64,000 nucleotides of DNA from Raja brachyura (taxonomy: Eukaryota), in contig OY740789.1 of assembly GCA_963514005.1 (NCBI GenBank), positions 23,994,001 to 24,058,000 on the forward strand, in the 5' to 3' direction. How positions within the stretch are numbered: position 1 is the first letter of the stretch; every line of letters begins with the position of its first letter. Below, piece by piece: positions 1 to 64,000 of the stretch. Made by a program: the position numbers and the translations under genes. The notes under the pieces were generated by a model, which had not been told where the DNA came from, did no database searches, and saw only the letters and a program-made list of their open reading frames with translations.

Positions 1-262
1 CCCATGTGGACAAGGGGCACATGACAGAAGCCCATCAGGATGTGCTGGGGCTCCTGTGCAGTGCATTTTTCGAAATGAATAGTTTACGAAGGAGTGCCAT
101 ACGCCCAGCCATCAATCCTAAACTTGCAGCACTATGCAAACCAATCGGTGCACAACCGGCTAACCTTTTGTTTGGGGAGGACCTCGCAAGCGAGTCAAGG
201 AACTGCACGAGGAGGCAAAAACAGTAGGTCTCATCTAAACAAGTGGCAAAACAGGCAAGAGG

Positions 263-2363
263 GTGTTCCCCTATCGGCGGGGTACCATGACAGACGCTGG
301 TGAAGGGACGAGCCATTCAGTCTCACACACACGCAGCTGGCAGCCTGCCACAGGCACAAGGGGAAGGACGAATTTCCCTACAAGGGGTCGGGGGCAACAA
401 GCGCAGTCAGGACATGTGCAGGTGAGAGATTTTGCTCTTAAGGAATACAAATTAAGTGAGAAAGATGTTCAAATTGGAGGCAGATTACACTTGTTTCTCA
501 AACTATGGCAGGAGATAACATCAGATTCATTTATACTGGGCAGTATAGAGGGGGTTAAAATTGAATTCTATCCTACTGTGTGTCCAACCATTCAGCATGT
601 TCCACGTTGAACATTTATATTTTCACAAGAAGAGAACATGCAGATACAGGCAGAACTTAACATATTATACTAAAAAGGGGTCATTGAGAAGTCAGTTCGT
701 CAATTCCGTCAGTTTGTGTCAAATATTTTTCCTAGGTCTAAAAAGACTGGGGGATGTAGAATCATTCTGGACCTGATGAGCTTGAACACCTTTGCACACT
801 ATAGGCATTTCAAAATGGAAACTTTTTCTACTGCTAAACAGCTGGTTTCCAAAGAGTGTTATATGGCCAGCATAGATCTGAAAGATACATATTACTCAGT
901 TTATTGTGATGATAGGAGGTATTTGAAGTTTACCTGGATGAGTCAGTTATGGCAATTCATAGAATTGCCTAATGGATTAACCTCAGCTCCTAGATTATTT
1001 ACCAAATTATTGAAACCTGTTCTAGGACTACTCTGAGCTCAGGGGCATGTTGTAATGGCCTATTTGGATGATATCTTAATTATCGGGAAGACTCGGAATG
1101 CAGCTGAATCATCTGTTTCAGTTGTTAAGCTCACTTTTGAGTGATTGGGGTTCATCATTCATCCAGATAACTCCAAATTATCACCAGTTAAAATTATTGA
1201 TTACTTGGGCTTTACCATTAATTCAGATCACATGCTAGTGACTCTGCCCAGGGACAAAAGGCAGCAGTTAATTGAAGGTTGTATCAATCTCCTTAGTGAG
1301 CATAGACCTTCAATTAGACAAGTGTCCAGTTTAATTGGGAAATTGGTGGCTGCTTTCCCAGCTGTGCAGTTTGGACCTCTGCATTATCAGCACTTACAAC
1401 GAGCAAAAGAACAGGCACTGAGGACACATGTGGGTCACTTTGACAAGCCCATGGGATTGTTAGCAGAAGCTATTTCAGAAATACAATGGTGGATCACAAA
1501 TGTCTCAAAATGTTCCAGGGAAGTTTTGGTTGAACATCTCTTACAGACAGATGTTAGTGCTCTAGGTTGGGGTGCTACTGATATGTCCTCCAGTTGTGGA
1601 GGCAGATGGAATAGTGACAAGACATCTCTTCTGCCATTGAGAGGGATCAATTATTTAGAGCTTTTGGGAACCTTTTATGGGCTTAAAGCTTATTGCTCTG
1701 CCAGGAGTCACTTGCATATGCAAGTTCAAATTGACAATACTACAGCAGTGGCATATGTCAATCACATGGGTTGAGTCAAGTCGGAATCTTGTGACAGATT
1801 GGCTAATCATATCTGGGGATGATGCATTGACAAATACATCTGGCTTTCAGCAATGTATTTACCAGGTAGATTCAACACAGTGGCAGACACAAGGTCATGC
1901 CAATTCAATTATAACATAGAATGGATCTTAAATCAGGACATATTTAATCCGGTGGTTGCTCGATATGGAATGCCAGATATTGATTTGTTTGCATCTAGAC
2001 TGAACCATCAGCTGCCCAAATATGTTTCATGGGAACCAGACCCTGGCACAGGTGCAGTCGATGCTTTCTCGCTGCATTGGGGTGGAATGTGTTTATATGC
2101 ATTTATGTCTCATTGGGGTGGAATGTGTTTTATATGCATTCTGTCTCATCAGTCGATGCCTGCAAAAAATCAAGCAGGACTCCGCTTTAGGAATATTGGT
2201 AGTGCCAGATTGGCCTACCCAGCCATGGTTCCCTCTCGTATTGCAGATGGCTACTCAGCCTCATATGATTGTTCCCAAACATAAAAACCTACTGGTGAAC
2301 CCAGTAACTGGCGATCAACATCCTTTACATGATCGTATTGATCTGTTAATTTTCAGATTTTAA
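263..2363 (+). pseudogene. DIRS pol (RT-RNaseH-methyltransferase-like), broken by stops and frameshifts
   Basis: ORF pieces 263-610, 716-1036, 1145-1774, 1853-2284 and 2022-2363 carry successive DIRS pol motifs. Confidence 0.9.
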
Positions 2364-2401
2364 GATGGCCATACCTGGGGAGAGGACTGTCTGATCGTAC
2401 T

Positions 2402-3333
2402 GTGGATGTTCTCACGTTGGCCTGCAGGGATAGTACCCAGAAGCAGTACATCACCTCGATAAGAAAGTGGGAGGTATTCTGCTTACAGCAGAATATCTCA
2501 TATCAAACTGCAGGCATCCCAGACGTTCTGGAGTTCTTGTCCACTCTTTATTTTGATCAAAAATTAAGCTATAGTGCGATTAATACAGCCAGAAGTGCTC
2601 TGTCTTCTTATTTGCCCATGGTGTCAGCGTTACATTCAATAGGGACACATCCGTTACTCTCTAGATTTATGAAGGGAGTTTTTAATTCTAATCATCCTAG
2701 ACCCAGGTATTCGGGTATTTGGAATGTAAGCAAAGTTCTTATGCTTCTTCGCCAGTGGACTCCTGTTACAGTCCTATTTCTAGCCAAACTAACCATGAAG
2801 GTGGTCATGCTTATGGCGTTGGTTTCAGCCCAACGTATGCAGACATTGCAGAAGCTACGGCTAGACAGGATGGAGGTACCAGCAGATGCCATCACTTTTT
2901 ATGTTTAAGATCTGCTGAAACAGAGTAGAATAGGCATGACAGGATGTAAGATTGTTTTTCAGCATACCCCAAAGATACTCGTCTGTGTGTAATGTCATAT
3001 TTGTCCCATTACATTGAGGCTACCAGAGTCCTAAGAGGCACAGAATCAGCATTATTTATTAGCCACAAAAAACCACACAGTAAGGTGTCGGTGCAAACTA
3101 TTTCAAGGTGACTAAAGCAGGTTCTGGGAAGTGCTGGGATTGATACTGATAAATTTAAATCCCATTCCACCAGGGCGGCATCAACCTCCACGGCCAGGGC
3201 GATGGACGTGCCTATAGACCATATCCTCGCGGCCGCAGGATGGTCCAGTGAGCTGACCTTCCAGAGATTTTACCATAAGTCAATTGCAAGGCTGGGGATA
3301 TTTGCTGAGTCTGTTTTAAGTTCGGTTATATAG
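2402..3333 (+). pseudogene. DIRS tyrosine recombinase, disrupted
   Basis: ORF 2402-2908 (LSYSAINTARSALS, HPLLSRFMKG, LVSAQR); after frameshifts reads FKSHSTRAASTS...ILAAAGWSSELTFQRFYHK to TAG at 3331-3333, i.e. the HxxR, W and Y catalytic motifs. Confidence 0.9.
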
Positions 3334-3536
3334 TTTCCCCCTGAGATAGAGGGGTTGCTATTGTTTTACTTTGTAATAAGCCGTTAATTCATTTGAACAA
3401 TGTTATGATTGATGCATTATTGATTATTTAATTATGTTGAGTCAATCAATGCAGTGAGAGACCGGAGTTGAATCTGCAGCATGAAATCACAGAGCTTTGA
3501 AACCTTCACGTAGTCACTCACGTGACTCCGAAGTAA

Positions 3537-3829
3537 AATAGTAAGATTAAACGAAAACTTACCAGTTTGAGGTTGTTCTTTATTTTATGAGGAGTTACGA
3601 TGAGGGACTACGTGCCATCCACTCCCTACCCTTGTATATATCATCTGGTAGTTCTAGTCTTCTGTTATCTTACTATTATACTTCAGTCACTACCTGTGAT
3701 TTCACACCACTGCTTTGAAGATTGACACACGTGCGGCTGGATGGGGTTCTTCAGATAGTCCCTCATCGTAACTCCTCATAAATAAAGATCAAACTTCAAA
3801 CTAGTAAGTTCTCGTTTAATCTTACTATT
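3537..3829. repeat. DIRS internal complementary region (ICR) and 3' terminal inverted repeat
   Basis: 3537-3610 (AATAGTAAGATTAAACG...GAGGGACTA) is the near-exact reverse complement of 3756-3829 (TAGTCCCTC...CTTACTATT). Confidence 0.9.
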
Positions 3830-4106
3830 CCCCTCTGTTACATTTAACCTTTTTATGGGAAATAATTTCCATTCTTTCTTCCTCACTGGGTCTAAATGCT
3901 AGAACGCACCAAACAGCATTGTTGGCACACCTTTACCAACTGTGGCTTGAGAAAGTAGCTGATCACCTGCTTCTCAAGGCAATTACGGCTCAGCAATAAA
4001 ATGCTGCCCTTCCCATCACTGTTTATAATCTGAAAATTAGTAAGTGAAATAAATATAATGCAACAAAGCTAATGTTGAACACAAAATTGGAAAGAGAGAC
4101 ACACAA

Positions 4107-4287
4107 TGTACTGCAGATGCTGGTTTACAAAAAGATACACAAAGTGCTGGAGTAACTCAGCAGGTCAGCCAGCATCTCTGAAGGATATGGATAGATGACG
4201 TTTAGGGTTGGGAAGGGTCTGACCTACAACGTTGCCTATCTGTGTCCTCTAGAGATGCTGCCTGACCATGAGTTACTCCAGCACTTT
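4107..4287. mobile_element. Palindromic element made of two inverted PLE pLTR halves
   Basis: AAAGTGCTGGAGTAACTCA... at 4141 pairs with ...TGAGTTACTCCAGCACTTT ending ~4287; same sequence as the PLE 3' ends at 20290 and 51800. Confidence 0.75.
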
Positions 4288-7200
4288 ATGAAACTGGAAA
4301 GGGTTGGTTTTGCAAATCGCTTTTCTAATTCTAGTTTATATTTCATTACTACAGTTTTCTTTCCTATATCATGCCACATAAAATAACCCCGTTCTGCTGG
4401 TAAGATTGAGTAATTGATAACTCTACTGAGTCTGAGAGTTCTCTAACACTGTGGTTTTTAACTAAATTTACAATGATAAGGGAATCTTGGTCAATAGACC
4501 AATCTTATAGCATGGATTATGGGTTATCATGTAGTAAGGTGAGACTTTCAGCGTTAATAAATTAGATCATAATCCCCTTTCTTACTTTTACACACAAATA
4601 AACCGACTGATGCAGGAGACAGGTTATCAATTAGTCCAATAGCAACGTCCATGCTGGGTAGAACAAAGGGGAAAGTATGCCCTGTGCATTCACTACAAGG
4701 TGGCTGACACAATAATCTGGTTTACGGAAGGGGCAGAGGAACAATTTTGCCATTATTTTTAGGGTCAGATAGCAGGAGACTATTACCCATTCTGTCCTCT
4801 GGAGGTAAATTCAAGCCATGCTGACAAGCCATGATGACAAACAGAACAGGAGTCAACTATTCTCAATGGCCCTGGCGTTGACAATGTAATTGCATATTAA
4901 GAAACTCTCAGCTGTGTGTATCAAATGTGAAGCAGATGGTAGCATTAATTGGCATCGGTATAAATTTAGCTCAAATAGCAATTTTAGTCAAGCTTTTAAA
5001 TGAAATGCAGATACATACTATTATGAGAAATAATAATCACAGAGTGTGGTACAACACCGTAAAATGGATTAGGCAGCAGGGCTGCATATCAAGCAAGAAG
5101 TTGGTGCATCAGGCAGAGGGTTTGACAAATCTTAGGTCGGGGCAAATAAGAAAAGGGTTACACCAGACATAGTGATGAAATGAGAAACAAAACATACAAC
5201 ATAAGAACTGCAGAATGATTTTAAAGAAATTGCACATCCAGTGCATCACGTTCAATGTGATTATTGTGTACCAGGTAGACATATCAAACAATAAATAAAT
5301 AAAAAGTTTTGTAATTTGCCGCAAGTAAAATGTATGCTTCACACTTTTCACTTCAGTCCTTAAGGATGGATGCAACAGCTCCTTACCTTTAGCAGGAGAT
5401 CCAGAGAAACCTTGGAAAAAAGACACGGATGACATCTAATTCTGTGTAGATTATTTGTGAAAATTATAGCATATGATTTAGAGAGCAAAAATCCAACTCC
5501 ATGCTCTTCTAATATTGAGGAGCAAGCAACAGGAATTTTCAATTTATGACTGGTGTTAAAGTTTCAAACAAATGGCCATAACATTTAAGGAAGTATATTT
5601 TTGTATTATTGAAATGTGGACATCATTGGCAAGCTCACTGGAAGTAATAAACTGGCATCATTGTAATATTTGTCTTGATGATGATTTCAAAATGGTAGAT
5701 AGGGAATTCCTGGATATTAACAATGAAAGGGTCAAGAACCAGAGGGCATAGATTTAATTGAACGGCAAAAGGTTTGCAAAGTTAATTAGGAAAATAATTT
5801 TACCCAAAGCATGGCAGAGGTTTGGAATTCACTGTTTGAAACGATGGTAGGTACAAAAACAATCAAAGCATTTGAAAAGTTTATTTCAAGAGTTGTGACC
5901 TTCCTCACTGTTGCCAACTCTGAGTTGGAGCTGGGGTTAGACAGGGTAGCACTTTCTCAATCTGTATGGATACAATGGTATCCAGTGTTATAAATTGAAG
6001 GAGCCATTAATATGACTTAAAGTACGAATGTTTCAATGAAATTGTTGCCTTTGTCGGTCTTGATGGGAGAATAGGTAAAATAACTATTTTTCCTTAAATG
6101 TTTTTGCAGCTTAGTTGTGAGTAATCATTTGACCTAGTGAATGAAAACTTACAGGTAGTAAAGAGGTGAGCCATCAAATGCAGAGTACTCTCACTCTGGT
6201 ATGCTTATGTAGTTACTGAGTTAATGAGGTTGATCCAGTTGGGCTTCAAGTCACAGGGTTTGTAGATATCACCAATATTAATCTCTGCGTCAAGGGTCAT
6301 GTTTGAAACCATCCCTGAATTTGGACTGGAAAATCCAACAGTCCATTCCTCCACTATTTCTACTGATCTTTTGGGCTCACTCTTGACTTGTTGACTAATT
6401 TTGCATAACATTTGAAACTTGGGTTGATGCCTTGAAAACTTCAATAATGTTATTATGGAGGTATAAAGCAACCTGATAATTATTGCCAGACACAGTTTGT
6501 CTCTAGGGCATGTGCCTATAATCCTTGCCTGGATTTCCAGGAAGCTTTGGCATCCTGTACAATTTGCTAAACTGGTGTTCACTTTCAAAGTCATTTAATT
6601 TTATGGATGTAAAAAAAATCCAGGACACGATGATACAAAAGCACCATCCTCCATCCTTATATCAGCATTGCAACATTACTTCCTGAAAATGACCAGACTT
6701 TGAAACTAACAGATCAGAATTTTGTGACAAATGAAGATTTGTGACAGTAGGTCGTTGTTCAGTACTCATAACAAATAGGCATCTATTGGCGAAGGTAATG
6801 GTGCTCAGAAGAAATGCAAGAACTTTATGAACTTCCTCTTAAATGACAGATCACAGCTTTGAGCCCAAGGTTGGATGTTTAATCCTGCTGCCTGGTAGTT
6901 TTATGGGATCTCAGGCTGATCTGAGGTGCTCGGGGGTAAGAATTCATCTTCAGTGTTTGATTGTACAGTTTCATAGCAGACTCAGGGAGTAATGCTGCCA
7001 ACACATGATTCACAAAATAGTGTGGGAATATCTGGAGAGTATGAACTGATACCATGTTTACTGAAAAGATGCTGCGATTTTAGCAGTAATTTTGGTCTTA
7101 TTTTTTCTCACAATGCAGAACAATGGGCAGGCCAATATTGTTATTCCATGCCTAAAGCCCCGTGAACTGACGTAGATTATTTCAGAGGGCAAACACAAGA

Positions 7201-9477
7201 GAGGGTTTGGAATCAGATTACTAGGTAAACATAACATACTTTAAAAATATTACTCAATCTGATCGGTTTTGTAACAATTCTACAGCTTCATAGATTAATA
7301 GTAGCCTCTTATTCCAGATTTATTTAATTCCTTAACATTACGATTTAATTGTTTTTCTTAAAACCATGTCACCATAGTGGGATTTTAATTTACTAGTCTA
7401 CAAGGACATGGGAAATGGGAGTCAGAGACTATTTGGCTCTTTGAGATCATTCTATCATCCATTAAGATCACAACTGACTTCAGTACCCTTTCCTGCACAA
7501 CTCAAGGTGAAAATACTTCTCCCCTTTGTTCTAAATGGCATATCCCTTATTATGAAACTGTGCCCCAGGCCTCAGCAAGGGTTCCATTGCATCCATTCTT
7601 GGAGCCTTTTAAGAGTTTTATATGTTTTGATGAAACTCCTATCATTCTTCTAAACTCTAGTGAATGCAGAATTCATCTCTGCTCAATTTCTCCTCCTCTG
7701 GTGTTGAGTGTCTTCACTACAGATGTCAAAGGTTACTGGGAGAATGCAGGAGAATGGGGTTGAGAGTGAAAAATAAATCAGACATAATGGCAGAGCAGAT
7801 CGATGCGCCGAATGGCCTAATTGTGCTCCCATGTCATGGTCTTATGGTCAATAAACGAAGGAGAAAAAAACAGGGGATTCCAAACATGGCAGATGGCATG
7901 TAACGTGGAAATCGATGGTCCCTTGCTTTTCTCTCCCTTCTTTCTTGAACATACCACCATAAGACATTAGAGCACTATTGGGTTATTTGGCCCATCGAGT
8001 CGCCCTGCCATTCAATCATGTCATATTTAATTTTCACTCGCAACCCCATTCTCCTGTATTCTCCCAGTAATCTTTGACATCTGTAAATTTAGATGGAAAG
8101 GTGACAATAGATAGCCCACTCAAGATGTAATTGAACCTGTCACCTCATCTTTCATCCAGCTCTTGTGAAAGGCACTGAAAATAAGAGATTCCCCTTAAGA
8201 ATTATCCTGGGCAGTATTTTGATTGCTGTAGTGATGGATGTTGCTCACAAAGAACTCCCGGATAAATATATTTGTAAAGCAGTTGCCACATGCTTACAAA
8301 TAGAGAAGATAACACACTGCCCGTCTAAACATTGACTTCCTCAACTCAGAACAAGGTACAACAAAATGTAGTTGTACGACATTCTCTCTCAGCATTATGT
8401 AATTGAATATCGACTCCAAACCAGTGTGAGAAATGGGCAGCGACTATTTTCCAGTAAATGGTTTCACTCCAGAAGTGTAACTAGGCACTTCCAAGGATGC
8501 ATTACACTGGCACTCCCAACTTAAATTCTGTGTGCATGGTGTGATGTTGATCTCTGTGCGTTGCTCCTATTGAAGCACTGTGAGGGAACCTGGGCCACCT
8601 TGTTTGAGTGTAAACAGTTAGATTTTACTTTTGTGGCTCCGACTGCAATATCCACCAAATAAGTTGACCACTTGTTTTGAATCCTTTGGGCAACCCCAAC
8701 CAAACTCCCCTTACCACCACTCCATCCTTCCCCCTACCCTTTGACCATTCCCAATCACACACCCAGTTCTTATACGTTAGGCACAGCTATAGTTTATGGT
8801 GCATGGCCAACAAACATAGGGGTCCAAATAAGGGAGCTGCGTTTGCCTTTGTGGCCACAGAAGAGGACAAGGGCAATGCGATCCCTCTTAGCTGCTCTCT
8901 AAATGATTGTTCATGGGCAAAATACTTATTTGTCCTTATACTTATGTGGCCTTATTTTGCTAAAAGTGGTTTGGTATACCTGATTGTTGAACTGACTAGC
9001 AATAAGATTCAGCCAAGTATTGAAGGAAAGCTGAAGAAAAAGAAGAATGTTGCAAAGAGGACAGTTTAATCGATGAAATGCATTCCCATTTATATCAAAA
9101 CTTATTGAATTCATTACATCGCCCATTAATATCTTCTCACTTTTAACATTGCAAAGAGTGGTCAGCCCAGATTCATACGGAGATGTGTCATAAATGTTTT
9201 AAAGTGTAACCATACATTTTTCTTACATTGTTAAAGAATATATAATGTGAAAATATAAAATTAATGAAACAAAAACAGTAAGAAATTAGAGGAATGCAAA
9301 TTATACACTAAAATTGATGTTTAAAAAACAAAACAGATTTAGAATGATAGGGCCATTCAAAATAAAAGTTGTTAAAAATTATATCAACCAGGATAACATC
9401 AACAATGATCCTACATGAAACATGTTTGGACATGACAATGAATGCCAAGCATGTTAGAATGATTAAACAATGAAAGA

Positions 9478-9770
9478 GTCTGCAGATGCTGTGAGCTTCA
9501 GCAAAATCACAGTGTTGGAGGAACTCAGCAAGCTCAGCAGGGTCTTGACCTGAAACGTCGTCTGTCTGTCTTCCTGCACAAATGCTGCCTGGCCTGCTGA
9601 GTTCCTCCAACGCTTTGTTTTTTTGTTCAAAATCACTGCATCCACAGTCTCTTGTGACTCCAACTTTTGTTTCAGTCAGTTTGAAGAAGAGTCCTGACCC
9701 AAAAAGTCGTCTGTCCTTTTTCGTCTGCATGCTGCCTGACCCGCTGAGTTCGTCCAGCACTTTTTTTTTG
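9478..9770. mobile_element. Cluster of degenerate PLE pLTR fragments
   Basis: ctgcagatgctg / ctggaggaactcagc motifs and two decayed hammerhead-like segments (gggtcttgacctgaaacgtc; ttgaagaagagtcctgaccc). Confidence 0.65.
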
Positions 9771-10099
9771 TTTGTTCAAGTGAAAGTTGGTTCTGGCTTC
9801 ACTTATTCTTTTATTCAAATCTTCAAATGTCAGCCTTTGAAATAAGCAATTAAAATAAAAACTCAGGGAACATTCAACAAGTCAGACATCACCTTGCAAA
9901 GAGAAAAAAAGTTGGACCCTCTTCGCAGATGCTCGTTTCAGACGTCCATAATTTTTATAAACTTTAATTATCTGTAAAATCAGGATGTTTTTATTACTCA
10001 TTCAGGCCAGAGATTGTTCAGACACAAAAGGCTGCAGTAACTCAGCAGGTCAGGCAGCATCTCAGGAGAAAAGGATAAGGTGATATTTCAGGTTTCAAT

Positions 10100-10550
10100 C
10101 GTGTTTCAATTGTAAAGAGTATTGTTGGAACCACACCTAGAGTAATAGGTACAATATCAATTTCCTTATGTAATGGAGAATGTTAATGCTTTGGAAGCAG
10201 CTCAAACAAGGCTTGCTGGACTAATACCACGGATGGATGAGTTGTCTTCTGAGATAAGGCCGGGCAGGCTATGATTGTATCTGCTGGAGTTTAGATGAGG
10301 TCTAGATCCTAAACTGTGGTCACTGTTTAATAATTAATAAGTCATCATTTAAAATGGAAGAAGCAAAAATCTTTCTCTCAGAGGATCATAAATCTTTGGA
10401 TCTTTCTTCCTCAACGCTCAGTAGAAGCAGAGATTTTGAATATTTGTAGGGCAGAGATGGATAACTTCTTCTGAAGCAAGTGGGTGAAAGATTACCATGG
10501 GCAGAGAAAAGTGAAGTGGAAAGGTTACAATCAGGTCAGCCATGGTCTTT
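10100..10550 (+). mobile_element. Old CR1 LINE 3' fragment
   Basis: Degenerate match to the CR1 ORF2 C-terminus (ccacacctagagta, gagaggatcataaatctttgg) seen intact at 56174-56600. Confidence 0.6.
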
Positions 10551-10574
10551 ATTCATTTCAAAACAAGTTTAAAA

Positions 10575-10965
10575 AAAAATCAAAATGAACTTTATTCAAA
10601 GTAAACAATATGTACAAGACAGGAACTGTGCAAAAAATGCTTCAGACATTCTCGAAGGCCATACATACATTCAATTTGTCGTTACGTCGTATTTTCTCAA
10701 TTTTACTCCTCAACCTCACCACTCATGTGGCCCCCTGGGTTGAAATCCTTTCCTTTATTTGAGGGACGTCTCCACCATCCCCTGCCCCTCAATGTTCAGC
10801 AGCTGAAGGACCCTAGACTGTGGTCCACCCCCACAGAGTCTTGGCGTTGGCTGCACCGAGCTTCAGTGCGTCCCTCAGCACGCACTCCTACAGTCTGGAG
10901 CGGGCCAGTCGGCAACATTCTCTGATGGACATCTCGCTCTGCTGGGAGGTCAACAAAGTTTGAGT
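10575..10965 (-). mobile_element. Tx1/L1-clade non-LTR retrotransposon 3' end
   Basis: Minus strand reads LLTSQQSEMSIRECCRLARSRL*ECVLRDALKLGAANAKTLWG, followed by a 3' UTR with AATAAA (tttatt at ~10592). Confidence 0.55.
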
Positions 10966-11622
10966 TTCACCGAGTTGAGGGATTAGCTTCCTCCTGCTTC
11001 TGATTCAGCCATTGATGTGCTCAGATTATCTGGAACAAGAAGTGCAACTCGTTTTTTGAGAGAGAATGAGCAAGTTGGGGATTTTTGTTTTAATCCTCCA
11101 GGATATGTTAGCCAGCGAAGTGGAAGATATTGAAGTAATTAGAGACAGTTACACTAAATTAGCCCACTGTGCAGAGAGTAATGTGTTGCTATTTGTTGTT
11201 GCAGTAATGATTGATGTTTGAATTAAATTAGCTTAATTAGTTGCTAGGGACTGGTGATTGGTTTACACAACAGTTTCACTTTCATTAGTTTTTTGTAATG
11301 AACTGTAGTCCCTACAGACCTGACACATTTTTCATCTGCATTCTAGCAGGAAGTAAAATAACTTTAAAAAATCATAAGCTAAATATATATATATTTAAAA
11401 ATTGATTCCAATGTACTGAAACATGCCCGCCAATATTGCAGGAGAGATAAAGGGATCTAACATTAAAGGAGCATGGAACGGATTGGGGCCTAGAGGAGCG
11501 AGGAAGAAATCAAATGGTTAGAGAGGAATGGAAATGAGGATTGGAGAGGAGAGGAGAGGAGAGGATGGGAGCAGCATTGGGAGGGTTAAGTTGCTATTTA
11601 TGAATTAGAGCAGTTAGACCAT

Positions 11623-11923
11623 GGGCAGCATGGTGGCGCAGCAGTAGTGTTGCTGCCTTACAGAGCCAGAGACCCGGGTTCGATCCTGAGTACAGGTGCT
11701 GTCTGTATAGTGTTTGTACGTTCTCCCCTAAACCACGTGGACTTTCTCTGTGATTTTCATTGTTTTCCCACACTCAAAAGACATACAGGTTTGTAGGTTA
11801 ATTAGCTTGGTATAGATGTAAAAATGTCCCTAGTGTGTGTTAATGTGCGAGGATAGCTGGTCGGTGTGGACTCGGTGGGCCGAAGGGCCTGTTACTGCAC
11901 TGTATGTCTAAACTAAACTAAAC
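11623..11923 (+). mobile_element. tRNA-derived SINE (HE1/V-SINE-like), full length
   Basis: Box A TGGCGCAGCAGT, box B GGTTCGATCC, central TTTGTACGTTCTCCCC core, CR1-like 3' part GGGCCGAAGGGCCTGTT, (AAACT)n tail. Confidence 0.85.
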
Positions 11924-13606
11924 AAGAATGGAAACACTTAGAATAAAACCAAAGGATTGGATAGAAAAGGAGGGAACAGGATTAGTGGAGAGAGAACATA
12001 ATTTAGAAGGGGTAGAAAAGGATGAGAGGAAAGAATCAAAGATTAAGGGGAAGAGGGAGGTAAAGAAAAAAAATGAAAATGAGAACAGAAATTGAAAATT
12101 AGAAAACAGGGGAATTAAAAATCTAGGAGGGGAACTAATAATTAGAAGTCAGAGAAGTAAATTAAGCATTGGAGAAATGATTGGAACTGCGGATTAGAGG
12201 GGAAAAGAAAACTAAATTCGAAAAATGAAATAAACTATGAGGTTTAGGGTAGAGAAATTGAGATTTACTATTAGAGAGAAATAAAAGGAAACTAGATTAG
12301 AGTAGAAATATTTGTACGGTTTTTGCTGGGGGTACCTTAAAGGAACTTGTTTTCCATTTGCCATTCTGGGCGTGACAGTTCTTGAAAAACTGTCATGCAA
12401 AATTTGTCTTCTCAGCATGCATTTTAGGCACCTACAGACAGCTTCACATTGAATTTCTCCTTCATTGACCACAGTTTAATCACAGAAGTGAATAGGTTTA
12501 AAAATCATAGAACTTTGTAATTAAAATTAAGAAATCACCTTTTACTTTGAACCGCTGGACACCACTTTTTGTTTCCTTAAGCATCTTTGCTTTTCTCTTA
12601 GACTGATATTAGTTTCATTGAATACTTTTCACCTCAAATCCAGTGTGGAGTCATTTACCAAAAACATTGTACAGCAGTTAATAATAAAACCTGACGGTAT
12701 TTGATTCCAATTAAAAAAGATAATGCTTTAAATCAAAGGCTCAAAGAAGGATGAATATTTTAATTTGCAATATCGCTAATCAAGAAAAAACCCAACAAAA
12801 TTACAAAATCTATGGAGCAGACTCGATGGGTCAAATGGCCTAATTCTACAATGTCTTATGATCTTATGTCCTATGAAAAGCAGAAAACTGAGAGTTGGAT
12901 ATCTGAAACAGAGACAATAATCCTCAGTGGAACAGGAGAAGTCTGGGGAAAGTGAGAAACTGAATTACATTTCATGTGAGAAACGAAGGATTTCACCAGA
13001 ACTCTCCATTTTGTCTGACCCTTTTGAATATTTACATTTTGTCAAAATTATATAAAATAATTATGTTGGTTTATTTTTGAAATATAGGAAAACAAGATTA
13101 CCAGCAGTGCTTAATCAAATTGTTTCTTAGTTCAAAAGGGATCAACATCATGAATTGGTTTATTTAATTAACCACTTTCATGTATTTGAATCGATCAAAT
13201 TGTTTCTGAGACAGTAAAGAATTGATCAGATGATATAAATAGATTCTCATTGCTGTCACGTATTAACATAGTTTGGCTATTCTTGTCAACCTATGTGTAT
13301 ATGGAAATTGAGCATCTATAAGTTGCAAATAGCTCGCAATGGCAGTTTTATCTAATTGGTGTAATGGTTGTGAAAGTGGCAAATTCCATTAATATGTGAA
13401 ATTGTAAAGATTCCACAGACAATTACCTCTTCATTAACACACTAAGTTATTATAATCAGGATTTAATATATTAGATAATGAGCTAATCTGTTTTCATGAT
13501 TGTTTAATATTTTTCAAACTTCAGTGTTAAAGCATAGGAGATGACACCCTTTTAAACACATATGTATATCATCCTGATGCCTGAAACCTGAAGTCAAAGA
13601 ATCTTA

Positions 13607-13805
13607 AGGGCCTGTCCCACTTGGGCGTCATTTGCGCATCACGCAGGTGGCGCGCGAAGATTTTGTGAATCCCAAAATCCTAGGGCACCGCGTGTGACCG
13701 CGTGTCATAGCCTACGCCACCACGCCTCACCACGTGCCATGCATTGTGACACGTAAATGATGTCGCCTAAATGACGCCAAATGGCGCCCAAGTCGGACAG
13801 GCCCT
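13607..13805. mobile_element. PIF/Harbinger-type MITE (internal type A)
   Basis: TIR AGGGCCTGTCCCACTTGGGCGTCATTTG / CAAATGGCGCCCAAGTCGGACAGGCCCT; flanks TTA / ATA. Confidence 0.8.
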
Positions 13806-15281
13806 ATAGATAGAAACAAAAAGCTGGAATTACTCACCAGGCCAGACAGCGGCTCTGGAGAAAAGGAATAGGTGACGTTTCAGGTCGAGACCCTTCTTTA
13901 GACAGAGATTCAAGGGAAAGAATCATAACTGTTTGCCAAGGGAATCCTCACTTTTTACCTTGTAATTCAGATAGTTTAAGAAGAATGGAGAACAGGGAAG
14001 AGATTACATAGAAGTTAACAAATTGGTGACAAATAAATGTGGGACTTGAACTGGTTTGAACTTCAAGTACTCTGACACATTGTTCAAGGAGAGGCCACTA
14101 ATTAATTACTTTGATCTGATCATTTCAAAAATAGAATCATTTAAGAATGAGAGGGAACAGAACCCTAAATTTAAGGGAAGGTAATAGGAAAGGGTTTTAG
14201 TGGGAGTGGGACTGGGTCTTGTTGCAGGGTGATAGGCAAACCCTGCTAATAAACATGGTATGAGGCACAAAGGATTACATTTTGGGCTTCAATATTACTT
14301 GATCGATAGGCTACTCAAGTCAACGCATGGGTCAGTTAGGAAGGTGGCATCTTCTTTTCGATTTTGAATAATGTTTTGAATGATGTGCAAGAAAATGAGT
14401 GAATGCCCGAGTTATCCATTCACAATGTCATATCAACCGGAAACGATGATCCTGTTTCTCTCTTTCCGCAGATGCTGCCTGACCTGTTAATTATCTTGAA
14501 TGTTTTCTATTTTTATTTCAGATTTCCAGTATCTGTGTTTTTTTTAATTTCAAAACACTGAGGTGATTTTCTTAAAACTTATTATGAGACCTCCGGCATT
14601 GAGGATTATTTGGGATCTTTCTGCAGTGTGTAACATTCTCTGCTATGAGAATTCCCAAAACACGTAACTGAAACCTGCAGTCAGTCAACACATTGCTGAC
14701 TGTCCATTTAAACCATGTCTGTGTGAACATTAGGCCACTTAATTCAAGTCCACAGAATATTACGTAAGTTGCTTCATTTTGTTTATGTGTCAAAATATCA
14801 TCATTGCAGGAGAGAAATTGCCCCAGCTGAAGTAGTAAACTGTAAACGAAGATACCAAGGAAGCTCATACAGGTAAATCATTTCATACCAGGAGGACAAA
14901 TCAACATCCACTAAGATAAAAAAAAAGTGATCCAAGTGTGATTCTCTCCTGACTTACTGAGTTGCACAAGCACTTTGTGTCTTTTGGATGAATTAGCATT
15001 TGCAGTTCCTTGTTTCTACGCTGTGATTCAAGTAGATCTTTCTGGAGACATAACATGCATGGGGCATGTGCAGGTCCCAATACGTCATTGATTTGAAATG
15101 CATAGAGCATTGCCAGTGGGTGAGAGGAGGCTCACATTTAACCCTCAGAATGCTAAATGGATGTGAGGTCTTTTGAAATTATTGCTCTCTAAGTTAAATC
15201 ATATGGCCTGGGCCCTCTACCTAGAATTGCAGCCAGTAATCCAAGCGCCAACTCTCAGAAGCTGAGGCCACGCGCCAACTC

Positions 15282-17312
15282 TCAGACACCTCACCCTATT
15301 TATCCCTGGACCATGACCGCACGGACGAGCACCAGGCCACCATCTCTTTTTTTTTGTTGAATATTTTTTATTAGAAGTATAACTACAAGTATAAGTACAA
15401 GTATAAGTACTTATTAAAACAACATTCTTGATAAAGAGATAGGTAATAATTACCATCTTTTCTTATATATACTTCTAAACATTTTATTATAGTTTTTTTT
15501 ATATAGTGAAAAGTAGGAAAGTGTGAAAAATGATCAACATAAAGATAGTTATAAAATAACCAAAAGAAAAAAGTAAATAAAATAACAGTGGTATATTATA
15601 CAAACAGTATTTATATAATAATATATCCGTGATCAATAATGTATTATTCTTCGTCCAATCCTTTGTTCAGGTCTCGATCAGGTCCTCAAACCGAGTCATA
15701 TTGATCCCTTAAGATATTCAAGGAATGGAGACCAAATCACATTAAATTGGTCTAACTTGCCTAAAAGTGCAAGTCTTATTCTTTCCAAGTGTAAAGTCTC
15801 CGCCATTCCTGAAATCCACAATTTAATTTCACGAGCACCAGGCCACCATCTCTAACACTATCACTGACTTCATCTACTCCAGCTCCCTGCCCCCCCGAGC
15901 CCCCAACCTCATCATTCCCCAGTCCCGCACGGCCTGATTTTACCTTCTCCCCAAAATCCACAAAGCTGACTGTCCTGATAGACCCATTGTCTCTGCCTGT
16001 TCGTGCCCCCGCCGAACTTACTTCCACATACCTCCACTCCATCCTATCCCCCCTGGTTAAATCGCTCTCTACCTATGTTCAAGACACCTCAGACACTCTC
16101 CGTTGTCTCTGGCAATTCTGTTCTCTAGGTCCCCATCCCCTCATCTTCATCATGGACGTCCAGTCACTCTACACCTCCATCCCCCACCAGGACGGTCTCA
16201 AAGCCCTCCGTTTCTTCCTCGACCGGAGAACCATCCAATCTCCATCTACAGATACTCTCCTTCGACTAGTGGAGCTGGTCCTTACCCTTAATAATTTTTT
16301 GTTTGACTCCTCCCATTTCCTCCAAATATAAAGCGTAGCTATGGGCACTCGCATGGGCCCCAGCTTCGCCGGCCTCATTGTAGGGTACGTCGAACAATCC
16401 TTGTTCAAGATGTACCAGGGCCCTATCCCCGACCTCTACCTCTGCTACATCGACGACTGCATTGGTGCTACCTCCTGCACCCACACACAACTCACTGACT
16501 TCATCCAACTCACTAACTTCCATCTGGCACTCAAATACACCAGGACCATTTCAGACACTTCCCTACCATTTCTTGACCTCACTATCTCCATCGCAGAGGA
16601 TAGACTTCTGACCGACATCCACTATAAACCCACTGACTCCCATGGCTATCTAGACTACACTTCTTCCCATCCTGCTTCCTGTAAGGACTCCATCCCCTAC
16701 TCCCAATTCCTCCGTCATCCGCTCCCAGGATGAGGTGTTCCACACCAGGGCATCAGAAATATCCTCATTCTTCAGGGAACGGTGGTTCCCCTCCCCTACT
16801 ATAGATGAGGCTCGCACCAGAGCCTCTTCAATACCCCGCAGCACTGCTCTCTCTCCCCATCCCTCCACTCGTAACAAGGGCAGAGTCCCCCTAGTCCTCA
16901 CCTTTCATCCTACTAGCCGTCACATACAACAAATAGTCCTCCATCATTTTCGCCACCTCCAACGTGACCCCAACACTCACCACATGTTCCCATCTCCCCC
17001 CTTGTCTGCTTTCCGCAAAGACCGCTCCCTCCATAACTCCCTGGTCAATTCTTCCCTTCCCACCCGTACCACCCCCTCCCCCTGCACCTCCTCCAACCTC
17101 ATCTATTGCATCCGCTGCTCTCGATATCAGCTGATCTACATCGGCGAAACCAAGTGTAGGCTTGGCGATCGTTTCGCCGAACACCTCCGCTCAGTCCACA
17201 ATAACCAATCTGATCTCCCGATCGCTCAGCACTTCAACTCCCCCTCACATTCCGAATCCGACCTTTCTGTCCTGGGCTTCCTCCGTAGCTAGAGTGAACA
17301 CCACCAGAAATG
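15282..17312 (+). mobile_element. Penelope-like element (RT + GIY-YIG), decayed and split by an L1 insertion
   Basis: MDVQSLYTSIP, AMGTRMGPSFA, YIDD, PFLDL, YKPTD RT motifs; NLIYCIRC...IYIGETK..RLGDRFAEH endonuclease motif. Confidence 0.92.
15348..15830 (-). mobile_element. 5'-truncated L1 with poly(A) tail and 23-bp TSD
   Basis: Minus strand KLWISGMAETLHLERIRLALLGKLDQFNVIWSPFLEYLKGSI*, AT-rich UTR, poly-T on +; flanked by ACGAGCACCAGGCCACCATCTCT at 15325-15347 and 15831-15853. Confidence 0.85.
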
Positions 17313-18522
17313 GGTGACAAATGGCCTAATTCTATTCCTATGTCTTACGATATTAAAAAAAATAATATTAAATTAAATTAGCTGGAAATACCTAAAGCAT
17401 AATTTAAAATACTTTATTTTAAACTCCAATGAATAAAAAAAGAGCTTACTTTCCCCCTTTATATCTGAGGTCATACAAAATCAGGTGTAAGAGATCTCAG
17501 ATGCTGGAAATGTAACCTGAAGCAAGAAGACTGAGGTAATTTCCCACTGTAAATGCTGGGGAATTACAGCAAGTTGGATCTCTGCTGAGACCGGTGCTGA
17601 AGAAGCTGGATATTCCTGATCAGCCACTAGGTTTTTGACAACGTTTGTTTGGAAATCCCATACTTGCTTCCCTTAAATGAGTTAATTCCAATAGTTAACC
17701 TAGAATTTAGAGCAGTACTGCACAAGAGCTGGCCATTCGGCTAACAATGGCTGTGCCGAGCATAATGACAAGACCACCTCAAAAACTACCTGCACATAAT
17801 CCATATCCCTCCATGCGCTGCATATCTATATGTCTATCAAAAAGTCTGTTAAATGGCACTATTGTATTTGCCACAAACCAAAGTATCCAGCAGAGCATTC
17901 CAGGCACTCTGTGTAAAAAATCTTGCCCCTCTTACCATTAAACTCTTCAGAACCGCTGGCATTTACGAACAAGAAATAGGCCAATATTTTCACCACTCCA
18001 CTTAAATGTTCAGTTATTCTTATTTTAATTTATTTGATAATTGTTTCAATGTTAGTTCTTTTAGCAGTGTTTGTGGGGAAAAGTGTAGGAATTGTAGGCA
18101 CATAGAAAGTCTTCACTGTAAACTACATCCATCGGGTCTAGTAGCTGAGAAACCCTATCCTTGGTTCATGGCTTTAATAATTCTGCCAAAATTCCCTCAG
18201 GATCCATATTGGGACTTGTTATTCGGTAAGTAGCTTGGCACTCTTTTGTGTTCAACATTTAAATGAATACCTTTTAAGTTTAGTTTTAGTTTACTTCATT
18301 GTCACATGTACGGAGGTACAGTGAAAGGAAAGATAATAAATAGAGGTGTTGCAATAAAAAGTAGAAGCACTGAGTAAAACATATAAGGTAGAAACAGACA
18401 GCTGGAGGAATTCAGCAGGCAGCATTTGTGGAGGGAAATGAACAGATAAAATACAATAGTGTCGTTTAAGAAGCTTTTAGATAGATTTGCACATGGATTT
18501 GCAGGGAAAGGAGGAATCTAGA

Positions 18523-18812
18523 TCATAGAAACATAGAAAAATAGATGCAGGAGTAGGCCACGTAGGAGTAAGACAGCACACCGCCATTCAATATGATCAC
18601 GGCTGATCATCTAATACCCATTCCTGCTTTTTCCCCGTATCCCTTGATTCTTTTAGCCCTAAGAGCTAAATCTAACTCTCTCTTGAAAACATCCAGTGAA
18701 TTGGCCTCCACTGCCTTCTGTGGCAGAGAATTCCACAGATTCACTACTCTCTGGGTGAAAACGTTTTTCCTCATCTTAGTCCTAAGAAAATGTTTTTCCT
18801 CATCTCAGTCCT
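18523..18812 (-). mobile_element. CR1 LINE 3' end fragment
   Basis: catagaaacatagaaaa tail and match to 27141-27410. Confidence 0.8.
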
Positions 18813-20241
18813 CATCAATCGCAGGAGATAAAACCAGTGGAGCTTGTGATCTTGCTTGGCATTATGGGCCGCAGGGCCTGTTACTGTGCTGTACTTTCTA
18901 AATTATATGTACTACATCACAAATATATGCATTTCTGTCCAATTTGATTGTGCTGACTGTTTGGACAATGAGCCATAAAGAATTCCATTAACCTGGGATC
19001 TCCCCATAGCCTTTATCTATCACTGACAAATTTTTAAACAAAGCACACTATATTTGAACAATTTTTGCCATTACCGATCCATTTCGAGTGGCTGTGAAAT
19101 TAGTTGCAAAACTATTAATAAAGATTGTTCATGTATTTTAAATAAGTCCAATAATTTGCTTTCAGTTAATAGGTTCTTAAACATTACAAGATTTGACCCC
19201 GATCACCAATCATGCTATTTCATGTGCACATTGAAATCTGCTTTCAAAATATGATTCTTCTGAAGTCAAATTTCAGAAGCAGAATAAAACAGACTTGAAA
19301 TGTTGTGCTTTCAGTGCCTGCAACCAGAGACACATTTTGAGCTTATTATGGCTTCTCAATATTTGCTAACCATTTTTTTTTAAATGTCCAGCCTTAAGTT
19401 TGTCAAATATGGCAATTGTTACATGTAAAAGCAAATCTATTTTATTATTCAACATTAATAATGGCCCAAAGTAATCTGTCATATTTGAACTGTCTTTAAT
19501 TACAACACAGAAAGTTCAACTCTACATAAAATCCATAACCATTACATATATTACTTTATATTAATTGGCTAGGATTTCTCCTATTATTTGAACTCAGTTG
19601 AGTCTTATCGAATCTCTTGAGACTTTGGTAGAAATAAAGCCAGAAGCAAACTAATACTTGCTGCATAATTTTAGCAAAACATATGATACAAAGATCCTTA
19701 ATTCCCCTGAAGTTTATGCCCTACAGAATGAATTTAATTAAATTAGTCTCTATGTTAAAATCCATCCAGTTTTAGAAATATATTAATATTGTCTCGGTGC
19801 CCACACATATCAGAAATCAGAGTTTTCTAAAATGATTTGAACATCAAATTAAATCTTTGACAGGATCATTGCTTTGCTGCATTATTTCATTACACATCCC
19901 AATAAGCGTAGCAGCCTCTCCCAAATGATTTGTCGCTGATTTTTTTTGTTTGCCATTTTATTTTTAAATAGCAAAGCAAGCGTATGTCTTTTCATTGTGT
20001 GTGCCATTCAAATTATGAGCCTGAAAAAAGGTCCCAACTCGAAACATCATATGTCCATTTCCCTTTACAGATGCTGTCTGACTCTTTCAGTTCCACCTGC
20101 AATTTTTTTTTTTACTCTCACATTACGAGCCTTCTGCATCAAAGTCACGTCAACACAACATTCCAACATGGACTAACTCCTATAAAGTGGATAAAAGTGG
20201 GTGGGAAGATAAGAATGCTTTCCAAAACGTTGAAATCCACA

Positions 20242-21922
20242 AGGCGGCACAATGGTATGATGGTAGAGTTCCTGCCTTATAGCACCAAAGGTACACAAAA
20301 ATGCTGGAGAAACTCAGTGGGTGCAGCAGCATCTATGGAGCGAAGGAAATAGGCAACGTTTCGGGCCAAAACTCTTCTTCAGACAGATAGGGGGTGGGGG
20401 GAGGCGGGGAGAAGAAAGGAAAAAGAAAGGGGAGGAGCCCGAGGGCTGAGGGAGAGGTAGGAAGGGGAGGAGACAGCAAGGGTTAACAAAATTGTGAGAA
20501 ATCGATGTTCATGCCACCAGGATGCAAACTTCCCAAGCGGAATATGAGGTGCTGTTCCGCCAATTTCCGGTGTTGCTCACTCTGGCTGTGGAGGAGGCAC
20601 AGGACAGAGAGGTCGGATACGGAATGGGAGGGGGAGTTGAAGTACTGAGCCACCGGGAGGTCAGGTTGGTTATTGCGGACAGAGCGGAGGTGTTCGGCGA
20701 AATGATCGCCAAGCCTACGCTTGGTCTCACCGATACAGATCAGCTGACATCTAGATCAGCGGATGCAATAGATGAGGTTGGAGGAGGTGCAGGTGAACCT
20801 CTGTCACACCTGGAACAACTGCTTGGGTCCTTGAATGGAGTCGAGGGGGTAGGTAAAGCGACAAGTGTAGCATCTCTTGCGGTTGCAAGGGAAAGGGCCT
20901 GGGGAAGGGGTGGAACGGAAGGGAAGGGAAGAATTGACAAGGGAGTTACAGAGGGAGCGGTCTTTGCGGAAGGCAGATGGGGGGAGATGGGAAGATGTGG
21001 CGAGTGGTGGGATCACGATGGAGGTGGCGAAACTGACGGAGGATTATTTGTTGTATGTGCTGGCTACTGGGGTGAAAGGCGAAGACCAGGGGGACTCTGC
21101 CCTTGTTGCGGGTTGGGGGATGGGGAGAGAGAGCAGTGTTACGGGGTATGGAGGAGACACTGATGCGAGCCTCATCTATAGTAGGGGAGAAGAACCGCCA
21201 TTCCCTGAAGAATGATGACATTTGCGATGCCCTGGTGTGGAACACCTCATCCTGGAAGCAGATGCGGCGTAGACGGAGGAATTGGGAATAGGGGATGGAG
21301 TCCTTACAGGAAGCAGAGTGGGAGGAAGAGTAGTCAAGATAGCCATAGGAGTCAGTGGGTTTATAGTGGATGTCGTTCAGAAGTCTATCACCTGCGATGG
21401 AGATAGTGAGGTCAAGGAATGGTAGGGAAGTGTCGGAAATGGTCCATGTGTATTTGAGTGCTGGATGGAAGTTAGTGGTGAAGCAGATAAAGTCAGTCAG
21501 TTGTGTGGGTGCAGGAGGTGGCACCAAAGCAATCGTCGATGTAACGTTGCCTATTTCCTTCGCTCCATAGATGCTGTTGCACCCGCTGAGTTTCTCCAGC
21601 ATCTTTGTGGACCTTCGATTATTCAGCATCTGCAGTTCCTTCTTAAACACTTATAGCATCAGAGGCCGGGGTTTGATCCTGACTATGGGTGTTCTCAGTA
21701 CAGGGTTCCTATATTCTTTCTGTGACTTTGTGGGTTTTCTCAGGATGCTCCAGTTTTTCCCCATGTTCCTAAGATAAACAGGTTTGTATGTTAATTGGCT
21801 TCAGTAAAATTGCTAAATTCTCCCTAGTGTGTAGGATATGCTAGAGTATGGCGTTGTCGCTGGTCAGCGCGGACTTGGAGGGCTGAAAGGCCTATTTCCT
21901 CGCTGGATCTCCGAAGTCTAAA
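20242..21922 (+). mobile_element. tRNA-derived SINE split by a PLE insertion (halves 20242-20290 and 21650-21922)
   Basis: SINE head ...ggtagagttcctgccttatagcacca resumes at cttatagcatcagaggccggggtttgatcc. Confidence 0.8.
20291..21649 (-). mobile_element. 5'-truncated Penelope-like element with an inverted pLTR at its 5' end
   Basis: Minus ORFs (FHPALKYTW, PFLDL, YKPTD, CNRKRCYTC); 21543-21615 is the reverse complement of 20288-20360; ~15-bp imperfect TSD. Confidence 0.92.
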
Positions 21923-22629
21923 GGTGTATAACGGAATTAAATTGACCATTTTTGGATTGCATTTTACATACACATTACACAGTATGTGCATGGTTTCTGT
22001 TACTTAATAATTATTTGAGGGTTTTTCCCATGTTGAGATATCCCACTCTTCCATTACCCAGCAACTCTGCTCCACCAAACACAAACACAAGCACACCTTG
22101 CAACATCTATGCAGGCTTGGTAATAAGAGTGTGCAGATTAATTCAGAATCCAACATGTGTATAATTCGTATTATTAGAGTTTAGAAAATTTAGATTGTAC
22201 GCAATTAGTAGACGTATTTTCATACCAATAAGTGCACTAATAATATTACCGATTTGAAGTATGTAGTTCTAGTTTATATTTTACGAATATAAATATTTCA
22301 TATTGGAAAAAGAATATTAATGATATGTTTCTGAGGTTTGGTCAATGTATATTTTATATTGATTTGTACATTATTTTATTAGAAATTACTTATTTAAACT
22401 GTTCATTACCAGTTTAATTATATTTCGACTCTAGCTATCCAGAGACAATGCTGCTGCCATTAATTCTTGTTGTTTAGATATTATCACAGAGAATCATTTA
22501 TACTCCACTAATTAAGGACCTCTCTGCATAGTTAAAGAGAAACTCAGTCATGGTGTTACACAATTATTCTTTCTGCGTCGTAAGATTTAATAATAATGAA
22601 CCTTGCCATTATTCTTAGCACCAGAATAG

Positions 22630-23358
22630 AATGCCTTTTATTGTCATTCAAGCAGCTTGGTTTGACCGAAATTGCATTTTCTACAGTCTTAACAATTACA
22701 AAAAAAACCCAAGAAGCACACTTACCACACTTTACACAAACATCCATCACAGTGAATCTCCAACACCTCCTCACTGTGATGGAAGGCAAAAGTCTTCTCT
22801 TCCATTGTTCTTCTCCTGCGGTCCAGCAGTCCAACTGCAACGTCAAGGTGAACTGGGGCTCCCAATGTTAAAGCCCCCGGCAGGCGATGGTAAGTCCCGC
22901 TGCCGTTAAGCTGCGCTGGGCGATGTTAGGCCCCGCTCCAAGTCATTTCACCCCACGATTACGGCGGGAGAAGTTGCCATTGCGGGAGCTCCGAAAAGCG
23001 GTCTCCCACCAGGGACCTGCGAGCTCCCGATGTTACCATCCACAGGGCCTGCGGCCGGAGCCTCCGGTCGGGTCGCAGCCACGCGCCACCACAGTAACTC
23101 CCGCTCCAAAGTCGGCCAGCTCTGCGATGGCAGGTCCGCAGGCTCCGCAACTGGAGCCTTCAGGTCAGTTCCGGCCGGAGACCACCACCGGCTCCACGAT
23201 GTTAGGCCCACTGACACCGGAGACCCGACAGGGAAAAGGTCGGGTCCCCGAACACGGAAGAGATTAAAAGGTTTCCCCCACCACCCTCCCCACCCCCCAC
23301 AAATACACAGCTAAAAATAATAATAAAACTAGAATCAAAACGTACATTTAACAAGACA
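22630..23358. repeat. Unclassified GC/CpG-rich interspersed repeat
   Basis: Abrupt GC-rich block in an AT-rich intron, tttattgtcatt tail-like end, internal repeat GATGTTAGGCCC (22922, 23198); no recognisable protein. Confidence 0.45.
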
Positions 23359-25519
23359 GTTCAGTTGAATGTTTTCAGAAGCACCAGAGAAATATTTCTA
23401 AGCGCGTCAATGGATTTGAGTTTATGCAACTATAACAAGACGTTCTTAATGTTGGTGCTCAATTATCTTGTTGAGGAAAGATTAAGGAGGAGAAAATGAA
23501 AGGCAATTAAACTGCAGATGCAGGAAATCTGAATGAAAAAACAGGAAGTTGAAAATGCTCAGCTGGTCGGTGGAGAGAACGGTCACTTCAGAAAACTGAA
23601 ACCGGAGGGAAGGAAGAGAAACGTCACTGAAGTTGATGAAAATTATGCAGAATGATGTGTTGAGCATGAAAGCTGGTGAAGTTGAAGGAGAGTCCGAGGG
23701 AGACCGTATCTGGCTAGAAGTACAAGAGCAGAACTGCAGGGAATACAGCAGATCTGATTGAGAGCCCTGTCAACAATGGTGAAGGGGAAGCCATGATTAA
23801 GGAAAAGGGAAGACATTTCAAAAACTCTAGTGTCTCGACAAAAGTCTTGACAAAAAAATACTATTGCAACATTTAAGAAACAATTATACAGGTACATGGA
23901 TAGGACAGGTTGAGGGTGATATGGGCCAAACACGGGCAAGTGGGACTAGTGTAGATGGGACAGTTGGCGGGTGTGGGCAAGTTGGGCCGAAGGGTCTGGT
24001 TCCATGCTCCATTACTCTATGACTCTAAAAGATTGGATATGATGGCGACAGACGAACAGGGACAATGAAAGCATGAGAGATGACGTGCAGTCAAATTAAT
24101 TATGGACCTTTTGGGGGTTTAATGAAAGTTAGTTGCTAATTTATTCACAGAGAAGAAGATAGAAAAGTGAAGAAAGAAAGGGAAGGCAGAGTTGGAGGAG
24201 AACTATCTCTAAGTGAAAAATGAGTGGAAATTGACAGGAAAGATAGAGACATTTTTGAGTTCTACATGAGTTTTCGATACAGTATCACAAGCATCAGTAT
24301 ATTAGCAAAGCTGAGTGAAGGGGTCATAGTAAGGCCAAAACTAGGACTGCTCCATGGCTAAAGAAAAGATCCAATGGAGTGCAGTGAAGTGAAGTGCTCA
24401 GAGGGCTAGGCAGGATTGATGTAGAGAAAATATTCTGCCTCCATTTAGTCCAGAACAAGTGGAAGAAAAGTGAAAACGAGTGACAGAATCACAGACAGTA
24501 GTGAAATAGCAGAATTTGCAGTCCCTGGGGTATCTGAAGCAGAATTCATTGATGTATTCAGGAATCTAGGCATGTTTGAAAGAGAATCAAATGAAGGGAT
24601 ATGAAAGCAAGGTAAGGGAAAGTAATTAAAGTGGGAAGAAGCCTAATTATGCCGTGAACAGCAGCATATATATGTCAGGACATATGACCTGTTGCTATGG
24701 TGCTATGATGTGTACTCAATCTCATTTATTAGGTTACATCAATCTCTCTGTCGTACTCTATCTCTGTCTCTTTCCGTCTCTCTGTCTTCACTCAAAGCTA
24801 GAATCATTACCCGACGATGGTTTATTTATATCTTCAAAGCTGCTGGATGATTTTTAGCTTGGAATTTTACAAGTAATTTGAAGGATATAACAGCTCAGTG
24901 CACCTGTGGCACTATTACTGATTTAAAGGCTCACAGAAAAAAGTCTCTAATAAAATTAACGTTTCAAATAGACTGCTTGTGAAAAGAATATTTTAATACC
25001 TCAGATAGGTAAAACTAAATATTTCCAAAGGTAGATTATGCTCAGGTCCATCAAGCAAACAGTGTCTCATTATAGACCCTCAGAATATTTTTAATCGGAC
25101 TTTATTGAACTTTATCTTCCACTAAACATTATTTCCTTTGTCTAGTATCTGTACAATGCGAACGGCTTGATTGTAATCATGTATATTTCTCCACTGACTG
25201 GCCAGCACACAACAGAAAACCTTTTCACTGTACCTTGCTACACGTGACAATAAACTAAATTAAAGTAAAATAAAACTTGAACATAACAGAAACCTGCTGA
25301 CTGTTCCAGAAACAGGAAACACCTAACTGACACAGAGCAAAAAAAAATAAATATTTTGAGTCATGTGGGAATGAAGAGGCTCAAATGGCTCAAAGGGCCG
25401 AATGACCTACTCCTGCACCTGTTGTCTATTGAAGACAGGTGATAAAAAATAGGAAAATTAAAGGGTTGCTAAGAGAGGGCAAAACAATAAATGCAGGAAA
25501 GTTGGACTTGAAGGAGATG

Positions 25520-26340
25520 GAAATAGAGGAAGGGAATGCACTGGTGGCCATTTTCCAAGATTCCTTCTACTCTAGAATGGTTTATACAGATTGGAATGGA
25601 GCAATATAAAAGGGGCATAAAAGAGAGAAAATTGGGATATATGGCCTCTGGCATTATGAGAAAGGAAAACACTAAAATCCATTGCTGTGAAACAGCATAA
25701 AGGGATATCGAAAGTAAGGATTGGATTTATGAAAGGGAAATCACGTTTGACATGAGATATATTTTTTTAAGATGCGGAATGGATAAAGCGTGGTGGAGCC
25801 AATGGAAGTAGTGAATTTGGACTTTCAGATGACATTTAATAAGAAGCTACTCAAAATGTTTAAAGTAAATTAAAGGAGACATAATATATAGGCGATGTCT
25901 GGATATTGGATGATGGATTGAAAACAGAGAGTAGGAATGAATTAATTGAATTCAGCTTCCAAGGTTCTATCTAGAGGAGTGCCATTGGGACCAAGAGTTC
26001 CAGTCCTTTGCAGCTTGTATTAATAATTTGGATGAGGGTATCATGTGTAGTATATACTAGTTGACTGATGAGATTACGTTCGATGGTCATGTGTGTTGTG
26101 AGGATAATGCAGATGATCTTGAAGGGAATATGGACAAGTAAGATGAATTGATGAGGATATGACAGATTGAGTATCATGCGGGAAATATATGATGTCATCC
26201 ACTTTGGTAGAAAAAAACAGAAAAGCAAAGTATTAAATAAAGTACAAATGATTTGAAAGATGTTGCCGATTTGTGTATTCTTGTACTTGAAAGGCACAGT
26301 TAAGCTGGCCTTTATTGAAAGTGTATTTTAGCAGGAGTAA
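25520..26340 (+). mobile_element. Highly decayed CR1 RT fragment (continues ~30400-30930)
   Basis: ggatttatgaaagggaaatcacgtttgac, gactttcagatgacattt, atgtcatccactttggtag = decayed CR1 RT motifs. Confidence 0.65.
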
Positions 26341-27111
26341 AGGTCCTGTCCCACTTAGGCGATTTTTCAGCGGACTGCCAGTGACTGTCAAGTTCCCGGC
26401 AGTCGCCTGAAAAACCGGGAACTGGAACGGCGACTGTCAGAGTGGAACACAGACACAAACACATAGCAAAACCGGGGGCCAGGGAAAGAGGGGGAGCGCT
26501 GTCTGAAACTCACACGGTGCAAAGTCAAGGTGATACAGACACACACCGCAATTAATAGAAAGGTTAAGATGGCTAGCAGAGTGTACGGTAGGTCCTTTAA
26601 AAGAGGGGGGGGGGGGAGAGGAGAAGGTGGGAGAAGGAGGGGCTGAAGGGTTGAGAAGGAGTGGAGACACTTATAAGAAGCCAAACAAGATTTTAATAAA
26701 CCAGAGATACACAGCTGTGAAGTTCGGCGGGTATTTAACATTAACGGTCGGTTATCCTTGGTTCTGAAAACTCGTGCTTATTTTTTCCTCAATGAGCCAA
26801 TGAAAATGCCCGATCAGCAAAGGCGATTAACTAAAACTACCTATGACTACCTCGACTACCCATAACTATATGGCGACCCCACTACAACTGCATCCACGAC
26901 TACAGGATTATCAATTTTCTCCATGGCGACCAATTTTTGGTCGCAGAAAATATTTCAACATATTGAAAAATTTGCGGTGACCATACTGAGGTCTCGATTA
27001 GTTCCCAGAATGCGGGAACTCCTCGCGACCATGAAGGAGACTCACCAGAGAGCACCAGCAATAAGAGTCACCTGCACTCGCCTAAAAAGTTGCCTAAGTG
27101 GGGCAGGCCCT
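26341..27111. mobile_element. PIF/Harbinger-type MITE (internal type B, 771 bp)
   Basis: TIR AGGTCCTGTCCCACTTAGGCGATTTTT / AAAAAGTTGCCTAAGTGGGGCAGGCCCT; left flank TAA. Confidence 0.8.
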
Positions 27112-27140
27112 AAAAGATATTTTATAGGAATGATATGGGT

Positions 27141-30068
27141 CATAGAAACATAGAAAATAGGTGCAGGTGTAGGCCATTCGGTCCTTTGAGCCTGCACCGC
27201 CATTCAATATGATCATGGCTGATCATCCAATTCAGTATCCTGTACCTGCCTTCTCTCCATACCCCCTGATCCCTTTAGCCACAAGGGCCACATCTAACTC
27301 CCTCTTAAATAAAGCCAATGAACTGGTCTCAACTACCTTCTGTGGCAGATAATTCCAGAGACTCACCACTCTCTGTGTGAAAAATGTTTTCCTCATCTCG
27401 GTCCTAAAGGAATTCCCCCTTATCCTTAGACTGTGACCCCTTGTTCTGGACCTCCCCAACATCGGGAACAATTTTCCTGCATCTAGCCTATCCAACCCTT
27501 TAAGAATTTTGTAAGTTTCTATACGATCCCCCCTCAGTCTTCTAAATTATAGCGAGTACAAACCAAGTCTATCCAGTCTTTCCTCATATGAAAGTCCTGA
27601 CATCCCAGGAATCAGTCTGGTGAACCTTCTCTGTACCCCCTCTATGGCAAGAATGTATTTTCTCAGATTTGGAGACCAAAACTGTACGCAATACTCCAGG
27701 TGTGGTCTCACCAAAACCCTGTACAACTGCAGTAGAACCTCCCTGCTCCTATACTCAAATCTTTTCGCTATGAATGCTAACATACCATTTGCTTTCTTCA
27801 CTGCCTGCTGCACCCGAATGCCTACTTTCAATGATTGGTGTACCATGACATCCAGGTCTCATTGCATCTCCCCTTTTCCTAATTTGCCACCATTAAGATA
27901 ATAGTCTACCTTCCTGTTTTTGCCACCAAAGTGGATAACCTCACATTTATCCACATTATACTGCATCTGCCATGCATTTGTCCACTCGCCCAGCCTATGC
28001 AAGTCACCTTGCAGCCTCCTAGCACCCTCCTCACACCTAACATTACCCCCCAGCTTAGTGTCATCTGCAAACTTGGAGATGTTGCATTGAATTCCCTCGT
28101 CCAAATCATATATATCTATTGTAAATAGCTGGGGTCCCAGCACTGAGCCTTGCGGTACCAGTCACTGCCTGCCATTCTGAAAAGGACTCGTTTACTCCTA
28201 CCATTGGCTTCCTGTCTGCCAGCCAGTTCTCTATCCACATCAATACTGAATCCCCAGTACCGTGTGCTTTGTTTGTATACTAATCTCTTATGTGGGACCT
28301 TGTCGAAAGCCTTCTGAAAGTCTAAATATAACACATCCACTGGTTCTCCTTTATCAACTCTGCTAGTTACATCCTGGAAAAATTCTATAAGATTCGTCAG
28401 ACATGATTTACCTTTTGTAAATCCATGCTGACTTTGTCTAATAATATCACCACTTTCCAAATGTGCTGCTATCCCATCTTTAATAACTGACTCTATCAGT
28501 TTCACCACTACCGATGTTAGACTAACTGGTCTGTAATTCCCCGTTTTCTCTCTCCCTCCTTTTTTTAAAAGTGGGGTTACATTAGCTACCCTCCAATCCT
28601 CAGGAAATACTCCAGAATCTAAGGAGTTTTGAAAAATTATCACTAATGCATCCACTATTTCTGTGGCTACTTCCTTGAGTACTCTGGGATGCAGACTATC
28701 TGGCCCTGGGGATTTATTGGCCTTTAATCCATTCAATTTACTTAACACCACTTTCCGGCTAACCTGGATTTCACTCAGTTCTTCCACTTTATTTGACCGC
28801 CGGTCCCCTGCTATTTCCGGCAGATTATTTGTCTTCCTTAGTGAAGACAGAACCAAAGTAGTTATTCGTTAAAGAAGGAACTGCAGATGCTGGAGAATCG
28901 AGGGTTACAAGAAGGGTCTCGACCCGAAATGTCGCCTATCTCCTTCGCTCCATCTGCTGCACCCGCTGAGTTTCTCCAGCTTTTTGTGTAACCCCAAAGT
29001 AGTTATTCAATTGGTCTGCCATGTCCTTGTTCCCCATGATCAATTCACCTGTTTCTGACTGCAAGGGATCTGCATTTGTTTTAACCAATCTCTTTCTCTT
29101 CACATATCTATAAAAACTTTTGCAGTCAGTTTTTATGTTCCCTGCCAGTTTTCTTGCATAATCTATTTTCCCTTTCATAATTAAGCCCTTTGCCCTCTGC
29201 TGAACTCTGAATTTCTCCCAGTCCTCTGGTAGGCTGCTTTTTCTGGCTAATTTGGATGCTTCCTCTTTTGTTTTTATACTATCCCTGATTACCCTTCTTA
29301 TCCATGGATGCACTAGCTGCCCTGATTTATTCTTTTGCCAAACTGGGATGAACAATTGTTGTAGTTCATCCATGCAGTCTTTAAATACCTTCCATTGCAC
29401 ATCCACTGTCAACCCTTTAAGAATCATCTTGGCCAATTCACTTCTCATACCTTCAAAGTTACCTTTGTTTAAGTCCAGAACCTTTGTTTCTGACTTTATT
29501 ATGTCACTCTCCATCCTAATGAAGAACTCAACCATATTATGATCACTCTTGCCCAAGGGGCCCCGCACAACAAGACTGCTAACTAACCCTTCCTCATAAC
29601 AATACCCAGTCTAGAATAACCTGCTCTCTCGTTGGTTCCTCTACATGTTGGTTTAGAAAACTATCCCGCATACATTCCAAGAAATCCTCTTCCTCAGCAC
29701 CCCTGCCCATTTAATTCACCCAATCTATATGTAGATTGAAGTCGCCCATTATAACTGTTTTACCCTTGTTGCACGTATTTCTAATTTCCTGTTTTGATGC
29801 CATCCCCAACTCCACTACTACTGTTAGGTGGCCTGTACACAACTCCCACTAGCGTTTTCTGCCCCTTAGAGTTTTGCAGCTCTACTCATATTTGATTCCA
29901 CATCCTCCAAGCTAATGTCCTTCCTTTCTATTGCATTAATCTCCTCTCTCACCAGCAACTCTACCCCACCTCCCTTTCCTTTCTGTCTATCCCTCCTGAA
30001 TATTGAATATCCCTGGATGTTCAGTTCCCAGCCTTGGTCCCCCTGGAGCCATGTCTCCGTGATCCCAA
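27141..30068 (-). mobile_element. CR1 LINE with nearly complete, disrupted ORF2 (APE + RT)
   Basis: APE: ITETWL, VIMGDFN, LGKSDHN; RT: KSPGPD, NYRPVSLTS, QHGF, DFQKAFDKVPH, KFADD, VRPHLEYCVQFWSP; 3' tail catagaaacatagaa. Confidence 0.95.
28868..28993. mobile_element. 126-bp pLTR-derived insert with a hammerhead-like segment and 15-bp TSD
   Basis: Flanked by exact CCAAAGTAGTTATTC at 28853-28867 and 28994-29008; contains AAGAAGGGTCTCGACCCGAAATGTC. Confidence 0.85.
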
Positions 30069-30083
30069 TCAGGATCCTGGTAA

Positions 30084-30391
30084 AGGGCCTGTCCCACTAT
30101 ACGAGTTTACCCAAGAGCTCTCCCAAGTTTAAAAAAAAAATCAAACTCGTGGTAAATACGTAGAATGTACGTAGCGGGTACGTCGGAGTTCAGGACGTCT
30201 CTTAGCTGCTCGTAACGCTAACGGCTGGTACTCGGGAAACACGGTAAGCTCGTGAAGTTTTTTCAGCATGTTGAAATATGTCCACGAGAGCCCCGAGTAC
30301 CTACGAGCGGCTATTACTGTAGTTCTCCGAGTTCGAATCAGGAGAAACTCGGGAGAACTCTGGAATTACCTCGTACAGTGGGGCAGGCCCT
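30084..30391. mobile_element. PIF/Harbinger-type MITE (internal type C)
   Basis: TIR AGGGCCTGTCCCACTATACGAG / CTCGTACAGTGGGGCAGGCCCT; flanks TAA / TTA. Confidence 0.8.
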
Positions 30392-31763
30392 TTAGAGGTA
30401 AGAACTAATGTGGTATTTAACCTGTAGATCTGGTTTTCCTTTGTAAGGAAGGGTGTACTTCCAATAGCAGGAGTGTAACAAAGTTTAACCAAAGATTGGT
30501 TCCTTTGATACAAAGCTTTGGTTGATGGGGAGAGATTAAGCAGAATGGGCCTGCACACTTGAGTTTGGAAGAAGGGTAAAATGTAATTTAAATAAACATA
30601 GAACATTTTTAAGAAGCTTGTCAAGGAGATGTGATTTGGATATTTCCCCTCACTGGACAGTTTAGAACCAGAGTTTGCAGTTCCAAAACATGGACTTGAG
30701 ATCATTTGAGATAGGCGTGAGAAGACTTTTCCTCACTGAGAGTATTAGATATTTGGAACTTTGGAGCCTCACTCACTGAAAATATTCAAGAAAGAGGCTA
30801 AGAGATTTCTGAATATTTAGGGAGTTGAGGGATGTGGGGTTAGTGCAGGATAGGTCTACTGATGTAAAACCAGTAATTGCCATAGTGAATGGGAACATGA
30901 ATAAGGGGCTGCATGGCCTATTCTTATTTCTATATCATATGTCGTTAAGGGTTCAATGTCTGAAAAATGAATCCATCAGATCTAATTTTTAGGGGATTTT
31001 AATGAAAGTGGTTTGCACCAGCAGTCAAGTTATGCCCATCAGGGAATTAATGAAAGCACTTCCAAGTGCAATTCATCATGGTGATCTGATGATCAGACTC
31101 ACTAGTCACACACTACATGTTTCTTCTGAGAAATGAAGCCCTAGAGTGCAACCTACAGTCGTCATTAAACACACACACACACTACAACGGGGAGTTCTTT
31201 GTCCCCTTAGTGTCTTTATTGGGACACACTGCAGATATCTGGGGATCTTCAGCGATCATTGCAGACTACTCAAACACTTTGCAGTGTTCAAGAGCAGGTT
31301 TAAGCTGACAGGAAGCTTTTTTTTTCAAGATTTAGCTCATGCATAGTGTTTCTCAATGGTGATATTGTTGGCAATAATATATTACTGAAGGCGTCACTAG
31401 GAATGATTGGTCACTCACTGTAACAGAGACCTCTGGATGTGAGGAACAGGCATGTCCACCTGTGAAGGGTCTATTTCCACAGAGTGTTCAGAGACAGCAT
31501 ATCCTGCATTGGCCTCTCTGGGGAACACAGCATTCACAGGTTCAGGTCTACTGAGGCTATCATCACTGAAATGTGTGACATTCTGTGGAAAGTCATTTAG
31601 CAACAGTAATAAATCTGAACTGCTCTCTTCCTTGCTGCACAAACTTAAAATCATAGTCATACAACACGGAAACAGGCCCTTCAGCTCAACATGGCCATGC
31701 CGACCAATATGCCCCATCTACGCTAGTTCCACCTGTCTGTGTTTGGCCCATATTCCTCTAAAC

Positions 31764-33212
31764 CAGGGGTGGCGAACCTTTTCCTGTTGGAATGCCGCAT
31801 TGTTAGCTGTAATCTAATTAGACCGCATCCAAGAAACTTCAATTAAATATACTTCAAAATGTACATTATTTTGTAAAAGTCTAACTATTATGTACTAACA
31901 CAAAAAAATCGTTAGTTCTAAAGCTAACTAACCTTTTAATGTATTTGTTGTGACTGCTTTTTGTGGGAAAGCATTTCAATCATTTGGTTGCAACATGGAG
32001 CTACGCAGTTTCAGCTGATCTTCCAGATGGGTATCCGTCATTTGTGACCTTAAGGGAGTCTTGATTTGGGTTAGGTAGGAAAATGTAGATTTGCAGCAAT
32101 AAGTGGTTGAAAAGCAAGAAAAGCATTTTTCGTGCATGTTGCCGAAGACGTGGGTATTCTATTGCGTTTTTCCTAGACCTTTCTCAGCATCAAATAAGGA
32201 CTTTAAAATATCATCTTCTGAGAGTTCAATCAATTCCATCTGTAGTTCTTTAGGAGCCTTGGAGACATCAACTAGGTGAGGTTGAAATGCTAATTTGAGT
32301 GTGATGTCATGATTCTCAAAGTAAGTGAAGTTTTCATTGTATTCTTTAATTAATAAGTCTATAACAGCTGCGTTTTCTTCAAATGATTCGCATGAATCCT
32401 CCTGCTCATTAATGACCTTTGCTAACTGGGGAACATGTTAATCTGAAATTTCATTTTGAAGAAGAAGAGTTTTGAAAAAAGATAACTTTTTTCGAAATGC
32501 TTGGATTTTTTTTGCCACATATCATATGTAGACATAGTTTAACCTTGCAAAGAAACATTCCAGCAATTTTGCTTTGACATGATCTCACACAGAAATGCAG
32601 TATTTCTATAGAAATCTTCTTTCAATAATTCACATTGCTGATTCTGTTCCTTATGAAATTTAGCTCTCTATTCTCGCAAAGATAAGCATTTTGTTAACAC
32701 CTGTCGCTACGAAAGCCAACACACTTTACAATGCTACAGCAAAACCACACTGAATGCCTCATTGTCCAACTTTAGCATATTACGAAACTGACGATGCCGT
32801 GTTGCATTTGCACAAATATAGTCAACAATATTGATAATTTGTTGCAAAATGTCACATAAAATAGCAGATTTAACTGAGATTTTGCTGATGTAAGATACAA
32901 TGATAAGAAATCAGAGCATCTGGATCTGATAGTACCTTTTTTATCTGTGCAATAACCCTTCCTGTCATGGAAGGTGCACCGTCTCTACATACACTCACTA
33001 GTCGGGGAGAATTATTTTGTTGAATCTTCTTTTACTCTTTGGATTTTAAATACGTTCATTTTAAGATTAAAATAAAAATAATAAAAGACGAACAAAACAT
33101 ATTAATAAAAATAAGAGGATTTGTTGTACAAAATTTGGATTAATTCAAAAGGCCGCACTCAATGGCCTAGAAAGCCGCATGCAACCTTAAGGCCACAGGA
33201 TCCCCACCCCTT
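31764..33212 (-). mobile_element. hAT DNA transposon (Charlie/SPIN/GTF2IRD2-like), internally deleted
   Basis: TIRs CAGGGGTGGCGAACCT / AGGATCCCCACCCCTT; 8-bp TSD CTCTAAAC / CTCCAAAC; minus strand VSVCRDGAPSMTG and FSTTYCCKSTFSYLTQIKTPLRSQMTDTHLEDQL. Confidence 0.88.
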
Positions 33213-33269
33213 CTCCAAACCATTCCTATCCTGACTTGATCAGAGCAAGTCTCAAAAACATCTTCAATT

Positions 33270-33470
33270 TCATAGAATCATAGAATCTTAGAAAATAGGT
33301 GCAGGAGTAGGCCATTCGGCCCTTCGAGCCTGCACCGCCATTCAATATGATCATGGTTGATCATCCAACTCAGTATCCTGTACCTGCCTTCTCTCCATAC
33401 CCCCTGATCCCTTTAGCCACAAGGGCCACATCTAGCTCCCTCTTAAATATAGCCAATGAACTGGCCTCAA
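33270..33470 (-). mobile_element. CR1 3' end fragment
   Basis: Near-identical to 27150-27335. Confidence 0.85.
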
Positions 33471-34104
33471 TGGCCTCAAAGTTGCTGCTCATTAAAGACC
33501 ATCTGACCATCTGAGTAAACGTTGAGTCGTTTTTTTCTGTATTTTTACATAATTTTGTATTATGAACAATTTCCTATTGTTTTAAGTTGCTGATCATTTT
33601 GACCAAACAAAAGGAAGTTTTAAGATTTTTTGAAGTTGAATTGTGGCATAGTAATCTATAGACTAACTATATTGGAAAGAAACATTGCCCCAAGCAGATT
33701 TCCTTCCATCATAGGATTGACAATGTATTCCATTTGCAGTTATTGAGGTTTTACCACTGATATGTGAGAGGCAATAGTTCCAAATGTTTAATTGGCATGT
33801 GTATTGATAAACAGAGCAATTAAATTATTACTTGCAACAGCATAGCAGGCCTGCAAACACAATACTTACAGACAGCATATAATAAATTCAATAAATTAAT
33901 AACTTAAAATTCAATAAATTACTAGCAAAGGCTAGGGCTAAAAGCCCATGGTCCTCAGAATCATGGAGTCATGCAGCAGGAAACAAGCCCTTTGGCCCAA
34001 CCTGTCTATGCCGACTGTCCCTCTAAAGGTTTCCTATCCAGCTTACCTATTTTTTTGTGTTATTTCCCAAATTGATTCAAATGGATTTCTCTTTCTGATC
34101 TCAC

Positions 34105-35665
34105 ATAGTTGTAGAGTCACACAGCATGGAAACAGGCCCTTTGGCCCAATTAGCCAATAACAAACAAGGTACCCATACTCATCCCATCTGCCTGCGTTTG
34201 ACCCATATCCCTTTAAACCATTCCTATCCATGTACCTGTCCAAATGTCTTTTAAATGTTGTTATAGTACCTACCTCTTCTGGCAGCTCCTTCCATTTACC
34301 CACCACCCTCTGTGTGAAGGAATTGCCCCCTCAGATTCCTATTAAATCTTTCCCCTCTAACCTTAAACCTATGTCCTCTGGTTCTTGATTCCCCTACTCT
34401 GAATAAAAGACTCTGTGCATCTACCCTATCTATTCCCCTAATGATCTTATACACCTTACAAGATCGCCCCTCATCCTCCTGTGCTAGAAAGAATAAGTGC
34501 TTGCCAGCCTAACCTCTCCCAATAGCTCGGGCCCTCAAGTCCGTGCAACATCCCAACAAATCTTCACTGCACTCTTTCCGGTTTAACAGAGTCTTTCCTA
34601 TGGCAGGACGACCAAAATTAAATACAATACTCTGCCTGTGGCCTCACCAGCACCTTATACAGCTGTAACATAACATCTCATCTTTTGTATTCAATACCCT
34701 GACTGATGAAGGCCAATGTACCGAAAGCCTTCTTGACCATCTTATCTGCCAGTGATGCCATTTTCACGGAACTATGTACCTGCCCTCCTAGATTCCTCGG
34801 CACTACAACATACCCCTGAGCCCTGCCATTTACTGTGAATATCCTGCCCTAGTTAAACTACCCAAAATGCAACATCTCACATTTAACTGCATTAAACTCC
34901 ATTAACCATTACTCTACTCACTTGCCCAACTGATCAAAGTCCAGTTGTAAACTTTGATAACCATCTTCTCTATCTACAATACCACCCACACAATGTCATC
35001 TGCAAACTTACTAATCATGCCCTATACATCCAATATTCAAGATTCAATATTCAATTTAATTGTCACATGTGCCAATTAAAGTACAGTGAAATGTTCATCC
35101 AAATTGATGATATAAACCACAAACAGCAATGGGTTGAGCACTAATCATTGAGGCAAACCACATCACAGGCCTCCACTTGGAAAAACAACCTTCCACCATC
35201 ACCCTTTGTTTCCTTCCATGAAGCCAATTTTTCTCAAATAAGCTAGCTCTCCATGGATCCCATGTGATCTAACCTTCCAGAGCAGCCTGCCATGCAGAAC
35301 TTTGTCAAATGCCTTGCTGAAATCACCAGAGCCAACATCTACAGCTCTGCCCTCATCAACCTATTTGCTTATATATTCAAAAAACTAATTCACATTCATG
35401 AGGCAAGATCTCCCATGTACAAAACCATGCTGACTATCACTAATCAGTCCTGACTATCTAAATGCATGTATATCATATCCCTCAGAATCTTCGCCAGTGA
35501 CTTTCCAACTACAGATGTTAGGCTCACTGGCCAACACTTCCAAGGCTTTTTATGGCAGCCCGTCTTAAATAGAGGCACAACATTTGCCACCCTCCCGTCT
35601 TCTGGCACCACCCTCATATTTAATGATAACTCATATCTCAGCCAGGGCACCTGCAAATTCTTCTC
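34105..35665 (-). mobile_element. CR1 LINE (second subfamily), 5'-truncated and decayed
   Basis: VANVVPLFK, PVSLTSVVGK, agtcagcatggttttgt, gtttgcagatgaca motifs on the minus strand; 3' UTR ends ...ggaaacaggccc. Confidence 0.85.
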
Positions 35666-37901
35666 TTGAACACATGAACACAGTTTTGCTTTAAACAAAT
35701 TGCCTACACTAATTGCCGAAACTGAGAGACGTGTACATGATCACAGACTTCCCTTGTTACCAGTTTATGGTATAAGAATAGAATAAACACTTGGCACTAC
35801 TGCTCCGGATGGGACATTGGATACTGCTGGAGTGACTTATTGTGTTAATGGATGTTGTTCAAGGGCCAACTTCTCCAATCACACTGTGCATAGAAACAGA
35901 TCTCAAATTTAAACTTTCAATTTCATCCCACCCGCAAAAAAAACAGCCCTGCAGACCAAAGTCTTAAATCCGAATGGCGTACTTCAGCTTTTATGATTTA
36001 CAAACTTATGAACTTAATGGATATGGCACTTTTACTTGTCAGAGGCAGGGAAGCAGAGGCAGGGAAGTAGAGTCTGAAGATGTATCAATGTTTTCCAGGG
36101 ATACTGCCTGACCCACTGAGTTACTCCAATATTTTGTGTCTTCCAATATTTTGTGTCATGCTCTGCTCAAGTGTATAAACAGCAGTGGTATAAGATTTTT
36201 TAAAAAACAAAGTGTTTGCGGAACTGTGCAGGTCCGGCAGAATTAATGCAGGGGGTAGGACCAGATAACGTTTCCTGTCAGGTCCCTGGCCTACTGAGTG
36301 CTTTCAGCACTTGTTTTTTGCTCAAGATTCCAGAATCTGTAGTCTCTTGTATTACGTAAACGATACCATTATCACTTTATACACCTTAATTCCCAGCTCT
36401 GCTCAAATATATGCAAGCTGTCCTGATTTTTTGCTGAGGAATAGAAATATTAAATTTTCAATGCCTCAGGGAAGCCACCTATTTTTACCCTTTGTTTCCA
36501 TGCATTGGGTTTCACCCGACATGCCTTGCTTTGGTTATTAAAATAATGTTTCGGACTTTCATTGAAAATGTCCACATCTGAAAAAGCAGCTTCAAAGCTC
36601 GGTGTCAAAATGGCCACAACTTGGTACTTCAGGGGATTTGACAAATGTAATCCATTCTGTAAAAGTAAGTGTGGAATAGGGAAAGAGAAACTGAGATTCA
36701 CTAGATAATTAACAATTGGTTGACAAATGTGAAACCGAGCATTTCTCTTTAATTTAAGGATCAGGTACAATCACTGTAAGAAACATTCCCCATTGTAAAA
36801 ATTGCAATAGAGTTTGTCTTTTTTTGCTTTCAGCATAAAATAGCTGAGACAGCTGTTTGTCAGGAATCTGACAACTTTTGCAAGTGGTGCCATTTGACAA
36901 CTTTTCTGCCGATGAAATGGATGTCTTGCAAAGGTCTCTCCTGAAGATGACAGGACTACTTTTATATCCTCACACCCATCATAATCAGGGTGATAGCATC
37001 CCAAAATTGGAACTGGGCCACCCACCGTGTCACTCGCTTACTTTACCAGACTCTTAACAGTTTGGGCAAAGTCTTGAGATGGTTGCCATCTGATTGAGAG
37101 GGGATTACCTAACATTGTTAAACTCATGTTGCAGTGTAATGCTTCAGACTCCAATTCCAACTAAATAACATAAATAACATTGTGCACTGCAATGAGTGGC
37201 CAAACCAATGAAATACTTACTGAAGGGCTGCCTCAAACATGGCCTTGGAATCTTTTGCTTCTCATCCAGAGAAGTGGGACTGACCAGGATGCTTTAAGAG
37301 TGTTCAAAATTTCCTACGGATTTTTTCTTTGCCCACAGCTTTTGATTCTCTGCTGGATCAGTGTACGGTACAGAAGGCCAGTCTGAACCGACCCGAAATA
37401 TCACCCATTCCTTCTCTCCAGAGATGCTGCCTCTCCCGCTGAGTTCCTCCAGCTCTTTGTGTCTATCTAGGGTACAGATTAGTTCCCATACTCACAGAAC
37501 TGCTGACACCTACAGGGCACTCATCAGTGAACAAGGCCGAAGGCTTCAAAATGGCTCAGAACAAGCAATGACTGGAATGGGCACCAGAAAACATCGGTTT
37601 GCACCCCACCCATTATCTTCTGGCACCTATAATCACGTCTGATGGAAAATATCATGGAATGTCTTAAAAATGATGATGCCCATAGGCAACTCAGAGAACT
37701 TATTTAACTTTCATCATTACTTGGGTTGCCAGATTTATTGGTATTTCCAACATATTTTTGCTTTATTTTAGATTTCCTGCATCTCCAGTCATTTTATCAT
37801 TGTCAGATGAGAAACTGATCTCTAGTCCAACAGGTCAAGCTATTTTATTTATATGGCACAAAAAAACGATAGGCCGAAAAAAATTAGATTTCTACAAAAG
37901 A

Positions 37902-38503
37902 TGGTGGCCTGGTGGTACAGCGGTAGAGTTGCTGCCTTGCAGCGCCATAGACCCGGGTACAATCAGAACTGCGTGTGCTTGTCTGTAATGAGTTTGTAAG
38001 TTCTCCCCATGATCTGCACGTGTTTTCTTCGAGATCTCCGGGTTCATCCCACACTCCACACTTTGTAGGTTAATTTAGTTTAGTTTAGTTTAGAGTACAG
38101 CAAGGAAACAGCCCTTCAGCCCACCGGGTCTGCGCCGACCAGCGATCCTCGCACATTAACACCATCATACACCCACTAGGGACAAATTTTACATTTACCA
38201 AACCAATTAACATACAAACCTGTACGTCTTTGGTGTGTCGGAGAAAACCCACGCAGGTCACGGGGAGAACGTACAAACGCCGTAAAGACACGTAGTCGGG
38301 ATTGAGAACGCGTAGTCGGCATCGAACCCGGGTCTCCGGCGCTGCATTCGCTGTAGGCCAGCAACTCTACAGCTGCGCCACCGTGAGCGTGGTATAATTG
38401 TAAATTGTCCCTAGTGTATGTAGATTAGTGTTAATGAGCGGGGATCGCTGGTCGGCACGGATGTGGTGGGCCAAAGGGCCTGTTTCCGCGCTGTATCTCT
38501 AAA
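37902..38503 (+). mobile_element. SINE (+) interrupted by a full SINE of the same family on the minus strand (38075-38388)
   Basis: Host head 37902-38074 resumes at tggtataattgtaaattgtccc; the insert has a (tttag)n tail and box B/box A complements (tcgaacccggg, gctgcgccacc). Confidence 0.85.
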
Positions 38504-39315
38504 TCATGTTCTGCTCAGAAATCTAGGGAGTAATTCCAATGCATTGGTATGGCAAGTGGTGCTTGGTTGGATATTAAACTGAGGCTCCCGCTGTTTCCTT
38601 GGATAATCACAAAAGATAAGTGGTGCTGCATTAATTCCTTGATTTCTGAAATTAATGTGTTCCTGGAAGTTATTTTGTTAAGTGGAAGTTTGTGTATCAG
38701 AATGCTTGAGGAAAATGCATAGTGGGTATTTTGTTGCAGTGTTATGGGTATTCGATTGTAGTTCCTTTGGGTGGAGTACTATTCGTTACAGTGAAAAATA
38801 GGTTCATAATTCTGTGGTATGCATCACATAAAAAAATCAACAGTATAAAAGAGAAAATCCACAAATCAAACATGTAAATTGAAGATAAAGTATTTGTGAA
38901 GAATACCAATAGAGCTTTCTCAAGAGTTCTGTACGTTATTCTGTACAATTATTAAGTATCATAATAAAGAAAAGAATTGGCCCCAATGGTTTTAACGCTG
39001 CTGAGAGCTGCTGTAATCAAAATGACTGCTGCATTTCTTAAATTACCACTGTGCTGACACAAATGTTCTTCATTAGCTGTGAAATACTTTGCAACACCCA
39101 GAAGGTGACAATGAAAGGTGCAATATATATAAAAATGCAATACTTTTTCTTTTTAAATGCCTAATTGCTTTTCATAGTGTAAAGTTTCTCATGACAAGTG
39201 AGAATGGCAGTTGATAATGAAGGCAGGCATCAATGGTTCAGAACACAGAAGGTGATTTTGTTAATTGTACCTGTGTCAGCTCTGTTCTGGAGCAATCTCA
39301 AACTAACCCCAGTTA

Positions 39316-39747
39316 ATGGCTCGGCGATCGTTTCGCTGAACACCTCCGCTCAGTCCACCATAACCTACCTGATCTCCCGTTTGCTCAGCACTTCAACTCC
39401 CCCTCCCATTCCCAATCTGACCTTTTTGTCCTTGGCCTCACCCATTATCAGAGTGAGGCCCAGCGCAAATTGGAGGAACAGCACCTCATATTTCGCCTGG
39501 GTAGTTTACACCTCAGCGGTATGAACGTTGACTTCTCTAATTTCAGACAGTCCTTGCATTCTCCCTCCTTCCCCTCCCCCTTCCCAGTTCTCCTACTAAT
39601 CCTATTGCCTCCGCCTACTTTCTATCATTCCCGCCACCCCCTCCCCAACATCAGTCTGAAGAAGTGTCTCTACCCGAAACGTCACCCATTCCTTCTTTCC
39701 ATAGATGCTGCCTTATCCGCTGAGTTCTCCAGCATTTTGTGTCTAAC
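39316..39747 (+). mobile_element. PLE 3' end with pLTR
   Basis: RLGDRFAEHL and EEQHLIFRLG motifs, then pLTR with a hammerhead core at 39656-39683. Confidence 0.88.
39656..39683 (+). ncRNA. Minimal type-I hammerhead ribozyme motif (PLE pLTR)
   Basis: CTGAAGA-agtgtctctaccc-GAAAC-GTC; core intact, stem II mismatched. Confidence 0.55.
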
Positions 39748-40024
39748 CCCAGATAAGCCCTACATTCTCCCTTGGTTCAAGTCTTGTTCATGGGTTGGTG
39801 AAACACTAATGGACTCAATACTTCCTGTATGCCAAAGGTGTGAGGCACTGCAAAGCCAAAAACTCCAAGGCAGCATTTACCATTTTCTTATCATTACGCA
39901 TACACATTTTGAATGAAAGAGGCAACAGACATTACAGCATAGAATGAAACCATTCACTCCATCTATTCATCTTGGTCAGAAAATTGCCAGTTGACGATTG
40001 TCTGAGCCCACCATCTTGGGGATG

Positions 40025-40425
40025 ATGCTACAGAGAAAACAATCTAAGTTTGCCCAACCTCTCTTGAAGCTAATATCCTCTAATCCAGGCAGCATCCTGG
40101 CAAACGTGTTTTGCATCCTGTCCCAAAGCTTCTACATCCATGCTGTGATAGAACAACCAGAAACTGCACACAATACCCCACATGCAGCACAACAAGTTTT
40201 ATAAAGTAGCAATATATCTTCCTGTCTCTAATACTTAATACCCTGACCAATGAAGGCAAGCATACCATACACCTTGTTTATCATTCTACTCGTGTTGTAA
40301 CTTTCAGGGAGTTATGGACTTGGTCCCTAAGGTCCCTCTGTACATCAATGTTGTTAAGTGTCTCACCTTTAACAGAATATTTTCCTCTTTCATTTGATCT
40401 CCCAAAGTGCAATACCTCACACTTG
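40025..40425 (-). mobile_element. Decayed CR1 fragment
   Basis: Match to 34490-34880. Confidence 0.7.
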
Positions 40426-43049
40426 TAAGAAGGGGAATGGTCCCAGAATTAAGAGTTCATCTATTTAGGGCTGAGCTGAAGAGGATTTTTTTTATTCAGA
40501 GTAATGTAAATGTTCAGAATTATCCATGTCAGAGTGGGAGCAATGCTTAGTCATTGAGAGCGCAGAGGGTTGGGATGTATGCACCCCAGCAGAAGCGAAA
40601 TACGAGATCAGGCGGGAGTATGCACGTTGTGTACAAGACCAGCCGTTGAAGCCAACCTCGAGGGGCCAGCTGACCTATTCCTTTCTCTTTTCATGTTTTC
40701 AAGTACTACATGCCTTAAACACCTTACAAAAATATCATTTTGCTTAGGCAGTTGGCAGAAAACCAGGGCAGCGAAGTTCCCTTGTTGTTTTGTGCTGTGA
40801 ATCACACTGATGAAAGCCTTGCTTTGGGGAATGCAGATAATTGAGACAGTGCAACTCCCTGGACTCCAGCCCAGTAGAAACAGTATCTTTAAAAATTGGC
40901 AGTCCCTTCAACATACTGTTTGCAAATAGAGGCATCTACCCTTCAAATATAAGACAAGTGCCCAGAACAGAATAGAATATCTGCCATAATGCTAATGGAT
41001 ATCACAGTGAATTAACAATATGCACCCGTAGCACAATAAGAAAATAAATGTACTTAATCCCCCCTCAAAGGAACAGATGGATGCTTCTTCATTACTTCTG
41101 AGTTTAAGTTAGTCAAATAACACTGTGCTCAATAACCCAGCATGCCTGAACGAAAAGGAACATTAAGGTAGGTATTGAATTAAACAAATGTTGAGCTTGG
41201 TAAATAAGAACATTTAAAAGACATTTGGGTAGGTAAATCCATGAGAATGAGTTAGAGACATATGGGTCAAATAAGGACAAATGAGACTAGCTCAGATGAA
41301 CATCTGGGTCAGCATGGGCAAATTGGGCTGAAGGATCTATTTCATGCTATATGACTGTATAACTCTAAAGACCATCATTTCATATCCACAGCAATATTTC
41401 TATTTAGAAATTAAAATACACCTTTTATTTATGTCTCTAAAACAAGTTGCCGGACATTCAAAGTTGTTGGCTTTATATTTGTGCAATGACTTCCATTTTC
41501 CTGCTTTTTCAGCTTTTGAGAGACCTGCGTTTATTTCTGCTAACTTTCTTTTAAAATATCTGCAGAAGTTTTTACGTTTTGATGCCTCTTTCCAGTTCAC
41601 TCCAATATTCTATTTTCTCTCTATCAATAATTACTGTAGGTATTCTAATTACTAAACTCTAAAATTCTCCTGACCTTGTCGTTTATTATTAATTTGGATT
41701 AAAAAATTAAACATCTTTACCTTTAAACTAATTAAAGGATAGGCTATAAAAAAATTACTGTGCCAATTGCACCGGTAGAAATTAACATGCACTGAAACCA
41801 AATTTATTACGTAGAGAGACTCCAACAGTTCAAACTCAGGGCCCTAATCAGAATTGTGCAATGCTTCAAACCTGGTTTATTTTTTGAAACAAAAATCAAT
41901 AATTTTCTCAGCAATCAAAAATGAATCATGTCAATCCCTTAGGGAGTAGGCAGAGAAATAGGGAATATGCTGCAACATATGAGAGGATAATTACTCAAAA
42001 CTTGCTCACTTAATTAAAAACAATAATTAGCATTTCAAATTGAAAAATAATTGGATTGTCGTCATCTACAGTAATACCACATGCCATGGATTAAATTGCA
42101 TTTAGCAAGGCATATAATAGAACTAATTGTACAGCAAGTGATACTCATCAGTGACAAGGGTGCATTACAATGCAGGACTCGTTAGTTTGTATGATACAGT
42201 AAATGCTACACCAGCAACACAAACCTTCTCATTAACTTGGCTCTTGACTGACCTCATTTCTGCTGGGGGTTTTTTCCACCATGCAATTTTGATTATTTTA
42301 ATTCCACACCTCCAGTATCTTTGTTTATCCTCTGGGTGTGAGGGGTTGGAGACGGGAAGAGGCCATGTAGTGATGGTGTCTATCATGTGAGCAGGTGGGC
42401 TGAATGAGTGAATGCGGAGGAAACTTAAATCTCCCAATGAAACCGGTTAGAACATGGAACATAGAAAAGTACAGCAAGGGAACATGCCCTTCAGCCCATA
42501 ATGATCGTGCTAAACATGAGACCAATTCAAATTAATCTCATCTGCCTGAACATGATCGTGGATATACAGGGAATGGAGGGATATGGGTCATTTGCAGGCA
42601 GATGAGATTGGTTTATATTGACATCATGTTTGGCAAAGACATTACGAGTCAAATGGCCCTTTCCTGTGCTGTACTTTTCTATGTTCTATGCAAGAGGATC
42701 ACTGAAATAGTTCCATCTCCACTGAAGTTAACTGATTGTGCCATGTTCCAAATCAATTCCTGTTCTTTACTTATTCACGCTCTTGGCATTCAATCTAGTA
42801 GTGCTTCTCAACAGCAGTGCTAGGACTGTGAAGAAAATGTCATAGGATAAGTGAAATCTATTCTGTTAAACAAATATTTTTTTCCTTTTCTGGCTTAAAA
42901 TGACAATCTAGAACCTTTGCCACATTTGAGAACATTCAACATTAAAGGGTTGAGTAGAGTTCAAGTGTGGTTCCATTTTTGAATTTTCTTAATTTCTATG
43001 AATCCCAAATATCAACATCAATATTTGTTTCTTAACCGTTAAATTATGG

Positions 43050-43217
43050 AAATCAAACCAACTTAGATGCATTTGAGAGTGGAATAAAATCATTTGATGA
43101 TTTTATTCCACTCTCAAATGCATCTAAGTTGGTTTGATTTAAACCAACTGAAGAAGTCTGAATTTCTGAAGAGAATCATTTGATGATTTTCTCTTCAGAA
43201 ATTCAGACTTCTTCAGT
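43050..43217. repeat. Two adjacent inverted repeats (44-bp and 29-bp perfect arms)
   Basis: 43050-43093 / 43097-43140 and 43147-43175 / 43189-43217 are exact reverse complements; both centred on AATCATTTGATGATT. Confidence 0.95.
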
Positions 43218-43245
43218 CTGAGGAAGGGTCCCGACCTGAAACGTC
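43218..43245 (+). ncRNA. Minimal type-I hammerhead ribozyme motif heading a pLTR fragment (to ~43302)
   Basis: CTGAGGA-A-GGGTC-CC-GACCT-GAAAC-GTC: conserved core, paired stem II, palindromic ACGT helix III. Confidence 0.6.
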
Positions 43246-43491
43246 ACCTATTCATGTCCTCCAGAGATGCTGCCTGGCCCGCTGAGTCACTCCAGCACTT
43301 TTGAAAATTGCCTTCTATTTTTTATTTGTGTACAAGCTACTTTCACAGGCTCACTTTGTGAAAGACTATTATCCTAATTGTAGTGATTTGAAAATAATCA
43401 ATGCTTCACAAGTGCAGATTTCTGGAAATATTTTAAGCGATCCACTTTAGATACACAATTTAATTCCTTTTTTCTCTGGTTCTTGCTCCAG

Positions 43492-44436
43492 GTCATTTTT
43501 CGAAAGATCATTGATGTGAAGAAAGAGGAAGAAGAGAGGATGCGTCTGAAGAATGAAGTGACACTCAGTATCCCCGTGGACCATCCTGTCAGGAAGCTCT
43601 TCCAGAAGTTCAAGCAGCAGAAGGAATTGCGGAATCAGGCTGCGGAGCGCAGCAGCTCAGATATATGCCACCTCAAAGCAGACAACCACTCATTTCACAA
43701 TGGTGTGTCTACCACAGGCACGAGTGTGGTCACTGTGTCTCAGATAACACCAATAGCATCTTCCCTTTCCTTCGTGAGAAATAATGAGCAAAAGCTGCCG
43801 ATACAGCGGGAGTCCGTGGAGCTGAAAACAAAAGGTTTGACAGATGAGATGTGCTCTCGGGTTACAAGCCCCACACAGGCTAAGGCTGGCAATGGGAAGG
43901 GATGGTTAAGACTTAAGAATTCTGTCGCCTTCACAGACCCCTTCCCTGGATCCAGGGAGGAGAAGGAACAGAACTGGAACAATGTCATCAAAGCTGAATC
44001 CATGGAGATTCTTTCAGAGGAATCAAAAGGTACGGATTCTGAGAACAATGTTGTAAAGAATCCTTTGAGGAAAACAGACTCGTGTGACAGTGGCATTACG
44101 AAAAGTGACCTGAGGTTAGATAAGGCCGGAGAGATTCGCAGCCCAATGGAGCATAGCCCAGTTCAAGCTGATGTGAGGCACCCCTTCTACCCGATCCCTG
44201 AGCAGGCTTTGCAGACCACGCTGCAAGAAGCTAAGATGGAACTGAAAGAAGACATTCAGTTGCTATGCAACAGGATGATGGGCCTTGAGAAACAAGTGAT
44301 GGAAATTCTTCAAATACTGTCTGAAAAGAATCTGCCAGAAATGCCCTCTGAGAAGTCTCAACACACAAGTCAGGAAATATTACCTGTTTCTAAGCCTCCA
44401 GCTCCTTCGTTGGAAGAAGAAGATGTTCAGTCTTAG
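43492..44436 (+). CDS. kcnh5: Terminal coding exon of voltage-gated potassium channel subfamily H member 5 (Eag2/Kv10.2)
   Basis: Polypyrimidine tract + CAG acceptor ending 43491; [81 protein letters not shown] match KCNH5 as I recall it rather than KCNH1; C-terminal coiled coil; stop TAG. Confidence 0.96.
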
Positions 44437-45116
44437 CTTGGAAACGTTGTGAAGATTTAACTTTCATACCAGTTTAACCAAATGCACAAGATGACTGCTA
44501 TGACAGTCTGAAGACTTTTGCATGTCCAGCTGGATTCTGGCCTGCCAAAGAAAAGTTGTTAACAGAAATATTGCTTGTAAATTATATAGATAAATGCATG
44601 CATATATAAAACTCCGTTTACAATCCTTCACTGCATATCTTGGACCATTCTGTGCAGTGTAGTTACTGTTTTCTTCTTTAGGATCCAGGGATTGCGCAGT
44701 CAATGTCTCTTTGAGCCATGGCTTTGAAAGACCCCAGGCTTGGCAACTGAAAAGGTTTTATTCTCAGTATTTCTTCCCAGTTCAGGGGCAGTTTAATGCA
44801 TGGATTGTTTTTCAGGGTCATCAGAAAACAGTGCTGTTGATCCATATGTACCATGGCAAGGTTTAGTTTATATTTGAGAAATTTATAAATCAAACCAAAA
44901 ATTATTTTATAAAAAAATCAATGTAATCAATTTAATGCCTTCCAAGGAGGAAAAAATATAGATATCATATTCTATTTTAGTGGATGAGAGATAATTGAAC
45001 CCATTCTGTATGCACTAGCAACACACTCTAGAAACTATTACAATGAGAATTTTATATGACAGAAGTATAGAGATATAAAGTTATTTCAGACAGGCCATAC
45101 TTTTTTATTCATAACG

Positions 45117-45314
45117 AATAAATTCAAGGTCCCGATTGATTTTATTTCATATTGTCTTAACTCCATTTAGGCATTCAGGAAGATGAGAGATGTCAGCATT
45201 AAGAATTTAATACCGTCGGAATGCAGGATTTAAAATGGCCTGCCGCATTAATTTATAAAACGTTTAAGATTGCACTTAAGATCTTTTTCCAAGGTTTACT
45301 GATGAGTAAATAAA
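45117..45314 (+). promoter_or_regulatory. Candidate polyadenylation signals in the kcnh5 3' UTR
   Basis: AATAAA at 45117 and 45309; use cannot be established from sequence alone. Confidence 0.25.
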
Positions 45315-45775
45315 ACTAGTAGAGGAGTTATTATACATATGTAAGTATGCAGGTTGAACATGAATTGGAGAGCCAGTTAGTGCTTGTAGCTGTCAACAAC
45401 ATGCAAGGCTGCGAAAGGAGAGAGAAATACCTTTCACCGGGCTGCATTTCGATTGATATTTGCAAGATTGTCCCAGTAAATTCAGTTTATTAGATTTTTA
45501 ATATTAGGTTTAGGTGTTTGTCGAAAACCTTTCTGAAGTTTTGCTTCTACTTTTCATAATTCTTCACATGCTCCATAAGCTGCTCAACATGGAAATCACT
45601 TGTCCCCTCCATTTGACTTGTCCAGTTATGTTAAAGCCCGGAAAACAACTTCTGCTCGAACGGTTTGCTGCGACAAAAGAAAATCCCAGCATTTACCCAA
45701 TTATTAAAATATGACATCCTCACAATCCAATCATTACAAAATTGTTACGCCCCAGGTGAAGGCCATGCAGCCTAT

Positions 45776-47551
45776 CAATAGACAATAGACAATAGACAAT
45801 AGGTGCAGGAGTAGGCCATTCAGCCATCGAGCCAGCACCACCATTCAATGTGATCATGGCTGATCATCCCCAATCAGTACCCCGTTCCTGTCATCTCTCT
45901 ATATCCCCTGACTCTGCTATCTTTAAGAGCCCTTTCTAGCTCTCTCTTGAAAGCATCCAGAGAACGGGCCTCCACAGGAAGCAGAGAATTCCACAGATTC
46001 ACAACTCTCTGTGTGAAAAAGTGTTTCCTCATCTCTGTTCTAAATGGCTTACTCCTTATTCTTAAACTGTGGCCCCTGGTTCTGGACTCCCCAAACATCG
46101 GGAACATGGTTCCTGCCTCTAGTGTGTCCAAACCCTTAATAATCTTATGTTTCAATAAGATCCCCTCTCACCCTTCTAAACTCCAGAGTATATATACCCA
46201 GCCGCTCCATTCTCCCAGCATATGACAGTCCCGCCATCCCAGGAATTAACCTTGTAAACCTATGCTGCACTCCCTCAATAGCAATAATGTCCTTCCTCAA
46301 ATTAGGGGACCAAAACTGCACACAATAGTCCAGGTGTGGTCTCACTAGGGCCCTATACAACTGCAGAAGGATCTCTTTGCTCCTATACTCCTCTTGTTAC
46401 GAGGGCCAACATGTCATTCGCTTTCTTCACTGCCTGCTCTACCTGCATGCTTACTTTAATTGACTGATGACCAAGGACCACCAGATCCCATTGTGCTTCC
46501 CCTTTTCTCAATTTGACACCATTTAGATAATAATCTGCCTTGCTGTTTTTGCTACCAAAGTGGATAACCTCACATTTATCCACATTAAACTGTATCTGCC
46601 ATGTATCCAACCACTCACCCAACCTGTCCAAGTCACCCTGCATTTTCATAGCACCCTCCTCACAGTTCACACTGCCACCCAGCTTTGTGTCATCTGCAAA
46701 TTTGCTAATGTCACTGTAAATCCCTTCATCTAAATCATTGATGTATATTGTAAATAGCTGCGGTCCCAGCACCGAGCTATGCGGTACCCCACTAGTCACT
46801 GCCTGCCATTCTGAAAGGGACCGGTTAACCCCTATTCTTTGTTTCCTGTCTGCCAACCAATATCCATGTCAGCACTCTACCCCCAATGCCACATGCCCTC
46901 ATTTTGGCCACTAATCTCCAATGTGGGACCTTATCAAATGCTTTCTGAAAATCCAGGTACACTTCATCCGCTGGCTGTCCCTTGTCCATTTTCCTAGTTA
47001 CATCCTCAAAAAATTCCATAAGATTAGTCAAGCATGATTTCCCCTTCGTAAATCCATCCGATCTTGTTACTGCTATCCAAATGTGCCGCTATTTCATCTT
47101 TTATGATTGACCCCACCATCTTCCCCATCACGGATGTCAGGCTAACTGGTCAATAATTCCCTGTTTTTTCTCTCCCGCCTTTCTTTAAAAGTGGGACAAC
47201 ATTAGCTACCCACCAATCCACAGGAACTGATCCTGAATCTATAGAACATTGGAAAATTAACACCAATGCGTCCACGATTTCTAGATCCACTTCCTTAAGT
47301 ACCCTGGGATGCAGACCATCAGGCCCTGGGGATTTATCAGCCTTCAGTCCCATCAGTCTACCCAACACAATTTCCTGCCTAATGTGGATTTCCTTCAGTT
47401 CCTCCATCACCCCAGATCCTCTGGCCACTAGTACATCAGGAAGATTGTTTGTGTGCACCTTAGTGAAGACGAATCCAAAGTACTTGTTCAACTCACCTGC
47501 CATTTCCATATTGCCCATAATAAATTCACCTTTTCCAGTCTTCAAGGATCT
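45776..47551 (-). mobile_element. CR1 LINE, 5'-truncated
   Basis: KSPGPDGLHPRVLKE, DFQKAFDKVPH, KFADD, VRPHLDYCVQFWSP; (caataga)n tail. Confidence 0.95.
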
Positions 47552-47839
47552 ATCAAGACTATGCCTCAGTTTGTAGAGCAAGCCAGTCAATCGCATTGCC
47601 TTGTTTTTTCTTCACAGTATGTCAAACTATTACTTTCAATCCAATCTTCTTTTTTAAGCCACATTTGTCTCTGCATCTACCGGCATTTCAGGGATATTGC
47701 TGGATCATATTTACTGGCCACATTATAAAGGGTTTTCTGTGCTTCAAGCTTTTGCCAATCTACTTAGACACGTGCCCTTTGTAACTGATCCCTCGGCTAA
47801 TAACAGAAGCTGCTCTCTCTATTCCCCTGTTCAAGTGTA

Positions 47840-48030
47840 TTTAGTTTTGGAGATATAATATGAAACAGGCCATTCGGCCCACCAAGTCCACGCCGACCAT
47901 CGATCAACCATTCACACTAGTTCTATTCTCACACTAGGGACAATCTACAGAAGGCATTCAAACCGACTAACCTGCCCGCCTTTGGAATGAATGAGGAAAC
48001 CGGAGCACCCGAGGATACCCACGCAGTCAG
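47840..48030 (-). mobile_element. SINE 3' half
   Basis: Matches 38075-38260. Confidence 0.7.
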
Positions 48031-48044
48031 GTTTATAATAGACG

Positions 48045-48505
48045 TCAGTCGATAGTCTAGCTCCTGTGATCGTGATAGTGAGATCAAGAAAGGGAGGAAG
48101 GTGTTGGAGATGGTCCAAGTGAATTTGAGTGCAGAATGGAAGTTGGTGGTGAAGTTAATGAAGTCCAGGATTTCTGCATGGGTGCAGGAGGTAGCACCGA
48201 TGCATTTGTCAATGTAATGGAGATAGAGTTACGGCCTGTGTACACCTGGAACAGGGATTGTTCACATACATTACAATGAGGCAGGCATTGCTGCGGCCCA
48301 TGCGGTGCCCATAGCTACTCCTTTGATTTGGAGAAAGTGGGAGCAATCGAAGGAGAAGTTATTAAGAGTGAGGACCTCTCCACTAAGGCAGAGGAGAGTG
48401 TTACTAGAGGTAAATTGGCTGGTTCTGTGACCGAGGAAGAAACAGAGGGCTTTAAGGCCTTCCTGGTGGGGGATGGAGGTGTAGAGTGTCTTAACGTCCA
48501 AAGTA
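48045..48505 (-). mobile_element. PLE RT fragment
   Basis: LDVKTLYTSIPHQEGLKAL...LTLNNFSF...QIKGVAMGT. Confidence 0.88.
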
Positions 48506-49127
48506 AAGACTTCTTGCTTGCAGCAGCACAACAGATACATAAACATAGTAAAAATATGTAATCCTATTAAGGTTCTATCTGCAATTTCTTTGACATTATA
48601 TTCAACACAAAATTGGAAGTCCATTTTCTGCGATTTCAGAAGCATATTAACTTCCTGGCTGAAATTGGCATTAAAGAAAAGCAAGAGCTAAAGGACAATG
48701 TTGCAGAAACTTTGCAAGCTTAATTTATTTTCACTTCAAAATACATATTTCGTTAACATGAAGCCATTGGCAAGTTTTAACTACCTTACCATTGACACAG
48801 ATCAAATTTACACAAGATTGTCTCTGCCTGTAAACTAACCATTCAGAGACACTGTCTTTTTGAACCAAATAAGATTCTGAAGGGATATGACAGATTGATG
48901 CTGTGAAGATATTTCTTCTCTAGAAATAGAGAGTATTTGGGTGACCCTAATCCTGAGACTTGGTTAATCATGGATTTTTGACGGTCTCTACCCAGATAAA
49001 TGTGAAGGCTGTGAGATTGTGGATATTTGTGGCTGGGATAAATGGAGGGGGATCAAAGGTGTTGGTGACGAGGAAAGAAGGTGGAGTTAAGGCCAAAATC
49101 ACATAAACCTTAATCTTGAGTAGGAAG

Positions 49128-49295
49128 GGCCCGCAGATGCTGATTTAAACCGAAGATAGATACAAAATGCTGGAGTAACTCAGCGGGACAGGCAGCATCT
49201 CTGGAGATGAGGAATGGGTGACATTTTGGGTTAAGACCCTTCTTCAGTCTGAGATATTGACTGTCCCGTTGAGTTGCTCCAGCATTTTGTGTTAT
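49128..49295. mobile_element. Hairpin-type pLTR element
   Basis: CAAAATGCTGGAGTAACTCAGCGGGACAG pairs with CTGTCCCGTTGAGTTGCTCCAGCATTTTG; decayed hammerhead 49220-49247 (-). Confidence 0.75.
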
Positions 49296-49367
49296 CCTTA
49301 ATCTCATTGAATCGAGGAACATGCTCAACTTTCAACTAACTCCTCCTCTTAAACTTGTCACAAAATT

Positions 49368-49693
49368 GGGGCAGCACGGTGGCGCAGCGGTAAACTTGCT
49401 GCCTTAAAGCACTTGCCGAGCCGGAGACCCGTGTACAATCCCAACTATGGATGCTGTCTTTACGGAGTCTGTACGTTCTCCCGGTGTTCGCGTGGGTCTT
49501 CTCCTAGATCTTCGGTTTCCTCCCAACACTCTAAAAATGTACAGGTGTGAAGGTTAATTGTAGGTTAATTGGCTTGGTATAAGTGTAAATTGTCCATAGT
49601 GTGTGTAGGATAGTGTTAGTGTGTGGGCATCGCTGGTCCGTGTAGACTCAGTTGGCCAAAGGACTTTTTTCTGCACTGTATCTCTAAAACTAA
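49368..49693 (+). mobile_element. tRNA-derived SINE, full length
   Basis: GGGCAGCACGGTGGCGCAGCGG head, GTACGTTCTCC core, tail ctctaaaactaa. Confidence 0.85.
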
Positions 49694-50384
49694 GACAAAA
49701 TTCATTTTTGCAGGGTAGTACTAATCATGCTCTATTGTAACAATAGCCTGTGAACTCAAGGGAAACTGAATTTCAGAGGCAGGGTTCAGGGCTCTCTTAT
49801 AATGATCATGCATGCTTAATGATATTGACTGTGGTTGAATTTCCAGACAAATTAGTCCTTATTTTCTCCCTTAAGTCATATTTCTGGATTGAAGGCTATA
49901 CTGGCACAGATGTACTGAGACAAGTGGCCTCCTTCTGTGCTGTAAATTCCTTTCATTGCAAACCTTGATTTTTATTGAGAAACTGTAATTGGATTAGAAA
50001 CCACCATTCTCTGCTAAAGCTCTTAAATTCTCATTAAACTGAATGTCAAAGATGCACAGTCCAGGTTCATTATCTGATCAGAGACTTGGGTTGTCAACTT
50101 TATACATGCGCAACCTTACCCACAACAGGAGGACGTATTCGTTTTGATTAGAATCCAGAAAAATAGGACTGCTTGTTCATTTACTAATGTAAACTTCCAT
50201 TTCATTTATCACTTTACAAAGGCATTGGAGAGATTACAAACTATATTGAAAACAACCTATTGATAAATGTTGTCTTAGGCATAAAACTAGGGTTAATCTC
50301 CTAGCATTACTTAAAAGTTGGTTGGAAGCAAATGGATTTTAAATATTTGCGACCTCACCTACTGTCTCCATTGTTCTCGGTGAG

Positions 50385-50640
50385 GAATCCTATTTATCGG
50401 CGAGACCAAGCACAGACTGGGCGATCCTTTCGCTGAACATCTGCGCTCAGTCCGCCTTGGCCCACGCAATCTCCCGGTTGCCAAACATTTTAACTCCCCT
50501 TCCCATTCCCGCACTGGTCTTTCTATCTTGAGCCTCCTCCACTGTCAGAGTGAGACCACACGCAAATCGGAGGAACAACACCTCATATTTTCCTTGGGTG
50601 TTTACAACTCAACAGTATTGATTTCTCTCATTTCAAACAC
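50385..50640 (+). mobile_element. PLE GIY-YIG fragment
   Basis: YIGETK/RLGD.FAEHL/EEQHLIF coding remnants. Confidence 0.8.
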
Positions 50641-50847
50641 CCTTGTAAGAGATATAAATGCTTGAGAGAACTAGAGAGCACAAAGTAACTTGAGGTATTT
50701 TTACTTATTTGATGAAGTAATTATTTTCCTGGCTGTCCCATCAGTTCAGACGAACTGTAGGTCTGTTAACTAAACAGTAAATGGTATTACCATCTCGCAT
50801 TAGATTATGGAAATTACTTTTGAACAGTGAAAAAAAGAAAAAGATGA

Positions 50848-51904
50848 CTGCTTCCTGTAAGTACTCTATCCCAACTCCCAATTCCTCCATCTACGCCGCC
50901 TCTGCACCCAGGATGAGGTGTTCCAAACCAGGGCATCGGAGATGTCCTCATTCTTTAGAAAACAGGGGTTCCCCTCTTCGACTATAGATGAGGCACTCAC
51001 CAGGTCTCTTCTATATCCCGTAGCTCCTCTCTCACTCCCCATCCCCCCACTCATAACAAGGACAGAGTCCCCCTTGTCCTCACCTTCCACCCTACCAGCC
51101 GTCTCATACAACAGATAATCCTCCGACATTTTCGCCACCTTCAATGGGATCCCACCACTGGTCACATCTTCCCATCTCCTCTCTTTTCGGCTTTCCACAG
51201 AGACCGCTCCCTCCATAACTCCCTGGTCAATTTATCCCTTCTCACCCAAACCACCTCCTCCCCTGGTACTTTCCCTTGCAACCGCAGGAAATGCTGCACT
51301 TGTCGCTTTACCTGCCTCCTCGACTCCATCCAAGACCTAAGCAGTCTTTCCAGGTGATGCAGAGGTTCACCTGCACCTCCTCCAACCTCATCTATTGTAT
51401 CCTCTGCTCTAGGTATCAACTGTTCTACATCGGTGAGACCAAGCACAGGCTTCGCCCAACACCTCTGCACAGTTCGCATTAACCAACCCGATCTCCCGGT
51501 AGCTCAGTACTTCAACACCCCCTCCCATTCCGTATCCGACTTTTCTGTCCTGGGCCTCCTCCATGGCCAGAGTGAGTCCCACCGCAAATTGTAGGAACAT
51601 CACCTCATATTTCGCTTGGGTGGTTTACACCCCAGCAGCATGAATATTGACTTCTCCAATTTCAGGTAGTTCTTGCTTTCTCCCTCCTTCCCCTCCCCTT
51701 CCCAGCTCTCCCACAGCCCACTGTCTCCGCCTCTTCCTTTCTTCTTCCCGCCCCCCCCCACACCCCCACATCAGTTTGAAGAAGGGTCTCGACCCGAAAC
51801 GCCACCTATTCCTTCGCTCCATAGTTGCTGCCTCACCCGCTGAGTTTCTCCAACATTTTTGTCTACCTTCAATTTATCCAGCATCTGCGGATCTTTCTTA
51901 AACA
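50848..51904 (+). mobile_element. PLE 3' half with complete pLTR
   Basis: CTSSNLIYCILCSRYQLFYIGETK; pLTR with mutated hammerhead 51776-51803. Confidence 0.92.
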
Positions 51905-54900
51905 TATTCAATCAGTACTTTCCTAGAACTGCAGTGGTATTGGAGAACTAGCAGATCAGAGCTAATACTGTTCCACCCAGTGCCAATTATCAAGTTGTTT
52001 GCCCGGCTGCAGAGATTGTTGCTCACCTAGCTTAGTAATGCTTCACACTTCTTACTGTCCACATACTAAGGAAGTGAACAGGCCTGGTAATGTGACAAGG
52101 GATGAATTGGTTACCTACCGATTATGATGACTTGTTTTTTGCCGTTACATGTGATGCATGATTTAAAAATACCCATCAGTCCTTGTTTTTCTTCAAAACA
52201 GGCCTCTAGAAATACTACCCTTCAGGCAAGAGCATAGTTAATTATGTATTTGCAGTCAACAAATGTAAAATGTAGACCGAAATGCCACAGAACAGAAATT
52301 TATTATCTTTAAACAATAAAAGCAAATTACAGAACCGGAATAATAATGCTCCATAAATTTTATTTTGAACTACAAAAAATGCAACTTGTAATATTGAAAA
52401 ACCATCATGTCTGTAAACTTCAATTGAAAAGCATGGAGTACTAAGGTTTCAACAAATTGAGCTGCTCATCTTTTTAAAAAAAAGATATAACACTATTTTA
52501 TTCCGCTGTGGCAGGGTGTTACTTTGTAAACATTGCCAATTCCATTTACACTGTTATACATCTGTATAAAATGATATATAATACACAATGTAAAGTATAT
52601 GATATCATATTATATAACATCACAAAGCAGATAAAAATATAAGTGGCCAAACTGTCAAGGTATTTGATGCTTAATGGGTTTTGCCCTTATTTTTATTGGT
52701 ATGTATATCGATTGATGATAGCACTGTATCTTAAAGTGAATGATGTGAAAGAAACTTGATGATAGATTGTTAATCAAAATACGTTGACAAGATGAAAAGA
52801 GCAAACTTTACAACAGGGATGAAGAAACATGGTGAAGAACATCTAATTCAGAGGAGCTTTTAGTCTTTAGAGGACTTTTTTGTACATGAATTTGACAGTA
52901 TTTTGGAAATTCAACTCAAAATTAAGTTTAAATAAGAAGAAAGATCAGTTAAGTTTGAGTTTTTATTTGAGTGAAAAGCGTTTGTTCAGCCCTATGAGCC
53001 CTGCAGTATTTTAGCTGTCAGTCATCATCTTTTCTCCCTCTCCACTGTTTTAGTTCAGGTTGAGTGACACAAGCCTGTCCAATTTTATAAGAAAGCACAG
53101 ATTATATGTATTCGGGTACTGTAAAATATCAGTCTTTGAAATATGCAATGTATATGTTTTATGACTAGAAATCAGAAAGTTGTTGCACGTAAATACAGCT
53201 ATTGTGCTTTCAGTGCAGAATCATTATTTATGTACAAATTAAAGGACCACCACAGGGAATTCTGAGCCCTTTTCCTATAATTTCATAATAAAAGAGCATG
53301 GAATACTGAAGTAGCTCTGGAAATTCTTCTACAGCAACATTATTTTTACTTTTCACCAGAATTGATCATTTATTTTCAAGTGCTAGCAGAATATCTGTGG
53401 AATTGATGAGTCTGAAGTTACGTTACACAGTAAATTCATTACTCATGACTTTATAGTCCCATTAAGGTGGAGGGTGACTGGTTTACAGAAAGACGTTTGT
53501 GACAAACTGGAGATGGACACACAATGGTGGAGTAACTCAGCGGGACAGGCTGCATCTCTAGAGAGAAGGAATGGGTGACGTTTCGGGTCGAGACTGGAGC
53601 TGGATTTAATGTGCTCGGTGCTTTAGGACCATAAAATATAACTCTGCTGTCCCCTGAAAACAGGTGTAAGTATTACAATCCATGATGAACATGTGCTGAT
53701 TGATCACAGCTCAAGAACGTGCCGCTGCCCGCTGGTTATAATTGTTTCACCATCTTGGCCACATTAATTGTGCAGTTCCTTCGCGGAATACATTGGCAGG
53801 AGGTCAATGGGCAACCTTGAATTCAAGCTGGCTTGCTGAAGGGGGAGTGGCTTGTCACTGTGGTGGGATCTGGTGGTCATTCCGTAGGTGAATTAAAATT
53901 GAAAGCACTAAAAGTTAACATAACATGGGAGGGAGCAGGTTCCAAGGTTTTCAGACCTGCCCTGGAAGGTTTAATGGAGACTGGATCTCGAACCACAGGG
54001 TCACAAGAGGACCTCCTGATACGGGGCAATGAAAACAGATCACATCAGATATCTATCATGCCTGAATGCTCCCAGACAAATTCAATGGTCTCGCAGTGCA
54101 GGCATTATCAAATTTAATGTTCTAGCAACTGCTTTATCCATCTCCATCATGATATTACCAATTACTTCAAATGCAAAGGGAATGGTTCCAAGTGTCTCTG
54201 TGCTTGATTTATGTCCAGCATGTACAAGATCAAAAGTGGTGTTTGCTGGAGAGATGATCTTCAAAACTGCAATGCCGACTTCACAAATAACACTGAACCG
54301 CTAGCTCTGTACATCACAGATGAACATTTGCTACTCATAAACTAATGCCTAATGCTAATAATATTCAGTGTCATTCCTCCCACAAGTCCCATTTTGGAGC
54401 TCTTATGGCCAAATGAAAAAGAAAATAAGTGCTTAAAATACTAATTTCCCTTTGACTCCCAGGCCCAAACATTTTTTTTGATTCCTAATAAGGAAAATAT
54501 TTTTTCTTTTTCACTGCCCAGTTACAGATCAATGCTGGAATCCAAGACTTTAAACTCAACAGGTTCATAGTTTTAGAATTTAGAGTTGAGAGATACAGCA
54601 TCAAGCAGGTACTTTGACATAATAGGTTTCTCTCAGCTACTTTTCATCTCACCTGACATCAATGGTTTCCACTTTCCCTCATGAGAGTACTAAGTCCAGT
54701 AATTTGCTAGTTTGCCAAATCAATTCTGGAGCTCAAGGTGTGAGACTCCATGAGTACAAATGTGGATTAGATCATTTCAGGAATATGAAAATATAGATTT
54801 AAATTATAATGCTCTCAGTTCAAACTCCAAGTGTTTCTTAAGGTAATTACATGTTAAATGTTCCATTAAATTGCCGAGAAGTAAAAGTGAAGAAACTTAC

Positions 54901-55744
54901 CGCCCCGATAATTGTACCTTGAGCTTTGGGTATTAAGATTCTGTTCCCCTTTGGATCAATTAGTCTGCACCTTTCCTTTTCAAAGTTCTGATTTAAATTT
55001 CAGTGCATAAACTTTTGAAACTGGATTTTTAAATACAACAACTCAGCTGAATTAATGGACATCCATTTGCCCTTGATTAAAGGATTTATTATTTGAATTG
55101 TTCACCTTTCTTTGCATGCCACATTTATAAATATATTGTTGACAGAAATCGACTAGTAGTCTTCTATTATCTAATTCACCTGAGAGGGGATCTCAATATT
55201 TTTATTCTCTGCCATGGAACTGTGTGTAGCTTTGGGCACGAGTATTTCTTGCTTTAGGTCCATTGGACTTTAAATAAATTATTGGCCCTGTGCTGGAGGA
55301 TTTGTACAATGGAGAAGATGCAGAGATAGTTAGATACCACAAAATGGAAGATATTTATATTATGTCAATAAGGGGGAAGGCAGAGAAGATTTAAAGATCT
55401 TGAAGGGTGAAAGTAGAACAGAGTGAAATGTTGGAAAGGAAGTTGATGAAATGGGGGGTTGTGAATGGGACAGCTGAGAATAGGTTTAAGATTTTTAAAA
55501 AAAAAATCAAATTTGGAAACAATGGCCCATAATAAACAAAGAAACAAATCTAAAATTCTTAGTTGTTCAAGTAAAAGTGTGAAGATATTTACACTGTCTG
55601 CAGCCCCTCACAACCCTTTTTCTTCAGATCAATGAAGACTTTCCTGTTCAGGCTTAATTTGGAATATTTGAACAAATGCCCATCTTAACCTAATGCTTGG
55701 TGCCAATGAGTCAATTGTTTGAACAGAATTAAGAAACACCATCA

Positions 55745-55845
55745 AGCAAAGCCACAAAGTGCCGGAGTGACTCAGCAGGTCAGGCAGAATCTCTGGAGAA
55801 CATGTGTAGGTGATGTTTCGGGCCGGGACCCTTCTTCAGACTGAC
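55745..55845 (-). mobile_element. Solo pLTR fragment with a hammerhead motif (55812-55839)
   Basis: Minus strand CTGAAGA-A-GGGTC-CC-GGCCC-GAAAC-ATC. Confidence 0.7.
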
Positions 55846-56153
55846 AAATCTGGGACTTCAAGCTTGCTCACACTGACACAAGAGATTGACAGCTGTTATA
55901 TATGGACCTGTCGCCATTTCCCAAATTCACATATTATACTGGCTTGTCTGTCAGCACTCTAATACAATTTCAGCAAAATTTGCCTGAATATGTGACAAAA
56001 CAAATATCAGCAGATTCACCAGTCATAACTGAAAACCTTGAAGATTCTTCTGCAAGAGGTTTCTGACTAGAGGCATGACAGAATGGACTGATTTGAATAA
56101 CATTTGGGGATGTTGATTAATATAAACAAACTGCTGGCAGAACTCAATAGGTC

Positions 56154-56743
56154 AGTATAGAAGTTGGGATGTAATGTTGAAATTGTACAAGGCATTGGTG
56201 AGGCCAATTCTGGAGTATGGTGTACAATTTTGGTCGCCAAATTATAGGAAAGATGTCAACAAAATAGAGAGAGTACAGAGGAGATTTACTAGAATGTTGC
56301 CTGGGTTTCAGCACCTAAGTTACACAGAAAGGTTGAACGAGTTAGGTCTTTATTCTTTGGAGCACAGAAGGTTAAGGGGGGACTTGATAGAGGTCTTTAA
56401 AATTATGAGAGGGATAGACAGAGTTGACATGGATAAGCTTTTTCCATTGAGAGTAGGGAAGATTCAAGCAAGAGGACATGATTTGAGAATTAAATGACAT
56501 AAGTTTAGGGGTAACATGAGGGAGAACGTCTTCACTCAGAAAGTGGTAGCTGTGTGGAATGAGCTTCCAGTGGAAGTGGTGGAGGCAGGTTCGATTTTAT
56601 CATTTAAAAATGAATTGGATAGGTACATAGACGGGAAAGGAATGGAGGGTTATGAGTGCAGGTAGATGGGACTAGGTGTGAATAAGTGTTCGGCATGGAC
56701 TAGAAGCGCCGAGATGGCCTGTTTCTGTGCTGTAATTGTTATT

Positions 56744-56748
<5 letters not shown>
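56154..56748 (+). mobile_element. CR1 LINE 3' end
   Basis: LYKALVRPILEYGVQFWSP...RRLRGDLIEVFKIM. Confidence 0.92.
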
Positions 56749-56827
<79 letters not shown>

Positions 56828-56834
56828 GTATATG
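56749..56834. repeat. (TA)n microsatellite at the CR1 tail
   Basis: ~36 TA units directly visible. Confidence 0.98.
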
Positions 56835-56835
56835 T

Positions 56836-58040
56836 CAAGTAGCATCTTGGGAGGGAAATGAACAACATTGTGAATCCAGATCCTTCATCTGGACAGAAAG
56901 AATAGATGAGAGATAACCTGCATAAAGAGGTGGGACAAGAGCTGGCAGACAATTGCCAGCTAGATCCAGGTGAGGACGGCTTGATTGGAACATGGAGGCT
57001 GAGGGGAGAGAGGATGATGGAGATAGTGAGTGGGATGTGATAAGCAGAGACAACAAAGCTCTGCAGATTATGGAATCAGATCGAAAGGAAGAGCAAAGCA
57101 GATAAGATAGGGATGGTGGCAGATATGAACAGTAGGGAGGGGTGGGGTAGGAAATTGGGGGCCATGTGGCATGGTATATGGGGGATGGGCGGATCGAGTT
57201 GGTGGGGAGGAGGAAATTGGCTGGAGGGGGGGTGGCGAGTTTGGAAGAAGGGGATGTGTGAGAGGTAATCAAAAGAGGGAAGGAAGTTACAGAGGGAGTT
57301 GGGTTACTTTAAATTGGAGTATTCAAAGTTCATGGCTTGGTTTTAGACTGCAAAGGCAGAATATGAAGTAGTTTAGCTTAGTTTAGTTAATTGTCACGTG
57401 TACCAAGATAAATTGAAAAGCTTTTGCTGCGTGCTAACCAGTCATCGGAAAGACTGTACATGATCACAATTGAGCCATCCACAGTGTACAGGTACATGAT
57501 AAAGGGAGTAACGTTTAGTTAAGCTAAAGTATGAAGTCCTAGTTTGCGTTTGGATTTATTGTGGCGGTGGAGAAGCCAGAGGACAGACAGGTTGGATTGG
57601 GAATGGGAAGAGGAATTAAAATGGCTTCCAAATTGGAATGCTAGAAGGTCATTGCCGACAGGCTACATGCGCTCAGCAAAGAGGCCACCTGATCTGTGCG
57701 TGGGTGCGAGATGGAGGGGGCCACAGTCGAGAGCATTCAATGCAAATGATGAAGTAGAGGAGTTGCATGTGAATCTCCATCTCATCTGGGAGGGCTATTG
57801 AGATTCCTGGATGGAGTTGAGGGAGGACATGTGGGGACAGGCATTACACCTCCTAACCTTGCAAGAGGAAGTGGCTGGGGAAGAGGAGGAATGGGTGCAG
57901 AAGGAGGCTTGAACCTGGATGTAACAGAAAGGGTGGTCCTGCAGACAAGGGTGGGGAGGGGAAGGAGTGACTAATAGACAGTTCAGGTTGTAGCTGATGG
58001 AAATGTTGAAGAATAGGTGCAGAGGCTAGTGTGGTGAAGA
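56836..58040 (-). mobile_element. Old diverged PLE 3' half, with a 160-bp LINE-tail insert (57370-57529)
   Basis: Similarity to 20340-21070 (gaatgggaagaggaattaaa, gatgaagtagaggagttgcatgtgaatct); insert flanked by TATGAAGT. Confidence 0.7.
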
Positions 58041-58044
58041 GTAA

Positions 58045-58259
58045 AGGGCCTGTCCCACTTTCACAACCTAATTCACAACCTTTGCCGATTTTGACCTTGA
58101 CTCATACTCGCAGCATGGTCGTCACAAGGTCGTAGGAGGTCGTAGGTAAGCCCTAGGTACTCCTAGCATCAAGTAGTTCGGGGTGTTTTTCTAGCCTGAT
58201 GAAAAATGCCCACGAGTAATAAAGGTCATGAATTAGGTCGTGAAAGTAGGACAGGCCCT
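58045..58259. mobile_element. PIF/Harbinger-type MITE (internal type D)
   Basis: TIR AGGGCCTGTCCCACTTTCACAACCTAATTCA / TGAATTAGGTCGTGAAAGTAGGACAGGCCCT; perfect TAA TSD. Confidence 0.88.
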
Positions 58260-59377
58260 TAACGATCAACTCTTGTTCTGAATGTGAATCTCTGTCTTAC
58301 TCGAAAAGGATGTTTCATATGAATTTTGTGGGATTGAGCAGCAGTTTTCAACTTTGATAGAAAACTGGTGGGATTGGATCGACAGTTCATTATTCATCCT
58401 ATCCAAGTTTTTGGGAAAGAAAATAATCAGTATCTGCAATGAACAGCTAACGAGAGACAACTTGTAGCGATGTTACAAAATCTACCTTCAGCGGCGCTTC
58501 AGTTCTGCCACTGGCCGTGCGTGCGACTTTGGCGCCTTTGAGGGGAGCGGGGCATGATTAAATGCAGGTTTGTATCGCTTGTCGGAGAGGGATTTCCTCG
58601 AGCTGTTAGTGGATGAAGAAAAATCGATCGGACTTCCGTTCCCGTTTTTTTAAATAAAAAAATCACTGGAAAATTTAATCGCTGGATTAAAGTAACAAGT
58701 GACTTTGAACGCCCTCAACGTTTACATCGTAGTTTATTTCACATATAATCTTGCATCTTGGGTGGCTTTAATCTAATTTTATGACGCAAAAATGTTATTT
58801 GGGCCTCATATGAACCGGCAGTGTCTTTGCCTGCCAATATGGGGTTTAAATACATGGCAATGGCAACGTTCCACTCGATCGCATTCCAGAAACACCCACT
58901 CGCAAGGTGATTTAAATCCTCTTTTTTTTTGGACACTCATGTCATAATACCATCAAAATCATCTATATTTTGTGTAATTGACGATCCACAATCAGTATAT
59001 CACTAAAAGTCTGATTTTGACCACTTTTGGCTGACTGTGGGGTAATTTCAGAGAGAACACCGCCACCTATGGCCATCATTTTTAGCCAGCTCGCTCAGAG
59101 CCGCCCTCTGCCTTCCTGGACCTTCCTGATTTTTCCCATCGATGAAAAATCAGACAGATATTAATGTTTTTTTTAAATTCGCCATTCTCTCTGCTGCCCC
59201 TGCTGGAGGGAAGTGGAGGGACTATAAAACCAGGAATTGGTGTACCTCGCTCAGTCTCTGCAAGATGGAGGAAGCCAGAGGTTCACGTATCTCTGAGCTC
59301 TGAATAGCACTGAACATATGTCTACTGAACTGTGTGTGCCCTTAATGTGGTATGAAAATAAAAATATGGTTGGTTTA

Positions 59378-62300
59378 AAGTAAAAAAGCACTGCCTGCAA
59401 ATGTTTGTTTGGGTGCTTTGGGTTAAAGTTAAAAGGCAAAACTGAAAATGGTGGCTTGGGTGCTTTGGGTTGAAGTGAAAAGGCACTACTGCAAATGTTT
59501 GTTTTGGTGCTTTGGGTTGAAGTGAAAAGGCACTACTGCAAATGGTGGCTTGGGTGCTTTGGGTTGGTGAAAAGGCACTACTGCAAATGGTGGCTTGGGT
59601 GCTTTGGGTTGAAGTGAATAGGCACTACTGCAAATGGTGGCTTGGGTGCTTTAGGTTGAAGTGAAAATGCACTACTGCAAATGTTGGCTTGTGTGCTTTG
59701 GGTTGAAGTGAAAAGGCACTACTGCAAATGGTGGCTTGGGTGCTTTGGGTTGAAGTGAAAAACACTACTGCAAATGGTGGCTTGGGTGCATTGGGTTGAA
59801 ATGAATAGGCACTACTTAAATGGTGGCTTGGGTGCTTTGGGTTGAAGTGAATAGACACTACTGCAAATGGTGGCTTGATTGCTTTGGGTTGAAGTGAAAA
59901 TGCACTAATGCAAATGGTGGCTTGGGTGCTGTGGGTTGAAGTGAAAAGGCACTACTACAAATGGTGGCTTGGGTGCTTTGGGTTGAAGTGAAAAGGCACT
60001 ACAGCAAATGGTGGCTTGGGTGCTTTGGGTTAAAGTGAAAAGGCACTACTGCAAATGGTGTCTTGGGTGCTTTGGGTTGAAGTGAAAAGGCACTACTGCA
60101 AATGGTGGCTTGGGTGCTTTGGGTTGAAGTGAAAAGGCACTACTGCAAATGGTTGCTTGGGTGCTTTGGGTTGAAGTGAAAAAGGCACTACTGCAAATGA
60201 TGGCTTGGGTGCTTTGGTTTGAAGTGAAACAGCACTAATGCAAATGGTGGCTTGGGTGCTAGAGTTGAAGTGAAAATGCACTAATGCAAAAGGTGGCTTG
60301 GGTGCTTTGGGTTGAAGTGAAAAAGCACTACTGCAAATGGTGGCTTGGCTGCTTTGGGTTGAAATGAAAAGGCACTATTTAAATAGTGGCTTGGGTGCTT
60401 TGGGTTGAAGTGAAAAGGCACTGCTGCAAATGGTGGCTTGGGTGCTTTGTGTTGAAGTGAAAAGGCACTACTGCAAATGGTGGCTTGGGTGCTTTGGGTT
60501 GAAGTGAAAAGGCACTACTGCAAATGGTGGCTTGGGTGCTTTGGGTTGAAGTGAAAAAGCACCACTGCAAATGGTGGCTTGGGTGCTTTGGGTTGAAGTG
60601 CAAAGGCAACACTGCAAATGGTGGCTTGGGTGCTTTGGGTTGAAGTGAAAAGGCACTACTGCAAATGGTGGTTTGGGTGCTTTGGGTTGAAGTGAAAAAG
60701 CACTACTGCAAATGGTGGCTTGGGTGCTTTGGGTAGAAGTGCAAAGGCAATACTGCAAATGGTGGCTTGGGTGCTTTGTGTTGAAGTGAAAAGGCACTAC
60801 TGCAAATGGTGGCTTGGGTTGAAGTGAAAAGGCACTACTGCAAATGGTGGTTTGGGTGCTTTGGGTTGAAGTGAAAAGGCACTACTGCAAATAGTGGTTT
60901 TGGTGCTTTGGGTTGAAGTGAAAAGGCACTACTGCAAATTGTGGCTTGGGTGCTTTGGGTTAAAGTGAAAAGGCACTACTGCAAATGGTGGCTTGGGTGC
61001 TTTGGGTTGAAGTGAAAAAGCACTATTGCAAATGATGGTGGGTGCTGTGGGTTGAAGTGAAAAGGCACTACTGCCAATGATGGCTTGGGTGCTTTGGGTT
61101 GAAGTGAAAAGGCACTAATGCAAATAGTGGTTTGGGTGCTTTGGGCTGAACGAAAAGGCACTACTGCAAATGGTGGCTTGGGTGCTTTGGGTTGAAGTGA
61201 AAAGGCACTACGGCAAATGGTGTCATTGGGTGCTTTGGGCTGAAGTGAAAAGGCACTACTGCAAATGGTGTCTTGGGTGCTTTGGGTTGAAGTGAAAAGG
61301 CACTCATGCAAATGGTAGTTTGGGTGCTTTGGGCTGAAGTGAAACAGCACTAATGCAAATGGTGGCTTGGGTGCTAGAGTTGAAGTGAAAATGCACTAAT
61401 GCAAATGGTGGCTTGGGTGCTTTGGGTTGAAGTGAAAAAGCACTACTGCAAATGGTGGCTTGGCTGCTTTGGGTTGAAATGAAAAGGCACTATTTAAATA
61501 GTGGCTTGGGTGCTTTGGGTTGAAGTGAAAAGGCACTGCTGCAAATGGTGGCTTGGGTGCTTTGTGTTGAAGTGAAAAGGCACTACTGCAAATGGTGGCT
61601 TGGGTGCTTTGGGTTGAAGTGAAAAGGCACTACTGCAAATGGTGGCTTGGGTGCTTTGGGTTGAAGTGAAAAAGCACCACTGCAAATGGTGGCTTGGGTG
61701 CTTTGGGTTGAAGTGCAAAGGCAACACTGCAAATGGTGGCTTGGGTGCTTTGGGTTGAAGTGAAAAGGCACTACTGCAAATGGTGGTTTGGGTGCTTTGG
61801 GTTGAAGTGAAAAAGCACTACTGCAAATGGTGGCTTGGGTGCTTTGGGTAGAAGTGCAAAGGCAATACTGCAAATGGTGGCTTGGGTGCTTTGTGTTGAA
61901 GTGAAAAGGCACTACTGCAAATGGTGGCTTGGGTTGAAGTGAAAAGGCACTACTGCAAATGGTGGTTTGGGTGCTTTGGGTTGAAGTGAAAAGGCACTAC
62001 TGCAAATAGTGGTTTTGGTGCTTTGGGTTGAAGTGAAAAGGCACTACTGCAAATTGTGGCTTGGGTGCTTTGGGTTAAAGTGAAAAGGCACTACTGCAAA
62101 TGGTGGCTTGGGTGCTTTGGGTTGAAGTGAAAAAGCACTATTGCAAATGATGGTGGGTGCTGTGGGTTGAAGTGAAAAGGCACTACTGCCAATGATGGCT
62201 TGGGTGCTTTGGGTTGAAGTGAAAAGGCACTAATGCAAATAGTGGTTTGGGTGCTTTGGGCTGAACGAAAAGGCACTACTGCAAATGGTGGCTTGGGTGC

Positions 62301-64000
62301 TTTGGGTTGAAGTGAAAAGGCACTACGGCAAATGGTGTCATTGGGTGCTTTGGGCTGAAGTGAAAAGGCACTACTGCAAATGGTGTCTTGGGTGCTTTGG
62401 GTTGAAGTGAAAAGGCACTCATGCAAATGGTAGTTTGGGTGCTTTGGGCTGAAGTGAAACAGCACTAATGCAAATGGTGGCTTGGGTGCTAGAGTTGAAG
62501 TGAAAATGCACTAATGCAAATGGTGGCTTGGGTGCTTTGGGTTGAAGTGAAAAAGCACTACTGCAAATGGTGGCTTGGCTGCTTTGGGTTGAAATGAAAA
62601 GGCACTATTTAAATAGTGGCTTGGGTGCTTTGGGTTGAAGTGAAAAGGCACTGCTGCAAATGGTGGCTTGGGTGCTTTGTGTTGAAGTGAAAAGGCACTA
62701 CTGCAAATGGTGGCTTGGGTGCTTTGGGTTGAAGTGAAAAGGCACTACTGCAAATGGTGGCTTGGGTGCTTTGGGTTGAAGTGAAAAAGCACCACTGCAA
62801 ATGGTGGCTTGGGTGCTTTGGGTTGAAGTGCAAAGGCAACACTGCAAATGGTGGCTTGGGTGCTTTGGGTTGAAGTGAAAAGGCACTACTGCAAATGGTG
62901 GTTTGGGTGCTTTGGGTTGAAGTGAAAAAGCACTACTGCAAATGGTGGCTTGGGTGCTTTGGGTAGAAGTGCAAAGGCAATACTGCAAATGGTGGCTTGG
63001 GTGCTTTGTGTTGAAGTGAAAAGGCACTACTGCAAATGGTGGCTTGGGTTGAAGTGAAAAGGCACTACTGCAAATGGTGGTTTGGGTGCTTTGGGTTGAA
63101 GTGAAAAGGCACTACTGCAAATAGTGGTTTTGGTGCTTTGGGTTGAAGTGAAAAGGCACTACTGCAAATGGTGGCTTGGGTGCTTTGGGTTGAAGTGAAA
63201 AAGCACTACTGCAAATGGTGGCTTGGCTGCTTTGGGTTGAAATGAAAAGGCACTATTTAAATAGTGGCTTGGGTGCTTTGGGTTGAAGTGAAAAGGCACT
63301 GCTGCAAATGGTGGCTTGGGTGCTTTGTGTTGAAGTGAAAAGGCACTACTGCAAATGGTGGCTTGGGTGCTTTGGGTTGAAGTGAAAAGGCACTACTGCA
63401 AATGGTGGCTTGGGTGCTTTGGGTTGAAGTGAAAAAGCACCACTGCAAATGGTGGCTTGGGTGCTTTGGGTTGAAGTGCAAAGGCAACACTGCAAATGGT
63501 GGCTTGGGTGCTTTGGGTTGAAGTGAAAAGGCACTACTGCAAATGGTGGTTTGGGTGCTTTGGGTTGAAGTGAAAAAGCACTACTGCAAATGGTGGCTTG
63601 GGTGCTTTGGGTAGAAGTGCAAAGGCAATACTGCAAATGGTGGCTTGGGTGCTTTGTGTTGAAGTGAAAAGGCACTACTGCAAATGGTGGCTTGGGTTGA
63701 AGTGAAAAGGCACTACTGCAAATGGTGGTTTGGGTGCTTTGGGTTGAAGTGAAAAGGCACTACTGCAAATTGTGGCTTGGGTGCTTTGGGTTAAAGTGAA
63801 AAGGCACTACTGCAAATGGTGGCTTGGGTGCTTTGGGTTGAAGTGAAAAAGCACTATTGCAAATGATGGTGGGTGCTGTGGGTTGAAGTGAAAAGGCACT
63901 ACTGCCAATGATGGCTTGGGTGCTTTGGGTTGAAGTGAAAAGGCACTAATGCAAATAGTGGTTTGGGTGCTTTGGGCTGAACGAAAAGGCACTACTGCAA
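59378..64000. repeat. 47-bp tandem satellite with a 1115-bp higher-order repeat; runs off the window end
   Basis: Monomer GGCACTACTGCAAATGGTGGCTTGGGTGCTTTGGGTTGAAGTGAAAA; variant marker TATTTAAATAG at 60376, 61491, 62606, 63254. Confidence 0.98.

Follow-up and report, generated by a model that had tools for sequence, protein, structure and literature searches.

Just upstream of the terminal coding exon of kcnh5 in Raja brachyura, two neighbouring perfect hairpins surround duplicate copies of one short palindromic site, and the 86 nt that set this arrangement apart from a single small palindrome are all copies of local DNA. The stretch analysed, hereafter the window, covers 64,000 nt of contig OY740789.1. 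We lean towards the view that the 86-nt gain arose in a single repair event, probably after a Penelope-like stump was in place, and that it is likely neutral. The hairpins are real and recent, and likely a repair scar that is a two-ended variant of a known mutation class. On this reading the scar provides an unusually complete germline record of a single repair event, each new base being traceable, in which one step suffices to turn a small palindrome into two long perfect hairpins.

Geometry and authenticity of the twin hairpins

Hairpin 1 has a 44-bp stem (arms 43050-43093 and 43097-43140, 100% complementary) closed by the loop TTG, and hairpin 2 a 29-bp stem (arms 43147-43175 and 43189-43217, 100% complementary) with a 13-nt spacer. 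The initial annotation, made from the letters alone, had reported the first stem with its 3-nt loop, a centre shared by both hairpins with a reused piece, and a second arm running into a hammerhead-type motif 246 nt before an acceptor, all of which is borne out. At the shared centre, 17 nt recur as an exact direct repeat (43088-43104 = 43174-43190); the reused piece is a 9-mer (43141-43149, identical to 43055-43063), and the arm ends at 43217, next to a core whose last base (43245) lies 246 nt from the exon start at 43492. The second perfect stem of that annotation holds over the outer 29 bp; at the centre pairing resumes past a 2-nt T bulge, so that perfection is limited to that outer part.

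Between the 17-nt repeats lie 69 nt, made up of 36 nt copied in inverse orientation from the left flank, a 6-nt patch and 27 nt copied likewise from the right flank, both flank copies being exact (Table 1). With the extra 17-nt palindromic site they make up the gain. Removal of one 17-nt repeat and the intervening 69 nt leaves host flank, one 8-bp palindrome and the stump junction. The patch is a second snap-back that forms with its template a small hairpin with a G-T closing pair; the loop measures 3 nt in this as in every fold-back. ACT is the overlap between patch and right-flank copy, a 3-nt microhomology at the central joint. The patch region (43138-43146) also equals a 9-mer in the tail region of some Penelope family copies (e.g. 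L050), an alternative template that is probably a coincidence. Another small fold-back, with one G-T pair at 43222, is found at 43208-43226.

Table 1. Features of the hairpin locus and of the adjoining exon, in window coordinates.
Positions	Strand	Feature	Basis
43050-43085	+	Left flank, single-copy host intron DNA; template of left fold-back	Single copy; 43050-43077 also in organism C contig
43086-43104	.	8-bp palindrome, 3-nt loop; contains 17-nt copy 1 (43088-43104); centre of hairpin 1	Sequence comparison
43105-43140	-	New: exact inverted copy of 43050-43085 (36 nt)	
43141-43149	+	New: 9-nt snap-back patch, complementary to 43127-43135; last 3 nt (ACT) common with next piece	
43147-43173	-	New: exact inverted copy of 43191-43217 (27 nt)	
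43174-43190	+	17-nt duplication copy 2; centre of hairpin 2; two A missing on left side	
43191-43212	-	Penelope stump, likely its older 5' junction: short inverted fragments of the first bases of the element	Origin inferred
43213-43302	+	Decayed 3' piece of Penelope-like pLTR, no tail	Sequence comparison
43218-43245	+	Minimal type-I hammerhead core; G10.1-U11.1, 2-bp stem I; predicted unfolded	
43492-44436	+	KCNH5 terminal coding exon	Protein match

Stems of such length are uncommon and not due to chance: about 1e-15 of 44 bp are expected in 2.7 Gb, and 138 stretches spread over the genome (1,379,400 bases, low-complexity arms left out) contain 8 perfect stems of at least 20 bp, 5 of at least 25, 2 of at least 29 and none of at least 40. 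Segment 42960-43217 matched itself alone in G000, in a search that gives a lower bound. A metagenome scan returned 0 matches to the left flank, and 0 look-alike windows were found in other genomes. Among the 57 stems of at least 13 bp in the 138 stretches and the window there is one other adjacent pair, at L160:3196-3261, where abutting perfect hairpins of 16 and 14 bp have in common an 8-nt piece of the first centre; the closest element copy is 846 nt off. At L067:9319-9415 lies a perfect 30-bp hairpin that contains an inner palindrome and is followed directly downstream by a near-copy of its centre. It looks like a one-ended form of the same event, and no Penelope piece was found in its 10-kb locus. 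The window also contains an older 103-bp inverted repeat (42453-42690, 75% complementary) and a tandem array of about 100 copies of a 47-bp unit (59370-64000, 89% matches).

Perfect palindromes are sometimes artefacts of assembly or of fold-back reads, and the whole stretch is spanned by none of the contigs listed. Contigs from 4 of 20 listed sequencing runs were aligned to the locus. Run X1 comes from organism A, which may be the source sample, and run X3 from organism B and a different study. The contigs of X1 (43111-43231, 0 other letters) and X3 (43111-43240, 1 other letter) both stop at 43079 and restart at 43111, a break that the 44-bp perfect stem forces with 31-letter words. In each run five bin depths are matched to the printed digit by a model with a collapsed arm at twice the flank depth plus a loop contig (28/14 and 23.4/12). 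Organism B shows the same layout and depths despite 5 flank differences, all before 43050, and has one unlocated difference within 43111-43240; hairpin 1 is identical in A and B. Since both palindromes recur in short-read contigs from two studies whose organisms bear different labels, the hairpins are real and shared, and the probability of an artefact, against which the initial annotation had warned, is practically nil. Organism C has no coverage at 43092-43163, organism D is likewise uncovered in the unique intron at 88% likeness, and no run covers 43332-43480; these gaps speak neither for nor against the hairpins, and no empty Penelope site was observed.

The adjoining Penelope stump and the age of the hairpins

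Judged from its sequence, the stump at 43213-43302 is a truncated member of a Penelope-like pLTR family with 314 hits of at least 70 nt in 1.38 Mb, which extrapolates to about 600,000 copies. At L112 the sequence adjoins, as a pLTR, an ORF of reverse transcriptase and GIY-YIG-like type, with an 87% match 170 nt past the ORF stop and an inverted match upstream. The ORF gives a weak RT hit (RVT_1, E 6e-4, below the Pfam cut-off) and contains the motif IYC...YIGET, which we take to be GIY-YIG-like; this frame has no Pfam match. Family copies occur inverted, with an optional one-sided tail of 30-40 nt and 3' ends clustering near query positions 93-101 and 134. Target duplications (score at least 9) flank 23 of 82 pairs versus 3 of 150 cross-paired controls and measure 9-19 bp (median 14; 15-17 in 6 of the 23). 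Tails, head-to-head pairs and target duplications are described for EN+ Penelope elements in the available excerpts of PMC8557442 and PMC3846280. The copy next to the hairpins has one arm and ends at 43302, with no inverted arm, tail or target duplication found and a match between its ends of 4-5 nt only. Exact 41-mer searches for a young subfamily give a weak signal (at least 1 match for the form of this copy, at least 4 for that of L002). Elsewhere, at L056:7020-7070, the first bases of the element, stuttered in three direct copies, precede a family copy and resemble the arm of hairpin 2, and the window has at 49120-49296 a head-to-head Penelope stump with a tail and a 9-bp target duplication.

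The motif within the stump retains the hammerhead core boxes C3-A9, G12-A15.1, U16.1 and H17 and has an extra base after A9. The G10.1-C11.1 pair has become G-U (T at 43237; family majority C, 67%), and Rfam gives no hammerhead match at E≤1. Predicted pair probabilities are about 1e-6 for helix I and 0.03 for helix II, and the folding models put the cost of adopting the hammerhead at 8.9 kcal/mol now and 13.2 without the gain, in the putative earlier allele. Since this cost is higher still without the gain, the hairpins would not have switched the hammerhead off; it is predicted to be unfolded with or without them. Self-cleavage, proposed initially, appears unlikely from these models and from the 2-bp stem I; solitary minimal hammerheads did not cleave according to the accessible part of PMC4209133, and an anole motif needed its protein in that of PMC11167929. 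The next sense core is 3.6 kb away.

Organism C helps to order the events. Its contig (depth 8.61, 496 letters) matches up to 43077 and has 80 letters remaining. The depth of 5.02 in bin 43164-43187 equals 8.61 x 14/24, so that the contig likely picks up again at 43174, where the second repeat begins and where the pre-event allele, as reconstructed beforehand, would place it. Eighty letters from there end near 43243-43245, to be compared with contig ends at 43231 in A and 43240 in B. Organism C thus likely carries a single-palindrome allele with the Penelope stump already present, as read from contig depths and lengths rather than letters. A join of 43077 to 43223 via TGAG (80 letters ending at 43302) was rejected because words in common would have ended the contig sooner and because the depth of the bin favours 43174.

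The allele of organism C, together with the decay of the stump, indicates that the twin hairpins are likely younger than the Penelope insertion. Were the arms as old as the stump, the absence of mismatches in 73 arm pairs would have P 0.01-0.09. At 10 of 89 positions the stump departs from the family majority (four of these changes are uncommon or of CpG type), and it diverges by at least 6% from the 39 other scored copies; part of its differences are common to other copies, which weakens the age argument. The joint in organism C is not among the matches listed (10 joints, 38 inserts and 587 loose ends lie outside these), further contigs fall in bin 43164-43187 (excess 12.4 in X1, 20.7 in X10), and the first piece of C ends at 43077 rather than 43087, so that a further, unseen change in C has to be assumed. 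Organism C could also be a revertant through deletion between the 17-nt repeats; the flank differences in 270 nt (A-B 5, A-C 3, B-C 2) do not place it outside A and B.

Proposed repair of a staggered break and alternative origins

Given a gain composed fully of local copies, we privilege the following sequence of events. A staggered break across the palindrome would have produced two ends with 3' overhangs of 15-17 nt, both containing the palindrome. Each 3' end may then have primed on its own palindrome and been extended by 36 nt on the left and by 27 nt on the right, the latter with a 2-nt slip in an A run. A second snap-back of the left end would have added 9 nt, its terminal ACT pairing with the right end, and polymerase-theta-type end joining would have sealed the ends through this 3-nt microhomology, giving an allele in which the hammerhead is predicted neither to fold nor to cleave. 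A break with 3' overhangs explains the duplication, both fold-backs and the symmetry, the slip being the one irregularity. The individual reactions have precedents in the available excerpts of the literature: polymerase theta extends stem-loops from minimal pairing and leaves templated insertions, inverted and 3-30 bp long (PMC11292364); both reactions also feature in SD-MMEJ (PMC2943611); further precedents are tandem duplications from 3'-overhang breaks (PMC8355091) and one-ended foldbacks at yeast breaks (PMC11724301). The similar fold-backs at L067 and L160, with no element nearby, also argue for a repair scar. The stagger may stem from cruciform cutting, since diagonal cuts that leave 3' ends also give equal loop orientation, though the 8-bp palindrome stem is predicted to be weak (-4.2 kcal/mol). 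Two points count against repair from two ends: the 36-nt copy exceeds the 3-30 bp quoted for mammalian inverted insertions, and four template switches by one strand yield an identical sequence.

Such switches could have been made by a single nascent strand at a stalled fork, folding back at the palindrome, snapping back, jumping to the opposite strand guided by ACT and returning, with the same timing and neutrality. The return point matches at 6 of 8 positions (43168-43175 versus 43082-43089), and local template switches produce perfect hairpins in one step (PMC5453318, PMC10710096, in excerpt). We consider this route somewhat unlikely, as it requires four ordered switches and leaves unexplained the mirror symmetry about one palindrome, and the published four-point model, in the portions available, has one inverted fragment only. 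Quite unlikely in our view is that the hairpins were made during Penelope insertion as its 5' junction and were later lost in organism C, where recombination between the 17-nt repeats could have removed them exactly. Hairpin 2 does consist of pieces of the element's first bases, inverted start pieces lie directly upstream in 10 of 133 copies (including this one), head-to-head pairs number 84 among 599 hits, and inverted pLTRs are typical in the excerpts of PMC8557442 and PMC3846280. However, the arms are perfect while the adjoining stump is decayed, the mismatch at 43222 belongs to the older small fold-back and not to the new arms, none of 29 other best-matching copies has a perfect stem above 17 bp in the 700 nt examined, and the gain, not the element, is bracketed by a duplication. 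The serial fold-back at a pLTR junction of the initial annotation is retained as fold-back copying next to a pLTR piece; formation at the junction is not, the hairpins being likely later from organism C and the decay of the stump.

The hairpins might also be kept by selection as an RNA element acting on kcnh5, whether as a mask of a cryptic acceptor, an ADAR substrate or a new miRNA. The last 268 codons of the exon match human KCNH5 residues 720-985 of 988 (E 9.5e-90); no upstream KCNH exon motif was found within the window. Hairpin 1 is identical in A and B, its position in the intron is sense, hairpin 2 buries the AG at 43215-43216, and intronic miRNAs can be seeded by template switches (PMC10710096, in part). 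We hold this role to be highly improbable. The arms show 0-1 changes between A and B against 2.7 expected from the flank rate (5 in 270; P 0.07-0.25), so that conservation lies within neutral expectation. Zero mismatches are explicable without selection: of the recent origin or selection invoked in the initial annotation, the former stands and the latter is not needed. The AG was already predicted to be paired (unpaired 0.10 and 0.03) and its pyrimidine tract scores 10/18 versus 15/18 at the true acceptor, the strongest of the three AGs compared. All seven miRNA-family matches here fall far short of the gathering scores, loops of 3 nt compare with a preferred length of at least 10 nt (same excerpt), and the hairpins are likely absent in organism C. 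Since the stump is decayed and its ribozyme predicted unfolded, a role of the hairpins in splicing is unlikely, and the suggested effect on the last intron finds no support, the hairpins ending 275 nt before a strong acceptor. The stump contains two sense AG sites (43215-43216 and 43263-43264), use of either of which would shift the frame of the last exon; in many family copies a long pyrimidine tract precedes the first AG, resembling an intron end within the pLTR.

Returning to the staggered break, we can ask whether the element made it. The scar would then be an 'empty' Penelope insertion, in which the element's endonuclease re-cut next to its own pLTR, after ATT on either strand and staggered by 15-17 nt, and both 3' ends would have primed on themselves instead of element RNA because the overhang is self-complementary. 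The family duplications of 9-19 bp are compatible with this, and, according to the accessible part of PMC11167929, a Penelope enzyme cleaves either strand at ATT close to the junction of the pLTR. Duplication size and ATT cutting thus fit, in a nonspecific manner as any paired nicks suffice, and we regard this origin of the break as unlikely. If true, the scar would serve as a natural control for the initiation of DNA synthesis at both cut ends in Penelope insertion, and host palindromes that retroelements cause but that lack element sequence would form a class defined by it.

Relation to known systems

Neither hairpins in a kcnh5 intron nor a fold-back from two ends about a duplicated palindrome came up in the open-access literature, consulted mostly as listings, and the available part of preprint 10.64898/2026.07.22.740005 holds nothing on such a layout. 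The comparisons below rest on partial texts of the papers cited. Insertions of TMEJ and SD-MMEJ (PMC11292364, PMC2943611) are alike in their exact inverted copies of adjacent DNA, short loops and microhomology-making patch, and the gain has both the exact inverted copying and the joint microhomology of templated inverted insertions; it differs in that both ends fold on one palindrome, the site is duplicated and the 36-nt copy exceeds the quoted 3-30 bp. Yeast local foldback inversions (PMC11724301) include inverted duplications of the 5-34-bp class with 0-5-bp microhomology at the capture joint, but are one-ended and use polymerase delta and NHEJ. Small tandem duplications at 3'-overhang breaks (PMC8355091) also duplicate a site of overhang size, whereas here 69 nt of inverted flank copies separate the duplicates. 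Short template-switch mutations (PMC5453318, PMC10710096) make perfect intronic hairpins in one step without selection, from one inverted fragment rather than two and a patch.

Minimal metazoan PLE hammerheads (PMC4209133, PMC11167929) share with the present motif the core boxes, the extra base between 9 and 10.1, the palindromic helix III and the short helix I; here the motif lacks G10.1-C11.1 and is solitary. From the one-step origin of the hairpins it follows that perfect intronic stems beside ribozyme motifs need not mean function. Head-to-head EN+ Penelope stumps (PMC8557442, PMC3846280) follow the same order, in which two duplicates enclose stretches synthesised from either end that meet at a joint, and have the same duplication size; they differ in that the filling here is host flank and not element cDNA, and that the adjacent stump has a single arm and no duplication was found for it. 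If twins genome-wide carry duplications of Penelope size, they would offer a test of element priming from both target ends.
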